Made by a program: the position numbers and the translations under genes | NCBI GenBank assembly: GCA_016791475.1 | Contig: JAEUWI010000010.1 | Coordinates: forward strand, 20,352 to 84,351 | Length of the DNA: 64,000 bases | Direction of reading: 5' to 3' | Origin: Candidatus Hydrogenedentota bacterium | GTDB lineage: Bacteria; Hydrogenedentota; Hydrogenedentia; Hydrogenedentales; JAEUWI01 | In this document: positions 1-64,000 of the stretch, piece after piece | How the letters are laid out: the number at the start of each line of letters is the position of its first letter | Position numbering within the stretch: position 1 is the stretch's first letter | Notes under the pieces: generated by a model | What the model was told of the DNA's origin: nothing | Seen by the model: the letters and a program-made list of their open reading frames with translations, nothing else | Database searches by the model: none

Positions 1-1
1 G

Positions 2-1282
2 GTCACCGAAGCCGAAAAGGCCGTTGCACGCCAGATCCTCGAGGACCAGCGCCTGGACCAGGTCTTGGAAAAGGCCCGGGCCCTGCTGAAGACCGGCCTC
101 ACGGCGGGCGAGGGCTACGGCGAAGTGTGGATCCGCGATCTGAACACTTTCATCGAACTCGCCACGGAAGTGGTGCCCCACACCGAGCTGCGCGACGCCC
201 TCCTGCGTTTCTTCCACTTCCAGGGCGAAGACGGCAATATCATCGATGGCTACATCGCCGCGCAGAAAGCCAGCGTGGGCTACGACTTTATTAAGTCGCC
301 CAGCCAGCCCGACTACCTCGGCCACAAAAATACCGTAGAGACCGATCAGGAGTCCTCGCTGATCCTGGCAGTCTGTCGTTATGTCCGCCTAACCGGCGAC
401 CGGAGCCTGCTGGCGGAAGTGGTCAATGGCCAGACCGTGACGGAGCGCCTCCTGCGCGCCGTCGATTTTCTCCACACGAAGCGATTCGCGCCGGACTACG
501 GCCTGCTCTGGGGCGGCACCACCGCCGACTGGGGCGACGTGCAACCGGAGCACGAATGGGGCGTCGTGCTCGATGAAAACAGCCATCCCGCCCTCGATAT
601 TTACGACAACGCCCTGCTCATTTCCGCGTTGAACGACCTGCTGACCACCGCCGAACTCGACGGTGCCACGAAGCAGAAATACAGCGCCTTCCGCGATGAA
701 CTGAAGGCGAACACCATGAAACACCTGTGGGACGGCGACCGCAAGCAGTTCCGTCCCCATGTGTATCTGAAGGGATCGCCCTTCCCGGCGGACTTCGACG
801 AGGCCGCGATTTATTACCACGGCGGCACGTCCGTCGCCATTGAGGCGGGCCTGCTCACCCGCGCGCAAGTCGGTGAGGCCCTGGCGCGCATGCGGGCCAA
901 TGTGAAAGCGGCGGGCGCGGCGAGCATCGGCCTCACGCTCTACCCATCCTATCCCGAGGGCTTCTTCAAGAATCCCGTCATGGCCAAGACCTACTCCTAC
1001 CAGAACGGTGGCGACTGGACCTGGTTCGGCGGCCGCACACTCTCCGGCCTGATCGCCAACGGCTATCCAGTCGAAGCCTACGAAGAAATGCTCCCCATGG
1101 TCGAGCGAGTCCTGGCCAACAATGACTTTCACGAGTGGTACACCCTCGACAACAAAGCCGCGGGCTCGGGAACTTACCGGGGTGCGGCGGGCGCGCTGGG
1201 GAAAGCGATCCTCGAGCTGCGCGCCTGGGCGGCGGGGGCGGAAACCATGGCGGCGTCCACAGGGACTGACGCGCCCCAGTAA
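2..1282 (+). CDS. six-hairpin (alpha/alpha)6 glycoside hydrolase-like protein, 5' partial
   Basis: ORF track 65..1282 (TTG); same frame stays open back to nt 2, so gene likely starts upstream of window; motifs GEVWIRDLNTFIE and YQNGGDWTWFGG resemble toroid glycosidases (GH63/GH15/debranching-like); family not resolved. Confidence 0.5.
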   Translation, partial: VTEAEKAVARQILEDQRLDQVLEKARALLKTGLTAGEGYGEVWIRDLNTFIELATEVVPHTELRDALLRFFHFQGEDGNIIDGYIAAQKASVGYDFIKSPSQPDYLGHKNTVETDQESSLILAVCRYVRLTGDRSLLAEVVNGQTVTERLLRAVDFLHTKRFAPDYGLLWGGTTADWGDVQPEHEWGVVLDENSHPALDIYDNALLISALNDLLTTAELDGATKQKYSAFRDELKANTMKHLWDGDRKQFRPHVYLKGSPFPADFDEAAIYYHGGTSVAIEAGLLTRAQVGEALARMRANVKAAGAASIGLTLYPSYPEGFFKNPVMAKTYSYQNGGDWTWFGGRTLSGLIANGYPVEAYEEMLPMVERVLANNDFHEWYTLDNKAAGSGTYRGAAGALGKAILELRAWAAGAETMAASTGTDAPQ

Positions 1283-1359
1283 ACCACGATGTGTCAGTTC
1301 ACGCTGTGTTCTCAAGTATCTTGTTGCCGAACAGTAATCCAGGAGGGGCGTGGCTGTCC

Positions 1360-1406
1360 CGTCGTAAGGGAGGTGAATTGTGCTTGCAAACGCTGACGTA
1401 TTCCGC
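1360..1406. repeat. 47-nt direct repeat copy A (CGTCGT[A/C]AGGGAGGTG...ACGTATTCCGC) with SD-like GGGAGGTG core
   Basis: near-identical copy at 2560..2606; both copies bracket the low-GC TA islet. Confidence 0.55.
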
Positions 1407-1542
1407 AAGGTGACCGAGGTGGGCGACTCGCAGAAAAGAGTTCGACAAGAGATCTATTCTTCACGTAGAGTGTGGTGGTAAGTTGACTCCAGCAGCGTGG
1501 GGTGCGGTCCGAACACCTGTTTCGTGAAGATAGTGAGAAGCT

Positions 1543-1920
1543 ATGGTAGCGGCGCGTAGAGTCTTATTGGAAACGGAGTTCACCGCAAGTGAAATCCGTC
1601 GGCAAGACGCTGACTGGGCCTACGGTGGAATCGTAGTTGAAACGATGCCGCCGGGTTGGTTTGTCGGCTTGTCACCGGCGGTGAAGAAAGTAGATTTGAG
1701 TCATTTTGTGTCCTCGCTTACTCTGCTGTGTTTTCGGGATAAATCCGAGCCCGAACGCCATGACTTCGACCTCCTGCGTCAGAAAGAGAATGGGCATCTC
1801 GAACTATTCTTTGAAGAAAAGAACTTCTGGAATCTGAAGTTGGGCGATTCAGTGCGATTCGCAGCGGCTCAAGCGAACCAGCCAAGTGCCAACGACATGG
1901 AAGTGATTGATGAGATTTGA
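1543..1920 (+). CDS. hypothetical protein, candidate toxin partner (RelE/HigB or COG4737 position) of downstream XRE antitoxin
   Basis: ORF track; 14-nt overlap with downstream HTH gene; low GC3 unlike backbone; no motif recognised. Confidence 0.35.
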   Translation: MVAARRVLLETEFTASEIRRQDADWAYGGIVVETMPPGWFVGLSPAVKKVDLSHFVSSLTLLCFRDKSEPERHDFDLLRQKENGHLELFFEEKNFWNLKLGDSVRFAAAQANQPSANDMEVIDEI

Positions 1921-2254
1921 GCGCGCCAAAGACAGCGAGAAATGGGTAAAAAGCAGCGGCAATGTGTTCGCGGACCTCGGGGTTCCGAATCCAGAACTGG
2001 CGCTGCTCAAGGCCGATATCTCCATTGCCATCGAGCAGGCCATTGAGCGGAAGGGTATCTCCCAGCGCGAAGCTGGGGCGCTGATGGGGATTCCCGCCGT
2101 GAAGGTCAGCAACATCGTATGTGGTCGTCTGAAGGGCTACACGCTGGACCGACTTTTTACTTACCTGAATCGGCTGGATGTGGACGTGCAAGTGAAGATG
2201 AAGGCCAAACCCAAAGGGAGGGCGGTCGCCGAGATAACCGGTGTGCGTGCGTGA
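1907..2254 (+). CDS. XRE-family HTH protein, HigA/COG5606-type putative antitoxin
   Basis: GNVFADLG...GISQREAGALMGIPAVKVSNIVCGRLKGYTLDRLFTYLNRL matches HTH_37-type antitoxins as I recall them. Confidence 0.6.
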   Translation: MMRFERAKDSEKWVKSSGNVFADLGVPNPELALLKADISIAIEQAIERKGISQREAGALMGIPAVKVSNIVCGRLKGYTLDRLFTYLNRLDVDVQVKMKAKPKGRAVAEITGVRA

Positions 2255-2262
2255 GGGTGAAT

Positions 2263-2479
2263 CATGGAAAGTGGCGAAGGTCTCATACGGTTGCGGCTGG
2301 GCGACAATGAAAGATGAGGCGACACCTTGCTTCGTTTCGCAATAGAGCACGACGAGCACGGATACTTCGCTCATTGTCCCGATCTGCCGGGCTGCCACAC
2401 CCAGGGGGATACGTATGCGGAGGCGTTGGAGCACATCCACGAGGCGGCCGAGTTGTACCTTGAATCGCTGGAGGATTAA
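2263..2479 (+). pseudogene. hicAB-like remnant: 17-codon HicA-like N-terminus (MESGEGLIRL...) plus short HicB-like antitoxin (FAIEHDEHGYFAHCPDLPGCHTQGDTYAEALEHIHEAAELYLESLED) with start/frame ambiguity
   Basis: ATG at 2308 hits a stop after 12 codons; HicB-like frame opens after a stop at ~2315 with only a TTG (~2327) as start; HicB motif PDLPGC..GDT.EEAL present. Confidence 0.4.
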
Positions 2480-2542
2480 CCACAGAGAACGCAAAGGGCA
2501 CAAAGGGGAAACTTCTCTTTGTGCCCTTTGTGTTCTTTGTGG
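2480..2542. terminator. 63-nt near-perfect palindrome (26-bp arms, 2 G:U-compatible mismatches) directly after the hicB-like stop, TTAA on both flanks
   Basis: CCACAGAGAACGCAAAGGGCACAAAG-N11-CTTTGTGCCCTTTGTGTTCTTTGTGG; no strong T-run, so may be a REP/MITE-like hairpin rather than a terminator. Confidence 0.4.
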
Positions 2543-2559
2543 TTAAACATTTCTGATCA

Positions 2560-2606
2560 CGTCGTCAGGGAGGTGCATTTGGCTTGCCGACGTCAACGTA
2601 TTCCGC
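2560..2606. repeat. 47-nt direct repeat copy B
   Basis: aligns to 1360..1406 with ~80% identity including GGGAGGTG and ACGTATTCCGC. Confidence 0.55.
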
Positions 2607-2766
2607 GACGCGTTCCCCGGAAGCGGGCCCGTGTAGATTTCAGTTCATCCCACGAACGACGGGACAGCCACGGACGCCACAGAAACCTTGCTCGTTGTGA
2701 ATCGCTGTGAATAATCAGAGAAAATCTCCCGAACGTCATCGCGGGTCCGCGTCAGTCCCTGCGGGA

Positions 2767-3165
2767 CTATCCCACCTGGATCGTCGTGGTGTCGTAGCGG
2801 TTGCGGAAGGTGATTGTCTTGCCGTTGGTGAAGGCGAGGGAGACTGCGGACCCCGGTTGGATGGCGTCGCCATTGCACCCGGTCAGCGATTGCCCCGCCA
2901 GAGCGTGCTTTTCGCCGAGATCGTTCAAGGGAAAGGCCTGGCCGTCCGCGCCATTGGGCGAAGGGCCTTCCTTGGCCGTGCGCCAGAAGATGATATCGTC
3001 GTCGAAGTAGAGTTTGTGCCAGGCACCATCGACGCAAAGCCACACCACATTGGCCTCGTCGTCCAGCTCCCCCGCGAACCAGGCCTCCTGCGCGATGAGG
3101 CGCTCCAAGGTCTTGCCCGCGAAATCGGGCCATGCCCCGTCAATGTACAACTCTGCAGATACCAT
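2767..3165 (-). CDS. hypothetical acidic protein (132 aa)
   Basis: ORF track; high GC3 and coding-like composition; no family recognised. Confidence 0.55.
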   Translation of the reverse strand: MVSAELYIDGAWPDFAGKTLERLIAQEAWFAGELDDEANVVWLCVDGAWHKLYFDDDIIFWRTAKEGPSPNGADGQAFPLNDLGEKHALAGQSLTGCNGDAIQPGSAVSLAFTNGKTITFRNRYDTTTIQVG

Positions 3166-3261
3166 GGGATGCGCTCTCTAGTGGGTTAAACACCGTAACC
3201 CTAGCACACGGGGGTAGTGTGGGGCGAATTCAAGGAGCGCTGCGGTCGCTGATTCAGCCTG

Positions 3262-4791
3262 TCAGTGGTCCCGCGCTTTCCCCGCGTTGCCCACGGTGAA
3301 GCGGAAGGCGTAGAGGCTGGCCTGGTCCATTTCGATCCGCAGCCGCGTGGGCTTTCCCGCTCGCGCGGTCACATCGCCGCCATCCTTCCACAGCACCAGC
3401 GCGTCGATCTGGTCGCCCGCAATCGCCTCGCAATCCGCCGTGGTGCGTCCGGGTATCGCCTCGTCCTTCTCGTCGAGAAGGCCCACACGGAGGTACCCGC
3501 CCTCGCGGACGTGGACGTTCAGCTTCAGCAGGTTGCCCTGAAAGAGCAGGGGAGGCGTGGTGAAGGCGCCACCGCCCGTCTCCGCCTCAACGGAGACGAA
3601 GCCGTCCAGTCGTGTGGTGACGCGGCTCATGACGCGGCTGTTGCCGGGCAACACGAGGGCTTCCAGTTCGCCCTCTTCATGGTTCAGGGGGGAGCCGCCA
3701 TAGTACTGGTAGAGGGTATCTCCAACGCGAAGGAGTCCCTGCCCCATATAGAGTGAGCCGGCGTCGAAGCTGCCTTCCGGCCCCAGCGGAATATAGGACT
3801 TCGACTGTTCCGGCCAGGTCCAGGCGATGCCATCCCGGCTCGTGGCCATGCGGATGTCGAGGGTCTGCGTCTGGTGGTTGAAGAGACTGGGGAACATGAA
3901 CCAGGCCCGGGCCGCATGGGGATATTTAAGTGTCGCCGGATTGTAGAGGTCGCTTTCCGGCGGATCCTTCTCGTCGGTCTGAAGCACCAGTTGGAGCGGT
4001 TCAAAGAAAGACAGATCCTTGCTGGTGGATCGTCCCAGGGCCCGTCCCCGCCCGCTGACGCGGCCAAAGAGCACATACTCGGTTGCTCCCTCATCCCACA
4101 CGGCGGAATACTGGCTGTCGCCGAAGATATCGCAAATGGGATCGGGGTAACGGGTCCATGTGAACCCATCGGCCGAATACATGGCGGCCACGCGATAGGG
4201 CGGGGTGCCCAGCACCTCGAAGATACCTTGCGACACCGCCTTGTAGCGCTGTTCCGGTGGTGCGGCGGGGTCTTTGAAAACGTGGCTGCCGTGGACGCGC
4301 GACCGGGCGCCCTCGGGGCCGATCTGGCGAAAGAGGATGTTGTTCTTCGTACTGCCCTGATAGCTGAAGAGGTCCAGCGCCGGCTTGGTCCAGTGAATGC
4401 CATCCGTCGACTCGGCGTAGCAAAAGGAAGTATCGTCCAGATTGGGCCAGCCTTCGATGTCATAGGCCTCATACCACATGCGATAACGCGCCCGGGGCTG
4501 GTCCGGAGTCGAGAGTGTGCCGCCCCGGTCTTCCATCACGGAGAACCAGTTCAACGTGGCGCTCTCCCAGGGCTGATCGCGCACCACATTCTGCTCCCCA
4601 GTCTTCGTGGCGGGGTTCACCTGAAGGCGGACGCCCGAGGCGCTCTCGAAGAAAAGTGTGTCTATAAAAAGCTGCTTCTCGCTGCCGACGTGAATGGGCG
4701 AAGGACCGGTCTCCTCGGCGATAACCGGGAAAGACAGCATCAAAGCTGACACCACGGCCAGCGGGATCAGTGTGGATCTTGGGTACATGCG
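3262..4791 (-). CDS. secreted BNR/Asp-box repeat beta-propeller glycoside hydrolase (sialidase-like)
   Basis: signal peptide MYPRSTLIPLAVVSALMLSFPVIA from internal ATG (ORF track 3262..4872); Asp-box repeats STDGIHWT, SADGFTWT, SRDGIAWT. Confidence 0.6.
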   Translation of the reverse strand, partial: RMYPRSTLIPLAVVSALMLSFPVIAEETGPSPIHVGSEKQLFIDTLFFESASGVRLQVNPATKTGEQNVVRDQPWESATLNWFSVMEDRGGTLSTPDQPRARYRMWYEAYDIEGWPNLDDTSFCYAESTDGIHWTKPALDLFSYQGSTKNNILFRQIGPEGARSRVHGSHVFKDPAAPPEQRYKAVSQGIFEVLGTPPYRVAAMYSADGFTWTRYPDPICDIFGDSQYSAVWDEGATEYVLFGRVSGRGRALGRSTSKDLSFFEPLQLVLQTDEKDPPESDLYNPATLKYPHAARAWFMFPSLFNHQTQTLDIRMATSRDGIAWTWPEQSKSYIPLGPEGSFDAGSLYMGQGLLRVGDTLYQYYGGSPLNHEEGELEALVLPGNSRVMSRVTTRLDGFVSVEAETGGGAFTTPPLLFQGNLLKLNVHVREGGYLRVGLLDEKDEAIPGRTTADCEAIAGDQIDALVLWKDGGDVTARAGKPTRLRIEMDQASLYAFRFTVGNAGKARDH

Positions 4792-4915
4792 ATTCTCCTT
4801 GCCACGGAGTATAGCGCCGCGTCGCGCGGGATGGGAAGGCCGACCCCGCCGCGCGGACGTTGCATCCCCCATGTGCCCCTGATAGACTCCCGGGAAGAGA
4901 GAAGGAGACGTCGTT

Positions 4916-5365
4916 TTGCGAGCAGTGGTTCAGCGTGTGCGCCATGCGTCGGTGCGTGTGGATGAAGAAATTGTCGGCGCCATTGGCCATGGCCTGCTGG
5001 TGCTGCTGGGGGTGGACGTGAGCGACGGGAACAGCGACGCCGACTACCTCGCCGACAAGATTTTCGGTCTGCGTATCTTCAACGACGACGACGGCAAGTT
5101 CAATCGATCCCTGGAGGATGTGGGCGGCGCCGTGCTCCTCGTGTCCCAGTTCACGCTCCACGGCGACTGTCGTAAGGGGCGCCGGCCCTCCTTCATCGCG
5201 GCGGCCCGACCCGAGCAGGCCATTCCGCTCTACGAGCGCGTCGGAAGCCTGCTGCGAGAAAAAGGCGTGGAGGTGGCCAACGGCATCTTTGGCGCCCACA
5301 TGGCGGTGGAGTTGCTCAACGACGGCCCGGTGACCCTGCTCCTCGATTCGGGAAAGGCTTTCTGA
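4916..5365 (+). CDS. dtd: D-aminoacyl-tRNA deacylase
   Basis: MRAVVQRV...GLLVLLGV...SQFTL...NDGPVT canonical Dtd motifs, 149 aa. Confidence 0.9.
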
Positions 5366-6330
5366 TGCGTATCGCTATCGTCGGCAGCGGAAGCTTGAGT
5401 GTGAAGATGCTCCTGCCCCTGCTCGATTCGAAGCACGAGGTGGTCGCGGTTATTCTTGATGGTCGCCACACCAAGGGAATCAAGCGCTGGCTGGAGCCCC
5501 GGCTTGCCCGCTGGTTTCGCGGCGAATACAGCCTCGGCGGTCAGGCCATCAAGTATGATCTTCCCATCTACTACATCGACAAGATGACCGAGGAAGAAGT
5601 CGCGCCGCTCAAAGCGCTCAAGTTGGACCTCATCCTCGTGGGCGGATTCAGCATCATCCTCAAGAAGCCCCTTCTGGATGTGCCCCGGCTCGGATGTGTA
5701 AATACCCACTCCTCTCTGCTGCCCCGGCACCGTGGACCGAATCCCTTCTCCGCCGCCATTCTCGCGGGTGACGCGGAAACGGGCGTAACTTTTCACTGGA
5801 TGGACGAAGACATCGACACGGGCGACATCATTGCCCAGCACAAGATCGCCTTAAACGAGGAATCGACCATGCTGGGTCTCTATCGCGATGCCTGTGAGCT
5901 TGCTGGAAAGAAAGTGGAAGGACTCGTCAACAGCCTCGAAGTGGGGGATGGCCTGCGCCGTCCCCAGTCCACCGAAGCGGCTACTTACGAGAAACGCGCT
6001 CAAGTCGCCGATTCCTGGATTGACTGGTCCGACACGGCCGAAAACATCGAGCGACTCGTGCGCGGCATGTCCCCCCAGCCTTATGTGCGCTTCCGGTGGC
6101 GAAAACACGTCATCCTGGTGCACAAAGTGACCTTCGATCCGCGGCCGGTGAATGCCGCGCCCGGCACGGTGCTGGTCAACCATCCTCTGGTCAAGATCGC
6201 CACGGGGAGCGGTGTCATTATCCTGCGGGTGACCTTCCGCCAGAAGCCCATACCCTGGATCTGGCCCGCCTTCGGCAGCCGGCCCGACGTGGAAGAGATG
6301 CTACCCTCCGGCGCGCCGGGCGCGCCATAA
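5365..6330 (+). CDS. formyltransferase family protein (Fmt/ArnA-like paralog)
   Basis: NTHSSLLPRHRGPNPFSAAILAGDAETGVTFHWMDEDIDTGDII formyl-transferase core; TGATG overlap with dtd. Confidence 0.75.
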   Translation: MRIAIVGSGSLSVKMLLPLLDSKHEVVAVILDGRHTKGIKRWLEPRLARWFRGEYSLGGQAIKYDLPIYYIDKMTEEEVAPLKALKLDLILVGGFSIILKKPLLDVPRLGCVNTHSSLLPRHRGPNPFSAAILAGDAETGVTFHWMDEDIDTGDIIAQHKIALNEESTMLGLYRDACELAGKKVEGLVNSLEVGDGLRRPQSTEAATYEKRAQVADSWIDWSDTAENIERLVRGMSPQPYVRFRWRKHVILVHKVTFDPRPVNAAPGTVLVNHPLVKIATGSGVIILRVTFRQKPIPWIWPAFGSRPDVEEMLPSGAPGAP

Positions 6331-6352
6331 TGCGCGCAGGAACCGCCCCACC

Positions 6353-7411
6353 ATGATCTCCATCATCATTCCCGCGTTCAACCAGCTTGGCTACACACGC
6401 CAGTGCATCGCCAGTATTCTGGAAAATACCGAGGGAGAATATCGACTGATTCTGGTCGACAATGGCTCCACCGAAGCGGTCTACGAATTCTTCTGCGCGG
6501 TTCCCGGCGCCGTGCCCATTCGCTCCGAAACGAACCTCGGTTTCGCCGCCGGTGTCAACCTGGGCCTCCGCGTGGCCGAGGGCCATGTCCTACTGTTGAA
6601 CAACGACACCCTCGTCCCCAGGGGCTGGCTCACCGGCCTCTGCGCCGCGCTGGAGAGCGCCCCGGACATCGGCGTGGTCGGGCCCATGAGCAATTACGTC
6701 TCCGGGAGCCAACTGATTCCCGAGTTGCGCTTCGAAAGCCTTGACGACATCAACGCCTATGCCGAGGAGCGGCGCGCACAGCATGGGGGCCGTCTTCGCG
6801 ACGTGGCACGCCTCGTGGGATTCTGCATGCTCATCCGCGATCGGGTTGTGGCGGAAGTCGGGCTCATGGACGAAGCCTTCGGCCTGGGCAATTTCGAAGA
6901 CGATGACTACTGTGTCCGCGTCCTGCGCGCGGGCTACCGCCTCTGCGTGGACGAGGCCAGTTTCGTCTTTCACTATGGCAACCGGACTTTTCACGCCCTG
7001 GGCCTGGTCGAAGGACGATGGGATGCCCTGCTGGAAGAAAACGCCGCGCGCTTCGGCGCCAAATGGAACCTGAAGCCCGAAGACCGGCTCGATGAATACC
7101 GCGAAGCACTCCAGCTCAACCGCAAGGCGGGCGAGGCCCTGGCGCAGGGCGATCTGGTCGGGGCCATCCGGGGTTACCGCGACGCGCTCCTGCTCGCGCC
7201 CCAACTGGCCCGAAGCCACAACGATCTCGCCGTGGCCCTGTGGCAGGCCGGCGCGGGCGAAGATGCCTTCGAACGCCTCAAGGCGGCCCTGCGCCTCGAT
7301 CCGGAATTTTCCGAAGCGAGGGAAAATCTCCTGGACGTTGGCCGGGCCCTCGGCAGGGAAGAGGAGGCCCGCGATGTTCTCGGGTCGACGAAAGCGGAGG
7401 ATGATCCATGA
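6353..7411 (+). CDS. family 2 glycosyltransferase with C-terminal TPR repeats
   Basis: ISIIIPAFNQ...LILVDNGS...GFAAGVNLG GT2 motifs; C-terminal TPR-like repeats. Confidence 0.8.
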   Translation: MISIIIPAFNQLGYTRQCIASILENTEGEYRLILVDNGSTEAVYEFFCAVPGAVPIRSETNLGFAAGVNLGLRVAEGHVLLLNNDTLVPRGWLTGLCAALESAPDIGVVGPMSNYVSGSQLIPELRFESLDDINAYAEERRAQHGGRLRDVARLVGFCMLIRDRVVAEVGLMDEAFGLGNFEDDDYCVRVLRAGYRLCVDEASFVFHYGNRTFHALGLVEGRWDALLEENAARFGAKWNLKPEDRLDEYREALQLNRKAGEALAQGDLVGAIRGYRDALLLAPQLARSHNDLAVALWQAGAGEDAFERLKAALRLDPEFSEARENLLDVGRALGREEEARDVLGSTKAEDDP

Positions 7412-8013
7412 GTATTACGGTGCGGGAATACCTGCCGGAAGACGAAAGCGAATGGTTGAAGGTTCACGCCATCATCATGAGCATCTCCCACGCGTGGAAC
7501 TACTGCATTCAGGAGCGTCCGGATTACACGGGCTACGTGTCCACCCGCCTCGTTGCCGTGGACGGCGACCGCATCATTGGGTTGATCGATGTGCAGTACG
7601 AGAACGAGCCCGGCGAACTCTGCTTTCAGAAAGATTCGCGCGGCGGTTATGTGCTGGAGTTTGGACGTCTTCCCGAATACGGTGGCGCGGGACTCGGCAA
7701 GCAGTTGATGGACGCCGCCGCGGCGGACGCCAGGCGGCTCGGTTTCAATCGCCTGGAGTACTGGAGTCAGGATCGGCGCGCGCAACGCTACTACAGGCGG
7801 CTTGGACTGAAGGAAATCAGCAGGCACTATCGCTTCCGCTTCAAACCGCCCCAGGCGATTCAGGACGAGTTGATGAAAGACTGCGTCGGTGTGGAATATC
7901 TATACGGCGCCTGTGTGCCCGAAGAGTGGCCCCTTGTGCGGGAGAAGTACGACGTCATCACCAAGCCCCCCCTGGAGCCCCATCTCTGCGTGGGGTTCGA
8001 CGTGCGTTTCTGA
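7408..8013 (+). CDS. GNAT family N-acetyltransferase
   Basis: acetyl-CoA binding region RLPEYGGAGLGKQLMDAAAADARRLGF; ATGA overlap with GT2 gene. Confidence 0.7.
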   Translation: MSITVREYLPEDESEWLKVHAIIMSISHAWNYCIQERPDYTGYVSTRLVAVDGDRIIGLIDVQYENEPGELCFQKDSRGGYVLEFGRLPEYGGAGLGKQLMDAAAADARRLGFNRLEYWSQDRRAQRYYRRLGLKEISRHYRFRFKPPQAIQDELMKDCVGVEYLYGACVPEEWPLVREKYDVITKPPLEPHLCVGFDVRF

Positions 8014-8300
8014 GGCGCGACTGCGGCACGAATAGAAAACAATCTAACCCCGGAGTACGCAGAGGCGCGGAGTATGTACCAGCTACCTGAGCCTCGAAAA
8101 AAAAAGCATCCACCTCAGTTGCTCGTCCTCCGAAACACTTTCTTCTCCGTGCCTCCGTGAGCTCCGTGGTCAATCTTTCCTCGTATTCGTGCAGATTCGT
8201 GTCTATTCGTGGTTTAAATTCCTTGATTGCGAAGCACCCCATGTTCACCCACATCTACGCACGTCGCTATCGCGCCACACGAAAAAAGTTCGTCCCTAAG

Positions 8301-8330
8301 TTGACATCGCCCCCGTCCATTTGCTATTTT
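8301..8330 (+). promoter_or_regulatory. sigma70-like promoter for tRNA cluster (TTGACA-18-TATTTT)
   Basis: hexamer match ~15 nt upstream of tRNA-Gly. Confidence 0.3.
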
Positions 8331-8346
8331 ATTGTCACCACTTCGG

Positions 8347-8422
<76 letters not shown>

Positions 8423-8434
8423 TTTTTATTTTTC

Positions 8435-8510
8435 GGGCCGTTAGCTCAGTTGGTAGAGCAGGTGACTCTTAATCACAAGGTCGGGGGTTCGATCCCCTCA
8501 CGGCCCACCA
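8435..8510 (+). tRNA. tRNA-Lys (anticodon CTT)
   Basis: acceptor GGGCCGT/ACGGCCC, anticodon loop CTCTTAA, GTTCGATCC T-loop, CCA encoded; resembles E. coli tRNA-Lys. Confidence 0.85.
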
Positions 8511-8604
8511 TTTTAACGAATCTTTAGTACACACATCTGAGCCGGCAAATAAAACATGTTTTGCCAGCTTTTTTTTTGGTACTATGGTAGCCCTGCCCCC
8601 GGAC

Positions 8605-8689
8605 GGGCGAGTGGCGGAATTGGCAGACGCGCCAGATTTAGGTTCTGGTACCTCGCGGTGTGCGGGTTCAAGTCCCGCCTCGCCCACCA
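8605..8689 (+). tRNA. tRNA-Leu (anticodon TAG), long variable arm
   Basis: acceptor GGGCGAG/CTCGCCC, anticodon loop TTTAGGT, 13-nt variable arm, CCA encoded. Confidence 0.85.
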
Positions 8690-8718
8690 ACCACTCCAAT
8701 GCATGGTAGATAATCACG

Positions 8719-10122
8719 ATGAGCGAAAAAGAATACGAAGATTCAGCAGTGGCCACTCAGGAACCCGGCGAATTTGAATTCGTTGAGGATCCCACCTTTG
8801 ACATCGCCTACAAGGGCGATTGCGCCTACGAAGTCAAAGTGGTCATTCCCGCGGCCAACACCCTCAAGCAGTCTCAGGAAATGTTTGAAGAGCTCCAGGG
8901 CGAAGCGGAGCTGCCCGGTTTCCGGCGCGGCAAAGCCCCCCGCAAGCTGCTTGAGCGCAAGTACGGCAAGGCCGTCCGCGGCGAAGCCACGGAAAAGCTT
9001 GTCAGCGCCGCTTTCCGCAAGCTGATCAAGGGCGAAGAGCTCCGTCCCATCGATTATCCCGATGTGGAAGGTCTCGAAAACCTGGCCGAGCTTGCCGCCG
9101 ACGCCCCCCTCGACTTCACCCTGAAGTTTGAGGTAGCGCCGCGCGTCACGCTGGGCAACTACAAGGGTATCGCCGTTGAACGTCCCGTACTCGCCATCGG
9201 CGACGCGGAAGTGGACGAGGCCATCACGAGCATGCGCCAGCGCTACGCCGCCTATGAGACCATCGCCGACGGCGTTGCCGCCGATGAAGATCAGGTCATT
9301 ATCGATTTCACCGGCACCATCAACGGCGAAGCCTTCGCCGGTGGTTCCGCCGAGAATTATCCCTACATCCTCGGCTCCGGTCGCTTCTTCAAGGAATTCG
9401 AAGAGGCCATCCGCGGCGCCAAGAGCGACTCGGAAGTTTCCTGCGACGTGGCCTTCCCCGACACCTACCATGGCGCCGATGTGGCGGGCAAGACGGCCCA
9501 GTTCACCATCAAGATCAACGAGATCAAGCGCCGCACGATGCCCGAGCTCGACGAGAAGTTCGCCGAGACCGCCGGCTTTGATTCCGTTGACGCCATGCGC
9601 GAAGCCGTGAAGAAAGACCTTCAGGCCGGCGCGGACAATCAAGGCCGCGAGATTGCCGAGCAGCGCGCCATCCAGGCCGTGGTCGAGTCCAGCACCTTCG
9701 AAATCCCCAAGTCGCTCGTCGATTCCACGGCGGATGTCTACTACAAGCAGGAGGTCCGTCGCCTCATCTCCCTTCGCGTCCCCACGACCGAACTGGATGA
9801 AAAGGACGCCGAACTCCGCAAGCAGGCTGAAGAGCATGCCCTGCGCGAGATCAAAGGTTACGTCGTAGTCGGCGAAATCGGCCGCGCGGAAAGCATCACC
9901 GTGTTGGACGAAGACTTCGAGAAAGAAGCCGAAGCCATCGTGAGCCGCACCGGCATGGAGCTCGACATCGCCAAGCGCTTCCTGGACCAGGAAGACAAGC
10001 GCAGCGACTATGAAGAGCGCATCTACCGCAAGAAAGCCGTCGCCGTCGTCATGGACAGTGCGAAGGTGACCGAGAAGAAGGTCACCCGGGAAGAACTGGA
10101 GAAGGATAGCGCCGATGCCTGA
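8719..10122 (+). CDS. tig: trigger factor
   Basis: 467 aa; [14 protein letters not shown] ribosome-binding motif, PPIase middle domain; synteny tig-clpP-clpX-lon. Confidence 0.9.
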
Positions 10123-10744
10123 TCCGATGCAGGTCCTCGCCGGTCTCGGTGGTATGAACCCGGTAAATCCCCAAAACGTCACGATTTATCAGCAGACGAG
10201 CCGGGGGGAGCGCGCCTATGATATCTATTCGCGCCTGCTGGAGGATCGCATCATTTTCCTGGGCTACCCGATTGACGATCACGTCGCCAATTACGTCATC
10301 GCCCAGCTCCTTTTTCTGGAATCGGAAGATCCGGACAAGGACATCAGCATCTATGTGAATTCCCCCGGTGGCAGTGTCACCGCCGGTCTCGCGATCTACG
10401 ACACCATGCAATTCGTGAAGCCCGACATCAGCACCATTTGTCTCGGGCAAGCCTCCAGCATGGCGGCCGTGCTTATGGCGGCGGGCACCAAGGGCAAACG
10501 CTTTGCGCTGCCCTATTCCCGCTTCCTACTGCATCAGGTCATGGGCGGCGTACAGGGACAGGCTTCGGACATCGAAATCCAAGCCAAGGAAATCGTGCGG
10601 CTCTGCGAAATGCTCGATGAGATTTTGGTCAAGCATACAGGGCAGTCTTCAGATCGAATCCACGAGGACAGCGACCGCGATTTCTTCATGGGCGCGGAAG
10701 AGGCCAAGGCCTACGGCCTGATCGACGAGATCCTGGCGCGCTAG
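10115..10744 (+). CDS. clpP: ATP-dependent Clp protease proteolytic subunit
   Basis: GQASSMAA (Ser), LHQ (His) catalytic motifs; 209 aa. Confidence 0.92.
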
Positions 10745-10948
10745 GGCGAAGCCCCACCAAAATTTAATCAACACTGAACTATCACGCCCCCTGATCGCCT
10801 CGCGAGACGATTAGGGGGCCTTTTCTTCCCGAGGTCCGGGGCGCGCTCTGACAAAATGACAAAAATCAGACTTGACCTCTGCCCCCGGCAATTGGCACAA
10901 TACCTTTGAGTCTGTGTATGACTTCGGGTGATACCCGCCAGTAATCTC

Positions 10949-10977
10949 TTGACAGACACAAAACAAAATGATAATTT
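10949..10977 (+). promoter_or_regulatory. sigma70-like promoter upstream of clpX (TTGACA-17-TAATTT)
   Basis: hexamers ~35 nt upstream of clpX start, after clpP hairpin. Confidence 0.3.
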
Positions 10978-11012
10978 TACCCCTGTGGAAGTAATGATGG
11001 CAGGAGAGTCGA

Positions 11013-12296
11013 ATGGCACCGCAACGTACACGAAGTGATGTCCCCACTTGCTCCTTCTGTGGCAAACGCCATGACGAGGTCAACAAGCTCATCGCAGGAC
11101 CCGATGTAAACATCTGCGACGAGTGCGTGAACCTCTGTGGCGAGATTGTCGCCGAAGAGCGGGCGCGCAAAGGGACTTCGCGCAGCATGAAAGTGCCGGC
11201 GCCAAAGGAAATCAAGTCCTTCCTCGACCAGTATGTCATCGGCCAGGACCACGCGAAGCGCGTGCTCTCCGTAGCCGTGCACAACCACTATAAACGCATC
11301 TCTTCCGGCGGCGAAATAGACGGTGTAGAGATCCAGAAATCGAACGTCCTGCTCATCGGCCCTTCCGGTTGCGGCAAGACCCTCCTCGCAGAGTCCCTCG
11401 CGCGTCTCCTTGATGTGCCTTTTGCCGTCGTGGACGCCACGACCCTCACCGAAGCGGGCTACGTGGGCGACGACGTCGAGAATGTCATCCTCAAGCTGCT
11501 CCAGGCGGCCGATTTCGATGCGGCGCGGGCCGAGACCGGTATCGTTTACATCGACGAAATAGACAAGGTGGCGCGCAAGGGGGACAGCCCCTCCATCACC
11601 CGCGATGTGTCCGGGGAAGGCGTGCAGCAGGCCCTCCTGAAGCTTCTGGAAGGCACCGTGGCCAACGTGCCGCCTCAGGGTGGACGCAAGCATCCCCAGC
11701 AGGAGTGCATCCAGGTTCATACGAAAAACATTCTTTTCCTCTGTGGCGGCGCCTTTAACGGTCTCGAAACGATCATCCAGAAGCGCATCGGCCAGAAAGT
11801 CATCGGTTTCAATGCCGAGGTCCGCTCCAAGAAGGAGTTGGGCCTGGGGGCCCTGTTGGCCCAGGTGAAGCCGGAAGATCTCATCAAGTACGGCATGATC
11901 CCCGAGTTCAGCGGGCGCCTGCCCATCACGGCCTCCCTCAACGAGCTGACCCGTGAGGATTTGGTGCGCATTCTGACAGAGCCCAACAATGCCCTGGTCC
12001 GCCAGTACCAGAAGCTCTTCGAAATGGAGAATGTGGCCCTCCGCTTTCCGGACGAGACCATCGACACCATCGCCGCCTCCGCCATCAAGCGGGACACGGG
12101 CGCGCGCGGGCTGCGCAGCATCCTCGAAGAGGCCATGCTCAACGTTATGTTCGAGCTTCCCTCCCGGGAAGACGTGCGCGAGTGTGTGATAACGCCCGGC
12201 GTCATCACCAAGGCCGAAGAGCCTCTCCTGGTGTATAAGCACGAGAAGCCCGTCGTAAAGGATAAAGACACCGATACCAATTCCGCGTCGGCCTGA
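11013..12296 (+). CDS. clpX: ATP-dependent Clp protease ATP-binding subunit ClpX
   Basis: N-terminal C4 zinc finger CSFCGK...CDEC, Walker A GPSGCGKT, 427 aa. Confidence 0.92.
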
Positions 12297-12326
12297 GGCC
12301 GTCGCTCCCCAAGGACTTCGATCAGG

Positions 12327-12359
12327 GGCCGGATGCCCGCCCGGGCATCCGGCCTTTTT
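12327..12359 (+). terminator. Rho-independent terminator of clpX
   Basis: perfect 13-bp GC stem GGCCGGATGCCCG/CGGGCATCCGGCC followed by TTTTT. Confidence 0.8.
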
Positions 12360-12497
12360 GCCTGTGCGGCGGGTGCCGCGCTATACTGTCCCCAAATCAC
12401 CGGAACCAGGCGCAGCACCTTTCTTGCCCGCCGGGGGCGTGCCGTTGCCGGCCCCGCCCGTACACGATTTCCCATCTCCCGCAGGAGTACCTCATAG

Positions 12498-14837
12498 ATG
12501 CCACCCCGTAAACAAACCGCCCGACACGAGACCATGCGATTGCCCCTCCTGCCCCTGAAGGATGTGGTCATCTTCCCGCGCATGGTCGTGCCCCTCCTGG
12601 TGGGCCGTCCCGCCTCGCTGGCGGCCGTGGAAGGCAGCCTTTCGAGAAATCAGCCCCTCTTTCTTTGCACCCAGCAAGACCCGAGCGAGGAGAATCCCCG
12701 CGCGGAAAGTCTGTATTCCATCGGCGTTGCCGCCACGGTCCTCCAGTCCCTGCGCATGCCCGACGGGACGATGAAAGTGGTCGTTGAGGGCCTGGGGCGC
12801 GGCAAGGTAAGTACCTTCTACTTTTGTAAAGACGAAGCCGCCGAGGTGGACGTTCATAGCTTCGAATCCCGTAGTGAGCGCTCCGACAAAGTCGACGCCC
12901 TCGTGCGTACCGTCGTGGGCCAGTTCGAAGACTACGTCCAGCTCTCCCAGCGCATCGCCCCGGAAGTCTTCATGTCGATCCAGGGCATGGACGACCCCGA
13001 GCTCACCGCCGACACCATTTGCGCCTATCTCCCCGTGCGGGTAGAGGAGCGCCAGGGCCTCCTCGAACTCGTCGATCTGGAGGCGCGCCTCGAAAAAATG
13101 ACGTCACTCCTCATGCGGGAGAATGAAATGATCCGCATGGAGCACAGCGTCCGCGAGCGCGTCCGCGACCAGATGGAGCGCGGCCAGCGCGAGCACTACC
13201 TCCACGAGCAGCTCAAGCTCATCCATCAGGAGCTGGGCAATCGCGAAGACGGCGGCGACGACTTCACCGAGATTCGCGGCATGATCGCCAAGGCGAAAAT
13301 GCCCAAGGACGTGAAGGCGAAGGCCGAACGCGAGTTCGCACGCTACGAGCGCATGCCCATGATGAGTCCCGAAGGCGCCGTGATCCGAAGCTACCTCGAA
13401 TGGCTCTGCGACATGCCCTGGGCGAAGCGATCCCGCGATTCGCTGAACCTCGCGCGCGCCCAGGAGGTGCTCGACGAAGATCACTACGGCCTGGAGAAGG
13501 TGAAAGACCTTATCCTCGAATACCTCGCCGTGCGCAAACTCAGCAACTCCACCAAAGGCCCAATCCTCTGCCTCGTGGGGCCTCCCGGCGTGGGTAAGAC
13601 CTCCCTCGGCGCATCCATCGCCCGCGCCATGAAGCGCAAATTTGTCCGCGCTTCCCTGGGCGGCATTCGCGACGAGGCCGAAATCCGGGGCCACCGCCGC
13701 ACCTACATCGGCGCCATGCCCGGCCGCATTATCCAGAGCGTCAAGAAGGCCGGCGTGAAGAACCCGCTGTTCCTGCTGGACGAGATTGACAAGCTCAACA
13801 CGGATTTTCGCGGCGACCCCGCGTCCGCCCTTCTCGAGGTCCTCGATCCCGTGCAGAACAAGGACTTCAGCGACCACTATCTGGAGGTGAGCTTTGACCT
13901 GTCCGAGGTATTTTTTATTGCCACGGCCAACAGCGAGTTCGATATTCCCCACGCCCTCCACGACCGCATGGAAATCGTGAACCTCTCGGGCTACACCCTC
14001 CGGGAAAAGGAGGAGATCGCGCGACTTTTTCTCGTCCCGCGGATGATGACCGACTGCGGACTGAACCCGAAAAAGGTGCGTTTCGACGAGAGCGGCATCA
14101 CCACCGTAATCCAGCGTTACACCCGCGAGGCCGGCGTACGCGAACTGGAGCGGCAGATCGCCCGCGCCCTCCGCAAAGTCGCACGCCGCGTGGTGGACAA
14201 GTCCGCCAAGGGTGATTTTCTGCTCAACGCGGAGACGGTGATGGAGTTGCTTGGCCCGCCCGTCTACAGCGGTCTGCGCGCCGTGGAAGAGCCCGCGGCG
14301 GGCATTGCCATCGGCATGGCCTGGACCCAGGTGGGGGGCGACATCCTTTACATCGAAACCAGCACCATGGAAGGCAAGGGCAAACTGACCCTTACCGGTC
14401 AACTGGGCAGTGTAATGAAGGAATCCGCCGAAGCGGCCTACACCTACATCCGCGCCCACGCCAAGGCCCTGAAAGTGCCCGCCGACTTCTACAAGAAACT
14501 GGACCTCCACGTGCATGTGGCCGAAGGCGCCGTGCCCAAAGACGGCCCCTCCGCCGGTACCGCCCTCATCGTGTCCATGGTTTCCGCCCTCACCGGGCAG
14601 AAGCCCAAAGCGGCCCTATCCATGACGGGTGAGATCACGCTGCTCGGCCGTGTGCTGCCCGTGGGCGGCATCAAGGAGAAAGTGCTCGCCGCGCATCGTT
14701 CGGGTGTTCGTACGATTATCCTGCCCCGCGAAAACGAGAAGGATCTTCCCGATGTGCCCAAAGAGGTGCGGGACGAGATCAAGTTTGTCATGGTGGAGTC
14801 GGTGGACGAAGTGATCGCCACGGTGTTTGGAGACTGA
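12498..14837 (+). CDS. lon: Lon protease
   Basis: 779 aa; Lon N domain, Walker A GPPGVGKTS, catalytic DGPSAGTAL...K dyad. Confidence 0.92.
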   Translation: MPPRKQTARHETMRLPLLPLKDVVIFPRMVVPLLVGRPASLAAVEGSLSRNQPLFLCTQQDPSEENPRAESLYSIGVAATVLQSLRMPDGTMKVVVEGLGRGKVSTFYFCKDEAAEVDVHSFESRSERSDKVDALVRTVVGQFEDYVQLSQRIAPEVFMSIQGMDDPELTADTICAYLPVRVEERQGLLELVDLEARLEKMTSLLMRENEMIRMEHSVRERVRDQMERGQREHYLHEQLKLIHQELGNREDGGDDFTEIRGMIAKAKMPKDVKAKAEREFARYERMPMMSPEGAVIRSYLEWLCDMPWAKRSRDSLNLARAQEVLDEDHYGLEKVKDLILEYLAVRKLSNSTKGPILCLVGPPGVGKTSLGASIARAMKRKFVRASLGGIRDEAEIRGHRRTYIGAMPGRIIQSVKKAGVKNPLFLLDEIDKLNTDFRGDPASALLEVLDPVQNKDFSDHYLEVSFDLSEVFFIATANSEFDIPHALHDRMEIVNLSGYTLREKEEIARLFLVPRMMTDCGLNPKKVRFDESGITTVIQRYTREAGVRELERQIARALRKVARRVVDKSAKGDFLLNAETVMELLGPPVYSGLRAVEEPAAGIAIGMAWTQVGGDILYIETSTMEGKGKLTLTGQLGSVMKESAEAAYTYIRAHAKALKVPADFYKKLDLHVHVAEGAVPKDGPSAGTALIVSMVSALTGQKPKAALSMTGEITLLGRVLPVGGIKEKVLAAHRSGVRTIILPRENEKDLPDVPKEVRDEIKFVMVESVDEVIATVFGD

Positions 14838-14896
14838 CGCGGATCCGCGATGGTACCAACCTAATTAGAACGGACTTAGGTTATCGAGGACCACGC

Positions 14897-15112
14897 CGGG
14901 TGCCACCTCAATCGAGCAACGCTCGTTTGGGCGTCATGTGGGAGGGAAAACTACTTGTGGACAAGTGAACTTAGATCCGGCTCGCGATCTAAGGGCGTTT
15001 TTTCATGGGGTTCACCGACGTAAACCAGCCCCCCGCCAGTTAAATTTAAAGCACCAGGGGTACCGCCGCACAAGGCACCCAAACGAGCGTTGCTCGATTG
15101 AGGTGGCACCCG
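14897..15112. repeat. 35-bp perfect inverted repeat pair (14897..14931 and 15078..15112) flanking a 146-bp core; MITE-like or large RNA hairpin
   Basis: CGGGTGCCACCTCAATCGAGCAACGCTCGTTTGGG and its exact reverse complement. Confidence 0.6.
14971..15003 (+). terminator. putative lon terminator hairpin plus T6 run inside the IR element
   Basis: TTAGATCCGGCTCGCGATCTAA hairpin then GGGCGTTTTTT. Confidence 0.45.
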
Positions 15113-15198
15113 AGGTTCCCTTACGGTACCGTTGCTTCGCATTTAACCCGGATTCTATCATTCAATCGCGGCGCCCCGCGTAACAAAGGTATGTCCAA

Positions 15199-15816
15199 GT
15201 GCAGGTAAATTCATCACGATTCGTGCTCAGCGCTCTCGACCCCGCCCACTACCCCAAAGACCGTCTTCCCGAGATCGCTTTCGTGGGACGTTCCAACGTC
15301 GGTAAGTCGAGCCTGCTCAATACCCTGCTCAACCGCAAGGGCCTGGCCAAGACCAGCGGTACCCCCGGCAAGACCCAGACCCTGAACTTCTTCAACATCA
15401 ACGAAAAGTTCTACTTCGTCGATCTGCCCGGCTATGGCTTCGCCAAAGTACCCAAGTCCATGAAGGATACCTGGAACAAAGTCATGGTGGAGTATCTCCA
15501 GACCCGCTCCAATCTCCGCATGGTGATTTCCCTCGTGGACGCGCGCCATGAGCCGAGCCCCCTGGACATCCAGATGCTCAACATCCTTGACGAGGCTTCG
15601 GTGCCCACCCTGGTCGTGGCCACCAAAGTGGACAAGCTCAAGCGCTCCCAGCGCAACAAGTCCCTGAACCTCATCCGGGAAACCCTGGGCCTGCCGGAGG
15701 ACTACCACGTGCTCCCTTTCAGTTCCGTAGATCGCGAAGGGGTAAAGGATCTCTGGGAGGTCATCGAAGATCAGCTTCAGACCCCGGAACGCGTCATCGA
15801 AAATGAAGAGGCGTAG
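15199..15816 (+). CDS. engB: ribosome biogenesis GTP-binding protein EngB/YihA/YsxC
   Basis: GRSNVGKSSLLN G1 motif, DLPGYG G3; follows lon as in B. subtilis lonA-ysxC. Confidence 0.88.
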   Translation: MQVNSSRFVLSALDPAHYPKDRLPEIAFVGRSNVGKSSLLNTLLNRKGLAKTSGTPGKTQTLNFFNINEKFYFVDLPGYGFAKVPKSMKDTWNKVMVEYLQTRSNLRMVISLVDARHEPSPLDIQMLNILDEASVPTLVVATKVDKLKRSQRNKSLNLIRETLGLPEDYHVLPFSSVDREGVKDLWEVIEDQLQTPERVIENEEA

Positions 15817-15896
15817 TGGGGCAGGGGGCGTGGACGGCGCACGGTCGATCCGACCCAACGGCGCCACGGCCCCGGGTCCAGTCGGTCACATCCCTG

Positions 15897-16568
15897 TCAC
15901 GCCACGACCCCGGGCATCGGCGCCAGACGCGACAATTCCTCCCGCTTCTTCCGGGCGATCAACTCCTCTTCATAGGCCAGCGTCGTCAACAGATAGCTGA
16001 AAGGAATGGTCGCCAGCAGGCCTATCCCGAAGCACAGGGCTCCCGCCATGTTCACCGCGATGATGACCAGGCCCAGCACAACCCAACGCTTGAAATTGGC
16101 CCAAACCAGGAGGCGGCTCTTTTCCATCGCCCCCCAGAAGCCGAGATTCTCGTCCAGGATAAAGAGATAGGTCACGGAATAGGTCATAAAGATGAGCAGC
16201 GGTGGAATAACCAGGGGAACTACGATCAGCGCCATGAGATTGATCAGAATATTGGCGAGGAAGGCGGGCAGAAAGTGCTCGAATCCCGAAAGGATGTCCG
16301 CCAGTTCCGTATTTTCGTTGCGCACGATCCGCTGGGATATCTTGAAGGCGCCAAGGATGAAGGGCCCGAGGAGGACGTTGCCGCTGATCGTCAGCAGGTA
16401 GTTGCCGGCAATCATGATCAACAGCAGAATGATGTGGGCACTCACCAACAGCAGGGCGTGGTCCCAGAGCAGCCCGAAGGCCCGGCGGACCAGTGGGCGG
16501 ATGCACAGATCGCTCATGCCGCAATGCTCGACCTCATTCGCGTGTTGGGAAGGCGCTTCGATGCGCAT
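15897..16568 (-). CDS. hypothetical polytopic membrane protein (DUF975/DUF4013-like)
   Basis: ORF track 15897..16724; start chosen at internal ATG (MRIEAPS...) with GGAAAGG RBS; multiple TM helices. Confidence 0.5.
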   Translation of the reverse strand: MRIEAPSQHANEVEHCGMSDLCIRPLVRRAFGLLWDHALLLVSAHIILLLIMIAGNYLLTISGNVLLGPFILGAFKISQRIVRNENTELADILSGFEHFLPAFLANILINLMALIVVPLVIPPLLIFMTYSVTYLFILDENLGFWGAMEKSRLLVWANFKRWVVLGLVIIAVNMAGALCFGIGLLATIPFSYLLTTLAYEEELIARKKREELSRLAPMPGVVA

Positions 16569-16717
16569 ACGTTGACCTTTCCAGCGTGCGCACATCGCAC
16601 GACACCCCATTATACCGCGCCTGTGCCCGGTCGCGCCTCCCCAGGGGGAGGGTTGGTCAAAAAGTGATTGATCGGGGCAAACCATGCTACCGTAAGCGGC
16701 AACGCAGGAGTATACAC

Positions 16718-17137
16718 ATGGCACGAGGGGATCACATCAAGGTGCGTCGTTACGGCGGGCTTTACAGCCACCACGGAATCGACATGGGCGACGGCACCGT
16801 CATCCATTTCTCCGGCGAACCCTGTCGGCGGGGCGACGCCCGGGTCTGCCGTGCGGATCTTGAATCCTTCCTGGCGGGCGGGCGGCTCACGGTGGTGCGC
16901 CATCGCGGGCCGGTGCGCCCCCCGGATGACGTGGCCGCCGCCGCCGAAGACGGCCTCCATCGGCAGGACTATTCCCTCCTGCACAATAATTGCGAACACT
17001 TCGCCACCTGGTGCAAGACGGGCCGCCGACACAGCGGGCAGGTGCGCCGCGCACTGCGGCTCGCAGGGGCCACCGCCGGCGCCTCGCTTGCGCTCCTGTG
17101 GCCCGTGCTCGCCGCGCGCAGGGCGACCTCGCGATAA
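16718..17137 (+). CDS. LRAT/H-rev107-type NlpC/P60 papain-like protein (139 aa)
   Basis: GDHIKVRRYGGLYSHHGIDMGDGTVIHF (His box) and NNCEHFATWC (catalytic Cys in NCEHF); GCAGGAG RBS; hydrophobic C-terminus. Confidence 0.7.
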   Translation: MARGDHIKVRRYGGLYSHHGIDMGDGTVIHFSGEPCRRGDARVCRADLESFLAGGRLTVVRHRGPVRPPDDVAAAAEDGLHRQDYSLLHNNCEHFATWCKTGRRHSGQVRRALRLAGATAGASLALLWPVLAARRATSR

Positions 17138-17191
17138 TTTCCTGGACGCGCCCACGCCACTGGACACCGACCGACTGACCCAAGGGAGATA

Positions 17192-17614
17192 TTGAACTCT
17201 ATGATCGAACTACTGAACACCGACGAGCAACGCGTGATGCTGGAACTGCTCCTTCACATTGCAAAGTCGGACGGCACCGTGAAGGATGTCGAACAGGAGA
17301 TTCTGGAGAACTATGCCACCCTGGTCGACCTTGATTTCTCCACCATCAACAGCAACCTCACGCCCGCCGAGCTCATCCCCCAGATTCCGAGCCCCGTCAG
17401 CCGGGCCATCGTCCTTCAGGAATTGCTTCGCATGTCCCATCTGGACGGCATCATCAGCCAGGGCGAGCACGCCGCCATCCTCGCCATCGCCGGCCAGATG
17501 GGCTTCCCCGATTCGGTCGTGCACCGCCTTGATGCCTGGGTGGTGGAGGGACTTCGCTGGGTATGGGAGGGCGAAGACATTCTCGACGAAATAGAGGCTG
17601 AATTCGGGGCGTAG
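17192..17614 (+). CDS. TerB-like (tellurite-resistance/DjlA N-terminal-like) domain protein
   Basis: 140 aa all-helical; LLLHIAKSDGTVKDVEQEILENYA...IVLQELLRMSHLDGIISQGEHAAILAIAGQMG pattern typical of TerB-like domains; assignment by recollection. Confidence 0.5.
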   Translation: MNSMIELLNTDEQRVMLELLLHIAKSDGTVKDVEQEILENYATLVDLDFSTINSNLTPAELIPQIPSPVSRAIVLQELLRMSHLDGIISQGEHAAILAIAGQMGFPDSVVHRLDAWVVEGLRWVWEGEDILDEIEAEFGA

Positions 17615-17961
17615 GGGGGGGCGCGCACCGCCGCACGGCCCCCTCAAAATGGGGGGGCAAGAAACACGTTTGTCTCGGATGCCCGCTCCGGCAAAGCCGG
17701 CGCCAATACGGCGGCATGTTCCGAGCGTCTTGTAAAGCTCTGCAATTCCCCAAGGCAGTTCTGAGGTACCCCCGCTTCATTTCAGGCTGTCACCCCGCCC
17801 TGAAGCGCCGTTGCGCCCTGGGCCCAAACCCTCATTAAGTCCTTTAAAATCAACTCCTTCGCACGTGAATCTCCAATTTGGCACGGACTATGCAATGCGC
17901 AAGGCAAACCGCCCTGTGGCGGATGCTGATGAGAGCAACTGTGTTGTAGATAAGGAGCACT

Positions 17962-19443
17962 GTGATGAATAAAATTAAATTTACCAAATCAACCCTCGGC
18001 CTCGCCGGCGCCGCCGTGGCCACCGCCGGTCTGTTTTCACTCTACGATGCCCCCGTGGCCCTGGGAAACGATGCGACCCCCGGTATCGCCGCGCTGCAAA
18101 ACCTCAGCGACACCTACGTGCAGGTCGCGGAGCAAACCTCCAATGGCGTCGTGTTCATCGAGATCAGCAAGACGATGGCGTCGCCCGCCGCGTTCGGCGA
18201 GGGCTTCGACGGCCCTGGCAGTCCCTTCCGCCACTTCTTCGGCCCCGGCGGTATCCCTGGATTTCGCCAGGGGCCCCAGGGCGACCAAATGCCCATGCCC
18301 GTGGGCACCGGATCGGGTTTCATAATTACCTCGGATGGTTACATCGTCACGAACAATCACGTGGCTGCGGAAGCGGATGGACTGAAAGTCACCCTGCAGG
18401 ACGGTCGTGTCTTTGACGCCACCGTCGTGGGCACCGATCCCCAGACTGAAGTGGCCCTTCTGAAAGTGGACGCCACCGGTCTTCCGACCGTTACCCTCGG
18501 CGACTCCGACAAGGTGCGCGTGGGCGAGTGGGTGCTGGCCGTGGGCAGCCCCTTCGGCCTCGACCACACCGTGACCTCTGGTATCGTCAGCGCCCAGGGC
18601 CGGAGTGAAGTCGGCATCGTGGACTATGCGAACTTTATCCAGACGGACGCCGCCATCAACCCCGGCAACTCCGGCGGCCCGCTGATTAACCTTCATGGCG
18701 AAGTCATCGGCATGAACACCGCCATCCTCAGCAGCAGCGGCGGCAGCAACGGTATCGGATTTGCCATTCCGGTGAATATGGTCAAGAGCGTCGTGGACGA
18801 TCTGAAAGACGACGGCAAGGTCCAGCGCGGTTACCTGGGCGTGCACATTCAGAATATCTCGCCCGAAATGTCCAAGTGGTTTGATATCGAAGCGGGCCAG
18901 GGCGCCCTCGTAGCCGAAGTCGCCGAGGGGTCACCCGCGGAACAGGCCGGCCTGCAGAAGGACGACGTCGTCGTCAGTATCGACGGCCAGGTCGTGAAGG
19001 ATGCCGGTGCGCTTCGCAGCCGCGTGGCCACCTCCGCCCCGAACAAGGAACTGAAACTGGAAGTTCTTCGAAATGGCGAACGGATGGAGAAGAGCGTGAC
19101 GCTCGGACAACTGGATTCTGATGGCGTGGCCAGCAGCGGAAATGCCCCGGCGGGCAGCCCGTCCCGCCTTGGCATACAACTCCAGAACCTGGACGAGAAC
19201 ATTGCGAACCAACTGGGCTTCACCGGTGACGGCGGTGTGGTGATTTCCGCCGTCGAGCCGGGTTCTCAGGCCGCCCGCGAAGGCCTCGCCCGAGGCATGG
19301 TCATCACGGAGGTAAATCGAATCCCCGTAAAAAACGTCCAAGAGTTCAAGGAAGCCCTGGAGAAGGGAAAGAAGGACGGATCGGTACTGCTCAACATCCA
19401 GCAGGAAGGCCATTCCCGCTACGTTGCGATGAAGCTCTCGTAA
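17962..19443 (+). CDS. htrA: Do-family periplasmic serine endopeptidase (HtrA/DegP/DegQ) with two PDZ domains
   Basis: catalytic triad regions TNNHV, D, GNSGGPL; two PDZ segments; signal peptide. Confidence 0.9.
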   Translation: MMNKIKFTKSTLGLAGAAVATAGLFSLYDAPVALGNDATPGIAALQNLSDTYVQVAEQTSNGVVFIEISKTMASPAAFGEGFDGPGSPFRHFFGPGGIPGFRQGPQGDQMPMPVGTGSGFIITSDGYIVTNNHVAAEADGLKVTLQDGRVFDATVVGTDPQTEVALLKVDATGLPTVTLGDSDKVRVGEWVLAVGSPFGLDHTVTSGIVSAQGRSEVGIVDYANFIQTDAAINPGNSGGPLINLHGEVIGMNTAILSSSGGSNGIGFAIPVNMVKSVVDDLKDDGKVQRGYLGVHIQNISPEMSKWFDIEAGQGALVAEVAEGSPAEQAGLQKDDVVVSIDGQVVKDAGALRSRVATSAPNKELKLEVLRNGERMEKSVTLGQLDSDGVASSGNAPAGSPSRLGIQLQNLDENIANQLGFTGDGGVVISAVEPGSQAAREGLARGMVITEVNRIPVKNVQEFKEALEKGKKDGSVLLNIQQEGHSRYVAMKLS

Positions 19444-19476
19444 GTAGCGCGCAAGATTGCAGGCTTCAGGTAAGGA

Positions 19477-19515
19477 AACCGGCCCGATCCTCAGGGATCG
19501 GGCCGGTTTATCGTC
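19477..19515 (+). terminator. Rho-independent terminator of htrA
   Basis: perfect 14-bp stem AACCGGCCCGATCC/GGATCGGGCCGGTT, loop TCAG, T-rich tail. Confidence 0.8.
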
Positions 19516-19585
19516 TGTAGTTTCGAGTGAAAAGGTATGGGTGCAGATCTGCTATTACCGATAATAATGATAGATAAATACAGTT

Positions 19586-20491
19586 GTGGGCTCCAGGTTG
19601 GAATTGGCTATACTTAATTTGCACAAAAAGTTAGCGCAACCCAACGAGGAACCCACAATGCTTGTAGAGAAGATGTTAGTAGCTGCCATGGCCGAATACA
19701 AGAAATTTTTGCTCGAATATTGCTCGGGTGCCGCGGAGCTGGAATTGTCACCGGCTTCGTCCGCTTTGATTGTATCGGGGCTTCACCAGGCTGCCAATGC
19801 GGCTTCAAAGGCGGCACTCCGCCTTTTCCTCGAGGCCAAGGACGAGACCGACGATCTGATTCGGGTCGGCCAGGATTCGTACCGTTTCAAGTTTTTGAGC
19901 GAGCGCGAGGCGCTGTCTCCCTGGGGTAAGATGCGGTTCGCGCGCAGGCTTTATCAGAATGCCAAGGACCAGTCCCACGTCCCATTGGATTCGGCTTGGG
20001 GCATGTCTGGCGAATTCATGATGGCTGAAGTACGCGAGGCGGTGGCTTTTGCCAGCGCCCACGTCACGCCCCAGGAGGTGGCCGAGCTGATGGAGAAGAG
20101 TGCTCAGTTCCACCCGCACCGCACCCAGATCCTGGAGGCGTTGGAGCGTATTGACGCACGGGTGTCGGATATGCGCGATTCCGTCGACGAACGCATACGC
20201 GAACAAGAGTCGGCGCCTGAGAATGTGCGCGTGCTCGTGGCCAGCATGGACGGCGCGAACGTGTTGCTCAACGAGCCTGGCAAAAAGCGAGGTCGCCCCG
20301 CAGAGCGCCCCAAAGGCGGTTCGGAGGAAGAGTCCAAGACCTCGTACAAGAACGCCATGGCCGGCTGCGTAATCCGACGCAAAGCGGCCACCGATTCCGA
20401 GCGAAAGCGGCCACTCGTTCCGACGCAAAGCGGCCATCCATTCCGAGCGAAGGCGGCCAGCGATTCCGACGGAAGGCGGCCACTTTTCTAA
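19586..20491 (+). CDS. hypothetical protein interrupted by IS21-family insertion (native part 19586..20374; reading frame resumes at 22822..22977)
   Basis: coding-like composition; last ~35 codons translate the IS terminal repeats; removing 20375..22821 restores an in-frame ORF ending at 22977. Confidence 0.55.
   Translation: MGSRLELAILNLHKKLAQPNEEPTMLVEKMLVAAMAEYKKFLLEYCSGAAELELSPASSALIVSGLHQAANAASKAALRLFLEAKDETDDLIRVGQDSYRFKFLSEREALSPWGKMRFARRLYQNAKDQSHVPLDSAWGMSGEFMMAEVREAVAFASAHVTPQEVAELMEKSAQFHPHRTQILEALERIDARVSDMRDSVDERIREQESAPENVRVLVASMDGANVLLNEPGKKRGRPAERPKGGSEEESKTSYKNAMAGCVIRRKAATDSERKRPLVPTQSGHPFRAKAASDSDGRRPLF
20375..20487. repeat. IS21 left-end multi-repeat (5 tandem ~22-23 nt units, AAAGCGGCCAC-N5-TTCCGA[GC]CG)
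   Basis: seen directly; inverted copies at 22775..22814. Confidence 0.7.
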
Positions 20492-20572
20492 GGGGGAGCG
20501 CAGGCGGCGCGGGATAACGTTGATCGGGCACAATCGTGCTCCTTTTCGGCTTTTTAGAGCGAGGAGGTTGCG

Positions 20573-22099
20573 ATGCCCGCGGAGCGGATATCCATGCGCA
20601 AGATTCGAGAAGTGTTGCGGTTGAGTTTGGGCGGGCGGCTGAGCGCCCGCGCGGTAGCGGTTAGTTGCGGGATGGGCCGGACGGCCGTGCTGGAGTATGT
20701 GCGGCGGGCGGCCCGCGCCGGGCTGTCGTGGCCGCTGCCGGAGGGGTTGGCGGACGATACGCTGGAGGCCTTGCTGTTTCCGCCCGCCGCACCGGCCGAG
20801 GGCGACCGCCCGCTGCCGGTGTGGCAGGAGGTGTATGACTCGCTCACGGGCAAGGGGGTGAGGCTGTACCTGTTGTGGGAGGGGTACCGGGCGCTGCATC
20901 CGGCGGGCTACGGGTACAGCCGCTTCTGCGAACTATACCGGGACTGGGCGGGCAAGCTGCCGGTGTGGATGCGGCAGGAGCACAAGGCGGGGGAAAAGCT
21001 GTTCGTGGATTATGCGGGCATGACGATGCCGGTCACGGACCGCGAGACGGGCGAGGTCCGTCAGGCCCAGATCTTCGTGGCGGCGCTGGAGGTCAGCGGC
21101 TACACTTTCGCGGAGGCGACCTGGACCCAGACCCTGCCCGACTTCATCGCCTCCCACGTCCGCGCCCTTGAATTCTTCGGCGGCTGCCCGGCGCTGGTGG
21201 TGCCGGACAACCTGCGCAGCGCCGTGTCGCGCCCGTACCGCTACGGCCCCGAGATCACCCCGGTCTACACGGAACTGGCGGTCCACTACGGCGTGGCGAT
21301 CCTGCCTGCGCTGGTGCGCAAGCCTCGGGACAAGGCCAAGGCGGAGTCGAGCGTCCTAGGCGTGGAGCGACGCGTCCTGGCCGCGCTGCGGGAGCGGACC
21401 TTCATCAGCCTGGCGGAACTCAACGCGGCTATCGCCCCGTTACTGTTGGTGTATAACATCCGCGCGTTCCAGCAGCGGGAGGATTCGCGCCGGAGCCAGT
21501 TCGAGGCCTTCGACGCGCCCGCGCTAGAGCCCCTTCCCCGGACCCGCCACGAGTACGCGGAGTGGCTCAAGGCCCGCGTCAGCCTCGACTACCACATCCG
21601 CGCCGACGGCCACTGTTACAGTGTGCCGTACTGGCTCGTGAAGGGGGAGGTTCAGGTGCGTATGACCGCCACCCATGTGGAGATATTCCTCAACAATACC
21701 AGGGTCGCCAGCCACCTCCGCTCCCACCAGAAGGATCGCCACAGCACATGCCGCGAGCACATGCCCAAGGGCCACCAGGCCCACGCCGAATGGCCCCCCG
21801 AACGCATCAAACACTGGGTCGGGCAGGCTGGCCCCGCCACCGCCGAGGTGGCCCAGGCCATCATGGACGCGCGCCCCCATCCCGAGCAGGGATTCCGCGC
21901 CAGCATGGGCCTCAAGCGCCTGGGCGACACACTGGGCGCGGAGCCCCTCGAAGCCGCGTGCGCCCGCGCCCCGGCCCTGCAATCACCGTCCTACCAGAGC
22001 GTCAAGCCCATCCCTGCGAAGGGACTCGACCGCGAGCCCCCGCCCCAACTCGAGCCACCCATGCCGCTCATCGAGCACGAGGCGGCTTATTACCAATAA
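20573..22099 (+). CDS. istA: IS21-family transposase IstA
   Basis: N-terminal HTH (MRKIREVLRLSLGGRLSARAVA...), DDE catalytic region DYAGMTMPV...EATWTQTLPDF...VVPDNLRSAV; 508 aa. Confidence 0.88.
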   Translation: MPAERISMRKIREVLRLSLGGRLSARAVAVSCGMGRTAVLEYVRRAARAGLSWPLPEGLADDTLEALLFPPAAPAEGDRPLPVWQEVYDSLTGKGVRLYLLWEGYRALHPAGYGYSRFCELYRDWAGKLPVWMRQEHKAGEKLFVDYAGMTMPVTDRETGEVRQAQIFVAALEVSGYTFAEATWTQTLPDFIASHVRALEFFGGCPALVVPDNLRSAVSRPYRYGPEITPVYTELAVHYGVAILPALVRKPRDKAKAESSVLGVERRVLAALRERTFISLAELNAAIAPLLLVYNIRAFQQREDSRRSQFEAFDAPALEPLPRTRHEYAEWLKARVSLDYHIRADGHCYSVPYWLVKGEVQVRMTATHVEIFLNNTRVASHLRSHQKDRHSTCREHMPKGHQAHAEWPPERIKHWVGQAGPATAEVAQAIMDARPHPEQGFRASMGLKRLGDTLGAEPLEAACARAPALQSPSYQSVKPIPAKGLDREPPPQLEPPMPLIEHEAAYYQ

Positions 22100-22136
22100 C
22101 ACAACACCCATGCACCAAGAAAGGAAACACACACCC

Positions 22137-22751
22137 ATGCTCCTTCACCCGACCCTGGACAAGCTCGCCGCCAAACTGCGCCAGAGCGCAACCATCGAGG
22201 ACATCGACCTGCGCACGCCGCGCGGCATCGACAAAGTCGCCCTGCTCGCCCTCGCCGGCTGCGCTTGGCTGCGCAAGCATCACAACCTCATCATTACCGG
22301 GCCCACCGGAACCGGCAAAAGCTACATCGCCTGCGCTCTGGGAGACCGCGCCTGCCGCGAGGGCTACCGCGTCCTCTACTACCGCGCCCCCCGGGCTCTT
22401 CCAGGAGCTCGCCATAGCCCGGGGCGACGGCTGCTACGACCGCCTCCTGCGCGCCCTCGCCCGCACCGACCTCCTCATTCTCGACGACTGGGGCACCGCC
22501 CCCTGACCGACGAACAGCGAAAAGACCTCTTCGAAGTCGTCGAAGACCCCTACGACCGCAAGAGTACCCTCATCGCAGCACAACTACCCACCCAGCACTG
22601 GCACCAGCTCATCGGAGACCCAACACTCGCCGACTCCCTGCTTGACAGACTCATCCACAACGCCTACGCCATCACTCTAAAGGGGGAGTCCATGCGAAAG
22701 AAAAGAGCCCAAAACTTGATTCCCGAAGCGCCATCGGGTACGAACTCATAG
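22137..22751 (+). pseudogene. istB: IS21-family helper ATPase IstB disrupted by two compensating frameshifts in homopolymer runs
   Basis: Walker A ITGPTGTGKSYIA in frame A to ~22385; LFQELAIARGDGCYDRLLRALARTDLLILDDWGTAP in frame B to 22506; LTDEQRKDLFEVVEDPYDRKSTLIAAQ back in frame A; extra G in CCCCCGGG run, missing C in C6 run. Confidence 0.7.
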
Positions 22752-23074
22752 ACAATTGAAACGCCCGCGTCGCTGCGCTCCGAAGCCTGGCCGCCTTCGC
22801 TCGGAATCGGTGGCCGTAATCGTCGGTATATGCAGAGGGGAAGCGCGTTCGACGCGACTTCCCCTCGCTCCAGTACGACGCCCGCGCCACGCCGAAATCA
22901 GCGGCCGCGATCCGCCGTTTCCGATGGACTACTCGTGCCGAAATATGTATGGCACTGCTAAAATTCCGGGTTTTTAGGCAATCGCTTCGCCTTCAACCGG
23001 GTAAACGCGCGCGCCTGATGGATAGGGGGATTTTCTCCCGTGGCTCCATATACGCTCAGGTCGCCGGGCCTTCC

Positions 23075-24532
23075 TCATTCGGCACCGTGGAGTTTGAGTG
23101 ATATGACTTCCACGTAGTAATACCCCGGCCGTGAAGATATTGTGCCCTCCACATCAACGATCCTGCCCGCCACGGTTTCATCGATTTCGAGGGTAGAGCC
23201 CGCCGGACCTGCGAGAAGTATTATACGCCCTTCCATGTTTGAGCCGGTGAGGACACCGAGAGGAACACCACCCTTTAGGCTGGCGATGGCGCAGCGACGA
23301 CGCGATTGTCCCGAAGATGACCAGTGTGCACCGAGATAGCACTTCGTTGACAGAAGCTCTCCACTGAAGTTGACCGTCCCTCCAATCGCCTGCGGGGCGG
23401 TCACGGCGACGGTGGTTGTGTCCCCGATAGGAAGTGGCGGGGTACTTACCTCCATCTCAAGCATCGCAGTCGTACCACGATATCTAATCCTACCTTCAAC
23501 GCTGACATGAAGGTCGTCAAACTGCCGCCAATTCGACGGAACCCCCTGATGCCCGGTGCCACAGAGTAATACGTACTGGCCCAGACTAGGGTTTTCGTTC
23601 CAATCGGGGGATAGGTATATGGAAGGAAAAGGCCGAGAAGTGTAGATTCCGCGAAGCACCGTCCGGGAGTATACATCCGAAAAAGCCGTTTTAACCATTG
23701 GCGGCGCACTTGCCAGCGCGCCCGTGATTGCAACGAATACGATCATGGTCGCTGCGGTTCCCGCCGGTACAGCGGGCAGGCCATCTCTTCGTATCGACGC
23801 CCAACACGAATTTCTATTGTTGAGAGCGCTCGGTATTGCACTCGTTGGTGGCACGCTGTCTGCCTTTTGGGAAAATGCTTGTGCAACGATAAGCGTGATT
23901 GCGAACGATACCGGGCCAGCAATCAACAGAGTTTCGTAGACAGGATTTGAGTCGTACTGATAAGCACCCAGTGCGAACCAGATCCAGGCGGAGGCATAAG
24001 CAGGGTAGACGAGCGCCTGCACGCCCCGCCAAACTCCGGATGTCCTTTGTATGCGCCAATAGCGGTATCCCGTACTCGCGATCAACCCTGAAGTAAATAG
24101 TGCCAATAGGCCAAAAGCCTCAGAGGGTAATTCGCTGACACTAGTTCGTTGTTCGGATAGTTCTACAACAAATCTTGTGTAATCCGCCAGTAGACCGGTG
24201 AGATCAACCCCACGCTCACCAGTGTCTACAATCGCCAGATGAAGCATGCCCATCATGAAAGCAGCAAGAACTATAGCCGGACGGTGCTTGTAAAGCGGGT
24301 AGAATGAATTGTGTAATCGCGAAAGGGCCGCTGAACTCGCCGCCATTTGAAAGTAAAGCAGTGTGAGCAAACTCGTCACACGGCCAAGTTCCGCCATGAC
24401 AGGGATTGTATGTTGCAGTATTTCGGACACAGTAAAGTACGCGACGGCGCTCGCCATAGTACAAATAAGCAACAGCAGTGCAAAAATAAGGGCTTGGGCC
24501 TTGTCCTCGGGCGTCTCGTCGTATGGCATCAC
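23075..24532 (-). CDS. hypothetical integral membrane protein (about 8 TM) with ~220-aa C-terminal beta-rich extracytoplasmic domain
   Basis: ORF track; GC about 52%, lower than backbone; ATGA-coupled to upstream 205-aa gene; no family recognised. Confidence 0.55.
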   Translation of the reverse strand: MMPYDETPEDKAQALIFALLLLICTMASAVAYFTVSEILQHTIPVMAELGRVTSLLTLLYFQMAASSAALSRLHNSFYPLYKHRPAIVLAAFMMGMLHLAIVDTGERGVDLTGLLADYTRFVVELSEQRTSVSELPSEAFGLLALFTSGLIASTGYRYWRIQRTSGVWRGVQALVYPAYASAWIWFALGAYQYDSNPVYETLLIAGPVSFAITLIVAQAFSQKADSVPPTSAIPSALNNRNSCWASIRRDGLPAVPAGTAATMIVFVAITGALASAPPMVKTAFSDVYSRTVLRGIYTSRPFPSIYLSPDWNENPSLGQYVLLCGTGHQGVPSNWRQFDDLHVSVEGRIRYRGTTAMLEMEVSTPPLPIGDTTTVAVTAPQAIGGTVNFSGELLSTKCYLGAHWSSSGQSRRRCAIASLKGGVPLGVLTGSNMEGRIILLAGPAGSTLEIDETVAGRIVDVEGTISSRPGYYYVEVISLKLHGAE

Positions 24533-25146
24533 TTGAAGTTCGCCTCTGGACTCTTGCTCAACGAGTAGGTTTCCGTGCGATTCTCAAGACTGAGGTATAG
24601 CGTCAAATGGCCCCGCGAACGCATATGAGACTCAGGCAGAGGAATCCAGATACTACCCGTGCCCCCGAGTAATCCCAACACAACCGCTTCTTCCGGTGGA
24701 TTGCCGTCAGCATCTAAGTGTCCAGACCAGATCAAGACAGCGGGGGGGCACACGTGACCCTCAAGTGGGTCAAATCGGAGACCGTAGTGACCTAGTGCCT
24801 TGATCAGAGCAACCTCCATGGGATATGACGGAAACGACTGTCCAAAGTGTGCTCTCGCTCGCGCCCAAGGGGCTTCATTTACCAACCCGCTGGGAACCGG
24901 AAACTGCCTGCGTGATGAGCTCGAAAACGGATCAACTATCAGTGTTAAGACTAGGAGCAAGAGAGCGGTAGTTACTCCGACTGCTACATTCCACGTATGG
25001 AATCCAATTCGGCGGGAGAGCGTTCGATCTTCGATGGGCTTCTCACAGTGACTGTTGTGGTGCCGCCGCACAGACCAGCCCATGAGAGCGAATATTTTCA
25101 AGGCTTGGGTGGAGCGCGGAGGAAGATTCGATATATCGTTCGACAT
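24529..25146 (-). CDS. hypothetical single-pass membrane protein (205 aa)
   Basis: ORF track; one TM (VAVGVTTALLLLVLTLIV); low GC; first gene of two-gene operon. Confidence 0.5.
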   Translation of the reverse strand: MSNDISNLPPRSTQALKIFALMGWSVRRHHNSHCEKPIEDRTLSRRIGFHTWNVAVGVTTALLLLVLTLIVDPFSSSSRRQFPVPSGLVNEAPWARARAHFGQSFPSYPMEVALIKALGHYGLRFDPLEGHVCPPAVLIWSGHLDADGNPPEEAVVLGLLGGTGSIWIPLPESHMRSRGHLTLYLSLENRTETYSLSKSPEANFK

Positions 25147-25499
25147 TGTCTATCACTCCATAGTTCCTGTGAAGATGTATTCCACCCAAAGCTTAATCTT
25201 GGTAAACACTCACTGGATACACCGGTGCTAAGAAGATCAGACTTAGCAGGTGACGACTTCACTCGTGGCGATTCGACCGGAACGAGGTGAATCTGATTCA
25301 CCAGCCCCTCCGGACCCGGCGAACCAATGGCCAGTTAGCATACAGGTCGATAGGTTCACATTTCCGCTTCCACGGGACGAAACCACGCCCTTGATAAAAA
25401 AAGGCCGAGGGCTGGAAAGTTAAGCCCTCGGCCTCGTGGTATCCCTCATTCTGCTCCGCGAGATGACTCTCATCACCAGCGGTCAGAAGGTCTTACCGA

Positions 25500-26522
25500 T
25501 CAATAATACGTGCAGACCAATTGCGACAGCATGTAGTCGGAACGGGACTTGGGGTCAGCGCCGTACTTGATGAAGCGCACACTGCCATCCATGAAGAGCA
25601 CGTTGGAGCCACCGGGAACGTGGTTGAACTCGATATCGCCAGGTTCTTCCATCAACTGCATGTCGTACCAGACGGGAACCATGGACTGAGCTTTGGCGCT
25701 GCCTGCGGCATTGTTGATATCGGTGATCAGGAAACGTTCAATGCCTTCCCGTACGCGATACATAGAGATGTTGGTATTGATGGAGTTCGGCGGATATTCG
25801 CCAGCGACGCCAGCACCCAGCGCGGTCAGGGTATCAAACATCGTGTTGACCTTGTGGGTATAATCCGCAGTGCCCATGATGTTGCCCCAGTCGTGAACCG
25901 TCCAATTGTAAGGATCAGCCTGGTTCACAAAGTGACTGTTGTCGAAGGTCCAAGGCCAGTATCCATAGCTGGACTCAGTGCGGATGTAGCAACCGGGAAC
26001 GGAGAAACCGCCCTTGGTGCCAGCAAACGCGTTGCGCGCACGGCACGCGTCTTCGGAAGGATTCGGGGTCACAGCCGCACCACCGCGAATGGCGGCAGGC
26101 ACCCAGCTCGGACCACCAGTAGCCCACGCATCATTGATTACGCGGAAGTTGTTGGCATCCGAGCCAGTACCGCCATCCTTAGCCGACGGGCAAATAAGTA
26201 CCTGCAAGTCGGTCAAGTATTCGGGGTAGATGGCATAGGTGTCAATCGTGTCGGACCACGTGCCGCTCGTTACCGTGTCGGAGCTGCTGTAGTTGGTGTA
26301 GTTCTGGGGGAACACACCACCTGCCGACTCATTGGAAAACATTTTGAAGACAAGGCCCATCTGCTTCAGGTTGTTCTGGCAGCTGGCGCGACGCGCGGCT
26401 TCACGGGCGCGGGCCAGAGCGGGGAGCAGGATGGCGGCAAGAATACCGATGATGGCAATAACTACCAGCAATTCAATGAGGGTGAAGCCACGCTTCGATT
26501 TCGGACGTCTAAGGGTTGTCAT
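25500..26522 (-). CDS. prepilin-type N-terminal cleavage/methylation protein with DUF1559 (H-X9-DG) domain, pseudopilin-like
   Basis: [46 protein letters not shown]-terminus; C-terminal [12 protein letters not shown] motif typical of DUF1559 proteins abundant in Planctomycetes. Confidence 0.85.
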
Positions 26523-27071
26523 AACTCTCTTTCCTTTAAAGATTAGATGAATTGAAGACCAGTGCAGGTATGACTCAAATAGCTACTGTGAGAGCGAAAT
26601 ACCTCCTTTCAAAGGTTATGAGTAATGTTCTTCAACTGAGTGTATTACAGGGCCACACCCCACGCACTGATTCGACCTTGCGCGTGGTACGACCATATAA
26701 TCGACTGGACGGAAGACGGTAGCTCCCCAGTTGTCACTGCGGTCTGGCGGTACCCAACCGGCCAGAGGAAACCACACATGTCATTCCGTGTTTCTCTTGC
26801 GGAGAATGGCTTAGTATAGCATCTTTTTTTCAAAAGTAAAGCAAAATATTAGTTGCCCCGTCATACCACCCCAAGTGCTTGTGCGACAAGGCTCTGGACG
26901 CGTTCATACCTCCGAAAAAAGCCTGATCGGCAACGCAATTCAGCGCGTGGGGAACCCGCTGTGAAAAAAATATGCAATACTCCGCATAGGCAACGTCAAT
27001 GGTGAATTGAACGGCGGGATCGCGCGGATCAGACCCCTTTATTTGTGGTCGCACTTCTGATATGATAGGCC

Positions 27072-28538
27072 GTGATACTACATATGGTGTATTGGAAGGC
27101 GAGCATGACCGGTCAGAAGAGAAGTGTGCACTTTGTCGGGGTAGGCGGGATCGGTATGAGCGGACTCGCCGAGATTCTCCTGAACCTCGGCTATGAGGTT
27201 TCTGGCTCCGATCTCGCCCCTTCACCCATCACCACACGACTCGAATCGCTCGGACTCGTCTTCCATCAGGGCCACAGCGCCCAGCACATCGGAAATGCCG
27301 GAATTCTTGTCGTATCCGCCGCCGTTGCCGCGGACAACGCCGAAATCTGCGCCGCGCGTTCGCGCAATATCCCCGTCATGCACCGTAGCGACCTGCTGGC
27401 CGATCTCATGCGGCTCAAACCCAATGCGGTTGCCGTCGGCGGCACCCATGGCAAAACCACCACCACCTCCATGATCAGCGCGATTCTGGACGTGGCCAAC
27501 ATCGGGGCCACCAGCATTGTCGGCGGTATTCTTCACCGAAGCGGCACGAACGCGCGCTGGGGTACCGGCGCCTATCTCGTGGCCGAGGCCGATGAGCACG
27601 ATGGTTCCTTCCTGCGGCTCCACCCGACGATCGCCGTGGTGACCAATATTGACGCGGAACATCTGGAATATTATGGCACCCTCGATCAGATCAAACGCGC
27701 CTTCACCGAATTCTGCAATGGCGTGCCCTTCTATGGCTACGCCATCCTCTGCGGGGACGATCCGGCCTGCGCCTCGATCGTCAAGGACCTGGACAGTATC
27801 ACGCTGACCTACGGCCTCGGCGAGGGCCACTCTCTCCAGGCGGCCAACGTGCGCCTGGCCGATCCCGATCCCGAAGCCTCCATCGCGGATCGCCTGAAGA
27901 GCGCGGCCACCGTTTTCGATGTGATCAGCTATGACGAGCGCTTGCCCGAGACCGGCCGCCTCGGCACGATCACCGTGCACGCGCTGGGCGAAAACAATGT
28001 GCGCAACGCCCTCGCCGCCTGCGCCGTCGGGCTCTGTCTCGGCATGCGCTTTCCCGCCATCGCCGCCGGCATTCGACACTTCGATGGCGTGGGGCGCCGC
28101 CTCCAGTATTGCGGTGAAGTGCGTGGCGTAACCGTGGTTGAAGACTACGCCCACCATCCCACCGAAATCGCAAGCACGCTCGAAGCCGTGCGCTGGCTTA
28201 AGCCCCGCCGCGTGCTCGCCGTTTTTCAGCCCCACCTCTACAGCCGGACCAAGTATTTCTGCGATGATTTCGCGCGGGTACTTTCCGCGCTGGATCGCGC
28301 CATCGTCACCGAGATCTATCCGTCCCGCGAAGCCCCACTTCCGGGCGTCGACGCCGGTATGATCGTGGATGCGGCCCACCGCCTCGGCGCACCCCACGTG
28401 GAACTTATAAAGGACATGAACACCGTGCCGGGCGCGCTCGCGCCCGCCCTGGAAACAGGGGATCTCGTGCTCATCCTGGGCGCGGGCGACATTAACCGAA
28501 TTGCAAAGCCGCTCCTCGCGGCCCTGGGAGATCGATGA
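27072..28538 (+). CDS. murC: UDP-N-acetylmuramate--L-alanine ligase
   Basis: VHFVGVGGIGMSGLAEIL, GTHGKTTTTSM Mur ligase motifs; GTG start per ORF track, alternative ATG at 27105. Confidence 0.9.
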   Translation: MILHMVYWKASMTGQKRSVHFVGVGGIGMSGLAEILLNLGYEVSGSDLAPSPITTRLESLGLVFHQGHSAQHIGNAGILVVSAAVAADNAEICAARSRNIPVMHRSDLLADLMRLKPNAVAVGGTHGKTTTTSMISAILDVANIGATSIVGGILHRSGTNARWGTGAYLVAEADEHDGSFLRLHPTIAVVTNIDAEHLEYYGTLDQIKRAFTEFCNGVPFYGYAILCGDDPACASIVKDLDSITLTYGLGEGHSLQAANVRLADPDPEASIADRLKSAATVFDVISYDERLPETGRLGTITVHALGENNVRNALAACAVGLCLGMRFPAIAAGIRHFDGVGRRLQYCGEVRGVTVVEDYAHHPTEIASTLEAVRWLKPRRVLAVFQPHLYSRTKYFCDDFARVLSALDRAIVTEIYPSREAPLPGVDAGMIVDAAHRLGAPHVELIKDMNTVPGALAPALETGDLVLILGAGDINRIAKPLLAALGDR

Positions 28539-29329
28539 TGCCATTGGTCGCCGCCCACATGACGGGAAGGCGCCGCTCCGGCGGGTTTCGCCGGCGATTG
28601 CGCCAGTCCGTATTCTTTGTCGAGGCCGGGTTCTGCGTCTTCGCCGTCGCCCTCTTCGTCTACGCCTTCTATCACTTCGCCATCAACTCGCCCCGTTACC
28701 GCGTCCAGGACATCATTGTTTTCGGCAACACCGCCGTCAGCTCGGAGGAGGTCGTGGCCGCCACCCAGATCACCACGGCGGACAGCCTCCTTTTTCTGGA
28801 CAAGGCCGCCGTGGCCAAGCGCGTGGCCTCCATCCCTTATGTGGCGTCGGCCGAAGTGCAGCGGGAACTGCCCAGCACCCTCATTATCCACCTCACCGAG
28901 CGCCAGGCCGCGGCCACGCTCCTGGCGGGCCGCCGCGCCTTCCTGATTGATCGCGACGGCGTCGTGCTCAAGGAAAGCGATCCGGGCGCGCCGGTGCTCG
29001 AGCCCCTCATCACCAACGCGCCCGGACTCGGCGTCATCAGCGCCGGTATCCGCCTCGAAGAGCCCGCGGTCCAGGAGGCGCTCAAGCTCTGGGAGGCCTA
29101 TTCGCAGGCGCCCATCGCCTCCGAGGTCAACCTCTCGGAAATTTCCGCCGAAGGCCCCATGAACCTCACCATGATTTGGGACGAAGCCCCCTACGAAGTG
29201 CGCTGGGGCCGCAGCGACTATAAGAAGCAGGCCGAACGCCTCAGTATTCTCTGGAAGGAAAAGGGCGGCCTGTTGCCCTGCCAGGAGTACCTCGATTTGC
29301 GTTTCGATCAGGACTTGGTATGCCGATGA
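28535..29329 (+). CDS. ftsQ: cell division protein FtsQ/DivIB (POTRA domain)
   Basis: N-terminal TM then POTRA (RYRVQDIIVFGNTAVSSEEV); position between murC and ftsZ. Confidence 0.75.
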   Translation: MMPLVAAHMTGRRRSGGFRRRLRQSVFFVEAGFCVFAVALFVYAFYHFAINSPRYRVQDIIVFGNTAVSSEEVVAATQITTADSLLFLDKAAVAKRVASIPYVASAEVQRELPSTLIIHLTERQAAATLLAGRRAFLIDRDGVVLKESDPGAPVLEPLITNAPGLGVISAGIRLEEPAVQEALKLWEAYSQAPIASEVNLSEISAEGPMNLTMIWDEAPYEVRWGRSDYKKQAERLSILWKEKGGLLPCQEYLDLRFDQDLVCR

Positions 29330-29405
29330 TTGCCCGCATGGGCCTAGTTGAGCCGGACTTTAACGGGGTGCTACCATGGCGCCCTGAGCACGGGGAGTTC
29401 TCTAC

Positions 29406-30656
29406 ATGACCGTATCCATATCGGATGAATTTCAATCCTTCGACCAGCGCGCCGTCATCAAGGTGTGCGGCATCGGCGGCGGCGGCGGCAATGCCGTCAC
29501 CCGCATGATCGAGGCCGGCCTGTCGGACGTCGATTTCATCGCCATCAACACCGACGCCCAGGCCCTCAAGAATTCGCCCGCCGGTACCCGCCTCCAGGTG
29601 GGCGTGGAACTCACCGGTGGTCTCGGATCCGGCGCCCAGCCCGGCGTGGGCGCACGCGCCGCGGAAGAAGACCGCGAGCGCATCAAAGAAGTCCTCGGCG
29701 GCGCCGATATGGTCTTCTTGACCGCCGGTCTCGGCGGCGGCACCGGCACCGGCGCCTCGCCCATCGTCGCCCAGGAGGCCACCTCGAACGGAGCGCTCAC
29801 CGTCGCCATCGTGACCCTGCCCTTCAGCTTCGAAGGCAAAGAGCGCATGAATCTGGCCCTCCGCGGCCTGGCCGAGCTGGAGAAACACGTGGATACGCTC
29901 ATTGTCGTGCCCAATGATCGCGTCGCCACCCTCTGCCAGAACAATATGTCCCTCTTGAACGCCTTCAAGAACGCGGACGAAGTGCTCCACAACGGCGTCC
30001 GCGCCATCTCCGAACTGATCACCATCCCCGGCCTGATCAACCTCGACTTTGCCGACGTTCGCACGATCATGCAGGCCCGGGGACGCGCCCTCATGGGCAT
30101 CGGCACCGCGGAGGGCGAAGATCGCGCCATTCGCGCCGCCCAGGAAGCGATCGTCTGCCCCCTCCTCGAACAGTCCAACATCAATGGGGCCATGGGCGTT
30201 ATCGTGAACATAAAAGGCGGCTGCGACATCGGCATGCGCGAAGTCCAGGAGGCCGTTACCGCCGTGAAGGATTCCGCGCACCCCGACGCCAACATCATCT
30301 TTGGCGCCGTAGTCGACGAGCAGGAGCGCCCCGAACTGCAGGTGACCGTCATCGCCGCCGGATTCCCCAAAGGCGTCTCCGAGGAGTTTCTCTCCTCCGA
30401 TGGCAAGAAGACCTACCTGGCCTCGGTGCCGCCGCCCCTCCCCGACCGGGAGCGCCGCAAGACCGTTCGCAAGGAGGAAAAGCCCGCCGCCGCACTGGCC
30501 GCGGAGGAAAAGTCCGCCCCCATGCCCGCGCCGCCGGAGGAGCAATTCCTGTTTCCCGACGAATCGACCCGAAGCAAGCCAGCCGCGCCTGAACCCGACG
30601 AGGATCTTGGCATTCCCGCGTTTCTTCGGAACCGCATGAAGAAGAAAAACAAATGA
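29406..30656 (+). CDS. ftsZ: cell division GTPase FtsZ
   Basis: tubulin signature GIGGGGGNAV, T7 loop NLDFADV; Pro/Ala-rich C-terminal linker. Confidence 0.92.
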   Translation: MTVSISDEFQSFDQRAVIKVCGIGGGGGNAVTRMIEAGLSDVDFIAINTDAQALKNSPAGTRLQVGVELTGGLGSGAQPGVGARAAEEDRERIKEVLGGADMVFLTAGLGGGTGTGASPIVAQEATSNGALTVAIVTLPFSFEGKERMNLALRGLAELEKHVDTLIVVPNDRVATLCQNNMSLLNAFKNADEVLHNGVRAISELITIPGLINLDFADVRTIMQARGRALMGIGTAEGEDRAIRAAQEAIVCPLLEQSNINGAMGVIVNIKGGCDIGMREVQEAVTAVKDSAHPDANIIFGAVVDEQERPELQVTVIAAGFPKGVSEEFLSSDGKKTYLASVPPPLPDRERRKTVRKEEKPAAALAAEEKSAPMPAPPEEQFLFPDESTRSKPAAPEPDEDLGIPAFLRNRMKKKNK

Positions 30657-31756
30657 TGGATCGTGCCACCTTCGTGAAGTTGCTGCAGCGCGCCGTGCAG
30701 AAAGACGCTTCGGATATCCATCTCAAGTCCGGAAGCCCCGTCTATTTCCGCGTCGACGGCCTCATGGGCGCCCAGGAGGGCGACACCCTGCAGAACGAGG
30801 ACATTGACAGCATCCTCAATGTGCTGCTCAGTCCCGAGCAAAAAGATTACTTCATGAAGCGTGGCGACCTGGACATGGCCTTCACCGAGAAGGGTGTGGG
30901 GCGTTTCCGTGTCAACATCTTCCGTCAGCGCGGCACGATTTCGCTGGTCATGCGCCGCATCAAGAACCGCATCCTCACCTTCGAGCAATTGAACCTGCCC
31001 CCGTCGGTCATGCGCTTCGCCACCATGCAGCGCGGCCTCGTCCTCATCACCGGCACCACCGGCAGCGGCAAGTCCACCGCACTGGCCGCGATTATCGACC
31101 ATATCAATTCCAATCGACGCTGCCACGTCGTCACCATCGAAGACCCCATCGAATACGTGCACAGCGATCGCGTCGCCGTGATCAACCAACGCGAAGTCAC
31201 CATCGACACCAAGGATTTCTCCTCCGCGCTGAAGGCCGTGATGCGCCAGGACCCCGATGTGATTCTCGTGGGCGAAATGCGCGACCTCGAAACTTTCCAG
31301 GCCGCCATCAGCGCCTCGGAAACCGGTCACCTCGTCTTCAGCACGCTCCACACCACCAACGTGATGCAGACCATCGACCGCATCATCGATCTATTCCCCT
31401 CCAACCAGCACGATCAGGTCCGGGCCCAGCTCGCCATGAACCTGCGCGCCATCATGTGCCTGCGCCTTCTCCCCAGGGCGAGCGGCGGCGGTCGCGTGCC
31501 CAATTGCGAGATCATGTTCACCAACCCCGGCATCAAGGCCCTCATCAAGGAAAACCGTATCACGCAGATGGACACCGCCATCAGCAACGGCCGCGATTCC
31601 GGCATGATCAGCTTCAATGAGAGTCTCCACGAGCTTATCAAGAAAGACCTCATCACCATCGACACCGCCGTCGAGATATCCGACAACCCCGAAGAGCTCA
31701 AGATGATCGTTCAGGGGATCCGCCTCAGTTCGGGACGCGGTGGCTTGTTGAAGTAG
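30653..31756 (+). CDS. pilT: PilT/PilU-family type IV pilus retraction ATPase
   Basis: Walker A GTTGSGKST, Asp box, His box (FSTLHTTN); 367 aa; ATGA overlap with ftsZ stop. Confidence 0.85.
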   Translation: MMDRATFVKLLQRAVQKDASDIHLKSGSPVYFRVDGLMGAQEGDTLQNEDIDSILNVLLSPEQKDYFMKRGDLDMAFTEKGVGRFRVNIFRQRGTISLVMRRIKNRILTFEQLNLPPSVMRFATMQRGLVLITGTTGSGKSTALAAIIDHINSNRRCHVVTIEDPIEYVHSDRVAVINQREVTIDTKDFSSALKAVMRQDPDVILVGEMRDLETFQAAISASETGHLVFSTLHTTNVMQTIDRIIDLFPSNQHDQVRAQLAMNLRAIMCLRLLPRASGGGRVPNCEIMFTNPGIKALIKENRITQMDTAISNGRDSGMISFNESLHELIKKDLITIDTAVEISDNPEELKMIVQGIRLSSGRGGLLK

Positions 31757-32131
31757 GTATTGGACGCAACAGCATCTTCCACCACGAAGGCCGCGAAGAG
31801 CACGAAGAAAAAAGAGGGAAGAACGCGTTCTTCAACGTTGATTACCCCTGCAGTCCAAGCAAGATCAAATTGAGTTCACTTATCAATTGTCTTTGCGCCC
31901 TCGCGCCTTTGCGTGCAATTTATCAGGAAGAAATTTCGCCAACAGTGACTGAAAGACCTCCGAATCCCCGCAAAGCCGTTGCCTCTGTTCTCTTCGTGTG
32001 CTTCGTGCCTTCGTGGAGAAGATCTTTTTTCAGCCATTCGAGCGATACAAAGACTATACTCTCCTTGCGCTCTCTGCGATATTTTGTGGCTGACTCTCTT
32101 TCAAGAATCACGGGTATCCATGCCTGAACGC

Positions 32132-33124
32132 CTATGGCGCGGCCGGCGCCGCCGGATCGTCTTCCGGCTTTTTCATCATGTCCGAAAACATCCGGATACT
32201 CGCCTGCTGTTGCTCGATGAAGCGTCGCACCCGCGCCGCGTCTTCCGGGGCCAGCGCCTCGTCCAGTTGCACCAGCGCATTCTCAAAGCCCTCCTCCATG
32301 CGGTTCATGCCCTCCGCACTTCCCGGCATCCCATTGTCGCCATCGGGCGGCAGAAGATTCTCCACCAGAATGTCCACCGTCACCGCACGCGCCTCCTCTG
32401 AGAGGCCACCCGCAAACATGCCCACCTGCATTTCCATCTGCTGGCGCAGCATCTTTTCCGGCAGCGCCTCCTGATAGGCGTTGAACTTTTCAAGTTCATC
32501 CGCATCCAGCACCTCCGCAACGCTCGCCATCAGATCTTCTTCGGAGGGCATCGTCAAATCCTCCGCCTTCTGCTCGCCCCGCATCATCGCCATGCCCCCC
32601 TCCATGGCCGCACGCTGGTGATTCGAAATGACCTCCCGCAGGGCCGCCTCCTTCTCGGGGTCAAGACCCAGCTCGGTGAAGAGCTGCCCATACTGCATGT
32701 CCACCGCCATGTTGAGACTTGCGTCCATCATGGCCTGGCCCCGCTCGCCCTCGTACATCGCCGCGAAGGGATTGGCCGACTTGTCGCCTTCCGCCGGCGC
32801 CGCGCCATCGCCTGCCGAGGCGTCTTTACCCGCATTGAAGAGTCCCTTGAGCAAGGCGGTCGGATCGATCTCCGGGCTCGCGCTCTCCGGCTCGACACTT
32901 CCGGCAAGCGTGCCTTTCTCCAATGTCGCAATCTTCTCCTGCAGCGTCGTCTGCTGTTGCTCCAGTGCGGCTACCTTCGCGGATGACTCCGCCAGTGAAG
33001 CCGTTAGCCGATCATTTTCGGCTACTTGGCTAACCAGCGACGACAGCTTTTGCTGCTGCAATACGAGCAGCGCCACCAGCACCATCGCCACAATCCAACC
33101 GCCAGCCATTATCAAGTTCTTCAT
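32132..33124 (-). CDS. hypothetical N-terminally anchored periplasmic coiled-coil, Met/Glu-rich protein
   Basis: ORF track; TM at N-terminus, coiled-coil QQQKLSSLVSQVAE..., Met-rich segments; high GC3. Confidence 0.55.
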   Translation of the reverse strand: MKNLIMAGGWIVAMVLVALLVLQQQKLSSLVSQVAENDRLTASLAESSAKVAALEQQQTTLQEKIATLEKGTLAGSVEPESASPEIDPTALLKGLFNAGKDASAGDGAAPAEGDKSANPFAAMYEGERGQAMMDASLNMAVDMQYGQLFTELGLDPEKEAALREVISNHQRAAMEGGMAMMRGEQKAEDLTMPSEEDLMASVAEVLDADELEKFNAYQEALPEKMLRQQMEMQVGMFAGGLSEEARAVTVDILVENLLPPDGDNGMPGSAEGMNRMEEGFENALVQLDEALAPEDAARVRRFIEQQQASIRMFSDMMKKPEDDPAAPAAP

Positions 33125-33294
33125 GAGTTACGCCCTCCTGCGGCGAAGCGCCGCGTTCATACCCCAGCCAGCCCCTTACCGGTCCGATGTCCGCAAGTGG
33201 CATAATGGCGTCAAATTTCTTCCGTGTCTATAGTACTCCCTCGCCGCAAACATATTCATCGTGGAACCGGAGCCTTCGGAGAACGAATCCCAGC

Positions 33295-35112
33295 ATGCTG
33301 AACGCGACCCTCCTCGGTCTACTCCAACTCTTCGGGGCCGTCACCGATATTGACGCGGCCCTTCGCGGCACGCTCAAGGGGGAGGGACCCTCCGTCGCCG
33401 CCGCCCAGGCGGCCTGGGCGGACACCCTCGGCCTGCGCGCCACCACGACTTCGGGACTAATCGGCTCCGGGAAAGGCATCGCGCTCGCCAATATCGATCC
33501 CGCCTCTCTCCAAGGTGAGATTCCAGAGGGAGCGCGTATTGCGCACTATGTTGAAGTCTCCGGACAGGGCCCCGATCCCCTCCACCTCTTTGTTCCACTG
33601 CCCCAGGATGGCAACGAGGTCGTCGTCTACCGCCGCGTGGAAAAGGGCCTCTTCGTTGAGCCCGCCGAGGCCTCCCAGCGCGTGGGGGACTACTTGAAGG
33701 TTGCCGTCCGCGCACCCGGTCGCTTCGTCGTCCACCAGCCCGCAGCGCCCGGCGAAGGCAAACTTCTTTTTCCCGAGACGCCCGAGCCCGTGGACGATCC
33801 CGCCCTGAAATGGTACTGGCGCGTCGTCCGCGAAGCCCCCGCCGAGGCCAACGGCCCCATTCCTCTCCTCCTGATTCACGGCACCGGCATCGACCGCTGG
33901 CACGAGTTCATCCACTGGGTACGCTTCAGCCCGGAAGCGGCCGATTTTCGAAGCCACTACCAGGTCTGGAACTACATCCAGCACACCGACGGTATCGACG
34001 CGCCCATCGGCTTTGATCCCGCCTGTCCCCGCTTCGAGGAAAGTATCATCGCCTACCTCTATCGCCTCCTCGAAAAGGCCGCCGTGGATGGTGTCGAAAC
34101 CGAAGGCCAGCGCTACTGGTTTCCGGCAGAGGGTCCCATCGCCCTTATGTCCCACAGCCACGGTGCCCTCAAAGCCCGGGCCTTCATGGTGAACTATCCC
34201 GAATACGGCGACCGCGTCCTGGCGGCCATCCTCATCGGCGGCCCCAACATGGGCACCCCCTGGGCCACGCCCGAATGGATGCGCCACACGGCCTCACGCA
34301 TCGGTTTGGTGAATCCCGGCATCGACGAGCGCCTCGTTGAAAACATCATGTCCACCACCTTCTTCTCCAGCGGGTCCCAGTGCGATCTCGATATGGGCTG
34401 GGGCAACTACGACGCCGGTGGCGCGGGCGGCCTCCCCTATGCGCGATTCACCACCTGGACCCGCGACAGCGGCCGAAGCCAGCGCGTTCTTTCCGCCCGC
34501 GACGCCAACGTCACCGGGGCGCGGAACCTGCCGGGCATTGAAGATACCACCTTCGAGCCCCAGAAACCCCTGGGCACCTGGTGCGGCGGCCTGGAGCATA
34601 TCACTCCGCGCGCCCGGGGCGACCGCTATGCGGACAAGTGCTTCCTCTACGGCAGTTACCTCGACAGAAACCGGGGCTGGTTCGATATGCTTCGGCGCGC
34701 CGACGACGGCGTCACACCTACCGGGGAGAGCCTCATCAACAACACGGGCCTCCGCATCGCAAACGTGCTCATGGGAATTGTGGCGTCTGAAGGGGGCGAC
34801 TGGCCCCTCAGCCCCTACCGCGTGGGCGACGGCTTCATTCCCCTTCAGAGCCAGCTCATGCTCGACGGCCGTGAGGACCGCTTCATCTATCAGACCCGCG
34901 AAGTCGCCGGGTGGACCCTGCCCCGCGCGCCGATCCAGCTCGATCACGACCTCATCAACGCCCACACCCTCGCCGACCCCGCGAAAATTCGCGTCTGGCC
35001 CGGCTGGAGTCATTTCGACACCGTCACCGGCCGCTACAACCAGGCAACCGGTCATAGCGAATTCTTTGCAAGCATCGGCAGAGACCTCATGGGTGTACTG
35101 CCCGAATCCTGA
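33295..35112 (+). CDS. alpha/beta-hydrolase fold protein (lipase/PGAP1-like)
   Basis: LLLIHGTG oxyanion region and MSHSHGA nucleophile elbow; ORF track 33187..35112, start chosen at MLNATLL with upstream GGAG. Confidence 0.55.
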   Translation: MLNATLLGLLQLFGAVTDIDAALRGTLKGEGPSVAAAQAAWADTLGLRATTTSGLIGSGKGIALANIDPASLQGEIPEGARIAHYVEVSGQGPDPLHLFVPLPQDGNEVVVYRRVEKGLFVEPAEASQRVGDYLKVAVRAPGRFVVHQPAAPGEGKLLFPETPEPVDDPALKWYWRVVREAPAEANGPIPLLLIHGTGIDRWHEFIHWVRFSPEAADFRSHYQVWNYIQHTDGIDAPIGFDPACPRFEESIIAYLYRLLEKAAVDGVETEGQRYWFPAEGPIALMSHSHGALKARAFMVNYPEYGDRVLAAILIGGPNMGTPWATPEWMRHTASRIGLVNPGIDERLVENIMSTTFFSSGSQCDLDMGWGNYDAGGAGGLPYARFTTWTRDSGRSQRVLSARDANVTGARNLPGIEDTTFEPQKPLGTWCGGLEHITPRARGDRYADKCFLYGSYLDRNRGWFDMLRRADDGVTPTGESLINNTGLRIANVLMGIVASEGGDWPLSPYRVGDGFIPLQSQLMLDGREDRFIYQTREVAGWTLPRAPIQLDHDLINAHTLADPAKIRVWPGWSHFDTVTGRYNQATGHSEFFASIGRDLMGVLPES

Positions 35113-35192
35113 TCGCGCCCCCGCTGGTCATTGTATTGGGGCGTGCCAATATGTCACGTTATGCCCGGTGCAATCCGATGAAAGGCCCTGTC

Positions 35193-36242
35193 ATGTCCGA
35201 AAAACCGTCTGCCAGCCCGAACCGCATCACCGCTGTTGACCAACTCCGCGGCTACGCCATCTTCGGCATGCTTGTCGTCAACGCCAGCGGCTACTTCAAC
35301 TTCAAGACCGAGCAGATCAGCCACCACCGCGACTGGTTCTCCTACGCCGACACCATCGCGCCCCTCTTCCTCTTCGTCGTCGGCATGGGCATGCGCCTTT
35401 CCTGGCTGAATCGCGCCGAAAAAGTCGGTAGTTCCGAAGCGCGCTGGGCCATGGCCAAGCGATTCACCGTCCTCGTTCTCATCGGCTTCACCATCTACGG
35501 CGGATGGCTCTGGGACGCCCTCACCGATATTGGCCTCTGCGGACTGCTGGCCCTTTTTCTCATCGACAAAGCTCCCGCCATCCGCATCGGCGCCGCCTTC
35601 GTCTACCTTGGCATCTATCAGGCCATGTTCTCCTGGACTATCTACGGCGACTGGGTCACTCGCGCCATCAGCTTCACCGGCGACAACGCCGCGCCCGTGC
35701 CCCTGTTGATCCGGGCCATTCCCCAGTGGGAAGAACTCTTCGAGGTCTCCCTCAATGGCGGTCCGCTTGGACCTCTGAGCTGGGTGATGATGCTTCTCTT
35801 CGGCTCCCTCGCCTATGATCTCCTCGCCGCGCGCGATGAAAAGAAATTCATCAGCGGCTGCCTGGCGTGGGGGATTGGCCTGTGCGTGGCGGGCTACCTC
35901 ATCCACATCCCCTGGGGCGAGGCCAAACCCGAATGGCCCACCACGGCCTACCTCATGACCGCACCCTTCCCCCTATGGTCCACCGGCCTCTGCTTCCTCA
36001 CCCTGCTGATCTTCTATCTGATCTGCGATAAAGTCGGCTTCGAAATCCCCACCTTCACCGCCCTCGGCATGAACCCCCTCTTCATCTACATCCTCCAGTC
36101 CCTCGTGCTCAATACCCTCGAAGATTTCGAAATCGAAGGCCTCACCCGCGCCACCGGCATCCCCCTCTTCATCGCCTTCTACGGAGCCATCGCCGGACTC
36201 GCCTGGTGGATGAAACAACGCAAGATCTTCGTGAAGATATAA
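35193..36242 (+). CDS. DUF1624/HGSNAT-like acyltransferase-family membrane protein
   Basis: AVDQLRGYAIFGMLVVN N-terminal signature; ~10 TM. Confidence 0.6.
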   Translation: MSEKPSASPNRITAVDQLRGYAIFGMLVVNASGYFNFKTEQISHHRDWFSYADTIAPLFLFVVGMGMRLSWLNRAEKVGSSEARWAMAKRFTVLVLIGFTIYGGWLWDALTDIGLCGLLALFLIDKAPAIRIGAAFVYLGIYQAMFSWTIYGDWVTRAISFTGDNAAPVPLLIRAIPQWEELFEVSLNGGPLGPLSWVMMLLFGSLAYDLLAARDEKKFISGCLAWGIGLCVAGYLIHIPWGEAKPEWPTTAYLMTAPFPLWSTGLCFLTLLIFYLICDKVGFEIPTFTALGMNPLFIYILQSLVLNTLEDFEIEGLTRATGIPLFIAFYGAIAGLAWWMKQRKIFVKI

Positions 36243-36410
36243 ACCCCATAGGGACAGGGTCGCCCCACGACGCCGAATCGGCAAAGCCAACTTCGCGTCA
36301 CACTAGGCGCAAAAATACGAGTCATGCACCCTAACCGGCGGGCCTGCTCTGGAAATAAACAGGCAGGCCGCGAAGAGAGATGCGATGACTACCGTCAACA
36401 CTGGAACGTA

Positions 36411-36499
36411 CCCCCCGTACCACCCCGCAAGCGGGGGGACCAGGAGGTTCGTTCTTGTGAGTAAGGTCTCCCTGCTCGCGGGGGGGGGGGGAGGGGGGT
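36411..36499. repeat. G/C-hairpin repeat element (CCCCGCAAGCGGGGGG-ACCAGGAGGTTCG...) ending in a G12-A-G6 homopolymer tract; family copy at 54001..54137
   Basis: shared CCCCGCAAGCGGG-GGACCA-GGTTC architecture with the 54-kb tandem repeat. Confidence 0.55.
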
Positions 36500-36524
36500 A
36501 AAGCTCGGACCTGATTTTCTTGAT

Positions 36525-37160
36525 CTATGGGTGACCCGAAGCGTCATGGGTGACGGTCTTCTCTAAACTTCGGGGTACAAAAGTCGCCAGGAGATAGCGC
36601 TTGCCGCCTTCCAGCGTTTTTCTTGCCAAAGCGGGATCGCTGATCGTGCGTGCCATGGTCAAGGTGCCGACGAGGGCCGAATATAAGTTAATGGCCTTCG
36701 CCAGGTTTTCCTCCGGTGGATCATCGGGGAACTGATCCTTAAGCGCGGCGGCGAACATCCCATAGATCCGGATCATGTGCTGCTCATACAGCGCGCGATG
36801 TCCCGCCTTACACCGCTGCATGTCCGTGCTCAGGGACGTAAATGCACAACTCGACCCAACATCGGTCAGACTGCGTTCGGAAAGATGATCTTCTATCATC
36901 CCTTTGAGTGCGACGGAGCCCTCCACTTCAAATCGCATTGCCAGGTTCGCTTCCAGGCGGGCCAGATCGTGGCAAACCGCCTGGGCAAAAAGATCGTCCT
37001 TGGATTTGAAGTGGCTGTAAAGCGCGCCGCGCGATAGACCCGCGTATTTCATGATTTGATCCGTGCCCGCCTCGCCGCGACCGTGCTTCTTCAGATAGGC
37101 GATGGCCCGGTCCAGAATCACCGTCTTCAGTTTCTCTTTCTCGCCCTTGCGGGTCTTCAT
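36525..37160 (-). CDS. TetR/AcrR family transcriptional regulator
   Basis: HTH LKTVILDRAIAYLKKHGRGEAGTDQIMKYAGLSRGALYSHFKSKDDLF. Confidence 0.85.
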   Translation of the reverse strand: MKTRKGEKEKLKTVILDRAIAYLKKHGRGEAGTDQIMKYAGLSRGALYSHFKSKDDLFAQAVCHDLARLEANLAMRFEVEGSVALKGMIEDHLSERSLTDVGSSCAFTSLSTDMQRCKAGHRALYEQHMIRIYGMFAAALKDQFPDDPPEENLAKAINLYSALVGTLTMARTISDPALARKTLEGGKRYLLATFVPRSLEKTVTHDASGHP

Positions 37161-37343
37161 GCGCGCCTCCAATCGAAATTCTGCGGGCAAAACTCGATGA
37201 TTACGATGCAGAACGACATCGTAATGCGAGTCCTTAGTGAAATTATAGCAGGAACTTACGTGGTGCGTAAAGTTATTATTGCATTTTAAAACAGTTCTGT
37301 ATTAAAATTAAGTCGCACTGGAAGCGCTACCGGAGAAAGAGCC

Positions 37344-38135
37344 ATGAAACAGACCAGGGTTATTGAAGATGAATTCCAGGGGCAGCGCGTGCTGGTAACC
37401 GGGGGAACCAAGGGCACGGGGCGGGCTATCGCGGACCGCTTTCTCCGGGGGGGCGCGACATTCGTTGTCACCGCCCGTCAGGAACCCGATTCCGCGTCGG
37501 GGGCCCACTTTATCCAGGCGGATCTTTCCTCGCTCGAGGGCTGCAATGCCGTCGTCGATCAGGTCATGGAACAGCTTCAGGGCATCGACATCATCATTCA
37601 CAACGTAGGTGGATCCTCGGCACCGAGCGGGGGCTTCGCCACCGTTAGCGACGAGATCTGGCAGCAGAACCTGAATGAGAATCTCTTTCCCGCCGTGCGT
37701 CTGGACCGCGCGTTGCTGCCCGCCATGATCGCCCGGGGAAGAGGCGCCATCATTCACATTTCATCCATACAGCGGACCTTGCCTTTGTTCGATTCGACCC
37801 TGGCCTATGCCGCCGCCAAGGCTGCCCTGAGCAACTACAGCAAGGGCCTGTCGAAGGAGGTGAGCCCAAAAGGCATCCGCGTCAATTCCGTCGCACCGGG
37901 CTTCATCGAGACCGATGCGGCACAACGCATGATTCAACGCATGGCGGAGCACAATAATAGCGACGCGGCCACCGCGCGCGAATCGATTATGGAAATGCTC
38001 GGAGGAATACCCCTGGGCCGCCCCAATCGCCCGGACGAAGTCGCCGAGCTCGTCGCGTTTCTCGCGTCGGATCGAGCGTCATCCATTACAGGTTGTGAAT
38101 ATGTCATCGACGGTGGAACCATCCCCACAATCTAG
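37344..38135 (+). CDS. SDR family oxidoreductase
   Basis: VLVTGGTKGTGRAIA cofactor motif, S...YxxxK catalytic (YAAAKAA). Confidence 0.85.
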   Translation: MKQTRVIEDEFQGQRVLVTGGTKGTGRAIADRFLRGGATFVVTARQEPDSASGAHFIQADLSSLEGCNAVVDQVMEQLQGIDIIIHNVGGSSAPSGGFATVSDEIWQQNLNENLFPAVRLDRALLPAMIARGRGAIIHISSIQRTLPLFDSTLAYAAAKAALSNYSKGLSKEVSPKGIRVNSVAPGFIETDAAQRMIQRMAEHNNSDAATARESIMEMLGGIPLGRPNRPDEVAELVAFLASDRASSITGCEYVIDGGTIPTI

Positions 38136-38145
38136 GAGAAAAACC

Positions 38146-38481
38146 ATGACCATCGAACTCACCGGTGCAATCAAGCAGTACGTCGAGGCCTGCAACCGCC
38201 ACGATGTGCAATCGGCCCTGGCCAGTTTTTCCGAGGAGGCCGTAGTACACGATGAGGGGGCAACCCATCGCGGCGCGAAGGCGATAGAATCCTGGCTCGC
38301 CGATACGATGGATCAGTTCCGGTTTCAACTCAAACCTGTCCGAAGCCTGGTCGATGGTGAACATGAGGTGGTGAGTATGGAAGTCTCCGGCAACTTCGAC
38401 GGTAGCCCGGTGATCCTGGATTCTCGATTTCAGATTGAGGACGGAGAAATCGCATCACTGGAGATAGGCTACGCATCATAG
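38146..38481 (+). CDS. SnoaL/NTF2-like (ketosteroid isomerase-like) small protein
   Basis: 111 aa from MTIELTG; divergent from TetR with SDR, typical cassette. Confidence 0.6.
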   Translation: MTIELTGAIKQYVEACNRHDVQSALASFSEEAVVHDEGATHRGAKAIESWLADTMDQFRFQLKPVRSLVDGEHEVVSMEVSGNFDGSPVILDSRFQIEDGEIASLEIGYAS

Positions 38482-38909
38482 GCCGCCATTCCGAGCGCTC
38501 CGCATCACCCATGCGAGAGAAGAAATGACTAGATTCCCCCGCCCCTCACTCAAGTGGGTGGTCCACGAGATTCACTTTGCCATTAAAGTTTCCCCCGATG
38601 GCGGGGGGCGGGGGGGCAGGTGATGGGAGTAGCAATGACAGTCGTGCCGCTCCTGCCATTTTTCGGATCCATTGTCGCAGCAATGGCCTCGGTCCCATTG
38701 TCTACGGGATTATACGCTACTCGTGAACGCAAATTGCATATCGTCAGCCCAGCGTTTCTGTGCAACCAATTCTTCGCTATGGCAACCTCTACGAAGCTGC
38801 GAATCATTGCACTCCTGAAGCCGAAATCCTGTGCCATCGCTCGCTTTTCAATTGAGGTCCAGAAGTGTACGGCATCTGTCTGAGACGGGTCCCGCCTGTG
38901 ATTTTGGCG

Positions 38910-39635
38910 TCACTCGCTCAAAATGTCCCCGGGCGTCGAGCAATCTTCCCCCAGTCGATTCAGCGATTGCTGAATCGCTTCACGCGCCTGCGCCAACCCC
39001 GACTTGTCCGGAAGCTGGTCGGTTGTGAGGCAGCGCTCCAGATCGCCCAGAAACACCAGGTATTCCCGCAATTGATTCGCCGGTATTGGAACGGAATCCC
39101 AGGACTTCAAAAATAATTCATGCCCATGCCGGGAACCATCCAGAAGCGAGTACCTAATTTTGACTACCGATTCGCGCCTCATGGGAAATCGCCAGAGATG
39201 GGTTGCGTGCGATATTGTCGCAGAAGCGATCTCCTCCTGCATGAATCGAAAGGTCGATTCGGAAAGTCCTCGCAAGCCCAATTTCATGGAATCCATCCTG
39301 AGCTTAAACGTAGTCGGTGCAAAAATGTAGTAGCTGGTTCGAACGCGAGGGATGGAGCACGTCAATGCCAACAATCCTGTCAACATGATTGGGCCGCCTG
39401 TAACCTGAAGGCTCCCGCCATGCCACGAGCGGAGTTTTACCGTCACGATAAATCCCGCAACCAGCATCAGCAGCCCCACGGCGCCTGCGACAAAGTTGTA
39501 CCAGCGCGCGACTCTGAGCCACCCAGGGCTGGACCTGAAATCCTGAAAGTAATACTCGGTTGGGGGTTCATCGCCTTCCCAGAACATAGCCGCACGCCTC
39601 CAATCTTTGCTGCCCACAATACACTTCAGCATCAC
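38910..39635 (-). CDS. hypothetical membrane-anchored protein (2 TM), low-GC islet
   Basis: ORF track; GC about 50%; no family recognised. Confidence 0.45.
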   Translation of the reverse strand: MMLKCIVGSKDWRRAAMFWEGDEPPTEYYFQDFRSSPGWLRVARWYNFVAGAVGLLMLVAGFIVTVKLRSWHGGSLQVTGGPIMLTGLLALTCSIPRVRTSYYIFAPTTFKLRMDSMKLGLRGLSESTFRFMQEEIASATISHATHLWRFPMRRESVVKIRYSLLDGSRHGHELFLKSWDSVPIPANQLREYLVFLGDLERCLTTDQLPDKSGLAQAREAIQQSLNRLGEDCSTPGDILSE

Positions 39636-39777
39636 GCGGATCTGAAAAGTATTCTGGATGATCGCCGTGATGCAATTCCAATGGCAACATTGCGTCCCCT
39701 TCCTCCACCTTGCTACCCTGATCCCATGGCGAGCATCCGCTGGTCATGCAGGACTCAGGCCCCCGTGGAGACGCCCA

Positions 39778-41097
39778 ATGCGGATTGTCACTTTGCTGCT
39801 CTTGCCGCTCCTCGCCATCGTCGGCACTTCCGCCCAGGAAAACTCCGAGCCCCCGGGCGCCTGGCGCAAGATTCCCCAGCCCTCGCCCGACTCCGCTTCC
39901 GCACTCAGCGGGGCCGACCTCGAAGCCTTGGAGGCCATCGGCTATCTCGGCGGATCGAGCGCGGCACCAGAACAGATCGGCGTCACGGCCTATGACGCCG
40001 CCAAAGCCATGGACGGTTATAACCTCTACATCTCCGGCCACGCACCCGAAGCCTGTCTCGTCGACATGAATGGCGCCATTCTTCACACCTGGCGCTATGA
40101 TGCCGTAGCTCACTATCCGATCAAAGCCAGCCGCAACTACTGGCGGCGCGTGCACCTTGCGGAGAACGGGGATCTCTATGCCGTCTGCGATCCCCACGGC
40201 ATCCTCAAACTCGACAAAGACTCTAGGCTCCTGTGGGCCAGCGACGGCACCGACAACGCTCATCACGATCTTTTTGTCGCGCCTGAGGGCCTGGTCTACA
40301 CCCTCGGCAAGGACATTCGCATCCAGCCCGAGTTTCACCCCACCATCACGCTTATCGACGACACCATTGTGACACTCGATCCCGCCGGCAACACGCAAGC
40401 ACGCTTTTCGATGCTCGGGGCCTTCGCCGCAAGCGCCTGGGGCGAGGCGATCCACGAAAAGGTCCGGAGTCGTCTCGTCGCCAGGACCGACACCCACGCC
40501 GAGAGCTTTCACACCAACACCATCGAAGTTTTTGACGGAGCCCTTGCGGCAATCTCGCCCCTCCTGAAGAAAGGCAACATCCTCTGCTGTTCGCCCCTTC
40601 AGAGCACCGTATGGATCGTCGACGGCGAAACCGGCGCCGTCGTCTGGTCGTGGAGCCACCCCTGGCGCCAGATCCACCAGCCCACCTTTCTTCCGAGTGG
40701 AAACTGGCTCCTCTTTCACAACAGCGCCCGAAAAACGGAAGCGGGGGAGTGGCGCTCCGCCGTGCTGGAGTATGATTTCCCCGCCTGCAACCTCGTCTGG
40801 TCCTACGGCGGCCGGGAGGGCAAACCGGAAACCGAATTCTACTCGGGTACGTCCAGCCTCGCTGATCGCCTGCCCAACGGCAACACACTCATTACCGTGA
40901 GTGAACCCGGCCGCGCCATCGAAGTCACCCGCGACAAGGAAGTCGTCTGGGAGTTCCACAACCCCAGGCGCGCGGGCGAAAACAACGAGTTCATCGCCAC
41001 GCTTTTCCAGTTGGAGCGAATACCCAAAGACTATTGCGCCACCTGGCTGGCGCCCCCGGGCCCTGTCGAGGCCGCACCGCCTTCAGCGACCCCATAA
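39778..41097 (+). CDS. secreted arylsulfotransferase (ASST)-like beta-propeller protein
   Basis: signal peptide MRIVTLLLLPLLAIVGTSAQ; motifs YNLYISGH, HHDLFVAPEGLVY, FHTNTIEVFDG, CCSPLQSTVWIVDGETG resemble Arylsulfotran_2 family (by recollection). Confidence 0.5.
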   Translation: MRIVTLLLLPLLAIVGTSAQENSEPPGAWRKIPQPSPDSASALSGADLEALEAIGYLGGSSAAPEQIGVTAYDAAKAMDGYNLYISGHAPEACLVDMNGAILHTWRYDAVAHYPIKASRNYWRRVHLAENGDLYAVCDPHGILKLDKDSRLLWASDGTDNAHHDLFVAPEGLVYTLGKDIRIQPEFHPTITLIDDTIVTLDPAGNTQARFSMLGAFAASAWGEAIHEKVRSRLVARTDTHAESFHTNTIEVFDGALAAISPLLKKGNILCCSPLQSTVWIVDGETGAVVWSWSHPWRQIHQPTFLPSGNWLLFHNSARKTEAGEWRSAVLEYDFPACNLVWSYGGREGKPETEFYSGTSSLADRLPNGNTLITVSEPGRAIEVTRDKEVVWEFHNPRRAGENNEFIATLFQLERIPKDYCATWLAPPGPVEAAPPSATP

Positions 41098-41286
41098 TCG
41101 CCCCGCACACGTGCGACCCACAAAGTCGGGAGCGCTGACGCGCTTCAGAGGCCGTGAACTTTTCCACAGAAGACGTCGCCAACCGGGAGCGCGGGTTTTA
41201 CTGGCCGCGTATCGTGCGGCGGAGTGGCACGAAGATCACGGAACGGTAGGTGCACATTCCGGATCACCAAGACATTCACCGGCGTC

Positions 41287-42234
41287 TCAGTCGAACAGGC
41301 CAATCTGCTCGGGCGGCCTCGCTTTCTCCAGTTGGGCGGCCTTGAGCAGCGCGGATTTCCGGAGCCCGCCTCGGGCATCGGTCAGGCGAAGGGCGCCCTG
41401 GCGGCCACGGAGCGCGCCATCCCGGCAGGCGCCCCCCCAGTAGAAGACGGGCTTCCCGCCGATCAGGGCCTGTTCCGCCGTGAACATGCTTCCGCCCTTC
41501 TCCCGGGGCTCGATCACGCACACGAGGGCGGAGCACGCGGCGATGGTCCGATTGCGGGTCATGGCGCGATGGGTCTGCCAGCCATCGGTGGGTAGAAATT
41601 CACTGACCAGGAGCACCTGTCCATGCGCCACGCCAGCACGCAATACGGATGGGGGATCGTAGATCTGGAGGCCCTCGGGAAGAATGACGATGGTTGAACC
41701 ATCGGATTTCAATGCGGCTTCGTGGGCCGCGAGATCGACTCCCGCCGCGCCGCCACTCACCACCGGTATGCCTTCGCCCGCGAAAAGATCGGCGGACGCG
41801 GCGGCCAGGCGACCCGCCTCGCGTGTGGGCTTTCGCGTGCCCACGATGCCCGCACCGGGCGATTCGAGCAACGCCTCATTTCCCCGGTAGAAGAGGAGGA
41901 GGGGCGCCTGATCGCCCAGGGCCACCGTGAGAAACGCGGGATACCCCGGCGAGCCTGCCCTTACGAATTCAACGCCGCCGTCTCGGGCGCATTTCAGGAG
42001 CCACTTCGCCTGCGCTGTTTCCCGCTCGCCGCATCGGGTCAGTGCCTCCACCGCGTTTTCTTCTCCGGGCGCGGCGTCGCGGAGCAGTTCCCGGAGGGGG
42101 GCGCCGAACAGGGCGCTCAGCGGACGGCGGAGCCGTGCGGCCAGTCGCAGGGCGCTGTACACGGTCTTTCTGCCCGCGCCGGCGACCAGAGAGAGCGCGA
42201 CCATGTCTTCGGGGGCTGTGGCGTTGTCATGCAT
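41287..42234 (-). CDS. dprA: DNA-processing protein DprA/Smf
   Basis: GIVGTRKPT, VVSGGAAGVDLAAHEAAL, TRNRTIAA Rossmann-like DprA motifs. Confidence 0.85.
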   Translation of the reverse strand: MHDNATAPEDMVALSLVAGAGRKTVYSALRLAARLRRPLSALFGAPLRELLRDAAPGEENAVEALTRCGERETAQAKWLLKCARDGGVEFVRAGSPGYPAFLTVALGDQAPLLLFYRGNEALLESPGAGIVGTRKPTREAGRLAAASADLFAGEGIPVVSGGAAGVDLAAHEAALKSDGSTIVILPEGLQIYDPPSVLRAGVAHGQVLLVSEFLPTDGWQTHRAMTRNRTIAACSALVCVIEPREKGGSMFTAEQALIGGKPVFYWGGACRDGALRGRQGALRLTDARGGLRKSALLKAAQLEKARPPEQIGLFD

Positions 42235-42624
42235 GGGAGGTTGATCCGGGAATACCGCTGGAAGAGTATACGTTGAAAGCGACCGGATCTCGCAATCGCG
42301 GGAACCATCCGGGTGAATTTCTTGGGATTGCGGTTTCGGTTTGCACTACGCCGCACGGCGTAATTGCCTTATTGACGAGCGCAGTTAATGGAATAGCACA
42401 CCTTTTCTGCCCCGGCCGATTCCTGCGTACACTCTCTTCGGCTCCGGTCTTTTCCTGAAGGAAATGGCCCGACGCCGGGCATGAAATGGTCGCGTGCCGT
42501 GTTGTACTCAATGGGAATGGATAATGTCCGGTTTGAAGGCTATACTGCACGGACAATATCTGATGTGGGCCATCAGGCGGCTAGAACGGGATCCAGGGGA
42601 TCCGCAGTGAAAGAGAGGTAGTAC

Positions 42625-44265
42625 ATGAAATCACGTTTACAAATCCATCGTCAGTGTTCCGGGCACTCATCCGCCCGCTTATCGTCCGGCCTGGCGCGGG
42701 GTTGCGCCCTGTTGGCCCTCGGTGCGGCGGCGCTTGCGGCGCACGGCGCGGACGTGTCCTGGACGGGGCCGGAGTTCGGGCAGTGGCACGTGGGGGACAA
42801 CTGGAGTGGGGGCACGGTTCCGGCGCAGGGCGACAATGTCGTTATCAGCAGTGCAAATGTTACGGTGACCGACGTGCGTCAGATCGACGGGAGCTTCACC
42901 CTGAGTGGTGGCGCGCTGTTTACCGTGACCGGGGAAGGGGCCAGCTTTACGGCCACGGGGGCGACGAACATCGACAACGGCCGCCTGAGCGTGGGGGGCG
43001 GCGCCCTCCTCGACTTGTCCCAGGCGACATCCTATGCCTGGGCGGAGTGCGAAGCGGGCCAAATCATTTTCGTGAGCGGTGCGAATTCCGTGCTGGATCT
43101 CTCGGGCGTCGTGTCGTTGTCCGTGGACGTGCCATCCTGTGAAGATGTGGCCGAATCCATATTTGTAAGCACGGGGGGATTGGTGGATTTCGCCTCCCTG
43201 GAGACCATTTCCGCGCCGGGCGAACAGAAGTTTTTCTTCAACCTCGTGCTCGGCGGTGCCCTGTCGGCCCCCAATCTCAAGTCGATCGCGGGAGGTGACG
43301 ATGGCTCTCTGCTGGCGACCTCATTTATCATCGGGGAAGATGTCGATCTGCAATTGCCCGCTCTGGAAAGCCTGTCCAATACGACCATCACGATTGCGGG
43401 CGGTCTCTTTACCGCCGATGCCGTGACGGAGGCCAATTTTTGTCTATTATCCCCCTCGGGTGACAACTCGCTGTCCCTCGACAGCCTGGAAGTCATGAGC
43501 GGCGGCGGACTCACCGTCCCCACGACGGGCCGCCTGACCTTGCCGGAGTTGAATCTCCTGCGCGATACCTTCGTATTGCTGGCCGCAGACTCCGCACTGA
43601 CCGTCCCCAAGCTGGCGGTGGTCGAGGGGACGACCGAGCCCACGTCCTTCGCGGGGGCGGGCGTTATTTCGCTGGACGCGCCCCTGCTGACTTCGGCGCG
43701 CAATGTGGCCTTCGTCGTGACCAGCGTGGCCGGTGAGGCGTCGGTGCTGGATCTTTCCGCACTCCGCACCTACACCTGGGACATTTGCGAAGGGGGCGTT
43801 CCCTTTACCGCGGGCGGTTCCGGTGCGCTTCTCGATGTCTCCGGATTGCAGACCTATTCCGTGACCAACGCCGGATGTCTCGGGCTGGGGTATGTGACGG
43901 GTGCGACGGGCGGGTCGGAAATTGACCTGTCGGGGCTCACAACCATTACAGCGCCGCTCGGCCAGTTCGTGAGTTTTCTCGCCGGCGGTACCGGGACGGT
44001 TATCGACCTTTCGTCGCTGGTGAACTTCAATCCCGCCACGGTGACCTTTCTGGAGAATGACAATGGCCGGATCATCCGCAACACCGGCGGCGAGGGCGAA
44101 GGTGAGGGCGAGGGTGAAGGAAAAGCGCCGGGATGCGGAGTGGCGAGTGGTGACGGCGACTTTGGAGCCTGGGGGGCCGGGGACACTCTGCTGGTGCTCG
44201 GCCTGCTGGGCGCTATCGGTCTGGGTGGACGCCGCCGCTCCGCACAGGTGAACCGTGACCGGTAA
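42625..44265 (+). CDS. secreted repetitive beta-rich protein with (GE)6 linker and PEP-CTERM-like C-terminal TM + RRR anchor
   Basis: signal peptide; degenerate internal repeats; C-terminus GGEGEGEGEGEGKAPGCG...TLLVLGLLGAIGLGGRRRS. Confidence 0.6.
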   Translation: MKSRLQIHRQCSGHSSARLSSGLARGCALLALGAAALAAHGADVSWTGPEFGQWHVGDNWSGGTVPAQGDNVVISSANVTVTDVRQIDGSFTLSGGALFTVTGEGASFTATGATNIDNGRLSVGGGALLDLSQATSYAWAECEAGQIIFVSGANSVLDLSGVVSLSVDVPSCEDVAESIFVSTGGLVDFASLETISAPGEQKFFFNLVLGGALSAPNLKSIAGGDDGSLLATSFIIGEDVDLQLPALESLSNTTITIAGGLFTADAVTEANFCLLSPSGDNSLSLDSLEVMSGGGLTVPTTGRLTLPELNLLRDTFVLLAADSALTVPKLAVVEGTTEPTSFAGAGVISLDAPLLTSARNVAFVVTSVAGEASVLDLSALRTYTWDICEGGVPFTAGGSGALLDVSGLQTYSVTNAGCLGLGYVTGATGGSEIDLSGLTTITAPLGQFVSFLAGGTGTVIDLSSLVNFNPATVTFLENDNGRIIRNTGGEGEGEGEGEGKAPGCGVASGDGDFGAWGAGDTLLVLGLLGAIGLGGRRRSAQVNRDR

Positions 44266-44298
44266 TCTGGGACGGCGGTAGCCCCGGGGTATTAAGAA

Positions 44299-44338
44299 GG
44301 CCCCCGCGCGGAACGTGCATCCGCGCGGGGGCTTATTT
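44299..44338 (+). terminator. Rho-independent terminator
   Basis: GGCCCCCGCGCGGA-loop-TCCGCGCGGGGGC then TTATTTG. Confidence 0.7.
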
Positions 44339-44382
44339 GCGTCTGGGGTAATGGGTCGTATGGGGCCCGTCTGCTGACTCGG

Positions 44383-44407
44383 GCCTGAAGCCTGAAGCCT
44401 GAAGCCT
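44383..44407. repeat. (GCCTGAA)3.6 heptanucleotide microsatellite
   Basis: seen directly, between convergent genes. Confidence 0.6.
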
Positions 44408-45822
44408 CACCACGGCGCGCCGATCAAATACTCCAGGATGGCCGCGGCCTGATGCTTGTCTTTCGCGGCGCGCAGGTGTTCGAGTTTGAATTCCATAACA
44501 TTGCGCATGCTTTCCAGCATCTCCAGTATGGAAACCATCTCGCTGCCGGAAGCATATTCGGCCTGCAAGCCTTCCAGGATGGTCTCTTCGCGCTTGAGCA
44601 GATCTTCGCCATAGAGCGCCATGCGCCGGGTGGCGTCATTCCACTGAAATGAATTCTCCCTTGCCTCGGTGGCGAGCATGCGCTGTTCATCCTCCTGGTG
44701 CCAGCGGGTGGCGTTGGCCATGTGTTCCTTCTCGGCAACGCCCGCCCTGATCTTCTTCTTCCATATCGGCAGGTTGATGCCTATCGAGACGGTCAGCTCG
44801 TCGGTCACGCCCCGTTCAGTTTCCTTGAACTTGAAGGTCTCATACAGGTCGATTGCGGTCCCGCCCGTGAACTCTTCGTGACCGGCGGCAATCATGCCGA
44901 GGTCCCGGTAAGTCTGAAGTCGGCCGGGCTCGAAGGGGTCGGTTCGGGCCGCACGCATGTTGCGATCGAGCGCGTAGTCGACGCCGATCGTGATGTCGGG
45001 GTACTTCATCCGCCGCGCCAACTCCACGTCCTTTTCCTCCGCATCGAGGGTATGATCGAACATGCGCAGGGATGGGTTGTTGCTCTTGATGGCGGCTTCG
45101 AGAGATTCCTGGGTGGGCGGCTCCGGGGGGAACTCGGCGGCCTGGGGCGCGGCGATGGGCGCGTCCTGGGGACGGTTCAACGCCGCATTCAGCGCGGCAC
45201 GGCTCGCGGGCTCCATCTGTTCCAGCTCGCTTCGCATATTGTTCATCTTCGCCAACTCCTGCTCCATCCGGAGCACTTCGGCCTCGGATGACCAGCCGGA
45301 CTCATACTGCGCGCGGGCCACCTCGACGGACTCCGCCATGATGCCCGCCTGATGACCCACCAACTTAAGCTCTTCCATCAGGAAGGCGTAGTCAAAGTAG
45401 GCCATCTTCACTTCGCGAAACACCGCGTTGCGCTGTTCGTGCAGGTGGGCCAGCCAATACTCGGCTTCGGCGGCGGCCTTTTCCTTCCGCACCGCTCGGG
45501 TGCCGAACCAGGGAAATTTCTGCTCCAGATCCACCATGAAATAGCTCTCGTCGGTGACGATGAACTGAGTGTAGGTGAACATGGGATCTTCCAGCGCGCC
45601 CGCCTGGGGGATTCGCTCCAGCGCCGCGCGCCAGTCTTCGTAGTGCGCCTTGAGGAGCGGGTGGTTCTCCGCTGCTTCCAGCAGATAACCCCGGAGTTCC
45701 TCATTGCCGGCGAAAAACGCGGGCGCTTCCTCCGGTGATGCTTCGTCGGCGCGGGGAGCATCTGACCAGCCCGCCGCCAATACGGCGATCATCAACAGAG
45801 AGACGAGTTTTAGGTTGCTCAT
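44407..45822 (-). CDS. TolC-family outer membrane efflux protein (CusC/CzcC-like)
   Basis: signal peptide, two-repeat OEP architecture, ATGA-coupled to RND gene. Confidence 0.75.
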   Translation of the reverse strand: MSNLKLVSLLMIAVLAAGWSDAPRADEASPEEAPAFFAGNEELRGYLLEAAENHPLLKAHYEDWRAALERIPQAGALEDPMFTYTQFIVTDESYFMVDLEQKFPWFGTRAVRKEKAAAEAEYWLAHLHEQRNAVFREVKMAYFDYAFLMEELKLVGHQAGIMAESVEVARAQYESGWSSEAEVLRMEQELAKMNNMRSELEQMEPASRAALNAALNRPQDAPIAAPQAAEFPPEPPTQESLEAAIKSNNPSLRMFDHTLDAEEKDVELARRMKYPDITIGVDYALDRNMRAARTDPFEPGRLQTYRDLGMIAAGHEEFTGGTAIDLYETFKFKETERGVTDELTVSIGINLPIWKKKIRAGVAEKEHMANATRWHQEDEQRMLATEARENSFQWNDATRRMALYGEDLLKREETILEGLQAEYASGSEMVSILEMLESMRNVMEFKLEHLRAAKDKHQAAAILEYLIGAPW

Positions 45823-48800
45823 GGGGCCTCCGTCCTTTCTTCGTTCCAGTGATGACGCTGGCTGATGGACATGTAGATGTAGTAGATGACGGGGTAGAAG
45901 ACGAGTTCGATCAGGAAGCCCACAAGAAGGCCGCCAATCATGGGCGCGGCAATGCGGCGCATCACATCGGCGCCGGTGCCTTCGGCCCAGAGCAGCGGAA
46001 CCAGACCGATAAAGGCCGACGCGACGGTCATGGCTTTGGGCCGTATGCGCATGACCGCGCCGTCATAGACCGCGGCCCAGAGATCTTCGCTGTTGCGCAT
46101 GCGCCCTTCCTGCTTGAAACGTTCGAAACTGGTGTCCAGGTAGAGGAGCATGACCATGCCTGTTTCCGCGTCGAGACCGGCGAGGGCGATGATCCCAATG
46201 ACCACGGCGAGGGACAGGTTGTAATCCAGCGCATAGAGGAACCAGAAGACGCCGATCATGCTGAAGGGACATGCCAGGACGATAACAGCCACACGGAACC
46301 AGCTTCGTGAACTTACATACAGCAGCAGTGTGATGATGACGAAGGTGGCCACGGTGGCGGCAAGCAGCCGGGGTATGGCCTTCTCCCAGAACTCAAACTG
46401 GCCGGAGAATACAAGGGTGTAACCCGGAGGCAGTTTCATCTCGCGGGCGACCACCTCGCGCGCTTCGGCAATGTAGCCGCCCAGATCGCGCCCCGCCACG
46501 TCCACATAGATCCAGGCGGTGCGCTGGGCGTTCTCGCTCCGGATCATGGGGGCTCCGGGGTTAATCTGCATTTTCGCCAGTTGGCCCAGGGGGATCTGGG
46601 CGCCCGTGGGCGCGGGCACAAGCAGCCGCTCGAGGGCGGGCAGGTCATCGCGTAATTCGCGGGCGTAACGCAGGTTGAGGGGGTAACGCTCCAGACCCTC
46701 CACCGTCGTGGTAATGTTCATGCCGCCGATGGCCGTCTGGATCACGTCCTGCACATCGCCCACGGTCAAGCCGTGGCGCGCCACCACTTCCCGATCGATA
46801 TCGAAATCGAGATAGTAGCCGCCGAGCGTGCGCTCCGCGTAGGCGCTGGTGGTTCCGGGTATATTGCGAACGGCGTTGGCGGCCTGCTCCGCGAGGTCGC
46901 CGAGGACCTGCAAATCGGGCCCCATGATCTTGATACCCACGGGCGTCTTGATGCCGGTGGCCAGCATGTTTATCCGGTTCTCGATGGGGTAGGGCCACGC
47001 ATTGGCCACACCGGGCAACGAAGTGGCGGCGTTCAGTCCGGCGTGTTGCGTACCGTCCGCGTCGATCCATCCGTACTTCAACTCCTCCATCGTGATGGGG
47101 CGTTCGCTGGGCCAGAATCGATAAAATGGCTTGCGGAGGATCTCGGGCCAGCCGTCATGAAACTGGTTCAGGGTGCGCTTGCGCCAGGCTTCGCGATCGG
47201 GGTTGAGCTGCACCACGGTTTCGATCATGGAAAGGGGCGCGGGGTCCGTGGCCGAGTCCGCGCGGCCGATCTTCCCGTGGACGGAGACAACTTCGGGAAA
47301 GGTCATGATCATCTTGTCGGTCTGCTGCAGCAGTTCCCGGCTTTTCATGACGCTGATGCTCGGGTCGGTGGTGGGCATGTAGAGCAGATCACCCTCGTCC
47401 AGAGACGGCATGAATTCGGACCCGATTCGGGTCATGGGATACCACGTGGAGGCCAGGGCGATGAAGGCGATGATCACCACGCTCCACCGATAGCGAACCG
47501 AGAAGTGGAACAGGGGACTGTACATGCGCTGGAGTATGTTGCTGATGGGGCTGTGCTGCTCGTGGATGATGCGCTGGGGGACCAGAAGCATGCCGGCAAG
47601 CACGGCCCAGCCTATGGCGATGTGGAGCCGCCACGGCGCGAATTCTTCGGAGTAGCCCGCTGCGAGCCACAACATGCCGCCCGGCACGAACATGGCCGAG
47701 AGGGTGATGGCCAGATTGCGGCGCCAGCCCCATTCTTTGGGCAGGACACGCGCGGAAATGAAGTAGTACATGAGCACGGGGATGATCGTGATGCTCAGGA
47801 TCGAAGCGGCGGCCATGGCGGCTGTCTTGGTGAAAGCCAGGGGATGGAAGAGTCTTCCCGCTTCTCCGCCGAGGGCAAAGACGGGGATAAAGCTCACGGT
47901 GATGATGAGGAGCGAAAAGAAGAGCTGGGGGCCCACTTCCTGGGCCGCTTCGAGAATGATGTCGAATCCCGGCCTCGGGGCTTCGCCGCGCTTGACCGCG
48001 TCTTCATCCCGATCCAGATGCTTGTGGCCATTCTCCACCATGACCACGGCGGAGTCCACGACCACGCCGATGGCGATGGCGATGCCGCCAAGGGACATGA
48101 TGTTGGCGTTGATGCCGCAAAGGTGCATGATAAGGAGTGCAACCAGAACGCTGGAGGGCACGACGAATACGGCCACCAGTTCACTGCGGGCGTGGAGCAG
48201 GAAAAGGATGCACACCAGCCCCACCACAATGATTTCTTCGATCAGCGTGCGTTGGAGCGTCTGAATGGAGCGGTTGATCAGCGCGGAGCGATCATAGGTG
48301 GGGATCACTTTGACGCCGGGCGGCAGACCGTCTTCCAATTCAAAGAGACGATGTTTTACGTCCTTGATCACCTGGTACGCATTCTCACCGAAGCGCGCGA
48401 CGATCACCGCGCCGGCGGCCTCGCCGATGCCGTTGAACTCGCCCACGCCGCGCCGGGCTTCACCACCCACCTGAAGCGTGGCCACGTCGCCCAGGAGCAC
48501 AGGAACACCGCCCTCGCCGAGGCCTACGGGCACTTTGGCGAGATCGTCGAGGCCCTTGAGGTAGCCGCGGCTGCGCACCATATACTCGTTTTCACTCAGC
48601 TCGACCACGGAACCGCCCACATCGTTGTTGGACATTTCAATGGCTTCGCTGATTTCGCCGAGGGGGATGTTATAGGCCTGGAGCTTCTGCGGATCGAGCA
48701 CGACCTGGTATTGGCGCACATAGCCGCCAATGGGCGCGACTTCGGACACGCCATCCACCGCCGTCAGGGGGTAGCGGAGATACCAGTCCTGAAGGCTCCG

Positions 48801-49430
48801 GAGCTGCGCGAGATCCTGATTGGCGGGAAGCAGTTCCTTGCCCGTGATCGGGCACGTTCCGGGCTCTTCGAAGGCGCGGACGCGTTCCAGGAGTTTCTTT
48901 CGGTCCGCCGGTGCCTTCTCCGGGTCGGCGTACCACGTGTTTTGTTCCTTATCGTGCCAGAGACCGGCGGGATGGTCCGGGGAGTAGTAGCCTGGATAGA
49001 GCACATACTGGTAAACCCAGCCCACGCCCGTCGCATCAGGCCCCAGCTTGGGCTCCACGCCTTCCGGCAGGCGATCCCGCGCGAAGTTCAGGTATTCCAG
49101 CACGCGGCTTCGGGCCCAGTAGATGTCGGTGCCGTCTTCAAAGAGCACATAGACGAAGGACTGCTCGAACATGCTGAAGCCGCGCACGGCGGTGGATCCG
49201 GGCACGGACAGCATGGCGCTGGCCAGTGGATAGGTGACCTGATCGTCCACCACTTGGGGATTTTGTCCGGGGAATTCCGTCGTGACGATGACCTGCACGT
49301 CGGATAGATCGGGGATCGCGTCCAGACTCAGGTTGAAGACACTCCAAATGCTCATGGCCACCAGCGCCGCGGTCAGCATGGCGACAAGGAGGCGATTCTC
49401 CATGGAAAGTCGGATGATATGGGCGATCAT
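45819..49430 (-). CDS. CusA/CzcA-family heavy-metal efflux RND transporter
   Basis: MIAHIIRLSMENRLLV...LDAIPDLSDVQVIVTTEFPGQ HME-RND N-terminus; ~1200 aa, 12 TM; start at internal ATG giving ATGA overlap with MFP gene. Confidence 0.88.
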   Translation of the reverse strand: MIAHIIRLSMENRLLVAMLTAALVAMSIWSVFNLSLDAIPDLSDVQVIVTTEFPGQNPQVVDDQVTYPLASAMLSVPGSTAVRGFSMFEQSFVYVLFEDGTDIYWARSRVLEYLNFARDRLPEGVEPKLGPDATGVGWVYQYVLYPGYYSPDHPAGLWHDKEQNTWYADPEKAPADRKKLLERVRAFEEPGTCPITGKELLPANQDLAQLRSLQDWYLRYPLTAVDGVSEVAPIGGYVRQYQVVLDPQKLQAYNIPLGEISEAIEMSNNDVGGSVVELSENEYMVRSRGYLKGLDDLAKVPVGLGEGGVPVLLGDVATLQVGGEARRGVGEFNGIGEAAGAVIVARFGENAYQVIKDVKHRLFELEDGLPPGVKVIPTYDRSALINRSIQTLQRTLIEEIIVVGLVCILFLLHARSELVAVFVVPSSVLVALLIMHLCGINANIMSLGGIAIAIGVVVDSAVVMVENGHKHLDRDEDAVKRGEAPRPGFDIILEAAQEVGPQLFFSLLIITVSFIPVFALGGEAGRLFHPLAFTKTAAMAAASILSITIIPVLMYYFISARVLPKEWGWRRNLAITLSAMFVPGGMLWLAAGYSEEFAPWRLHIAIGWAVLAGMLLVPQRIIHEQHSPISNILQRMYSPLFHFSVRYRWSVVIIAFIALASTWYPMTRIGSEFMPSLDEGDLLYMPTTDPSISVMKSRELLQQTDKMIMTFPEVVSVHGKIGRADSATDPAPLSMIETVVQLNPDREAWRKRTLNQFHDGWPEILRKPFYRFWPSERPITMEELKYGWIDADGTQHAGLNAATSLPGVANAWPYPIENRINMLATGIKTPVGIKIMGPDLQVLGDLAEQAANAVRNIPGTTSAYAERTLGGYYLDFDIDREVVARHGLTVGDVQDVIQTAIGGMNITTTVEGLERYPLNLRYARELRDDLPALERLLVPAPTGAQIPLGQLAKMQINPGAPMIRSENAQRTAWIYVDVAGRDLGGYIAEAREVVAREMKLPPGYTLVFSGQFEFWEKAIPRLLAATVATFVIITLLLYVSSRSWFRVAVIVLACPFSMIGVFWFLYALDYNLSLAVVIGIIALAGLDAETGMVMLLYLDTSFERFKQEGRMRNSEDLWAAVYDGAVMRIRPKAMTVASAFIGLVPLLWAEGTGADVMRRIAAPMIGGLLVGFLIELVFYPVIYYIYMSISQRHHWNEERTEAP

Positions 49431-51229
49431 GGCGCGGCCTCCGCCATGGCCGGGACGGCGCGCTCCACGGTGCCGCATTGTTTCATTTCATCGCGATAAT
49501 AAGGGTTGGCCACTTCTTCGCCGGGCTGAATCCACGAGCCTGGGGCCATGGGGCAGTGGATGATGAAGAGATTGGGCGTGACCGCGCCCGAGGGTGCAAA
49601 CTGACCCGCGATGGCGATCATGGCGTCGCTCAGGGGACCGAATTTTTCGCGCTGCACCTCCAGGGGTTGATCGTCCATGGCCTGCGCGGCGCCAAGCAAT
49701 GTTGCCGTGGCGTCCCTCGCGGGGTGGGCTTCATTTGCGATCAGGGTTTCCGCCGCCGCGATGAGGGGCTTAAGATCGAGGGGCTTGTCTTCGCCCGGCG
49801 CGCCGCCAAGGATTGCGCTGAGCTTGAGATACTCCACATAGAGCGCATCGGTTTCGGGCGATGTCTCCGTGGTCTCGGAAGTGACCTCTTCCATGGGCGG
49901 CGCGGCGCTATCATCGAGCATGGGCGTGGCGCTATCGTTTGTCAGGAATTTCTGAACCGCTTCGCGCAGGCGGCTTTCCGTGTCCAACAGGAACTGGCCG
50001 CTCGTGACCACGGCGTCGCCCTCATTCAGGCCCGCGAGGATCTGCACATACCCATCGCTCCCCTGATGTCCCAGTTGCAGTTCCTTGAGCTGAAAGTGGC
50101 CTTTGCCCCCGTCGACAAAAGCGATCTGACGCGCGCCCGTGTTGATGATCGCTTCGCGTGGCGCCAGCAGCGTGTCGTCTCCGAGGATGACGTCCAGGCG
50201 GGCTGTGGCGTACATGCCGGGGCGCAGGCGCATGCCGGGATTGTGAATGGCGAGGCGAGCGGACGTCGTGCGCGTCTCCATGTTCACATGGGGATAGATA
50301 AAATCGATCACACCGGTGACGGGCTCGCCGGGCGCGGCATCGGCCGAGGCGGTCACCGGCTGCCCCAGCGCGATGAAGGGCAGGTCCATCTCGAATAGGG
50401 CGATGTCCATCCATAGGAGATCGTGATCGACGATCTTGAAGAGGGTCGCGCCCGCTTCCACGCCCGCGCCTTCCGACACCATCTTTTCGAGCACATGGCC
50501 CTCCGCCGTGCTCAGAATCGTGACCGTGCGCGGGGCCTCATTGCGCTCGGCGTAGTCCGCTATTTGCTTCGGCGTCAGGCCCCACAACTCCAGTCGTTTT
50601 GCGCTGGTGTTGGCCAGCGCCTGGCCGTGGCCCTCGCGGTTTTTCAACGAGATCAGCTCGCTGATGGCCTGGTGAATTTCCGGGCTGTACAACTCAAAGA
50701 GCGGGTCGCCCGGCGCGATGTACATGCCCTCGGTGTCCGCGTGAAGTTTTTCGATCCACCCGGAAACGCGCAGATTGACCTCGTGGACATTCGGCTCGGC
50801 CTCTTTGAGGAAGCCCGCCGCGCGGATCTCGCGAAAGAGCGGACCCATCCGCACTTTCGCGGTGCGCACGCCCATGTTCTGCACCACGGCGGGGTCGATC
50901 TGAACCGCGCCGCTGGTGTGGGTCGCGCCCGGACCCTGCTTAAGGGGCTCCAGGGCCATGTGGCATATGGGGCAGACGCCGGGCTCTTTCTGGATTACCT
51001 GGGGGTGCATGCTGCAGGTCCAGAGTTGCGCGGTCGATTCTCCACCGGGCTCAGCGGCGGCCTCTGGCGCACCCTCCCGATGCAGGCCCAGGTGATGGGC
51101 GATGGGTTGTCCCCAGCGCGTGCCAAGGGCGATGCCAGCCAGCAAGGCGATGGCCAGTAGAATAAGGGTAATACCGCCGGAACGGTGACCAGCGGGGGGA
51201 AGACCGCTGCGGCTCTTGATTGGATTCAT
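49427..51229 (-). CDS. CusB/CzcB-family periplasmic adaptor (MFP) with N-terminal CxMHP...PGxCPxCxMxL metal-binding domain
   Basis: CSMHPQVIQKEPGVCPICHMALEP; beta-barrel/lipoyl/MPD regions. Confidence 0.85.
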   Translation of the reverse strand: MNPIKSRSGLPPAGHRSGGITLILLAIALLAGIALGTRWGQPIAHHLGLHREGAPEAAAEPGGESTAQLWTCSMHPQVIQKEPGVCPICHMALEPLKQGPGATHTSGAVQIDPAVVQNMGVRTAKVRMGPLFREIRAAGFLKEAEPNVHEVNLRVSGWIEKLHADTEGMYIAPGDPLFELYSPEIHQAISELISLKNREGHGQALANTSAKRLELWGLTPKQIADYAERNEAPRTVTILSTAEGHVLEKMVSEGAGVEAGATLFKIVDHDLLWMDIALFEMDLPFIALGQPVTASADAAPGEPVTGVIDFIYPHVNMETRTTSARLAIHNPGMRLRPGMYATARLDVILGDDTLLAPREAIINTGARQIAFVDGGKGHFQLKELQLGHQGSDGYVQILAGLNEGDAVVTSGQFLLDTESRLREAVQKFLTNDSATPMLDDSAAPPMEEVTSETTETSPETDALYVEYLKLSAILGGAPGEDKPLDLKPLIAAAETLIANEAHPARDATATLLGAAQAMDDQPLEVQREKFGPLSDAMIAIAGQFAPSGAVTPNLFIIHCPMAPGSWIQPGEEVANPYYRDEMKQCGTVERAVPAMAEAAP

Positions 51230-51377
51230 GGTCGAGGCTCCAGATCGAAGGGGGTGATCGGGAGAGGAGCCCTGATGCGGGTGTCAGACGCGAGCGGAAT
51301 CCTCTCGGGAACAGGTTTCGACCGCATTCAACCCGTACAGGTATAGTACACCTGATGGGGCATGCGGGGAGCGAGGA

Positions 51378-51764
51378 TCAGCAGCGGAAAGACTGGGTGC
51401 GCAGGATCAACGGCGGGGGAGATGTCGAATCCTGCTGAGCAATGGCGATGGCAAAGCCTTCGGGCATCTTGGGCAGCAATAGAGCCGCAACGGAAACGGA
51501 TGCCGTCCAAGCGGGGTGGTGATTGTCTTCCGGTCCGGGGTTCGCAGGCCGGGAGGCAGCGGGATTGGCCGCAGCCTGAGTCACCGTCACATCGCAGCAG
51601 GCACGGGAGGCATCCATGACATCGCACGCGGGTTGGGATTCCGCGGCGCAACAACACACGCTGGATACTTCGCCCGACATGCGGCAGGCAAAGGAAACCG
51701 CGCCGGCAGCCCAACCGTGGGCAGCCAGGGCAAGAATCAGAGCGATGTGTATAATTTGTTTCAT
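51378..51764 (-). CDS. small secreted Cys-rich protein (128 aa; CCC, CC and single Cys clusters), candidate periplasmic metal-binding accessory
   Basis: signal peptide MKQIIHIALILALAAHGWAAGA; ...FACRMSGEVSSVCCCAAESQPACDVMDASRACCDVTV; immediately upstream of MFP gene on same strand; coding-like GC3. Confidence 0.5.
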   Translation of the reverse strand: MKQIIHIALILALAAHGWAAGAVSFACRMSGEVSSVCCCAAESQPACDVMDASRACCDVTVTQAAANPAASRPANPGPEDNHHPAWTASVSVAALLLPKMPEGFAIAIAQQDSTSPPPLILRTQSFRC

Positions 51765-52079
51765 GACGCTATTGTAGCAGAGGGTTGGGCCGGACGCAAT
51801 GGACAGTCGAATATACATTCTCTCAACCGTGCGGAACTATGTAATCGGTGTAGAAAAAGAGCTCTGGACCACGGGTTGGACGGATGGGCACGAATGAGAT
51901 GGTCGATTCTGGCGTCACACAAGTCGGCCTCGTCAGGTCCAGACTTCTTTCGGCGTGGGTGTTGCGAAAGCGAGAAGACACGCTTGTTCTTCCGTCAGCT
52001 ATACGACTTCGACGGCCCGAGCGGAAAATTCTTCCCACAGACCGGTGAGGGGCTGTGGGAGGATCATCTGCTACGCCCA

Positions 52080-52478
52080 TCAGTCGCTTCCCGCATGGCC
52101 GTCGCCGCCACTTTCGGGCATATCTTCCTGTTGAACGCGCAGATCGGGTCGGTAACGGTGTCTTTTGTCTGAGTCCTCGGCACACAACGAGGCAAAACTT
52201 CGGTGATAGCGCTTTCCGGGTTGGCGCTTTTCGCGCAAAGCCCATCGAACGAGGAGGAACGCCGCGACCAGGAAAATAACTATCGATACGCTACCTTCCG
52301 TCGAGATCTGGGACTCAAATTGGACGTCGGGCGGAGCCTCGGAGGAATCCGTCACGGCCTGTGCTACGACGAAAGGAAACAGGACACCGCCGTGTTCAGA
52401 TGCAATAATCGCCATCCCCAACAGCGCGGTGGCCATAGGGAAGAGCATTGAGCTACACCGAAGGAGTCGTTCTCTCAT
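52080..52478 (-). CDS. hypothetical small membrane protein (2 TM)
   Basis: ORF track 52080..52766 trimmed to internal start; low-GC region; weak support. Confidence 0.3.
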   Translation of the reverse strand: MRERLLRCSSMLFPMATALLGMAIIASEHGGVLFPFVVAQAVTDSSEAPPDVQFESQISTEGSVSIVIFLVAAFLLVRWALREKRQPGKRYHRSFASLCAEDSDKRHRYRPDLRVQQEDMPESGGDGHAGSD

Positions 52479-52587
52479 CGTAGTCGATATGATACGCAGC
52501 ATGACATTCAATCTCCGCCGGTCACAATCCACTGACGATCCGTTGGGACTTGAATTCGGAATAGGGTTAGATCGTATCGCCCTACCC

Positions 52588-52950
52588 TCACCACCAGCTA
52601 TTATCATCGTTGCGGGGGTTATTCCATTCATCCCGCGTGCGTTGCTCCTCCTCCGAGGCGAAGATGTTGCCGTGAAAGCGATGCGCGACAACGAGCAGTA
52701 TGGCGATGGACAGTAGTACCACAGAATAGACGACGAGAGCCCTTCCCAGTAGCTCCCATCCGGCACTCAGTTCACGAGGTGGAGGGTGGTCATTATCTCT
52801 CGACTGTGCAAATGCCTGTCCGAGACTTTCGGGAACCATGGGCGCTTCTGTTGTTGCGACCAATACCGCCGAAATACATATGACTACACGATAGGCAAGG
52901 GACTTCTTGTCCCGTGCAGGGGATTTGTCGCCGGAGGAAGTTCTCATTTT
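52588..52950 (-). CDS. hypothetical small membrane protein (2 TM)
   Basis: ORF track 52588..52959; directly downstream of GRDP-like gene on same strand. Confidence 0.35.
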   Translation of the reverse strand, partial: KMRTSSGDKSPARDKKSLAYRVVICISAVLVATTEAPMVPESLGQAFAQSRDNDHPPPRELSAGWELLGRALVVYSVVLLSIAILLVVAHRFHGNIFASEEEQRTRDEWNNPRNDDNSWW

Positions 52951-52962
52951 GTGCCGCACGAA

Positions 52963-53850
52963 TCAACTGCCGCACCCGCCGCCACATCCACCACCGCCGC
53001 AACCACTTCCGCACCCGCTATCGCCTCCACAACCCGATCCTCCATCGCCGCTGCTTCCGCAACCGAACCAGGAACTGCACCCGCCACCGCCACCGCCACC
53101 ATCTTTGCCCTCGCGCTTTCCTCGTGCGGCTCCCGCTACGGAAACCAGCGCGCCAGTAAGCACAATTCCCCCACACACCGTTATCAGGGCAACCTGGGGT
53201 GTCGTTAACGTGTCCTGTTCCTTTGTTGAGTCCTTGTCAACGGCTTCGGTGCGCTGCGCGTGGGTATCCAGAAAGAGAGGAGGGTGGCCGGTGGAAATCG
53301 CGAGGCCCAGCACGGACAGCATCCCCGCGACCAATGTGCCTGCGACGACACGTCTCGCGCGAACCCGGGGTATTACCCAGAATCGGGCAGGCTGGAGCCA
53401 CACGCCCTGATTGCGTCGCGCAAAGCGCTCCTTCGCATCGGGCCAGATGTCGCGCGGGGCCACCTCGCCGAAGGTCTGTTCGTAGAGCGCCAGGGTGTAT
53501 TCATACTGGCCTTCGAAGCGCTCGCCTTCGGCCTTGCCGCCTTTGGTGGGGCCGTGGTGGAGGTAGCGCCCGAACAGGGCGTCGCACCATTCATGGTAGG
53601 ACTCGGTGTAGACGATGTGGAGGTGCCAGGCCTGGTCCACGGCTTCGCTGGGCGTCACGTGGCGGTCGGAAATTGCCGCCAGGATGAGGAAGCGGGTGTA
53701 TTCCCGCACGACGCGCTCGGTGAAGGGCCGGGTCCAGCCGTATTGTTCGCGCTGGAGGCGGGCGGTAAAGTTGAGCGCGGCGTCGGGGTCGTTGAGTTGC
53801 AGGGCGTCCGCTTTTGCGATAAGTTCCGGCAGGGTCGGGGGTTGGATCAT
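52963..53850 (-). CDS. GRDP-like (DUF1399-type) domain membrane protein with two TM helices and a C-terminal Cys/Gly-rich metallothionein-like tail
   Basis: AWHLHIVYTESYHEWCDALFGRYLHHGP; TM1 VVAGTLVAGMLSVLGLAI, TM2 VALITVCGGIVLTGALVSVAGAA; tail GGGGGGGCSSWFGCGSSGDGGSGCGGDSGCGSGCGGGGCGGGCGS; GGGAG RBS before ATG at 53850. Confidence 0.6.
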   Translation of the reverse strand: MIQPPTLPELIAKADALQLNDPDAALNFTARLQREQYGWTRPFTERVVREYTRFLILAAISDRHVTPSEAVDQAWHLHIVYTESYHEWCDALFGRYLHHGPTKGGKAEGERFEGQYEYTLALYEQTFGEVAPRDIWPDAKERFARRNQGVWLQPARFWVIPRVRARRVVAGTLVAGMLSVLGLAISTGHPPLFLDTHAQRTEAVDKDSTKEQDTLTTPQVALITVCGGIVLTGALVSVAGAARGKREGKDGGGGGGGCSSWFGCGSSGDGGSGCGGDSGCGSGCGGGGCGGGCGS

Positions 53851-54000
53851 GAGGTTTCTCCCTCGTCGTTTGTTCCCATCGTTCGTTGTGGGAGTATACC
53901 CGAATTGGGGAGGAAATATTCGCAGGTTGCGAGGCTCGATTGCGGGGACGGCAGGGGCGAGCGGTGGCAATGGCTATGATGAAGCTTGCTGTGGGATTTA

Positions 54001-54137
54001 CCCCCCCTACCCCCCCGCAAGCGGGTGGACCAAGCGGTTCACTTTGACACGTGTGGTTCCCCCCGCAAGCGGGTGGACCAAGCGGTTCACTTTGACACGT
54101 GTGGTTCCCCCCGCTTGCGGGGGGCCACGGGGGTAGG
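54001..54137. repeat. tandem 48-nt repeat (2 copies plus partial) of CCCCCCGCAAGCGGG hairpin + TGGACCAAGCGGTTCACTTTGACACGTGTGGTT, bracketed by inverted CCCCCTACCCCC / GGGGGTAGG
   Basis: seen directly; homologous to element at 36411..36499. Confidence 0.7.
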
Positions 54138-54211
54138 TCCTCGAAGTAGTAGAGTCTAACACTCCGCTCTCGCCAGGCTGCAATGCCAGCCAGATACTGT
54201 CCCCGTGGGAC

Positions 54212-56032
54212 CTAAAACAACTTCTCGACGTAGACCCGGTCGCCGTCTTTGAGGTGGGCGGAGGCCATAAACTCGGGAGCCATGCGCGCGGTGGTTCCGT
54301 TGCCGGGATCCGCGGCCTTGAGGTGGATGCTGTGGAGTCCGCCGAGCCACCAGCGCTGATCGCAGACGTAGAGCAGATCGCCGTGTTCGGCGGCGAGGGT
54401 GTGGAGGTGTTCGCTGGAAAGCTGGACCACCTCTTGGCCTTCGAGGGCCGGGTCGGATTCGACGGTGAGGTAGACGAGCTTGCCTTCGCGACGGTTGATT
54501 TTTCCGCCTTTGAACTGCTCCATGGCGTGGAGCTGCGTGCCGTTGACGAGGCCCGCGATGGCCTCGATGGGCTGGGGGCGCGTCGCGAGGGCGACGACGA
54601 CGCCGAGGGCGCCGCTGGCGACCAGGCCGAAGAGGGCGCGGGTGAAACCGTAGCTGTCGGGGCCCATGCCGAAGGAGAAGGCGCTCAGCAGCCACCCGTC
54701 GAAGGGCGCCAGGGTGGAGAGGAACACGAGCAGACTACCGCCAATGAGGGTAGCCAACGCGGCGGGGGCGTTGTAGCGCCTCCAGAGGATGCCGAGCAGG
54801 ATCGCCATGACGATGGGCGGTGTGATGGCGGCGGTGAATTTCGCGTGGGCCTGATAGACCGTGTCGCCCTGGAAGACGGGGACAAGGGCAAGGCCGATGG
54901 CCGCCACGGTAAGGCTGGACAGGCGCGCGACCTTGAGGTAGTGCTGATCGTGCGCGCCCTTCTTGATATAGGGCTGGTAGATGTCGTTCACAAAGACCGC
55001 GCTCGCCGCGTTGATCAGGGTGTCCGCCGTGCTCATCAGGGCGGCCATAAGCGCGGCGAGGACGAAGCCGAATACGCCGGGTCCGCAGAGAAAGTGAGAG
55101 GCGAGGATGAAGGCCTCGTTGGCCTTTGCTTCGAGATCGCCATTCTCAACCAGCGCCCGGGCAGCCCAGCCGCCGCCGCTCACGGTGATGGCGGCGAGGG
55201 GCGACAGAATCAGAATCCAGCAGATGGCCATTTTCTGGCCGTCTTTGACGCTGCGCATGGCGAGGAAGCGCATGATGATACCCTGATTCATCAGCACGAA
55301 GGCGCCCGAATTTGCGAGTCCATCCTGGGCGTAGATGCCGATGAAGCTGAATTTGTCGGGCGCGTTGAACTCGGAGAAGATGTAGCGGTGGGACTGTGGG
55401 AGCAGGGCCCAGAAATCCACGAAGCCGCCGACGTGGGCGACGCCGGCGAGGAAGATGCCGACGCCCACGACGAGGAGCGTGATGCCCTGTACGAGGTCGG
55501 TCATGATGACGGAGGTCTGGCCTCCGGCGAAGACATAGAAGGTGACGGCGACACAGGCGAGGGCCGCTCCGGCGAAGATGTTCCAGCCGACCATGGTGTT
55601 GAGGGCAACGCCGAGGGTGAGGAGGTTGATACCCACGTAGCCCACGAGGTAGATGAGAATGATGGTCGTGGCCACGGCGCGGGGGATACGTCCGAATCGG
55701 CGCTCAAAGTATTCCGGCACGGAGTAGACGCGCTGGTAATAGATGATGGGCAGCCAGACGAGCAGGAGGATGGGCATCCAGAACCAGTCATTGAGGTAGG
55801 TCTGGCTGCTGCTGATACCGTAGCTGAAGCCGGCCTCGCTGTACTTTACGAAGCTGTAGCTGCCGACGGTGGTTGCCGTCGCGGAGAAAGCAATGACCCA
55901 CCAGGCAAAACGCTGGCCGCCGAGGTAAAAGTCTTTCGTGGTGGTGCTGTACTTGCCGAAGAAGACGCCGAAGCCCACCACGGCGACGAAGTAAATCAGC
56001 AGGACCGCGACGTCCAGGGGGGTTCCGATCAT
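54212..56032 (-). CDS. sodium:solute symporter (SSS) family transporter
   Basis: MIGTPLDVAVLLIYFVAVVGFGVFFGKYSTTTKDFYLGGQRF N-terminus; ~13 TM; ATGA overlap with upstream small membrane gene. Confidence 0.85.
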   Translation of the reverse strand: MIGTPLDVAVLLIYFVAVVGFGVFFGKYSTTTKDFYLGGQRFAWWVIAFSATATTVGSYSFVKYSEAGFSYGISSSQTYLNDWFWMPILLLVWLPIIYYQRVYSVPEYFERRFGRIPRAVATTIILIYLVGYVGINLLTLGVALNTMVGWNIFAGAALACVAVTFYVFAGGQTSVIMTDLVQGITLLVVGVGIFLAGVAHVGGFVDFWALLPQSHRYIFSEFNAPDKFSFIGIYAQDGLANSGAFVLMNQGIIMRFLAMRSVKDGQKMAICWILILSPLAAITVSGGGWAARALVENGDLEAKANEAFILASHFLCGPGVFGFVLAALMAALMSTADTLINAASAVFVNDIYQPYIKKGAHDQHYLKVARLSSLTVAAIGLALVPVFQGDTVYQAHAKFTAAITPPIVMAILLGILWRRYNAPAALATLIGGSLLVFLSTLAPFDGWLLSAFSFGMGPDSYGFTRALFGLVASGALGVVVALATRPQPIEAIAGLVNGTQLHAMEQFKGGKINRREGKLVYLTVESDPALEGQEVVQLSSEHLHTLAAEHGDLLYVCDQRWWLGGLHSIHLKAADPGNGTTARMAPEFMASAHLKDGDRVYVEKLF

Positions 56033-56256
56033 GGCGTGACCTCCCCGCCGACAAAGGGCAGCCAGAAGGTGAAGGCGCAGGAGAAGAAGAGGAGGAGGGC
56101 GTAGCCGCCCAGCAGGACCCCCAGAAGCTTGCGGTGGTCGCCCAGCTTCAGGTCCAGATAGCCGCTGGAAAGGCCAGCCCAGAGGCCGACGAGTCCCAAC
56201 AACCCGCCGATGCCAAACTGACACAAAATGGGCCAGACACGCGCCATGTCAACCAT
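56029..56256 (-). CDS. small membrane protein accessory to SSS symporter (DUF997/YhdT-like)
   Basis: 75 aa, 2 TM; GGAGAGG RBS; translationally coupled to symporter. Confidence 0.55.
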   Translation of the reverse strand: MVDMARVWPILCQFGIGGLLGLVGLWAGLSSGYLDLKLGDHRKLLGVLLGGYALLLFFSCAFTFWLPFVGGEVTP

Positions 56257-56420
56257 AAGGGGAATTCCTCTCCAGAATAGCCAAAGGGGGATTGTTGCGG
56301 GGGAAAGGCGGCTCTCTCCGGCCTTCCACAGCCCGGCTCCGGCGATGGTAGCAGACCGAGGCGCGGTTTCGTCAACCTTGAGATTGCTCCCCCGTCGGCC
56401 CTCGCCTATAATCCCCGACC

Positions 56421-58616
56421 ATGACCGATGCTGAAGCCAACCCACATCAGACCGAACGAAGTGCGGGCGAAGCCAGGCTTGCGCTGCTCGCGAGTGCCCT
56501 GGGGCTGTTGTTTGCCGCCGCGCTTTTCTACCCCCTTATGCGGGGAAACCTTTACCTCGGTAGCGACCTCGGGGCCTATCACCTGCCCGTCCGTGCCTTC
56601 TACAGCCACTGCCTGAAAGAGGGCCTGAGCTTCCTTTGGTGGCCCGACCAATTCTGCGGCTACTACATCCACGGCGAAGGTCAGGGCGGTATGCTCCATC
56701 CATTGCACTTGCTTCTCTACCGCGCCCTCCCGCTGGACTGGGCCTTCAATCTCGAATTTGTCAGCGGCTATCTCATCGCCTATGGCGGCATGGCGGCCTT
56801 GCTGCGCCGCTGGTCGCTCCCGTGGTACGCCGCCCTCTTTGGCGCGAACGGTTTCGCCTTCTCCGGCTTCACGCTCATTCATTTCATGCACATGCAGGCC
56901 ATCGCCATCATCGGGCACCTTCCCTGGATGCTGCTGGCTGCGGATGTACTCCTGAAGTCCGACGACGGTCGGGCGCTGCGCAAAGCCTGGGCCGCGCTTG
57001 CGCTCCTCGCCGCTTCCCAGTTGCTCCTGGGGTATCCCCAGTATGTGCTGTTCACGCTTCTCGCGCTCGGGCTGTACACGCTGGCGCACCTGCGCACGGC
57101 GGGCATCACGCGGCGAATCTTGATGCTGGCCCTTGCGCTGCTCGTGGGGCTTTTGGTCGCGGGTATCCAAATCGTACCGACCTTCGATGTGCTCCAGACC
57201 GCACTGCGCCAGGACAACGCCGAGGCGTGGCGCAGCGGATCACTGCATCCCCTGAATCTCCTGCAATGGATCGGACCCTACTGGTTTGAGAATCGAATGG
57301 GTTATGGCGTGCCCGCCCACGAATATGGACTTTATACCGGTACGGTGCCCGTGCTCCTGGGCCTCTGGCTTCTGATCCAGGCGCCCGGCGGATCGGGGCG
57401 GCAACGCGGCCTCGCTATTCTCCTGGGGGCGCAGGTGGTTCTCGCCCTCGTGCTGGGCCTGGGTGAATACGGGGGCTTGTACGCCCTCCTCGCGAAGTTG
57501 CCCGTGGTCGGCTCCTTTCGCTGTTCCGCCCGCCACATCGTGTTGATCCACTTTTCCCTTGCCGCAATGGCCGCGCTCGCCGCCACCCGATTGACGCAAG
57601 ACCGGGATACAGGGAAGCGGGGTGTCCTGTCAATCACTATCGCTGTCGCCGTGGGCTGGGCCGCACTCGCGCTGGTCCTCGTGTTGCGCGCCACAGGTCC
57701 TGCGGAGTTCAGCGAGGCATTCACCCGCGACATTCGCTGGCTGCTTGCAGGGCCCCTCTTGATGTCCCTTGTCGCCGCACTGCTGTACTACGCGACGCGC
57801 CGTCCGGCCTCGGGTCTCGTGGCACTCATGGTCGTGGCGATGCTGGATATCGGGTTCTACGGGCTCCCCTTTGTCAGCAACCACACCCCACGGTCCTCAT
57901 CTCTTTCCGCGCTGGAATTAGCTATTGGACCGGAACTTCCCGCCGATTTCAACCCAGCACAATCTCAGGAATTTCGCGCCCACGGCAACTGGCGCGTTGC
58001 CCGGCTCACCCAGTTGGGCCTTCCGAATTATCTCGGTTATGTTGGACTGCCCCCCGCATGGGAACTGGATCCGAACGCGGACGTCACCAGGCGGTTGGCG
58101 GGCGTCCGCTGGGAGAAGCGTCCCCTCCACGCGACGGCATGGACCGTGCACGCCGATGCCCTTCCCCGCGCGCGATTCGTGAGTGAGTCCAGGGTGGGCG
58201 AACCTGCGCAGGTGTTGAGCGGTCAGATCGATATTGCGAGCATCGCCATCACGGAGCACGCACTCGCCCTGGAGGCCGGTGAACCGGGTACGGTATCCTG
58301 GAGGCGTGACAATCCCGGTGACGTAGCCTTCGCGACACAAACGAACACCGCTCAACTCCTCATCTTTTCCGAGCGATACCACCCCGGCTGGCGCGCGGCG
58401 ATAGACGGGTCAAGCGTCCCCCTGGAGCGGGTCTACGGCGATTTCATGGGCTGCGTGGTGCCTCCGGGTCATCACGCCGTGACCTTCGAATTCGCACCAT
58501 TCAGCCTGCGGCTCGGGGGCGGCTTGAGTGCCGTGGGGCTGCTTTTACTGGCCGCAGGTTGCTTTGTTCTCGGTCGGATGGAACCCATAGGGTCACGTCG
58601 GTCCAATCGGTCGTGA
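56421..58616 (+). CDS. YfhO-family polytopic membrane protein (putative glycosyltransferase)
   Basis: 731 aa; many TM helices then C-terminal extracytoplasmic domain; FYPLMRGNLYLGSDLGAYHLP N-terminal pattern. Confidence 0.55.
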   Translation: MTDAEANPHQTERSAGEARLALLASALGLLFAAALFYPLMRGNLYLGSDLGAYHLPVRAFYSHCLKEGLSFLWWPDQFCGYYIHGEGQGGMLHPLHLLLYRALPLDWAFNLEFVSGYLIAYGGMAALLRRWSLPWYAALFGANGFAFSGFTLIHFMHMQAIAIIGHLPWMLLAADVLLKSDDGRALRKAWAALALLAASQLLLGYPQYVLFTLLALGLYTLAHLRTAGITRRILMLALALLVGLLVAGIQIVPTFDVLQTALRQDNAEAWRSGSLHPLNLLQWIGPYWFENRMGYGVPAHEYGLYTGTVPVLLGLWLLIQAPGGSGRQRGLAILLGAQVVLALVLGLGEYGGLYALLAKLPVVGSFRCSARHIVLIHFSLAAMAALAATRLTQDRDTGKRGVLSITIAVAVGWAALALVLVLRATGPAEFSEAFTRDIRWLLAGPLLMSLVAALLYYATRRPASGLVALMVVAMLDIGFYGLPFVSNHTPRSSSLSALELAIGPELPADFNPAQSQEFRAHGNWRVARLTQLGLPNYLGYVGLPPAWELDPNADVTRRLAGVRWEKRPLHATAWTVHADALPRARFVSESRVGEPAQVLSGQIDIASIAITEHALALEAGEPGTVSWRRDNPGDVAFATQTNTAQLLIFSERYHPGWRAAIDGSSVPLERVYGDFMGCVVPPGHHAVTFEFAPFSLRLGGGLSAVGLLLLAAGCFVLGRMEPIGSRRSNRS

Positions 58617-58729
58617 CTTCGGCATTCGGACGCCAATCCCCTCCATCACAAAGATGCATCCGACCTCCGGGCTGCACTACAATGGCCCTTTCCAGCATTT
58701 TTCCGAATTCTCCCCCGTAAAGGCACAAC

Positions 58730-61447
58730 ATGCGCGTTTTTTTCTGCTTTTTGCTCCTGGTTGCTCCGCTGGCCGTTCCCGCGGAAGTCATAGACGATGA
58801 AATCGAGATTAAGGGCCACCTGGTTGAACTGGGGATGAGCCCCGACGGCGGCGGCGCGCTTCACACCTTCGGGCTGGTCGCCACACCCACCAACCTGGCC
58901 GGGGGCGATGGATTGCTGCAGGAGGGCTTCGGCGTGGGCAGTTTCTATGTGCCCAATCGACGTCTGAACGAACGCATGGAGGCGCTGGACTCCGTGACTG
59001 ATCGGCCCGTTTTGCAGTACACCTATGATTGCGATGGCCCGAATATCCAGGGACTCCAGTCCATCCGCAAAATGGAGTTGATACCGGACGAGGCCTCGGT
59101 GCGCGTCACCTGGACGGTGAAGAACAACGGCAAGGAGCGCCAGTGGGTGGCGCCCTGGGTGCGCAATGACGTCACGCCGGGCGGCACGGTGAGCGAGCTG
59201 GATCGCTTCGACGTTCCCTCGCGCGGCGGCATCGTGCAGCCGAAGCACACGGCCTATCTGCCGGCCTCGCGCAATTGGTTTGCCATGACGGACCCCGTGG
59301 AGGACGAGACCCTCTATGTCGTCTTCAACGCCAACCATACCCACTCCTACCTTGTTCAACCCTATGTGAAGGACGAGGACGGCGAGTTTCCCAAGGCGAT
59401 GAGCGTGCAGACGGCTTTCGTGCCCTTCCTGCTCGGTCCGGGAGAGTCCTGGACCACCCAGTATCGCCTGAACATGGTGCGCGGACTGAAGCATGTGGAC
59501 TTCGCCACGGAGGAGTTCGCCATGCAAATCGACTACGTTAATGGGAAGCTGACCATGCTCGTGTCCGCAATCAAACCGATGCCGGGACTCCAGATCGACA
59601 CCCGCATCAAGGCGACCGACGGCGAAGTATGGACCCTGCCGCGCAAACAGTTCGATCTGGCCCCCAGCCAGCTCGCCCGCTGCAGCTACGAGTGGAAGGC
59701 TCCCGCCAATGGCGCCTACGAAGTGCTGGCCCAGGTTTTTCAGAATGGCAAGTCCCTGAAACTGGGCCAGGAGACCGGTTCCCCACACGGCGGCATCGAT
59801 ACGAGATTTGACGTCGGTAACGCCTCCGCCACGCCCTTCCGCGCCTGGACCGACGCGCCCCACGCGCTGGACCAGCAACCCCGCAGCATGGCCCGCACGT
59901 TGGCGGTGAAAGGTCCAGTGACGATCTGGGCCGAGCCGTCCCTGCGCAAGGTCCTTCCCCAGGACGTCGCAAAGCCCGATGGGCCCGTGGACCCCGTCGT
60001 GCGGGTGGCCCTCGCGCAGGGCGAGTCCGAGAGTTTCCAGCTTGCGATCCGGCCAAAAGACAAGACCAACGTAAACGACGTGCGTGTTGCCGTGCAGGAT
60101 CTCGTAGCCAGCGATTCCGACGCGCGCATTCCTTCAGATGCCGTTAAAATCTACACGCAACACTACCAGCACATCGCCGTGCCGAGCCACTTCGAAGGTC
60201 CCACGGGGTATTGGCCCGATGCCCTGGTGCCTTACAAGCCTTTCAACGCGCGTGGCGGCATCACGACGCCCCTGTGGTTCACCTTGAGCGTGTCGGAGGA
60301 CACGGCGCCCGGTACCTACACGGGATTGGTGGAGATCGAGGGCGACGGCCTCTCGCCCGTGGAGCTGTTCCTCGAAGTGGAGGTCTTCGGCTTCAAGCTC
60401 CCCTCACGCCCGATGCTCAAGACCGATTTCGCTTTCGACTCCGATCAGGCCTATGGCGACCATAAGAATTACGGCGGAAAACTGTCCCAGATTCAGTTGG
60501 AAGGGCTCTTCTTTGAGAATGCCGCCAGGCACCGCGTAACCCTTCGTTCGGCTATCCCCTTTCCTTCGGAGCAGCCCGACTACGGCAAGGCGCTGTCGGC
60601 CTACAAGGCCCGACTGGCCAAGGCCGATCCGGCGGGCGTTTCCACCATCAGCGTGCCCCAGACCCTGCTGAATCACGTCGATCAGCTCGCACTGGCGAAT
60701 GCGTTTGTCGTGGAAAATGGCCTGCAGGACCGGGCCTTCGTGCACCTGGCCAACGAGCCGCCCCGGCCCGCGTGGCCCCGCGTGATGGAGGGCATCCAGG
60801 CCTGGAAAGATGCCGCGCCGGATATCCCCGTTATGATCACCACGTACGGACTGGAACCTTTTCTTCCGGATGGCCTGGAGCGCTGGGCGGTCCATGCGCC
60901 CGTCTTTGATACGGTGAACAACGCCCGCGTGCTCGAGCGCATCGGCGCGGGCGGCGAAGTGTGGTGGTATGTAGACCAGACCCCGCCCCGGCCTTATGGC
61001 AATTTCTTTGTGGATTTCGATTCCATCGATCACCGAATCCTTTTCTGGCAGGCTTGGGCCCTCGGCGTACGGGGTATGCACTACCGCAGCATTAACGACC
61101 ATCGCGGCGGCGGCGACCCTTGGAAGGAGCTGGTGGACGTGACCCCCGTCAACGGCGACGGCTTCCTCGTCTACACCGACAGAAACGGCCCCATCAACTC
61201 CATTCGCTGGGAAAATATCCGCGACGGGATCGATGACTACGACTATCTCGCGGTGTTCAACGACCGTCGTCGCAAGCTCCTCGCACAGCCGGGGCATGAA
61301 GCCCTGCTCCAGCGCGCGGCCGAGGCGTACAATTTGAAGGATGTTATCCCCAGCCTCGTCAGTTTTACCCGCGACCCCGAGGTGCTCGAAAAGAAGCGAC
61401 GCGCCATCGCGGAGATGATCGTGGAGATGAACGCGGCCTTGCGCTAG
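58730..61447 (+). CDS. secreted DUF4091-domain protein, putative GH123-like glycoside hydrolase
   Basis: signal peptide MRVFFCFLLLVAPLAVPA; C-terminal DFDSIDHRILFWQAWALGVRGMHYRSIN...DGFLVYTD region as in DUF4091 (by recollection). Confidence 0.5.
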   Translation: MRVFFCFLLLVAPLAVPAEVIDDEIEIKGHLVELGMSPDGGGALHTFGLVATPTNLAGGDGLLQEGFGVGSFYVPNRRLNERMEALDSVTDRPVLQYTYDCDGPNIQGLQSIRKMELIPDEASVRVTWTVKNNGKERQWVAPWVRNDVTPGGTVSELDRFDVPSRGGIVQPKHTAYLPASRNWFAMTDPVEDETLYVVFNANHTHSYLVQPYVKDEDGEFPKAMSVQTAFVPFLLGPGESWTTQYRLNMVRGLKHVDFATEEFAMQIDYVNGKLTMLVSAIKPMPGLQIDTRIKATDGEVWTLPRKQFDLAPSQLARCSYEWKAPANGAYEVLAQVFQNGKSLKLGQETGSPHGGIDTRFDVGNASATPFRAWTDAPHALDQQPRSMARTLAVKGPVTIWAEPSLRKVLPQDVAKPDGPVDPVVRVALAQGESESFQLAIRPKDKTNVNDVRVAVQDLVASDSDARIPSDAVKIYTQHYQHIAVPSHFEGPTGYWPDALVPYKPFNARGGITTPLWFTLSVSEDTAPGTYTGLVEIEGDGLSPVELFLEVEVFGFKLPSRPMLKTDFAFDSDQAYGDHKNYGGKLSQIQLEGLFFENAARHRVTLRSAIPFPSEQPDYGKALSAYKARLAKADPAGVSTISVPQTLLNHVDQLALANAFVVENGLQDRAFVHLANEPPRPAWPRVMEGIQAWKDAAPDIPVMITTYGLEPFLPDGLERWAVHAPVFDTVNNARVLERIGAGGEVWWYVDQTPPRPYGNFFVDFDSIDHRILFWQAWALGVRGMHYRSINDHRGGGDPWKELVDVTPVNGDGFLVYTDRNGPINSIRWENIRDGIDDYDYLAVFNDRRRKLLAQPGHEALLQRAAEAYNLKDVIPSLVSFTRDPEVLEKKRRAIAEMIVEMNAALR

Positions 61448-61585
61448 GTTGTCGCGCAATATACATCTTGCATTTGCTCTCTGGTTTTCTTAGTCTATGG
61501 ACTCGCGCTGCGAAAACTGAGGAAGTTGTTCGCTTGCCGAAGGGTCGGGAACCGCACCACGTAACCGCACAGGGAGCTCTTATTC

Positions 61586-64000
61586 ATGCCCACATTGGAC
61601 GAAGATCGTTTTGACAGGTTTACCCGCGAGCAGCGATTCGACAAGGCTCGGGCGCTGGGGCTGGGACCCATCGATTTTCAACACCTGCTCTGGGTCGATG
61701 CCATGGACCGGGAGAAGAGTTCGCTTCGCAAGCTCTTTGACGGGGATGACGGCAAGGAGCGGCGCACCTTCGGCGAGTTCCGGGTTGCGTTGAACCATCA
61801 GTTTATCAGCAATCTACCCAAGCAAAAAGTGGCCAAGGGTCAGTATTCTGAGGAACTGAACCAACTCTGTACCTTGCTGGTGAACCGGCCGGCGAAACCG
61901 GGCCACGGCTTGGAACGCGTCATCGAGGGCTTGAACGCCAAGATGAAGACCCGGGACCAGATCGAGTGGGAGGACCTCCTCGCGGGTATCATCGACTACC
62001 GCACCCACGCCATTGACTCCTTCATCGCGACGGATTTCGGTCTCACCAGTTCCATTCTCGATGGCGAGCGGCAGGTGCCGGCCGGTGCGGTGAGTCGCGA
62101 GACGGCGGCGGCGGCCTCTATCGAAGCCCTCAAGACCTATGGCTATGATTTGACCGCCAAGGCGGCCGCCGGCGGGATCGAAGAGGTCATCGGGCGGGCC
62201 GACGAAGTGCGCCGTCTTTCCAGTATTCTCCTGAAGAAGGAGGCGAATAACCCTATCCTGCTCGGCGAGCCGGGCGTGGGCAAAACCAAGATCGTCGAAG
62301 GACTCGCGCTGGATATCGTCAAGGATCGGGTGCCCGAGCGCCTGAAAGGCAAGAAGATTATCAGCTTGGACCTGGGCCTTATCATGGCCGGCTCCAAGTA
62401 TCGCGGCGAATTCGAACAGCGACTTACGGCCGTGTTGCGCGAACTGCAAAACGCCAAGGGCTCCGTCATCCTCTTCATCGACGAGATTCATCAGTTGGTG
62501 GGCCTCGGCGAGACGGGCGAGAGCGGCGGCATGGACGCGGCCAACCTCATGAAACCGGCCCTGGCGCGGGGCGAACTGTGGTGCATCGGCGCAACGACCT
62601 TCTCCGAGTTCCGCGCAATCGAGAAAGACGGCGCCCTGCGGCGTCGCTTCAGCCCCGTCATCGTTCCGGAGCAGAGCCCGGCGGACGTGGCCGAGATCCT
62701 GCGTCGCGTAAAGCCCGTCTATGGCAAACACCACACCGTGGAGTACACGGAAGAGGCCCTGAACCGGGTAAACACGCTCGCCCGGCGCTATATCGGTGAA
62801 GTCCGCTCGCCCGCTCGCGAACTGGGCATCCTCGACGAAGCCGGCGCGATGGTGATCCTCAATCACGTGACGGCCGACCACGAGCCCGGCTACCATCCCC
62901 CGGTGACGGGCGTGCATGTGGCCCAGGCCGTTTCCGAGCGCACCAATATCCCCGTGGAGAACATGTCGGAAGATCAGCGCCAGAAGCTGCTGAAGCTCAA
63001 CGAGAATCTTTCCCGTCGCGTCTTTGGGCAGCCCGAGCCGATCAAAGCGGTGGTGAAGACCATGAAGCGCGCCTTCGTCGGCCTGACGCCGCCGAAGCAG
63101 CCCCAGGCTGTTTTTCTCTTTGCCGGGCCCTCGGGCGTGGGCAAAACCGAGCTGGCCAAGGCCATCGCGGCCGAGTGGTACGGCAGTGAAGACGCCCTTA
63201 TTCGCATCGACCTGTCCGAGTACGGCACCGAGACGGCGCGCAACCGCCTGATTGGTTCCGATCGGGGTTACCAGGGCGCGGAAGAGGGCGGCATGCTCAC
63301 GGAAGCCGTACGGCGCAAGCCCTATTCGCTGGTGCTGCTGGATGAGTTCGAAAAGGCCCACCCGAACATCTGGCGAATCTTCCTTCAGTTGTTTGACGAA
63401 GCGCGATTGACCGACTCCATGGGACGCAACATCGACTTCCAGAATACGGTAATCATTATCACCACCAACGTGGGTGCGGCCATTCTCGCCCAACTCGGCG
63501 AACTGCGCCACCGCATCAAGGGATGGCTTGCGGCCAACCCCGAAGCCACGGCGGAAGTTCAAAATCAGGTGGTGAAAATCATCCTCCAGGAAATCGCGTC
63601 CACCACGCCCAACCTGACGCCTCAGACCCTGGCCATTCTTCAGGGCGAGGCCAACCGCCTCCTCGACGAGGCGGAAGGCGATGCGGACGAGGCGCCCTCG
63701 GCGGAGGACATCGTGAAGCAGGCCATGCTGGCCGTTCCCGGACTTCCGCCCGAGCTTTTCGGACGCATGGGCCGACCGCTCGTTTTCGGTCCGCTGGGCA
63801 TGGCGGAACAGTCCAACATCCTTAACAAGCTCATGCGCGATTTGTGCGAGCGGGTCGCTCTGGCGCGCAAGGTTATCCTGCCGCCCGAGCGGAGCGAGTG
63901 CAACAAGTGGTTTGAAGTAAAGGTGGGCGACGATGGCGTTCGCACGGTGACCTGCAAAGATCCCGAAAGCGCGGAGGCGGTGGTTTCCATTACGCTGGCA
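61586..64000 (+). CDS. Clp/Hsp100-family double-AAA+ ATPase (ClpA/ClpV-like, no M-domain), 3' partial
   Basis: not in ORF track because it lacks a stop in window; by-eye translation is continuous: Clp_N-like N-terminus, AAA1 [15 protein letters not shown]...[11 protein letters not shown]2 [17 protein letters not shown]...[28 protein letters not shown]; the minus-strand 582-aa ORF is its shadow. Confidence 0.75.

Follow-up and report, generated by a model that had tools for sequence, protein, structure and literature searches.

The islet described here lies between a glycoside-hydrolase-like gene and the gene for a 132-aa protein, in a 64,000-nt stretch of DNA from a Candidatus Hydrogenedentota bacterium (the whole stretch is referred to as the window, or the 64-kb window). 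A preliminary description of the same DNA had proposed a low-GC toxin-antitoxin cassette delimited by direct repeats. The low GC content is confirmed (0.50-0.59 inside versus 0.61-0.67 in the flanks) and the idea of an inserted cassette, here of 1200 bp, is supported in outline, but the outer boundaries of the islet are two hairpin modules, at 1256 and 2765, and not the direct repeats. The features of the locus are listed in Table 1.

Table 1. Features of the islet and its immediate flanks, in coordinates of the window.
Feature	Position	Strand	Basis
Left flanking gene, glycoside-hydrolase-like (ORF open to window start)	65..1282	+	Pfam Glyco_hydro_94 / MGH1-like
Hairpin module A (type A)	1256..1366	+	Covariance model R1, 102.3 bits, E=2.4e-22; MFE fold; covariation (A6)
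Direct repeat copy 1, tail 3' of module A	1357..1406	+	CGTCGT tag and SD-like AGGGAGGTG
Conserved leader of cargo genes	1407..1542	+	Conserved in L001-L004
125-aa ORF, rare uncharacterised family	1543..1920	+	
XRE-type HTH regulator (HTH_37), putative antitoxin/autoregulator	1907..2254	+	Pfam E=3.5e-16; PHROG HTH DNA-binding proteins
HicB-like (UPF0150-type) pseudogene	2264..2479	+	Pfam PF15919; PHROG HicB-like for the intact L002 copy
71-nt 'CACAAAG-unit' hairpin (TTAACCACAGAG...CTTTGTGGTTAA)	2476..2546	.	Fold z=-11
Part of linker (full linker ~18 nt, AACATTTCTGATCA), palindrome to CGTCGT of copy 2	2547..2556	+	Alignment A7
Direct repeat copy 2, native tail of the mini-element, no module upstream here	2557..2606	+	Colinear with L166 tail
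Mini-element interior, including module B tail (minus strand)	2607..2654	.	
Hairpin module B (type B, stem CGCGGAC/GTCCGTG)	2655..2765	-	R1 88.5 bits, E=4e-19; fold; covariation
Right flanking gene, 132-aa protein without assigned function	2767..3165	-	tblastn 81% to L002

The leader of the cargo genes contains a promoter-like site, TCGACA-18-TAGAGT at 1442-1471, which is a consensus match from a promoter scan only. The 125-aa ORF that follows belongs to a family of ~108-aa, mostly β-strand proteins with an MPPGxFV motif. Three close relatives are found among 5.8e9 proteins; an exhaustive search yielded eight weaker matches (E<=0.001), six of which are proteins of ~106-123 aa that align over their full length. 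The AF2 model (pLDDT 78.5) has only weak, generic β-barrel matches in the PDB by Foldseek (E>=0.035). The protein had been taken for a putative toxin, yet it matches no toxin family or fold, and Pfam, NCBIfam, PADLOC, PHROGs and PDB sequences gave no toxin assignment. The XRE gene, recognised before and substantiated by the HTH_37 match, overlaps the upstream ORF by 14 nt, and in all four close relatives (L001-L004) it likewise follows the 125-aa gene. Further downstream, the 17-codon HicA stub and the short HicB of the preliminary description turn out to be parts of one interrupted gene: the presumed stub (2264-2317) is in frame with the HicB-like ORF (2327-2479; PF15919, E=9e-10) and forms its N-terminus, the reading frame being broken at a TGA (2315-2317) inside an 18-nt insertion. 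Because stub and ORF are a single gene, which is intact (65 aa) in the relative L002, the islet has no hicA.

A designation as a toxin-antitoxin islet is thus only half supported, by the XRE regulator and the HicB-like pseudogene, but not by a HicA or any recognisable toxin. The arrangement resembles HigBA, in which the toxin gene is upstream and the XRE antitoxin gene downstream, in that a small ORF overlaps an HTH_37 XRE gene and is paired with it in the close relatives; a HicB-like gene is adjacent. Unlike in HigBA, the upstream protein resembles no toxin, and neither an HTH nor an XRE gene adjoins its distant homologues in L005, L006 and the P0009 contig (a small sample of short contigs). 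Unlike in HicAB, the HicB-like pseudogene comprises the N-terminal domain only and has no HicA partner. The 125-aa/XRE pair would appear to be a self-regulated two-gene module, which may or may not be a toxin-antitoxin system.

The HicB-like gene runs into a palindrome, the first TAA of which is the stop codon of that gene. The palindrome is real, as reported earlier, but it measures 71 nt in all rather than 63, with arms at 2476-2505 and 2517-2546 and the TTAA motifs inside the arms rather than flanking them. It folds into an uninterrupted, near-perfect stem of ~34 bp without bulges (-55.5 kcal/mol, z=-11). It occurs once in the 64-kb window and is one of a large family of CACAAAG hairpins, found across phyla, which follow ordinary genes in at least eight phyla, in tandem or convergent gaps. 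Neither an Rfam model nor a paper was found for this family, and a literature search with the hairpin sequence retrieved unrelated primers only.

The direct repeats, previously described as 47-nt elements spaced 1200 nt apart, hold up in a slightly longer form: 1357-1406 and 2557-2606 are identical at 40 of 50 positions (80%), and their starts are exactly 1200 nt apart. The window contains these two copies only, and each half-pattern of the repeat occurs twice in the 64 kb, against 0.01-0.03 occurrences expected by chance. A third, partial copy in inverted orientation (2641-2672) had been overlooked. The repeat itself is not a structured RNA, since both copies fold no better than shuffled sequences on both strands (z -0.04 to +1.9); the segment 2550-2690, folded as a whole-element hairpin, gives z=+0.87. 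Rfam returned nothing real between 1000 and 3400, where miRNA matches are hairpin artefacts, and three tRNAs and nothing else in the whole window. Two coding interpretations of the repeat, a decayed PIN/VapC N-terminus (LxDxNV) and a leader peptide, were rejected: neither reading frame keeps a start codon across the aligned copies, Pfam gave no match, and tails from gene-free elements have no conserved peptide.

Copy 1 overlaps the final 4 nt of the stem of module A. In this module, GGGAC (1262-1266) pairs with GTCCC (1356-1360) to form an outer stem, which is followed by a 3x3 internal loop and a second stem of CGCGCCC (1270-1276) and GGGCGTG (1346-1352); the ~69 nt between the two halves are unconserved. 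Module B is inverted relative to A. The two ends match in an outer block (16/17; 1257-1273 and 2748-2764, an inverted pair that had likewise escaped notice) and in an inner block (26/32), both at an identical offset of 92 nt, with unrelated spacers between the blocks (21/75). The inverted partial copy of the repeat covers the tail of module B together with its inner block. With covariance model R1, modules A and B are the sole matches in the window (E=2e-22 and 4e-19, respectively), and 0.7 Mb of other genomes give none; in viral contigs, the module pattern has a single chance match.

The base structure is common to all eight modules that were folded. Across 11 module copies from eight contigs, 93.7% of the cells are compatible with the pairing, as opposed to 36-60% in slid controls, and none of 500 shuffles matches this value. 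Two adjacent stem pairs covary, with changes on both sides and no unpaired cell (CG in seven copies and GC in four; AU in five, CG in five and GC in one), independent compensatory events in the stems being few (at least three). An invariant G.U pair implies that the structure is strand-specific. Positions at which the two ends disagree are compensated inside the respective end, which indicates selection on intra-end hairpins and not on end-to-end identity. CGTCGT follows GTCCC in 11/11 modules with at most one substitution, both repeat copies begin with this tag, and a semi-conserved tail lies 3' of all modules, the gene-free ones included. The spacers of different copies are unrelated in sequence, so that stems, tag and length are all that is conserved. 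According to a manual reading of the loci, a gene ends upstream of, and in sense with, ten of the 11 modules, and in seven of these cases its stop codon is no more than ~100 nt away. All known members of the family come from the eight contigs, which probably represent few related organisms.

Gene-free versions of the structure are found in metagenome contigs. A scan that demanded both module blocks gave true members at block gaps of 76-77 nt only; they include the inverted pairs L166 (301 bp between outer-block ends) and L127 (~400 bp) as well as the single modules L131 and L157, and the element is present on three contigs of one metagenome, SXGT01. The gene-free mini-elements, ~310 and ~410 bp long, consist of module A, tail, interior and module B. 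Over the stretch that starts with copy 2 and finishes with module B, the window (209 nt), L002 (210 nt) and the gene-free L166 (211 nt) are colinear throughout, and the window exceeds the gene-free mini-element by exactly 1200 bp, the distance between the repeat starts. Owing to this colinearity, copy 2 can be identified as the native tail and copy 1 as the second copy, with the 1200-bp cargo between them. The order is palindrome, linker, module A and copy 1 in L003, where the linker is homologous to that of the window, and palindrome, linker and copy 2 in the window and L002; the alignment has a single gap of ~100 nt, which corresponds to the module. The module is therefore a discrete unit, present at one of two paralogous junctions and absent at the other. 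In L001 and L004 the cargo genes are present and the right end is absent, hence the full structure is not universal.

The last ~9 codons and the stop codon of the left flanking gene lie inside module A, and module B begins 2 nt past the stop codon of the 132-aa gene. Homology to L003 starts at ~1257, and the upstream gene of L003 is a different one. The 132-aa gene adjoins a 536-aa gene in the closest relative (L171) and the islet in L002. A search for an empty site via the 536-aa neighbour found none; synteny beyond that gene differs in every relative, and the closest contig ends too early. Neither the islet nor the adjoining 14 kb on the right, which contain housekeeping genes only, has a transposase or recombinase gene, the left side running off the window. 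A manual reading of the ends showed no target-site duplication at the window, L166 or L127. The outer block resembles the start of the Tn3 inverted repeat (10 of its first 12 nt), and 'CAGGG' ends of the ISAs1 type were a further lead; both were set aside, as there is no target-site duplication and no transposase in the DNA covered.

These data lead us to favour, at somewhat better than even chances, a reading in which the repeats are two tail copies of a composite repeat element and mark the junctions of a 1.2-kb gene cargo. The two-hairpin element is previously undescribed. Its basic form is gene-free, ~310-410 bp in length, and composed of module A (~105 nt), a tail in which CGTCGT precedes a purine-rich AGGGAGGTG stretch, the inverted module B and, between tail and module B, a short interior. 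As a single strand, each module is predicted to fold into GGGAC/GUCCC, a 3x3 loop and CGCGNNC/GNNCGUG, closing a stretch that is constant in length but unconserved in sequence. Between module A and the native tail, the window has a further 1200 bp, comprising the second tail copy, the leader, the 125-aa gene, the XRE gene, the HicB-like pseudogene, the CACAAAG 3' hairpin and the linker; recombination between the repeats would delete exactly 1200 bp and restore the mini-element. The cargo may have entered, or may leave, by recombination at the tail/CGTCGT site, through an insertion or a deletion. The modules presumably act as single-stranded hairpins, either in the 3'-UTR RNA of the flanking genes or as ssDNA enzyme sites as proposed for REP/REPIN sequences. 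In several tails the SD-like core is followed by GTG or TTG at the right distance, and this combination could instead have a translational role. A bolder extension, which we consider rather improbable, is that an undescribed system for recombination or transposition of single strands, at work in Hydrogenedentota-like bacteria, recognises the modules with their CGTCGT tag and both captures and releases promoter-bearing cassettes at the tag; this would amount to an integron-like or REPIN-like 'cassette dock', of which the 1200-bp TA-like block would be one captured cassette.

The translational features of the tail also underlie a different explanation, according to which the repeats are homologous 5' leaders (ribosome-binding regions), each belonging to one of two translation units that are paralogues; copy 1 would drive a small ORF and the 125-aa operon, and copy 2 would be the leader of a decayed gene. 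The spacing of 4-6 nt between AGGGAGGTG and a GTG (copy 1, L001) or TTG (copy 2, L004) is consistent with such leaders, and so are several substitutions at third positions of one frame (LANADVFR / LADVNVFR in a manual reading). However, start and frame are not conserved: L003 has none, and the frame of L004 and copy 2 differs from that of copy 1. The same frame in the gene-free L166 reads GYTNTHSVR, the small ORFs have no Pfam match, and the SD of B-type tails is degenerate. The preliminary description would have been refuted had both copies been nothing more than the shared 5' UTRs of paralogues, but this is not what was found, because the tail is also present in elements without any genes or downstream ORF; we judge the leader explanation to be improbable. 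Even less probable appears an origin without any dedicated mechanism, in which a synteny breakpoint underwent a local rearrangement or segmental duplication and the modules and palindromes are just resident 3'-UTR hairpins of neighbouring genes. The islet does border on a conserved housekeeping block; relatives vary in whether they have a 241-aa gene, a DUF6968 gene, HicB or the palindrome; and the L002/L003 organism has duplicated a unit of ~150 nt that includes palindrome and linker. Yet the two-module unit, equally spaced and with an interior that is homologous, recurs in L166 and L127, loci that are unrelated and differ in their flanking genes, which argues for dispersal of the unit and not for local duplication alone.

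Genomic islands that integrate into tRNA or tmRNA genes duplicate the 3' ~45-50 nt of those genes, and the cargo might, by the same logic, be a site-specifically integrated cassette with the repeats as attL and attR, the target being a structured-RNA-like gene (module A) at its 3' flank; in a variant, a single-strand HUH/Y1 enzyme of the IS200/RAYT type would cut beside CGTCGT next to the hairpin. The repeat is suggestive of this, as its ~50 nt with 80% identity, placed where a hairpin ends on the 3' side, are reminiscent of the att duplications of tRNA genes, and so are the near-invariant tag at all modules and both repeat copies and the missing target-site duplication. A hairpin precedes both CGTCGT sites, module A in the case of copy 1 and the palindrome in the case of copy 2, and CGTC-tagged REPs are a described class (PMC3733652). 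We nevertheless hold this explanation to be unlikely, given that no integrase or Y1 transposase gene is found in the islet or within 14 kb, that the modules are inverted, whereas IS200/IS605 ends have their hairpins on one strand, and that neither an excision product nor an empty site was observed. An integron-type gene cassette or CALIN remnant, with the palindrome as attC, is largely refuted and has hardly any probability left. The 3' end of the palindrome, GTTAAAC, fits GTTRRRY, its 5' end, GATTAAC, has one mismatch to RYYYAAC, and the stop codon is located in the left box, as in many cassettes; in addition, a distant homologue of the 125-aa protein (P0005 in L006) lies between classic attC-like sites, GCCTAAC...GTTAGGC, and is followed by a GNAT cassette. 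Against this, the 34-bp almost perfect hairpin lacks an unpaired central spacer and extrahelical bases, the 64 kb contain just one such palindrome, its family follows ordinary genes in many phyla, no integrase is seen in the 14 kb rightward, and the flanking genes are oppositely oriented. On these grounds the palindrome was rejected as an attC site, and the caution of the preliminary description in this respect proved justified.

If the composite-element reading is correct, the locus presents a new kind of REP/REPIN-like element, made of long covarying hairpin units in inverted heterodimers, and an instance of the element caught with a gene block between its partners would be a concrete case of repeats carrying or trapping genes. 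The predicted product of excision would be a 1200-nt circle, with a mini-element as the scar. For annotation, the locus has no hicAB and no recognisable toxin, and the 125-aa protein defines a small new protein family. The CACAAAG hairpin family is very widespread and may merit a separate study.

Several known systems share part of this architecture. Integron cassettes are likewise small, promoter-bearing gene blocks, TA-like genes among them, with structured single-strand sites as bounds; the succession of stem, loop, stem and variable region in a module resembles the R-box, unpaired spacer, L-box and variable terminal structure of attC, and the distant homologue in L006 resides in a real attC-flanked cassette. 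The modules differ by the lack of RYYYAAC and GTTRRRY cores and of extrahelical bases, by their inverted orientation, and by the absence of an array and of a visible IntI. IS200/IS605 elements differ in that the modules here are on opposite strands, with no Y1 transposase in the islet or 14 kb rightward. MITEs and mobile insertion cassettes are non-autonomous elements bounded by terminal inverted repeats (TIRs) that may carry passenger genes. Inverted ends, gene-free forms of ~300-400 bp, a longer form with passenger genes and an intergenic position are common to both; in contrast to MITEs, a target-site duplication is lacking, the 'TIR' is split into two blocks by a spacer of unrelated sequence, and the copies are not near-identical and have unrelated spacers, in which recently transposed MITEs differ.

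REPIN/RAYT systems comprise tens to hundreds of copies per genome together with a cognate RAYT (Y1 HUH) gene; the REPIN concept goes back to Bertels and Rainey. In the present case, the copy number appears low and no RAYT was identified. CGTC-tagged REPs have stems of 8-9 bp and loops of 4-5 nt within 20-40 bp overall, and REP dimers are located downstream of ORFs, mostly inverted and often as heterodimers (Di Nocera et al. 2013, PMC3733652). The modules, at ~105 nt and with an interrupted stem of 5+7 bp that closes ~69 unconserved nt, are unlike these REPs (PMC3733652), and a further difference is the inserted DNA, here 1.2 kb of genes with the duplicated tail on either side. The likenesses to REP dimers and REPINs are nevertheless manifold: inverted pairs of two partner types (A/B heterodimers in the window, L166, L127 and L002+L003), an unpaired CGTC-type tag beside the stem, a position just downstream of ORFs and sometimes over the stop codon, spacers of similar length and different sequence, the capacity to accept DNA between the partners, and the lack of a target-site duplication. 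The closest analogy is a REPIN/REP dimer, or else a MITE, whose partners are separated by inserted DNA.

The preliminary description had placed two 47-nt direct repeats ~1200 nt apart around a low-GC islet. The repeat search of the window returned a 50-nt direct repeat with 80% identity, the two copies starting exactly 1200 nt apart; degenerate half-repeat patterns match at these two places only in the 64 kb (chance expectation 0.03 and 0.01), and GC content is 0.50-0.59 between the copies as compared to 0.61-0.67 outside. The direct repeat is real and non-random. On neither strand does the fold of its copies surpass that of shuffled sequence (z -0.04 to +1.9), and Rfam holds no family in this region.

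The same search revealed an inverted partial third copy of the repeat and a 17-nt inverted pair. When the left end (1257-1380) and the right end (2641-2764) are set in register, an outer block (16 of 17 positions in common) and an inner block (26 of 32, of which 17 are exact) emerge at an offset of 92 nt at both ends, while the 75 nt between them agree at chance level (21/75). Neither block occurs again in the window. A metagenome scan for these two blocks 68-88 nt apart yielded 41 matches; those whose gap length is arbitrary fall within coding regions and, placed in register, lack the extended motif, whereas those with 76-77-nt gaps have the motif [CT]AGGGACTGACGCG ... CGTGGCTGTCCCGYCGT in common.

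The eight modules that were folded have one base structure in common, which runs from GGGAC/GUCCC over a 3x3 internal loop (UGA/GCU) to CGCGNNC/GNNCGUG. The NN positions vary among copies yet remain complementary: outer CC with inner GG (type A; window left, L001, L003, L166 left, L127 right), GA with UC (type B; window right, L002, L166 right, L131), CA with UG (L127 left) and CG with CG (L157). In A6, the alignment of 11 module sequences, 93.7% of cells are paired (36-60% with partner columns slid), and 500 shuffles never attained the pairing or covariation score of the real alignment; two adjacent pairs switch on both sides with zero unpaired cells, and one G.U pair, which would be a C.A mismatch on the opposite strand, is invariant. 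Exactly those positions that mismatch between the ends of one element are compensated inside each end, which argues for selection on an intra-module stem in the single-stranded state, the strand reading from the outside inward. To judge from this covariation, the ends are hairpins rather than mere inverted repeats. R1, the covariance model of the module, recovers exactly two modules in the window (Table) and, elsewhere, only the known copies; 100 other genome loci, 0.7 Mb in total, gave no match.

Features of the islet, its surroundings and related contigs
Feature	Sequence	Position	Remark
Module A (type A)	Window	1256-1366 (+)	R1, E=2.4e-22
Outer blocks	Window	1257-1273; 2748-2764	17-nt inverted pair
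Direct repeat, copies 1 and 2	Window	1357-1406; 2557-2606	
Promoter-like site	Window	1442-1471	TCGACA-18-TAGAGT
125-aa ORF	Window	1543-1920	14-nt overlap with XRE gene
XRE regulator gene	Window	1907-2254	Pfam HTH_37, E=3.5e-16
HicB-like pseudogene	Window	2264-2479	One frame, single internal TGA
Supposed HicA stub; HicB-like ORF	Window	2264-2317; 2327-2479	Same frame
7-nt direct repeat, GGCGACA ... GGCGACA	Window	2296-2326	Brackets 18-nt insertion
Palindrome, 71 nt	Window	2476-2546	Arms 2476-2505 and 2517-2546
Inverted partial third repeat copy	Window	2641-2672	Reverse complement of 1349-1380
Module B (type B)	Window	2655-2765 (-)	R1, E=4e-19
Three-tRNA cluster	Window	8347-8686	Between GNAT gene and trigger factor
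GC-rich inverted repeat	Window	54059-54124	19-nt arms, 95% complementary, 28 nt apart
241-aa gene	L001	1184-1909 (-)	
CACAAAG-type hairpins near modules	L131	8068-8215; 8255-8290	
CACAAAG-type hairpin near modules	L127	7404-7470	
Opitutaceae hairpins	L050	5640-5748; 7038-7148; 7423-7563	
attC-like sites	L006	80-170; 488-585	GCCTAAC...GTTAGGC

Four metagenome contigs carry modules and zero genes within the element: two inverted modules between two convergent terminators, with 301 bp between outer-block ends, in L166; two inverted modules spanning about 400 bp in L127; and single modules directly behind a gene in L131 and L157. Behind every module follows a tail, CGTCGT and a purine-rich GGGAGGTG-like stretch, which is more degenerate after type B; the start of copy 1 overlaps the last bases of the module A 3' half-stem. 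Copy 2 and the outer end of module B delimit 209 nt in the window and 210 nt in the gene-carrying contig L002; measured from the tail, the equivalent stretch of gene-free L166 has 211 nt. All three segments align colinearly over their entire length, indicating that window positions 2557-2765 comprise the tail native to a mini-element together with its interior and module B. By this alignment, copy 1 is best taken as a second tail copy and the extra DNA as the 1200 bp between the repeat starts.

Three close homologues of the 125-aa protein are found on four short metagenome contigs. L001 has the GH gene and left end as in the window, with a 241-aa gene and a DUF6968 gene after the XRE gene; in L004, HicB is followed by the 241-aa gene; L002 carries HicB, palindrome, copy 2 and right end, then DUF6968 and a homologue of the window's 132-aa gene; and L003, from a sister sample and with a protein identical to that of L002, has another upstream gene (WbsX-like), a palindrome copy and the left end. 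Sequence homologous to the window sets in at ~1257, where the GH gene has its last codons. This makes the locus variable, and the left boundary of the islet is the outer block, not the 47-nt repeat. The idea of a repeat-bounded cassette holds in part, with other boundaries and, as set out below, a partly different gene content. Aligning L003 (palindrome-linker-module A-copy 1) to the window and L002 (palindrome-linker-copy 2) requires one ~100-nt gap, which is precisely the module; of the two paralogous junctions, then, one has the module and the other lacks it, which shows it to be a discrete unit. In the L002/L003 organism, moreover, the genes are really flanked by a direct repeat of ~150 nt (palindrome, linker and tail). 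The 241-aa protein, which in L001 and at the right end of L004 stands in place of palindrome, copy 2 and module B, has a weak PP-binding-like N-terminus.

As to the cargo, the XRE gene overlapping an upstream ORF was correctly described. The supposed decayed hicAB is a single HicB-like pseudogene with no hicA, since the 17-codon HicA stub shares the HicB frame and the gene is intact (65 aa) in L002, where the 18-nt stop-carrying insertion is missing. The flanking 7-nt repeat suggests a small slippage duplication that brought in the TGA. The 125-aa protein is real and conserved. The toxin label is unsupported: the ORF has no match in Pfam, NCBIfam, PADLOC, PHROGs or the PDB sequence set, its confident, mostly β AlphaFold model (from the homologue alignment; pLDDT 78.5) matches only generic β-barrels in the PDB (E>=0.035, TM about 0.44), and distant homologues with visible context have no HTH gene behind them. 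Close relatives number only three among 5.8 billion proteins; an exhaustive search added eight weaker matches at E<=0.001, six of them proteins of ~106-123 aa with an MPPGxFV motif in common and 28-32% identity in the alignment. One distant homologue, P0005, is enclosed on L006 by classic-looking attC sites and followed by a GNAT acetyltransferase cassette; here an unrelated organism of low GC content seems to carry an array of integron cassettes. Upstream of the 125-aa gene, the conserved leader contains a promoter-like site, the -35-like GTTCGACAA of which is invariant across all five aligned relatives.

The palindrome, previously given as 63 nt flanked by TTAA, forms an almost perfect 34-bp stem (-55.5 kcal/mol, z=-11) whose arms include the TTAA. 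Its right arm TTTGNGTTCTTTGTGGTTAA (19 of 20 nt) recurs in at least 120 stretches of species-representative genomes, about 4 being expected by chance in 596 Gb by our own estimate. The matches listed come from at least eight phyla (Bacteroidota, Verrucomicrobiota, Planctomycetota, Acidobacteriota, Hydrogenedentota, Lentisphaerota, Chloroflexota and others), and in about half of them a left arm that matches lies 65-181 nt upstream. These hairpins, 65-180 nt long, have the form TTAACCACAAAG [NNCACAAAG]n ... CTTTGTGGTTAA, with arms of ~9-nt NNCACAAAG units and a variable centre. Among the matches listed, 50 of 53 complete hairpins are intergenic (21 tandem, 6 convergent and 2 divergent gaps where both neighbours were called), often 0-80 nt past a stop codon, which four times is formed by the TTAA itself, as at the window HicB gene. 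A ~110-nt subfamily with a conserved GC-rich centre GGCGCCTATAGGCGC occurs in several copies per contig in the Opitutaceae MAG JADJZJ01 (L050; also L021, L069, L074), in ordinary gaps behind a GH gene and an oxidoreductase gene (Gfo/Idh/MocA). Searches for the sequence returned no Rfam family and no paper that contains it; these CACAAAG hairpins may constitute an undescribed cross-phylum REP-like family. Module contigs also bear such hairpins nearby, a long variant of CACGGAG units in L131 and a degenerate palindrome within the mini-element of L127; their co-occurrence may have a function or may follow from the abundance of the hairpins.

To the right of the islet follow the 132-aa and 536-aa genes, Dtd, Fmt, a GT2-TPR protein, GNAT, three tRNAs, trigger factor, ClpP, ClpX, Lon and EngB. 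Among named homologues, those nearest to the 536-aa protein come from Candidatus Hydrogenedentes MAGs (71% and 58% identity). Relatives keep the Dtd-Fmt side, and the DNA beyond the 536-aa gene differs each time, which places the islet at a synteny breakpoint bordering a core block. In the closest relative (92%), the 132-aa homologue is still present, and the contig stops there. No exact empty site was recovered among relatives compared via the 536-aa gene. The inverted repeat CCCCCCGCAAGCGGGTGGA / TCCCCCCGCTTGCGGGGGG farther along the window is unrelated to the islet element.

On balance, the islet is probably a REPIN/MITE-like composite element, to be read in the following manner: module A, tail, interior and inverted module B would form the element, the hairpins acting as RNA or as ssDNA, and a 1.2-kb gene block would have entered at the tail, which is duplicated at both junctions. 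This putative element is supported by covariation and gene-free paralogues from few loci. Alternatively, the gene-free mini-elements may have arisen by deletion between the tails. As regards mobility, no TSD was found in the window, L166 or L127, no enzyme in the islet or the 14 kb to its right, and no empty site. Site-specific recombination of an att-like or HUH type at the CGTCGT tag is conceivable as the mechanism, if unlikely.

That the repeats are homologous 5' leaders is improbable: by eye, the aligned tails keep a start codon in neither frame, and gene-free tails encode no similar peptide, which speaks against a leader peptide or decayed gene start. Non-specific local duplication is slightly less credible still. 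An integron attC, which the preliminary description had already found no support for, is the least plausible reading and is rejected: the palindrome has a near-perfect stem, a single copy in the window and housekeeping genes around it, and its family stands behind ordinary genes, which is REP-like 3'-end behaviour, not attC behaviour.

The composite element is consistent with the published behaviour of REP dimers, which are inverted heterodimers with a CGTC-type tag located directly after ORFs, with spacers conserved in length but not in sequence and with DNA inserted between the partners (PMC3733652). The present modules differ from the described CGTC families in size and stem, so that the islet element would be an analogue of CGTC REPs rather than a member.

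Follow-up and report, generated by a model that had tools for sequence, protein, structure and literature searches.

The inverted repeat between lon and engB in a Hydrogenedentota genome is probably a REPIN of a RAYT-associated REP family

RAYTs (TnpA_REP) are HUH Y1 enzymes related to the TnpA of IS200/IS605, and the mobilisation of REPINs by RAYTs is an inference even in model systems. To our knowledge, REPIN-RAYT systems have been characterised almost entirely in Gammaproteobacteria. Other dispersed repeats, i.e., ERIC/IRU, YPAL and the Correia elements of Neisseria, are imperfect palindromes of 100-200 nt that occur in transcribed intergenic regions and form long RNA hairpins. Correia elements have TA duplications and DDE-type terminal repeats, and we know of no link between any of these families and a RAYT. 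A REP consists of a palindrome and the conserved sequences on its 5' and 3' sides, and two inverted REPs with a less conserved spacer between them make a REPIN (PMC3337134). In Pseudomonas fluorescens SBW25, REPINs are typically about 100 bp long and have spacers of 34-110 bp (PMC3337134, PMC3116915). The tags GTAG and CGTC define two superfamilies of REPs (PMC3733652) and not REPINs as such.

We analysed a 64-kb stretch of Hydrogenedentota DNA (the window), the longest inverted repeat of which lies between a Lon-like and a YihA/EngB-like ORF. Its arms, at 14897-14931 (+) and 15078-15112, are perfect reverse complements of 35 nt enclosing a core of 146 nt (14932-15077), so that the whole element spans 216 nt. 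These coordinates and shuffled sequences bear out the original prediction of 35-bp perfect inverted repeats around a 146-bp core after lon: the arm sequence occurs twice in the window, as the two arms only, and gave 0 matches in 100 dinucleotide-preserving shuffles. Arm pairing can be followed over 44 nt at 93%, with three mismatches (14897-14940 with 15069-15112). The folding z-scores of the element, relative to shuffled controls, were -10.7 (+ strand) and -11.2 (- strand), and the predicted RNA stem-loop of the whole element has an energy of about -121 to -124 kcal/mol. We interpret this inverted repeat, with a probability of roughly 80%, as a REPIN (REP doublet) of a RAYT-associated REP family of Hydrogenedentales. 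Family membership, copy number, extragenic placement, arm anatomy, arm conservation and the linkage to RAYTs in related contigs were all observed in this work.

The element begins 59 nt past the stop codon of the Lon-like ORF (12498..14837, 779 aa; the Lon Pfam domains were seen on the L003 orthologue) and ends 86 nt ahead of the YihA/EngB-like ORF (the engB/yihA GTPase gene, 15199..15816). Both genes, and the parts of the element given below, are on the + strand. Homologues of EngB, together with the DNA matches described below, assign the organism to Hydrogenedentales. Each arm corresponds to one REP, in which a short palindrome lies between two conserved flanks, and the 5' flank starts with GGGTGCCACC. 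In the 5' REP arm (14897..14940), the first flank, or tag, is GGGTGCCACCTCAAT (14898-14912); the palindrome CGAGC-AAC-GCTCG occupies 14913-14925, and TTTGGG(C)G(T)C (14926-14935; TTTGGGTGCC in the family description) forms the second conserved flank. The inverted copy, the 3' REP arm (15069..15112), has the flank GGCACCCAAA (15074-15083), the palindrome CGAGC-GTT-GCTCG (15084-15096) and the flank ATTGAGGTGGCACCC (15097-15111). The 5' arm is supported by helices P1, P2 and P3 of the RNAalifold consensus described below and by pair counts, and the 3' arm by these two analyses as well. The spacer between them (14941..15068), which is less conserved than the arms in the alignments, starts with GGGAGG (14941-14946) and contains the core motif of the family, GATCCGGCT(C/T)G (14974-14984). 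It also contains a terminator-like hairpin, CTTAGATC...GATCTAAG (14970-14993), followed by GGCG and by six T (14998-15003). The hairpin and the T6 run were correctly noted in the original prediction, and the family alignment (columns 150-195) shows the run only in the window copy and its orthologue L026, i.e., it is not a feature of the family.

Sequence shared by the family and additional base pairing extend beyond the arms, to about 14830-15140. The 5' flank common to other copies (14830..14896), delineated from the upstream alignment of 26 copies and from the fold of the spacer, includes GAGACTGACGCGG (14830-14842, common to L028, L032 and L026), GCGATGGTACC, which is one strand of the outer stem (14847-14857), AACCTAA/TTAGGTT, which forms a small hairpin (14858-14882), and the family-shared part ATCGAGGACCACGC. 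The TGA stop codon of lon (14835-14837) falls within GAGACTGACGCGG. When the whole spacer between the genes is folded, 14847-14857 pairs with GGTACCGTTGC at 15125-15135, in the 3' flank (15113..15140), as an outer stem of 11 bp. The approximately 50 nt ahead of engB (about 15150-15198) are conserved with L001 and L002 and lie outside the repeat. Two candidate signals were rejected. GGGAGG is not the Shine-Dalgarno sequence of a small ORF: its bases pair in the fold, and the reading frames that follow it lack conservation. ATGGCAC, in the 5' flank, was considered as a sigma-54 promoter and has no -12 element.

The original prediction proposed a search for further copies, and these exist: a 20-mer of the arm matched at least 36 loci in three Hydrogenedentales genomes, with 14 in the 7.9-Mb chromosome OW818658.1, 11 in the MAG bin.359 and 11 in a Lake Mendota MAG. 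The window DNA belongs to none of these genomes and itself contains a single copy of the family (nhmmer). The scan used one genome per species and matched 37 stretches; one arm had to match the seed exactly, so these numbers are lower bounds. A match in a Zetaproteobacteria MAG (L039) was attributed to chance: it lies inside a coding region, and about one random 20-mer match is expected. The loci provided 27 complete copies of 207-224 nt, 28 with the window copy, and the remaining ones were either incomplete or cut by the end of the fetched block. In the 48 loci that we fetched, the distance from arm to arm was always 207-224 nt. A segment of about 150 nt adjoining the element is itself repeated three times in L018 (3173-3323, 6794-7046, 7156-7305) and found once in L014 (1636-1887). 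A blastn search against plasmids gave no match, and a literature search for the arm sequence and for repeats of Hydrogenedentes returned nothing relevant.

All 28 complete copies have the two inverted, pairing arms and, between them, the less conserved spacer. When oriented by the core, all copies have at the 5' end GGGTGCCACCTCAAT, a small palindrome and TTTGGGTGCC, and at the 3' end GGCACCCAAA, a small palindrome and ATTGAGGTGGCACCC. Most 5' arms carry the palindrome CGAGC-AAC-GCTCG. One arm, usually the 3' one, often has another (CGTGC-GTT-GCACG, CGTGC-GTC-GCACG, CCCGCC-GGA-GGCGGG, CCCGCC-CGA-GGCGGG or CCCG-CTGAGA-CGGG). In alignment A2 (columns 100-110 and 288-300), with the copies oriented by the core, 12 copies had the variant palindrome in the 3' arm and about three had it in the 5' arm (L004, and probably L019 and copy 1 of L042), an asymmetry that is only partly informative since the search demanded one canonical arm. 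Where the palindrome was replaced the two arms are unable to pair at that position, yet each keeps its own hairpin. The palindromes of the two arms change independently, through compensatory substitutions or by being replaced as a whole. Invariant flanks around a palindrome that is conserved only as a structure are the anatomy of a REP as described (PMC3337134).

These patterns are reflected in the consensus fold of the 28 copies. RNAalifold predicted a four-way junction, not one continuous stem, made of P1 (16 bp), P2 (the palindrome of the 5' arm), P3 (the inner stem) and P4 (the palindrome of the 3' arm). Whereas 13 of the 16 pairs of P1 are invariant, P4 covaries (AU 15 / UA 9 / CG 4, and GC 24 / CG 4). 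The covariation score was 0.094 versus 0.049 in shuffles, none of 500 shuffles reached 0.094, and 93.7% of the cells were paired on the junction structure versus 28-41% when partners were slid by 1-3 columns. In the window copy, both palindromes are complementary to each other, and the continuous stem (-121.4 kcal/mol) is predicted to be favoured over the four-way junction (-93.4 kcal/mol); the continuous stem would therefore be the more stable form of a free strand. The core motif GATCCGGCT(T/C)G is nearly invariant across copies. For the core, a MAFFT alignment yielded weak helices only, with 73.9% and 88.1% of the cells paired, and we claim no structure for it. L019 is probably mis-oriented in alignment A2, where its core motif is reversed; the arm helices are unaffected.

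Six pairs of orthologous loci between genomes allowed us to compare the conservation of the different parts of the element. Identity was 97-98% in the arms, 86% in the core, 70-80% in the outer flanks and about 86% in the flanking coding DNA. Arms that are far better conserved than core and flanks match the published description of REPINs (PMC3337134). The closest paralogues within one genome were at most about 80-85% identical overall, invariant arms included, and so nothing indicates recent copying or mobility. Beyond each arm, conservation between non-orthologous copies continues outwards for about 55-65 nt. The consensus of the 5' outer flank is (TA)GGGAC(A/T)GACGCGG ... ATGGCACTAACC ... 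TTCGAGGNCGACGCC, that of the 3' outer flank is GGTCGNCCTTTGA ... ACTTCGTGATTCTTG, then GTCAGTCCC in some copies, and the two outer flanks pair with each other. In several copies (the flanks of the window copy, L026, L027, L034, L011 and L040) the stop codon of the upstream gene lies within the conserved flank, either as TAG directly before GGGAC(A/T)G or, in the window, as TGA inside GAGACTGAC. The repeat unit thus either borders on the stop codon of the upstream gene or provides it.

RAYTs flanked by REPINs of the same family were found in related contigs, on both sides in L042 and L045 and on one side in L016. A scan of metagenomes for the arm with any palindrome matched three contigs. At L042, family copies at 1246-1480 and 2251-2472 flank an ORF of 188 aa (1647-2213) with the HUH motif PEHVHLV and a C-terminal YTHNNPVRRGL..DWVWSS segment. 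Its product scored 77.8 bits (E 7e-22) with the NCBIfam profile REP_Tyr_transpos, just below the cut-off of 80, and 27.7 bits with Pfam Y1_Tnp (cut-off 23), and weakly matched PDB 4ER8, the TnpA_REP of E. coli (E 1e-3). The RAYT of L045, from another sample, is 94% identical to that of L042. L016, in the Mendota MAG, encodes a distant RAYT (25% identity, tblastn of the fetched loci) that ends 35 nt from a family copy and scored 89.1 bits with REP_Tyr_transpos, above the cut-off. The site of bin.359 (L019 5584-5788) that is orthologous to L042 1246-2472 has a single doublet and no RAYT. This difference fits the loss of the RAYT by recombination between the flanking copies, or assembly collapse. 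We found no RAYT within the 64-kb window. In OW818658.1, which has 14 loci of the family, the only RAYT located (L044) is flanked by a sister REP family and not by the one of the window.

Sister REPs accompany other homologues of this RAYT. Those of L048 (72% identical), L047 (59%), L046 (58%) and L044 (55%) are flanked by sister REPs starting GGGTGCCAC, and the tag common to all REPs of the linked RAYT clade is GGGTGCCAC(C). The GTAG and CGTC tags are absent from the family, where the palindromes are preceded by CAAT and CAAA. The sister REP of L048 reads GGGTGCCACC-CAAT, CTCGC-TTTT-GCGAG and TTTGGGTGC; a one-base deletion in one arm is mirrored in the other (ATTGGGTGGCACCC), so that the arms match in this respect (CACCCAAT / ATTGGGTG), and the family has the core motif reverse-complemented. 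In L047 and L044 the sister REP is GGGTGCCACCCTCAAGC, a palindrome and AGCTTGTGGGTG, and in L046 it starts with GGGTGCCACGGGTAGGCC. The sister REP families track the divergence of their RAYTs. The RAYT homologues of L044 (3800-4700; OW818658.1 4475721-4484281) and L047 occupy the same space downstream of hisD-hisC, in two different genomes. The sister doublet on their flanks is shorter and has GGGTGCCACC turned towards the loop and not the outside.

The linked genes bear directly on the suggestion, made in the original prediction, that the element is a MITE. This was the closest of the three options offered, in that the element is multi-copy, non-coding and presumably non-autonomous. In a classical MITE the arms would be terminal inverted repeats bound by the DDE transposase of a full-length IS and moved by cut-and-paste, and short non-coding sequences with long inverted repeats and many copies are what one would expect of it. 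Some copies even have an outer inverted repeat, GGGACTGAC...GTCAGTCCC, and TA or TAG beside GGGAC. We considered these bases as a TA target-site duplication and rejected it as inconsistent, because in some copies TA or TAG occurs on one side only. No target-site duplication was evident at the arm boundary in the immediate flanks of 26 copies, where no clean empty site was available for comparison, nor was a consistent one found at the outer boundary. This fits mobility of the HUH type rather than of the DDE type. In addition, none of the 48 loci had a full-length IS with the arms as terminal repeats around a transposase: the arms lie 207-224 nt apart and never stand as single terminal repeats around an ORF. 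Each arm has a hairpin with compensatory changes, which would be unexpected for a binding site in double-stranded DNA, and the genes flanked by whole copies encode HUH Y1 enzymes, not DDE ones. For these reasons we regard a classical TIR/DDE MITE as very unlikely.

The lon-engB spacer differs between relatives. In L003, whose EngB is 81% identical, it has 30 nt and lacks the element. In L001 and L002 (EngB 94% identical) it has 261-273 nt and holds unrelated palindromes, sharing with the window only the first bases past lon and the last ~50 nt before engB. The element is thus not fixed at this site among relatives. The spacers of L001 (1179-1350) and L002 (487-660) open with the TAGACTGACGCG of the 5' flank of the family, followed by CGTTACCATGG-TCCTC-CATGGTAACG and a second similar palindrome, both unrelated to the element. 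They may belong to another REP family that occupies this site, or be what was left when the doublet was lost. Conversely, bin.359 (L026, ~86% nucleotide identity) has the element at the same lon-engB site and in the same orientation, 93% identical and with both 35-nt arms unchanged. The original prediction held that a single copy, conserved as it is and with covariation, would point to an RNA structure instead of a mobile element. Many copies exist, and this one is kept at the orthologous site of L026. Such a mixed outcome fits the biology of REPINs.

The orthologous copies also inform on whether the element is an invertible DNA switch, another kind of site-specific recombination site, or a fold-back chimera produced by assembly. 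Perfect inverted repeats around some 150 bp do resemble invertons, and perfect palindromes can arise in assembly. Yet, orthologous copies are oriented alike with respect to their flanks (window and L026, L024 and L036, and others), no recombinase gene lies beside the copies, and the same structure was found in at least four independent assemblies and several metagenomes. This explanation is hardly credible, and the least probable of those we considered. The recombination site proposed in the original prediction would hold only in the sense that REP arms may be substrates of an HUH nuclease, by analogy with characterised systems, and not otherwise.

We then analysed the position of the copies relative to genes. 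ORFs were called with a simple GC3-aware caller of our own, and the placement figures are therefore approximate. All complete copies were intergenic. Of 20 independent loci with genes on both sides, nine were between convergent genes and 11 between genes in tandem; no locus lay between divergent genes. In the tandem loci, the element was co-oriented six times and antisense five times. An apparent orientation bias (upstream gene co-oriented in 17 of 22 loci, p=0.017) was discarded, because convergent regions score as co-oriented either way and the tandem loci split 6 to 5. The real signal in the placement is the avoidance of divergent intergenic regions. The upstream genes are functionally unrelated (PQQ dehydrogenase, S9 peptidase, asparagine synthase, oxidoreductase, alanine racemase, glycosyltransferase, MsrA, ABC ATPase and Lon).

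This placement could also be that of a cis-acting structured RNA at the 3' regions of genes, e.g., a terminator, an attenuator, a stabiliser of mRNA or a platform for protein binding, kept by selection and linked to RAYTs only by history. The 3' end of at least one gene adjoins every copy, and no copy lies between divergent genes. Moreover, the fold is very stable, pairs covary, the arms are more conserved than the neighbouring sequence at orthologous loci, as expected from selection at each locus, and the window copy has a hairpin plus T6 on the strand of lon. Against this, Rfam gave no match at E<=1 in 14000-16000, and at gathering score it matched only three tRNAs in the whole window. The split of six to five between tandem genes shows both orientations, and wobble pairs favour neither strand (28 G-U versus 25 A-C mismatches). 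A few U-G pairs in P3, which we considered as a sign of RNA, were not significant. P1 and most of P3 are invariant in sequence instead of covarying, as would be expected of arms that are each recognised separately, the T-run is missing from copies other than those of the window and L026, and the neighbouring genes lack a common function. We thus consider a structured RNA distinctly unlikely as the primary identity of the element, and part with the original prediction on this option.

The REPIN interpretation suggests a mechanism by analogy with TnpA_REP and IS200/IS605. The palindrome of each REP would fold into a hairpin on single-stranded DNA, for example at the replication fork. The RAYT would recognise this hairpin and the adjacent conserved bases, and would cleave and rejoin the strand through its tyrosine. 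This would very rarely lead to excision or copying of the doublet, through a long-hairpin intermediate and without target-site duplication. In SBW25, precise excision with one palindromic REP left behind has been reported. At the locus studied here, the element would lie within or just after the lon transcript, where the RNA is predicted to form a very stable stem-loop. A secondary effect on the formation or stability of the 3' end of lon, or on read-through into engB, is plausible given the stable predicted fold and the copy-specific hairpin plus T6 after lon. We rate such a role at the RNA level as a side effect rather than as the identity of the element.

Some traits of the family go against a simple REPIN model, namely its size (207-224 nt, about twice that of most REPINs), the conserved core motif ATCCGGCTTG, the conserved outer flanks and the lack of a GTAG or CGTC tag. 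REPINs usually have ~100 bp and a spacer conserved only for its hairpin, which is not the case here. The ATCCGGCTTG motif is kept even in the sister family whose RAYT is only 72% identical. The family might consequently be an enlarged, modular class of REPINs in which core and outer flanks are functional too, either as a second module of recognition by the RAYT or as parts of a structured RNA or DNA element that was co-opted and is kept by selection at gene 3' ends. The option of a co-opted element would explain why arms are ~98% identical at orthologous loci without recent copying between paralogues. We hold this enlarged class to be a tentative possibility, less likely than a plain REPIN and worth keeping in view.

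The window has other repeats. A second palindromic element, at 2476-2546, has arms of 30 nt (93% complementary) and a loop of 11 nt (TTAACCACAGAGAACGCAAAGGGCACAAAG / CTTTGTGCCCTTTGTGTTCTTTGTGGTTAA). Its motif GAACGCAAAGNNCACAAAG was also found in OW818658.1, in L004 (1433-1451) and L037 (7741-7759), and it is probably another dispersed repeat family. A third inverted repeat, rich in C/G (CCCCCCTACCCCCCCGCAAGCGGGTGGA), is found at 54002-54133, with arms of 28 nt (86% complementary) that are 76 nt apart. The window also encodes a cluster of three tRNAs, Gly-GCC, Lys-CTT and Leu-TAG (8347-8689).

The element is of a known kind and opens no new kind of biology. As interpreted here, it represents a clear case of a REPIN-RAYT system in the little-studied candidate phylum Hydrogenedentota. 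Its tag (GGGTGCCAC) is different, its doublet is much larger, and several sister REP families accompany it. These sister families are a natural series for the study of the co-evolution of RAYTs and REPs. For annotation, the REPIN accounts for the oddly long lon-engB spacer and cautions against calling such elements RNA genes or MITEs.

How does this family compare with the described systems? It differs from ERIC, YPAL and Correia elements by having in each arm a hairpin that evolves separately. With IS200/IS605 elements (IS608, ISDra2) and the ORF-less PATEs it would share, by analogy, the HUH Y1 chemistry, the subterminal hairpins on single-stranded DNA and the absence of target-site duplications. 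In IS200/IS605 the element encloses the transposase, with a left-end and a right-end hairpin, both on one strand, on its two sides. Here, whole doublets flank the gene, and the repeated unit is the non-coding doublet. The resemblance to the REP/BIME and TnpA_REP of E. coli (PDB 4ER8; PMC3479197) concerns both partners. The linked proteins match REP_Tyr_transpos and, weakly, 4ER8, with the HUH motif and the C-terminal NPV..G....W.(Y/W)SS segment, and the repeats have an imperfect hairpin with adjacent conserved bases and are placed at gene 3' ends. Unlike in E. coli, there is no GTAG at the foot of the hairpin, the tag GGGTGCCAC(C) is ~5 nt from the palindrome, the palindrome has only 4-6 bp, and the family forms a large doublet, not BIME arrays.

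The REPINs and RAYTs of P. fluorescens SBW25 (groups GI-GIII; PMC3116915, PMC3337134) show both differences from and likenesses to the family. They are from Gammaproteobacteria and not from Hydrogenedentota, and their doublets have about 89-150 bp, compared with 207-224 nt here (128-146 nt between arms). The family of the window has arms of 35-45 nt, a spacer motif common to sister families and conservation over ~55-65 nt outside the arms, unlike SBW25 REPINs, and only about 11-14 copies per genome were detected, which is a lower bound. In both cases two REPs are inverted around a less conserved spacer that forms hairpins, each REP having its palindrome between conserved 5' and 3' flanks, and extragenic copies number tens to hundreds. 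The REPs of SBW25 are 94-99% conserved while their spacers differ, and REPs or REPINs of the same family flank the RAYT gene, as they do the RAYTs linked to the family described here.

What the first reader, a model, noticed from the sequence alone, without database searches (positions are those of the whole stretch)
16718..17614. LRAT-type NlpC/P60 papain-like enzyme paired with a TerB-like protein
The 139-aa protein has the complete H-box and NCEHF catalytic signature of LRAT/H-rev107 acyltransferase-phospholipases plus a hydrophobic C-terminal anchor. A TerB-like stress/conflict-associated domain protein follows 55 nt downstream. Both lie opposite a divergently oriented membrane protein. 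The pairing is not a described system and could be a membrane-targeting effector with its regulator.
Basis: partly seen in the sequence, partly recalled or inferred. Interest (0 to 1): 0.55.

Follow-up and report, generated by a model that had tools for sequence, protein, structure and literature searches.

The report
Membrane-anchored PLAAT-like enzyme with TerB-like partner
Two adjacent genes encode a bacterial relative of the human PLAAT/LRAT membrane-lipid enzymes and a small acidic TerB-like protein, and the same pair recurs in unrelated genomic settings, so it is probably a real but untested two-gene module acting on the cell membrane.

Summary
Window 16718-17137(+) encodes a 139-aa LRAT/PLAAT-type enzyme: Pfam LRAT E=5e-24, invariant His18/His30/Cys92 with NCEHF, an AlphaFold model that best matches human PLAAT2/3/4, and a C-terminal hydrophobic helix with a basic end. 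Window 17201-17614(+) encodes a 137-aa acidic, soluble TerB-domain protein that scores above Pfam's TerB cut-off and folds most like PDB 2ou3.

The refutation test fails, because the pair does recur. It is found across Candidatus Hydrogenedentota at a core chromosomal locus (clpX-lon-engB … LRAT-TerB … murC-ftsQ). TerB-like proteins only about 30% identical also sit 3-36 nt downstream of LRAT genes of a different, long multi-helix form, in unrelated contexts. Seven of ten TerB-like lineages that could be examined are paired, always in the order LRAT then TerB. Both genes are under purifying selection. The divergent membrane protein is not a conserved part of the module.

My best reading is a cytoplasm-facing, membrane-anchored phospholipid acyl-hydrolase/transferase gated by a TerB-like partner that senses cations or membrane state. 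In this genome it looks like an inherited envelope-stress module rather than a mobile defence island, but a defence or toxin role is not excluded. I found no publication describing the pair. Function is inferred, not shown.

The parts
16706..16710 (+). Shine-Dalgarno-like AGGAG, 7 nt upstream of the LRAT start codon
   Evidence: Read directly from the sequence.
16718..17137 (+). LRAT/PLAAT-type permuted NlpC/P60 enzyme, 139 aa, net charge about +9
   Evidence: Pfam LRAT E=5e-24. 1606 homologues, mostly 137-150 aa. AF2 pLDDT 85.9, with best PDB matches human HRASLS2/PLAAT4/PLAAT3 at E about 1e-7 and TM(target) 0.73-0.83. A profile search hits the same PDB chains at E=1e-11. dN/dS is 0.13-0.18.
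16769..16807 (+). H-box: His18 (16769-16771) and His30 (16805-16807), 12 residues apart as His23/His35 in human PLAAT3
   Evidence: Both are invariant columns in alignment A1. The Cys-His-His triad is described for LRAT/PLAAT in PMC10318531 and PMC10102619. The PLAAT3 residue numbering is from my own knowledge.
16988..17002 (+). NCEHF motif, with the predicted nucleophile Cys92 at 16991-16993
   Evidence: Sequence read. Columns N91, C92, E93 and H94 are invariant and F95 is nearly invariant, at least 90%. The motif aligns to NCEHF of HRASLS2/PLAAT3.
17060..17134 (+). C-terminal hydrophobic helix (residues 115-133, LAGATAGASLALLWPVLAA) followed by the basic end RRATSR; predicted membrane anchor
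   Evidence: Hydropathy mean is 1.63 over 19 residues, and the same feature occurs in all 26 homologues. AF2 predicts one long helix over residues 107-138. Human PLAATs have the same layout (PMC10102619). Membrane insertion and topology are inferred.
17138..17200 (+). 63-nt spacer with AAGGGAGA (17182-17189) 11 nt before the TerB-like ATG; no terminator-like site on the + strand
   Evidence: Sequence read and terminator scan. In other paired loci the spacer is 0-94 nt, and the two genes overlap in L099.
17201..17614 (+). TerB-domain protein, 137 aa, soluble, very acidic (25 D/E against 7 K/R), member of a dedicated stand-alone subfamily
   Evidence: Pfam TerB 32 bits, above the cut-off of 24.4. 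AF2 pLDDT 88.6, all-helical. The best fold match is 2ou3, 'tellurite resistance protein of COG3793' (Foldseek probability 1.0, E=0.012); the profile hit to 2ou3 has E=3.8e-4. 664 cluster representatives at E<1e-3, mostly 130-140 aa. dN/dS is 0.04-0.06.
17270..17293 (+). First TerB acidic motif, D24-G25 … E31
   Evidence: D24, G25 and E31 are invariant in A2. In the divergent set A3, D24 is invariant and E31 nearly so.
17444..17467 (+). Second TerB acidic motif, D82-G83 … E89
   Evidence: D82, G83 and E89 are invariant in A2. In A3, E89 is invariant and D82 nearly so.
17510..17605 (+). Subfamily-specific C-terminal amphipathic Trp-rich helix (residues 104-135; W113 V114 G117 W120 G124 E125)
   Evidence: AF2 helix over residues 104-135. 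W113 and G124 are invariant, and V114, G117 and W120 nearly invariant, even among relatives about 30% identical. The hydrophobic moment reaches 0.51 at residues 106-123.
15897..16568 (-). Divergent multi-pass membrane protein (weak DUF975/UPF0259/BPSS1780-like); genomic context only, not a conserved part of the module
   Evidence: Matches are below cut-off. It is called as a 218-243 aa gene in L081-L084. It occurs only in one synteny group and is absent from L004, L008, L014, L098 and all long-form pairs. The start near 16568 is inferred from the lengths of homologues.

Best explanation
I read this as a two-gene operon.

Gene 1 encodes an enzyme built like eukaryotic PLAAT/HRASLS proteins. It has a cytoplasmic permuted NlpC/P60 (LRAT) domain with a Cys92-His18-His30 triad, which would form a thioester acyl-enzyme. 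A C-terminal hydrophobic helix would hold it on the cytoplasmic membrane. It most likely removes or transfers acyl chains of inner-leaflet glycerophospholipids (phospholipase A1/2, or N- or O-acyltransferase).

Gene 2 encodes a soluble, strongly acidic TerB-domain protein of a dedicated subfamily. It has two acidic DG…E motifs and a conserved Trp-rich amphipathic C-terminal helix. I propose that it binds the basic enzyme or its membrane-proximal helix and gates its activity in response to divalent cations or membrane perturbation.

In this genome (Candidatus Hydrogenedentota) the module is vertically inherited at a core locus. It probably serves envelope or membrane-stress lipid remodelling rather than acting as a mobile defence cassette.

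Shown here: domain identities, intact catalytic residues, a predicted hydrophobic C-terminal helix of anchor type (membrane insertion itself untested), recurrent adjacency in fixed order, and purifying selection. Inferred: the substrate, the topology, physical interaction between the two proteins, and the direction of regulation.
For: Identity of the enzyme:
- Pfam LRAT and an invariant H-box/NCEHF.
- Fold and profile matches to human PLAAT2/3/4.
- A hydrophobic tail with a basic end in every homologue, as in PLAATs.

Identity of the partner:
- TerB by Pfam, fold and profile.
- All 33 divergent subfamily members hit Pfam TerB.

Linkage between the two genes:
- Partners lie directly downstream in 6 of the best 80 LRAT loci from species genomes.
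- Partners lie directly downstream in all close metagenomic relatives examined.
- At least 23 of the 52 close TerB hits share their longest-contig length with an LRAT hit.
- Distant TerB-like lineages (27-33% identical to the window protein where computed: P0177, P0178, P0184) also follow an LRAT gene, at gaps of 3-37 nt or overlapping it: P0177, P0178, P0184, P0186, P0188 and P0195. Five of these LRATs are long-form and the flanks differ.
- This makes 7 of 10 determinable lineages paired, always LRAT then TerB on the same strand.
- Paired LRATs fall in two far-apart clades of the LRAT tree.
- Pairwise identities of the two proteins correlate at r=0.82.

Both genes are constrained: dN/dS is 0.13-0.18 for LRAT and 0.04-0.06 for TerB.

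Core-locus inheritance: the order is clpX-lon-engB-(DUF975)-LRAT-TerB-…-murC-ftsQ-ftsZ.

Membrane-stress theme:
- Cyanobacterial relatives fuse the same LRAT domain to a PspA/IM30 segment. That fusion was already noted and predicted to modify membrane lipids (PMC11237479).
- Vertebrate PLAATs are recruited by membrane damage through their C-terminal hydrophobic domain (PMC10102619).

The charges are complementary: LRAT is about +9 and TerB about -18.
Against: - No biochemical or genetic data exist for any bacterial LRAT or for this TerB subfamily. The substrate could be something other than a phospholipid.
- Most LRAT relatives (74 of 80 genome loci and 37 of 37 viral contigs) have no TerB-like neighbour, so the enzyme does not generally need this partner.
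- Three TerB-like lineages are not next to an LRAT gene.
- The correlation of identities is also what any two co-inherited genes would show.
- Within Hydrogenedentota the adjacency could be plain synteny.
- Metal binding by TerB domains and their envelope-stress links (DjlA, YebE) come from my own knowledge. The key paper (PMC4104200) could not be read.
- Topology is uncertain because basic residues flank both ends of the hydrophobic helix.
- Some distant pairs sit beside GmrSD-type or prophage-lysis-type genes, which fits a conflict role better.
Confidence: 0.5

Rival explanations
1. The pair is an anti-phage or abortive-infection module, or a toxin-antitoxin-like one. The LRAT enzyme is a membrane-destroying phospholipase effector. 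The TerB-like protein is its sensor or neutraliser and releases it on infection or damage.
For: - TerB-like proteins occur in a validated defence system, Shango (PMC10250203).
- The window TerB has a weak partial match to the PADLOC candidate PDC-S48 (E=9.5e-6).
- One distant pair lies next to a 919-aa GmrSD_N protein. Another lies beside Amidase_3/SLT and many small genes, which looks like a prophage. A third lies next to an HTH_3 regulator.
- An unpaired LRAT-family gene on a Moraxella plasmid abuts a viperin-family gene.
- The order enzyme-then-small-partner resembles toxin-immunity pairs.
- LRAT is the fastest-evolving gene of the locus.
Against: - In the window and its relatives the pair sits in a stable housekeeping locus over large divergence (ClpX 78-94% identical, LRAT 54-66%).
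- There is no PADLOC hit for LRAT and no complete system.
- The TerB partner is highly conserved (dN/dS 0.04-0.06), unlike arms-race immunity proteins.
- No secretion or trafficking domain is present.
- None of the 37 viral-contig LRAT genes carries the partner.
- The nearby IS21 element is an insertion downstream of htrA, not a flank of the pair.
Confidence: 0.22
2. The enzyme is not a phospholipid enzyme. It is a thiol peptidase/amidase or protein/lipoprotein (de)acylase acting on an envelope or cell-division substrate, with the TerB-like protein as adaptor.
For: - The NlpC/P60 superfamily is mostly peptidases and amidases, and its relatives include lipid amidases and deubiquitinases (PMC10318531).
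- In Hydrogenedentota the locus lies between protein-quality-control genes (clpX, lon, htrA) and murC-ftsQ-ftsZ.
- TerB domains occur in the co-chaperone DjlA (weak NCBIfam match).
Against: - Sequence and fold are specifically closest to the lipid-acting LRAT/PLAAT branch. Cell-wall NlpC/P60 structures only match at E>0.1.
- The enzyme has no signal peptide, so the peptidoglycan layer is out of reach if the domain is cytoplasmic.
- The flanking genes differ in the distant paired loci.
Confidence: 0.13
3. There is no functional link. The two genes are simply neighbours kept together by synteny and have independent roles.
For: - Within Hydrogenedentota the whole region is syntenic.
- A close relative (L007) keeps LRAT at the same locus without the TerB gene.
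- Most LRAT genes lack the partner.
Against: - The pairing recurs with TerB proteins only about 30% identical, with a different LRAT architecture, in unrelated flanks and at GC contents from 49% to 72%.
- Order and strand are fixed, and spacers are 0-94 nt, sometimes overlapping.
Seven of ten lineages having one as the upstream neighbour is far beyond chance.
Confidence: 0.08

Closest known systems
Vertebrate PLAAT/HRASLS1-5 and LRAT (Pfam PF04970; PDB 4dpz, 7zom, 7zot, 4fa0)
   Same: - Circularly permuted NlpC/P60 fold.
- H-box and NCEHF with a Cys-His-His triad.
- A conserved S-x-Q-V stretch after the motif.
- A catalytic domain of about 110 residues followed by a single C-terminal hydrophobic helix and a basic end.
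   Different: - Only 25-29% identical.
- Bacterial, with unknown substrate.
- Encoded with a dedicated TerB-like partner gene, which PLAATs lack.
- No activity data.
Cyanobacterial LRAT(NlpC/P60)-PspA_IM30 fusion proteins (noted in PMC11237479)
   Same: They carry the same LRAT-domain family, 41-52% identical among the best 80 loci. The enzyme is combined with a helical module tied to membrane stress, and they are predicted to alter membrane lipids.
   Different: The second module there is fused and is PspA-like. Here it is a separate gene and TerB-like, and the window enzyme has a hydrophobic tail instead.
TerB-domain proteins: TerB of the ter operon (2jxu), COG3793 protein 2ou3, DjlA middle domain, YebE/DUF533
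   Same: A helical domain with two acidic DG…E motifs. It scores above the Pfam TerB cut-off, its fold is closest to 2ou3, and it has weaker DUF533 and DjlA matches.
   Different: - No ter operon genes are nearby.
- It is a stand-alone protein of 130-140 aa with an extra conserved Trp-rich C-terminal helix.
- Its similarity to canonical TerB 2jxu is insignificant (E=0.73).
- Its characteristic neighbour is an LRAT gene.
Shango anti-phage system (TerB-like SngA plus ATPase plus helicase)
   Same: It contains a TerB-like protein as a presumed sensing or membrane-associated component of a multi-gene module (PMC10250203).
   Different: There is no helicase or ATPase here. The PADLOC search gave no Shango match, only a partial PDC-S48 domain hit. 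The partner here is a lipid-type enzyme.
Long-form bacterial LRAT proteins with a doubled Gly/Ala-rich membrane module (actinobacterial and other lineages)
   Same: The same catalytic domain. A subset (L087, L096, L099, L101, L142) carries the same TerB-like partner directly downstream.
   Different: They are 280-290 aa, with two repeats of a GLSGxGIxSGLA-type hydrophobic module separated by an acidic/basic loop, instead of one tail helix. The actinobacterial members seen in the genome loci lack the partner.

Membership tests
LRAT/PLAAT family (Pfam PF04970, permuted NlpC/P60) | Sequence match to the family model above the curated cut-off | tested here: met
   85.3 bits against a cut-off of 24.3, E=5e-24, covering profile positions 4-119 of 120.
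LRAT/PLAAT family (Pfam PF04970, permuted NlpC/P60) | Cys-His-His triad: H-box His on strand 2, His on strand 3, and Cys in NCEHF after them (permuted order) | tested here: met
   H18, H30 and C92 are invariant in 26 homologues and align to the corresponding residues of HRASLS2/PLAAT3. The triad is defined in PMC10318531 and PMC10102619.
LRAT/PLAAT family (Pfam PF04970, permuted NlpC/P60) | Three-dimensional fold of PLAAT catalytic domains | tested here: met
   AF2 model with pLDDT 85.9. The top 9 PDB matches are all PLAAT/HRASLS/LRAT-chimera entries; the six crystal structures of PLAAT catalytic domains among them have E=2e-7 to 4e-6, TM(target) 0.73-0.83 and rmsd 2.2-2.8 Å. This is a prediction, not a solved structure.
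LRAT/PLAAT family (Pfam PF04970, permuted NlpC/P60) | C-terminal hydrophobic membrane-anchoring helix (PLAAT1-4, LRAT) | tested here: met
   Residues 115-133 have hydropathy 1.63, followed by RRATSR. The feature is present in all 26 homologues and lies in the AF2 helix 107-138. Actual membrane insertion was not tested.
LRAT/PLAAT family (Pfam PF04970, permuted NlpC/P60) | Phospholipase A1/2 or acyltransferase activity through a thioester intermediate | not testable with these tools
   This needs enzyme assays or lipidomics.
TerB domain family (Pfam PF05099) | Sequence match above the curated cut-off | tested here: met
   32.0 bits against a cut-off of 24.4, in two stretches. All 33 divergent subfamily members match TerB at E≤0.01.
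TerB domain family (Pfam PF05099) | Two helical repeats, each with a conserved acidic D-G-x(5)-E motif (proposed metal ligands; my own knowledge) | tested here: met
   D24-G25…E31 and D82-G83…E89 are invariant in A2 and invariant or nearly so in A3. Metal binding itself is untested.
TerB domain family (Pfam PF05099) | Fold similar to solved TerB-like structures | tested here: inconclusive
Tellurite-resistance ter operon (terZABCDE) | TerB encoded together with TerA/C/D/E/Z-type genes | tested here: not met
   The neighbours are engB, a DUF975-like gene, LRAT, htrA and IS21. No ter genes occur in any of the related loci.
Known anti-phage defence systems (PADLOC-DB 2.0; Shango) | Component proteins match the system models and the full gene set is present | tested here: not met
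   LRAT has no hit. TerB has only a partial domain match to the single-gene candidate PDC-S48 (E=9.5e-6, profile positions 273-331 of 411). No helicase or ATPase is adjacent.
Toxin-immunity / polymorphic toxin pairs | Toxin domain joined to secretion or trafficking modules, with a fast-evolving, variable downstream immunity gene | tested here: not met
   The enzyme has only an LRAT domain plus a tail. The downstream gene is more conserved than the enzyme among close relatives (94% against 70% identity; dN/dS 0.04 against 0.18).
LRAT-PspA_IM30 fusion proteins | PspA/IM30 segment fused C-terminally to the LRAT domain | tested here: not met
   The window protein has no PspA match. The cyanobacterial relative L023 does, at 34.7 bits against a cut-off of 33.9.

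The most novel reading that the evidence does not exclude
LRAT plus TerB-like is an ancient, horizontally spread bacterial two-component 'membrane-damage switch'. The TerB-like protein senses cation influx or inner-leaflet perturbation through its acidic motifs and Trp-rich helix. It then releases or activates a tail-anchored PLAAT-type phospholipase/acyltransferase. The enzyme either repairs or remodels the membrane (core-locus copies) or destroys it as an abortive-infection effector (copies beside GmrSD or prophage genes). This would be a prokaryotic counterpart, and possibly a forerunner, of the damage-triggered action of PLAAT on membranes in vertebrates.
Probability: 0.25. Interest if true: 0.72.

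Novelty: new variant of a known kind. Interest (0 to 1): 0.5.

Why it matters
To my knowledge, bacterial LRAT/PLAAT homologues are widespread but experimentally uncharacterised. This analysis found 1606 proteins in one search, 572 confirmed loci (a lower bound) in a collection of 185,579 species genomes, and further copies on plasmids and viral contigs. The work shows three things:
- A sizeable branch shares the full vertebrate PLAAT layout of catalytic domain plus C-terminal hydrophobic helix.
- It has a dedicated partner gene from a distinct TerB-like subfamily.
- The LRAT domain is repeatedly combined with modules linked to membrane stress: a TerB-like protein in trans, PspA fused, and Gly-zipper-like membrane repeats.

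If the partner gates a phospholipase or acyltransferase, this would give a first handle on the function of a stand-alone TerB-domain family. It would also give a tractable bacterial model for how PLAAT-type enzymes are kept harmless until needed. And it might reveal a new membrane-targeting effector type for stress or phage defence.

Tried and rejected
- **Third protein search with the divergent TerB alignment:** returned only 5 proteins. It still helped, because it unlocked context look-ups.
- **Fusions of LRAT and TerB in one protein:** none among the best 150 TerB-like representatives (the longer ones are TerB tandems or unrelated multidomain proteins), and none in the long LRAT forms.
- **An early assumption corrected:** I first took the gene downstream in L004, L008 and L014 to be HtrA. 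Pfam shows it is MurC followed by FtsQ.
- **Divergent DUF975-like membrane protein as a third component:** rejected, because it occurs in only one synteny group.
- **Small genes upstream of plasmid LRAT genes (Moraxella, Acinetobacter):** they are not TerB-like.
- **Promoter/terminator, Rfam and tRNA scans of the locus:** nothing informative.
- **Literature:** the Ter-system paper of Anantharaman et al. 2012 (PMC4104200) is not held. I could not check whether it lists an LRAT neighbourhood for TerB.
Full report
**1. What is there**

The window carries two same-strand ORFs at the stated place.

*ORF 1 (16718-17137, 139 aa).* It is preceded by AGGAG. It matches Pfam LRAT (PF04970) at E=5e-24, far above the curated cut-off. 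A search of 5.8 billion proteins gave 1606 homologues, and those listed are nearly all 137-150 aa. In an alignment of 26 of them, His18, His19, His30 and N91-C92-E93-H94 of the NCEHF motif are invariant (F95 in at least 90%), as is a later S106-x-Q108-V109. The His18-His30 spacing of 12 and the position of the Cys after the His residues give the permuted Cys-His-His arrangement described for LRAT/PLAAT enzymes (PMC10318531; PMC10102619).

An AlphaFold2 model (pLDDT 85.9) has human HRASLS2, PLAAT4 and PLAAT3 as its best PDB matches, at E about 1e-7, TM(target) 0.73-0.83 and rmsd 2.2-2.8 Å. Cell-wall NlpC/P60 hydrolases appear only at E>0.1. A profile search of PDB sequences finds the same chains at E=1e-11.

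Every homologue ends in a 19-residue hydrophobic stretch followed by 2-6 Lys/Arg. This is the layout of PLAAT1-4, whose C-terminal hydrophobic domain targets them to membranes (PMC10102619). There is no N-terminal signal sequence. I therefore infer, but have not shown, a cytoplasmic catalytic domain held on the inner membrane.

*ORF 2 (137 aa).* The best start is ATG 17201, preceded by AAGGGAGA, because all homologues start MI(E/D)(L/R)L. It ends at 17614. It scores 32 bits on Pfam TerB against a cut-off of 24.4, with weaker DUF533 and DjlA matches. It has two D-G-x5-E motifs (D24/E31 and D82/E89), no hydrophobic segment, and 25 acidic against 7 basic residues. The model is all-helical (pLDDT 88.6). 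It is closest to 2ou3, a COG3793 'tellurite resistance protein', and to 2h5n. The family profile hits 2ou3 at E=3.8e-4 but canonical TerB 2jxu only at E=0.73. It is therefore a TerB-domain protein, not a TerB of a ter operon. No ter genes are nearby.

**2. Genomic setting**

The window comes from a Candidatus Hydrogenedentota-like genome. The nearest genome locus is L001, with EngB 95% identical.

The local order is:
- clpX (11013-12296)
- lon (12498-14837)
- engB (15199-15816)
- a divergent DUF975/UPF0259-like membrane gene
- LRAT
- the TerB-like gene
- htrA (17962-19443)
- an ORF with no Pfam match
- an IS21-family element

Related contigs keep clpX-lon-engB upstream and murC-ftsQ-ftsZ downstream, with a variable stretch in between. 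So in this phylum the pair sits in a core, vertically inherited locus.

The DUF975-like gene is present only in one synteny group. It is absent from other paired loci, so it is not part of the module.

**3. Is the pairing more than synteny?**

Starting from LRAT, only 6 of the best 80 loci from species genomes have the TerB-like gene downstream, and all six share parts of the same synteny. On its own this would be weak evidence.

Starting from the TerB-like protein, the picture changes. An exhaustive profile search found 664 cluster representatives. Most are stand-alone proteins of 130-140 aa that share a subfamily-specific C-terminal W-V-x2-G-x2-W-x3-G helix, and all 33 tested hit Pfam TerB.

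I looked up the contexts of ten lineages beyond the window's own close family:
- **P0177:** 16 nt downstream of a 289-aa LRAT gene, next to an HTH_3 regulator and a Gly-zipper peptide gene.
- **P0178:** 13 nt after a 279-aa LRAT, beside a GmrSD_N protein.
- **P0184:** 34 nt after a short LRAT in a Hydrogenedentota genome, but with different flanks (GH172, IMP cyclohydrolase).
- **P0186:** 36 nt after a 280-aa LRAT, beside Amidase_3, SLT and many small genes.
- **P0188:** overlaps the end of a long LRAT on a contig of 72% GC.
- **P0195:** 3 nt after a 282-aa LRAT.
- **P0179, P0181 and P0197:** not next to an LRAT gene.
- **P0205:** lies at a contig end and is undetermined.

Counting the window's own clade, 7 of 10 determinable lineages are paired. 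The order is always LRAT then TerB on one strand, with 0-94 nt between them.

In a neighbour-joining tree of LRAT domains the paired genes fall in two distant clades. One is the short-form, mainly Hydrogenedentota clade, with unpaired members interspersed. The other is a long-form clade in which all four sampled members are paired.

Pairwise identities of the two proteins correlate at r=0.82 over 66 comparisons, as expected for co-inheritance. Chance adjacency can therefore be dismissed, and I regard the pair as a genuine module.

Both genes are under purifying selection. Against L001 and L085, dN/dS is 0.13-0.18 for LRAT and 0.04-0.06 for TerB, compared with 0.03 for engB. LRAT is the fastest-evolving gene of the locus.

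**4. Wider family picture**

The same LRAT domain occurs in several other forms:
- With a doubled Gly/Ala-rich hydrophobic module in actinobacterial and other lineages.
- Fused to a PspA/IM30 segment in cyanobacteria. This fusion has already been noted and predicted to change membrane lipid composition (PMC11237479).
- On plasmids, once beside a viperin-family gene.
- On 37 IMG/VR viral contigs, including giant-virus bins. None of these has the TerB-like partner.

The common denominator is a membrane-directed C-terminal or partner module. Two of these modules, PspA and TerB-like, belong to families associated with membrane or envelope stress. For TerB that association is from my own knowledge: the DjlA middle domain, Cpx-regulated YebE/DUF533, and the proposed metal-binding acidic motifs.

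**5. How it most likely works**

Shown:
- An intact PLAAT-type catalytic apparatus.
- A hydrophobic tail.
- A soluble acidic TerB-like partner.
- Tight operon-like linkage that recurs across lineages.
- Selective constraint on both genes.

Inferred: the enzyme forms an acyl-Cys92 intermediate from inner-leaflet phospholipids and hydrolyses it or transfers the acyl chain. Because such an activity is dangerous, the co-translated partner binds the basic enzyme, or competes for the membrane surface with its Trp-rich amphipathic helix. It then gates the enzyme according to divalent-cation level or membrane state. Vertebrate PLAAT1 and PLAAT3 are themselves recruited by membrane damage through their hydrophobic tail (PMC10102619), which makes a damage-responsive logic plausible.

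For the window, the core-locus inheritance, the absence of defence-system matches and the conserved partner favour a stress or remodelling role (confidence about 0.5).

The main rival is an abortive-infection or toxin-neutraliser module (about 0.2). It is supported by the presence of a TerB-like protein in the Shango system (PMC10250203) and by the defence-like or prophage-like neighbours of some long-form pairs. A non-lipid substrate (about 0.13) and mere synteny (about 0.08) are less likely.

**6. Comparison with the known, and novelty**

Both domains are known families and the window proteins pass their sequence-level membership tests. Enzymatic activity could not be tested, and similarity to canonical TerB is inconclusive.

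The locus is not a ter operon, not Shango, not a PADLOC system, and not a classical toxin-immunity pair.

Full-text searches for TerB with LRAT, NlpC or 'lecithin retinol acyltransferase' found nothing relevant. The one paper most likely to mention such a neighbourhood (Anantharaman et al. 2012) could not be read.

I therefore rate it a new variant of known kinds: a previously undescribed, recurrent LRAT/PLAAT plus TerB-like gene pair.

Interest is moderate (0.5). The components are familiar and the function is unproven. But the pair is clean, testable, and links two poorly understood bacterial families to membrane biology.

Noticed in passing
window 19586-22751: An IS21-family element lies downstream of htrA. 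The IstA-like ORF is at 20573-22099 (Mu-transposase C-terminal domain) and the IstB ATPase lies within 21675-22751. The preceding 301-aa ORF (19586-20491) has no Pfam match and may be truncated or part of the element.
   Followed up: partly
L023 5001-5690, L037 5001-5690 and about 40 other cyanobacterial loci among L023-L080: Cyanobacterial LRAT relatives of about 225-240 aa carry a C-terminal coiled-coil segment. In L023, the one such protein scanned against Pfam, it scores just above the PspA_IM30 cut-off (34.7 against 33.9 bits). This matches the NlpC/P60-PspA fusion noted in PMC11237479.
   Followed up: partly
L010, L011, L015, L020, L021, L029, L064; L087 1373-2242; L096 3149-3988; L099 1-564: Long-form LRAT proteins carry two repeats of a Gly/Ala-rich hydrophobic module (…GLSGxGIMSGLA…) separated by a conserved DDxxLxxxERxARRxGR loop, ending in YKxWKW. 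Pfam does not recognise this part.
   Followed up: partly
L139 (Moraxella osloensis plasmid AP031476.1) 2613-4673; L141 (Acinetobacter plasmid NZ_CP032284.1) 2668-3666: Plasmid LRAT-family genes with Thr/Ala/Gly-rich hydrophobic tails are preceded at 20-25 nt by a small homologous gene of 102-119 aa that is not TerB-like. In Moraxella the pair is followed by a viperin-family radical SAM gene, which is a defence-island-like setting.
   Followed up: partly
L084 5175-5920: In this otherwise syntenic contig the LRAT gene is split over two reading frames: profile positions 1-57 in one frame and 58-139 in another. Only 72 aa were called. This is either a frameshifted pseudogene or an assembly error.
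   Followed up: no
L007 4863-7031: A related genome keeps lon-engB-LRAT … murC but has no TerB-like gene. Instead, a 528-aa minus-strand ORF with no Pfam match fills the gap.
   Followed up: partly
L092 2592-5110 (also L091, L093, L094; alphaproteobacterial MAG): An unpaired member of the TerB-like subfamily (P0197) is followed by two tandem DUF6782 'putative metallopeptidase' genes. This could be an alternative enzyme partner for the same TerB-like subfamily.
   Followed up: partly
L102-L138 (IMG/VR contigs): 37 viral contigs, including two giant-virus bins (GVMAG; L119, L136), encode LRAT-domain proteins of 129-412 aa. None has the TerB-like neighbour.
   Followed up: partly
L008 (CAZMVU010000010.1, labelled uncultured Nitrospirales): This contig shares the LRAT-TerB-murC-ftsQ order with Hydrogenedentota loci L004 and L014. 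That suggests either a mis-binned contig or transfer of a larger block.
   Followed up: no
window 16718-17137 compared with L001 and L085: LRAT is the fastest-evolving gene of the locus. It is 71-78% identical where engB is 95-96% and the TerB-like gene 87-95%. At larger distances the TerB-like protein diverges more than LRAT (30-40% against 50-56%).
   Followed up: partly
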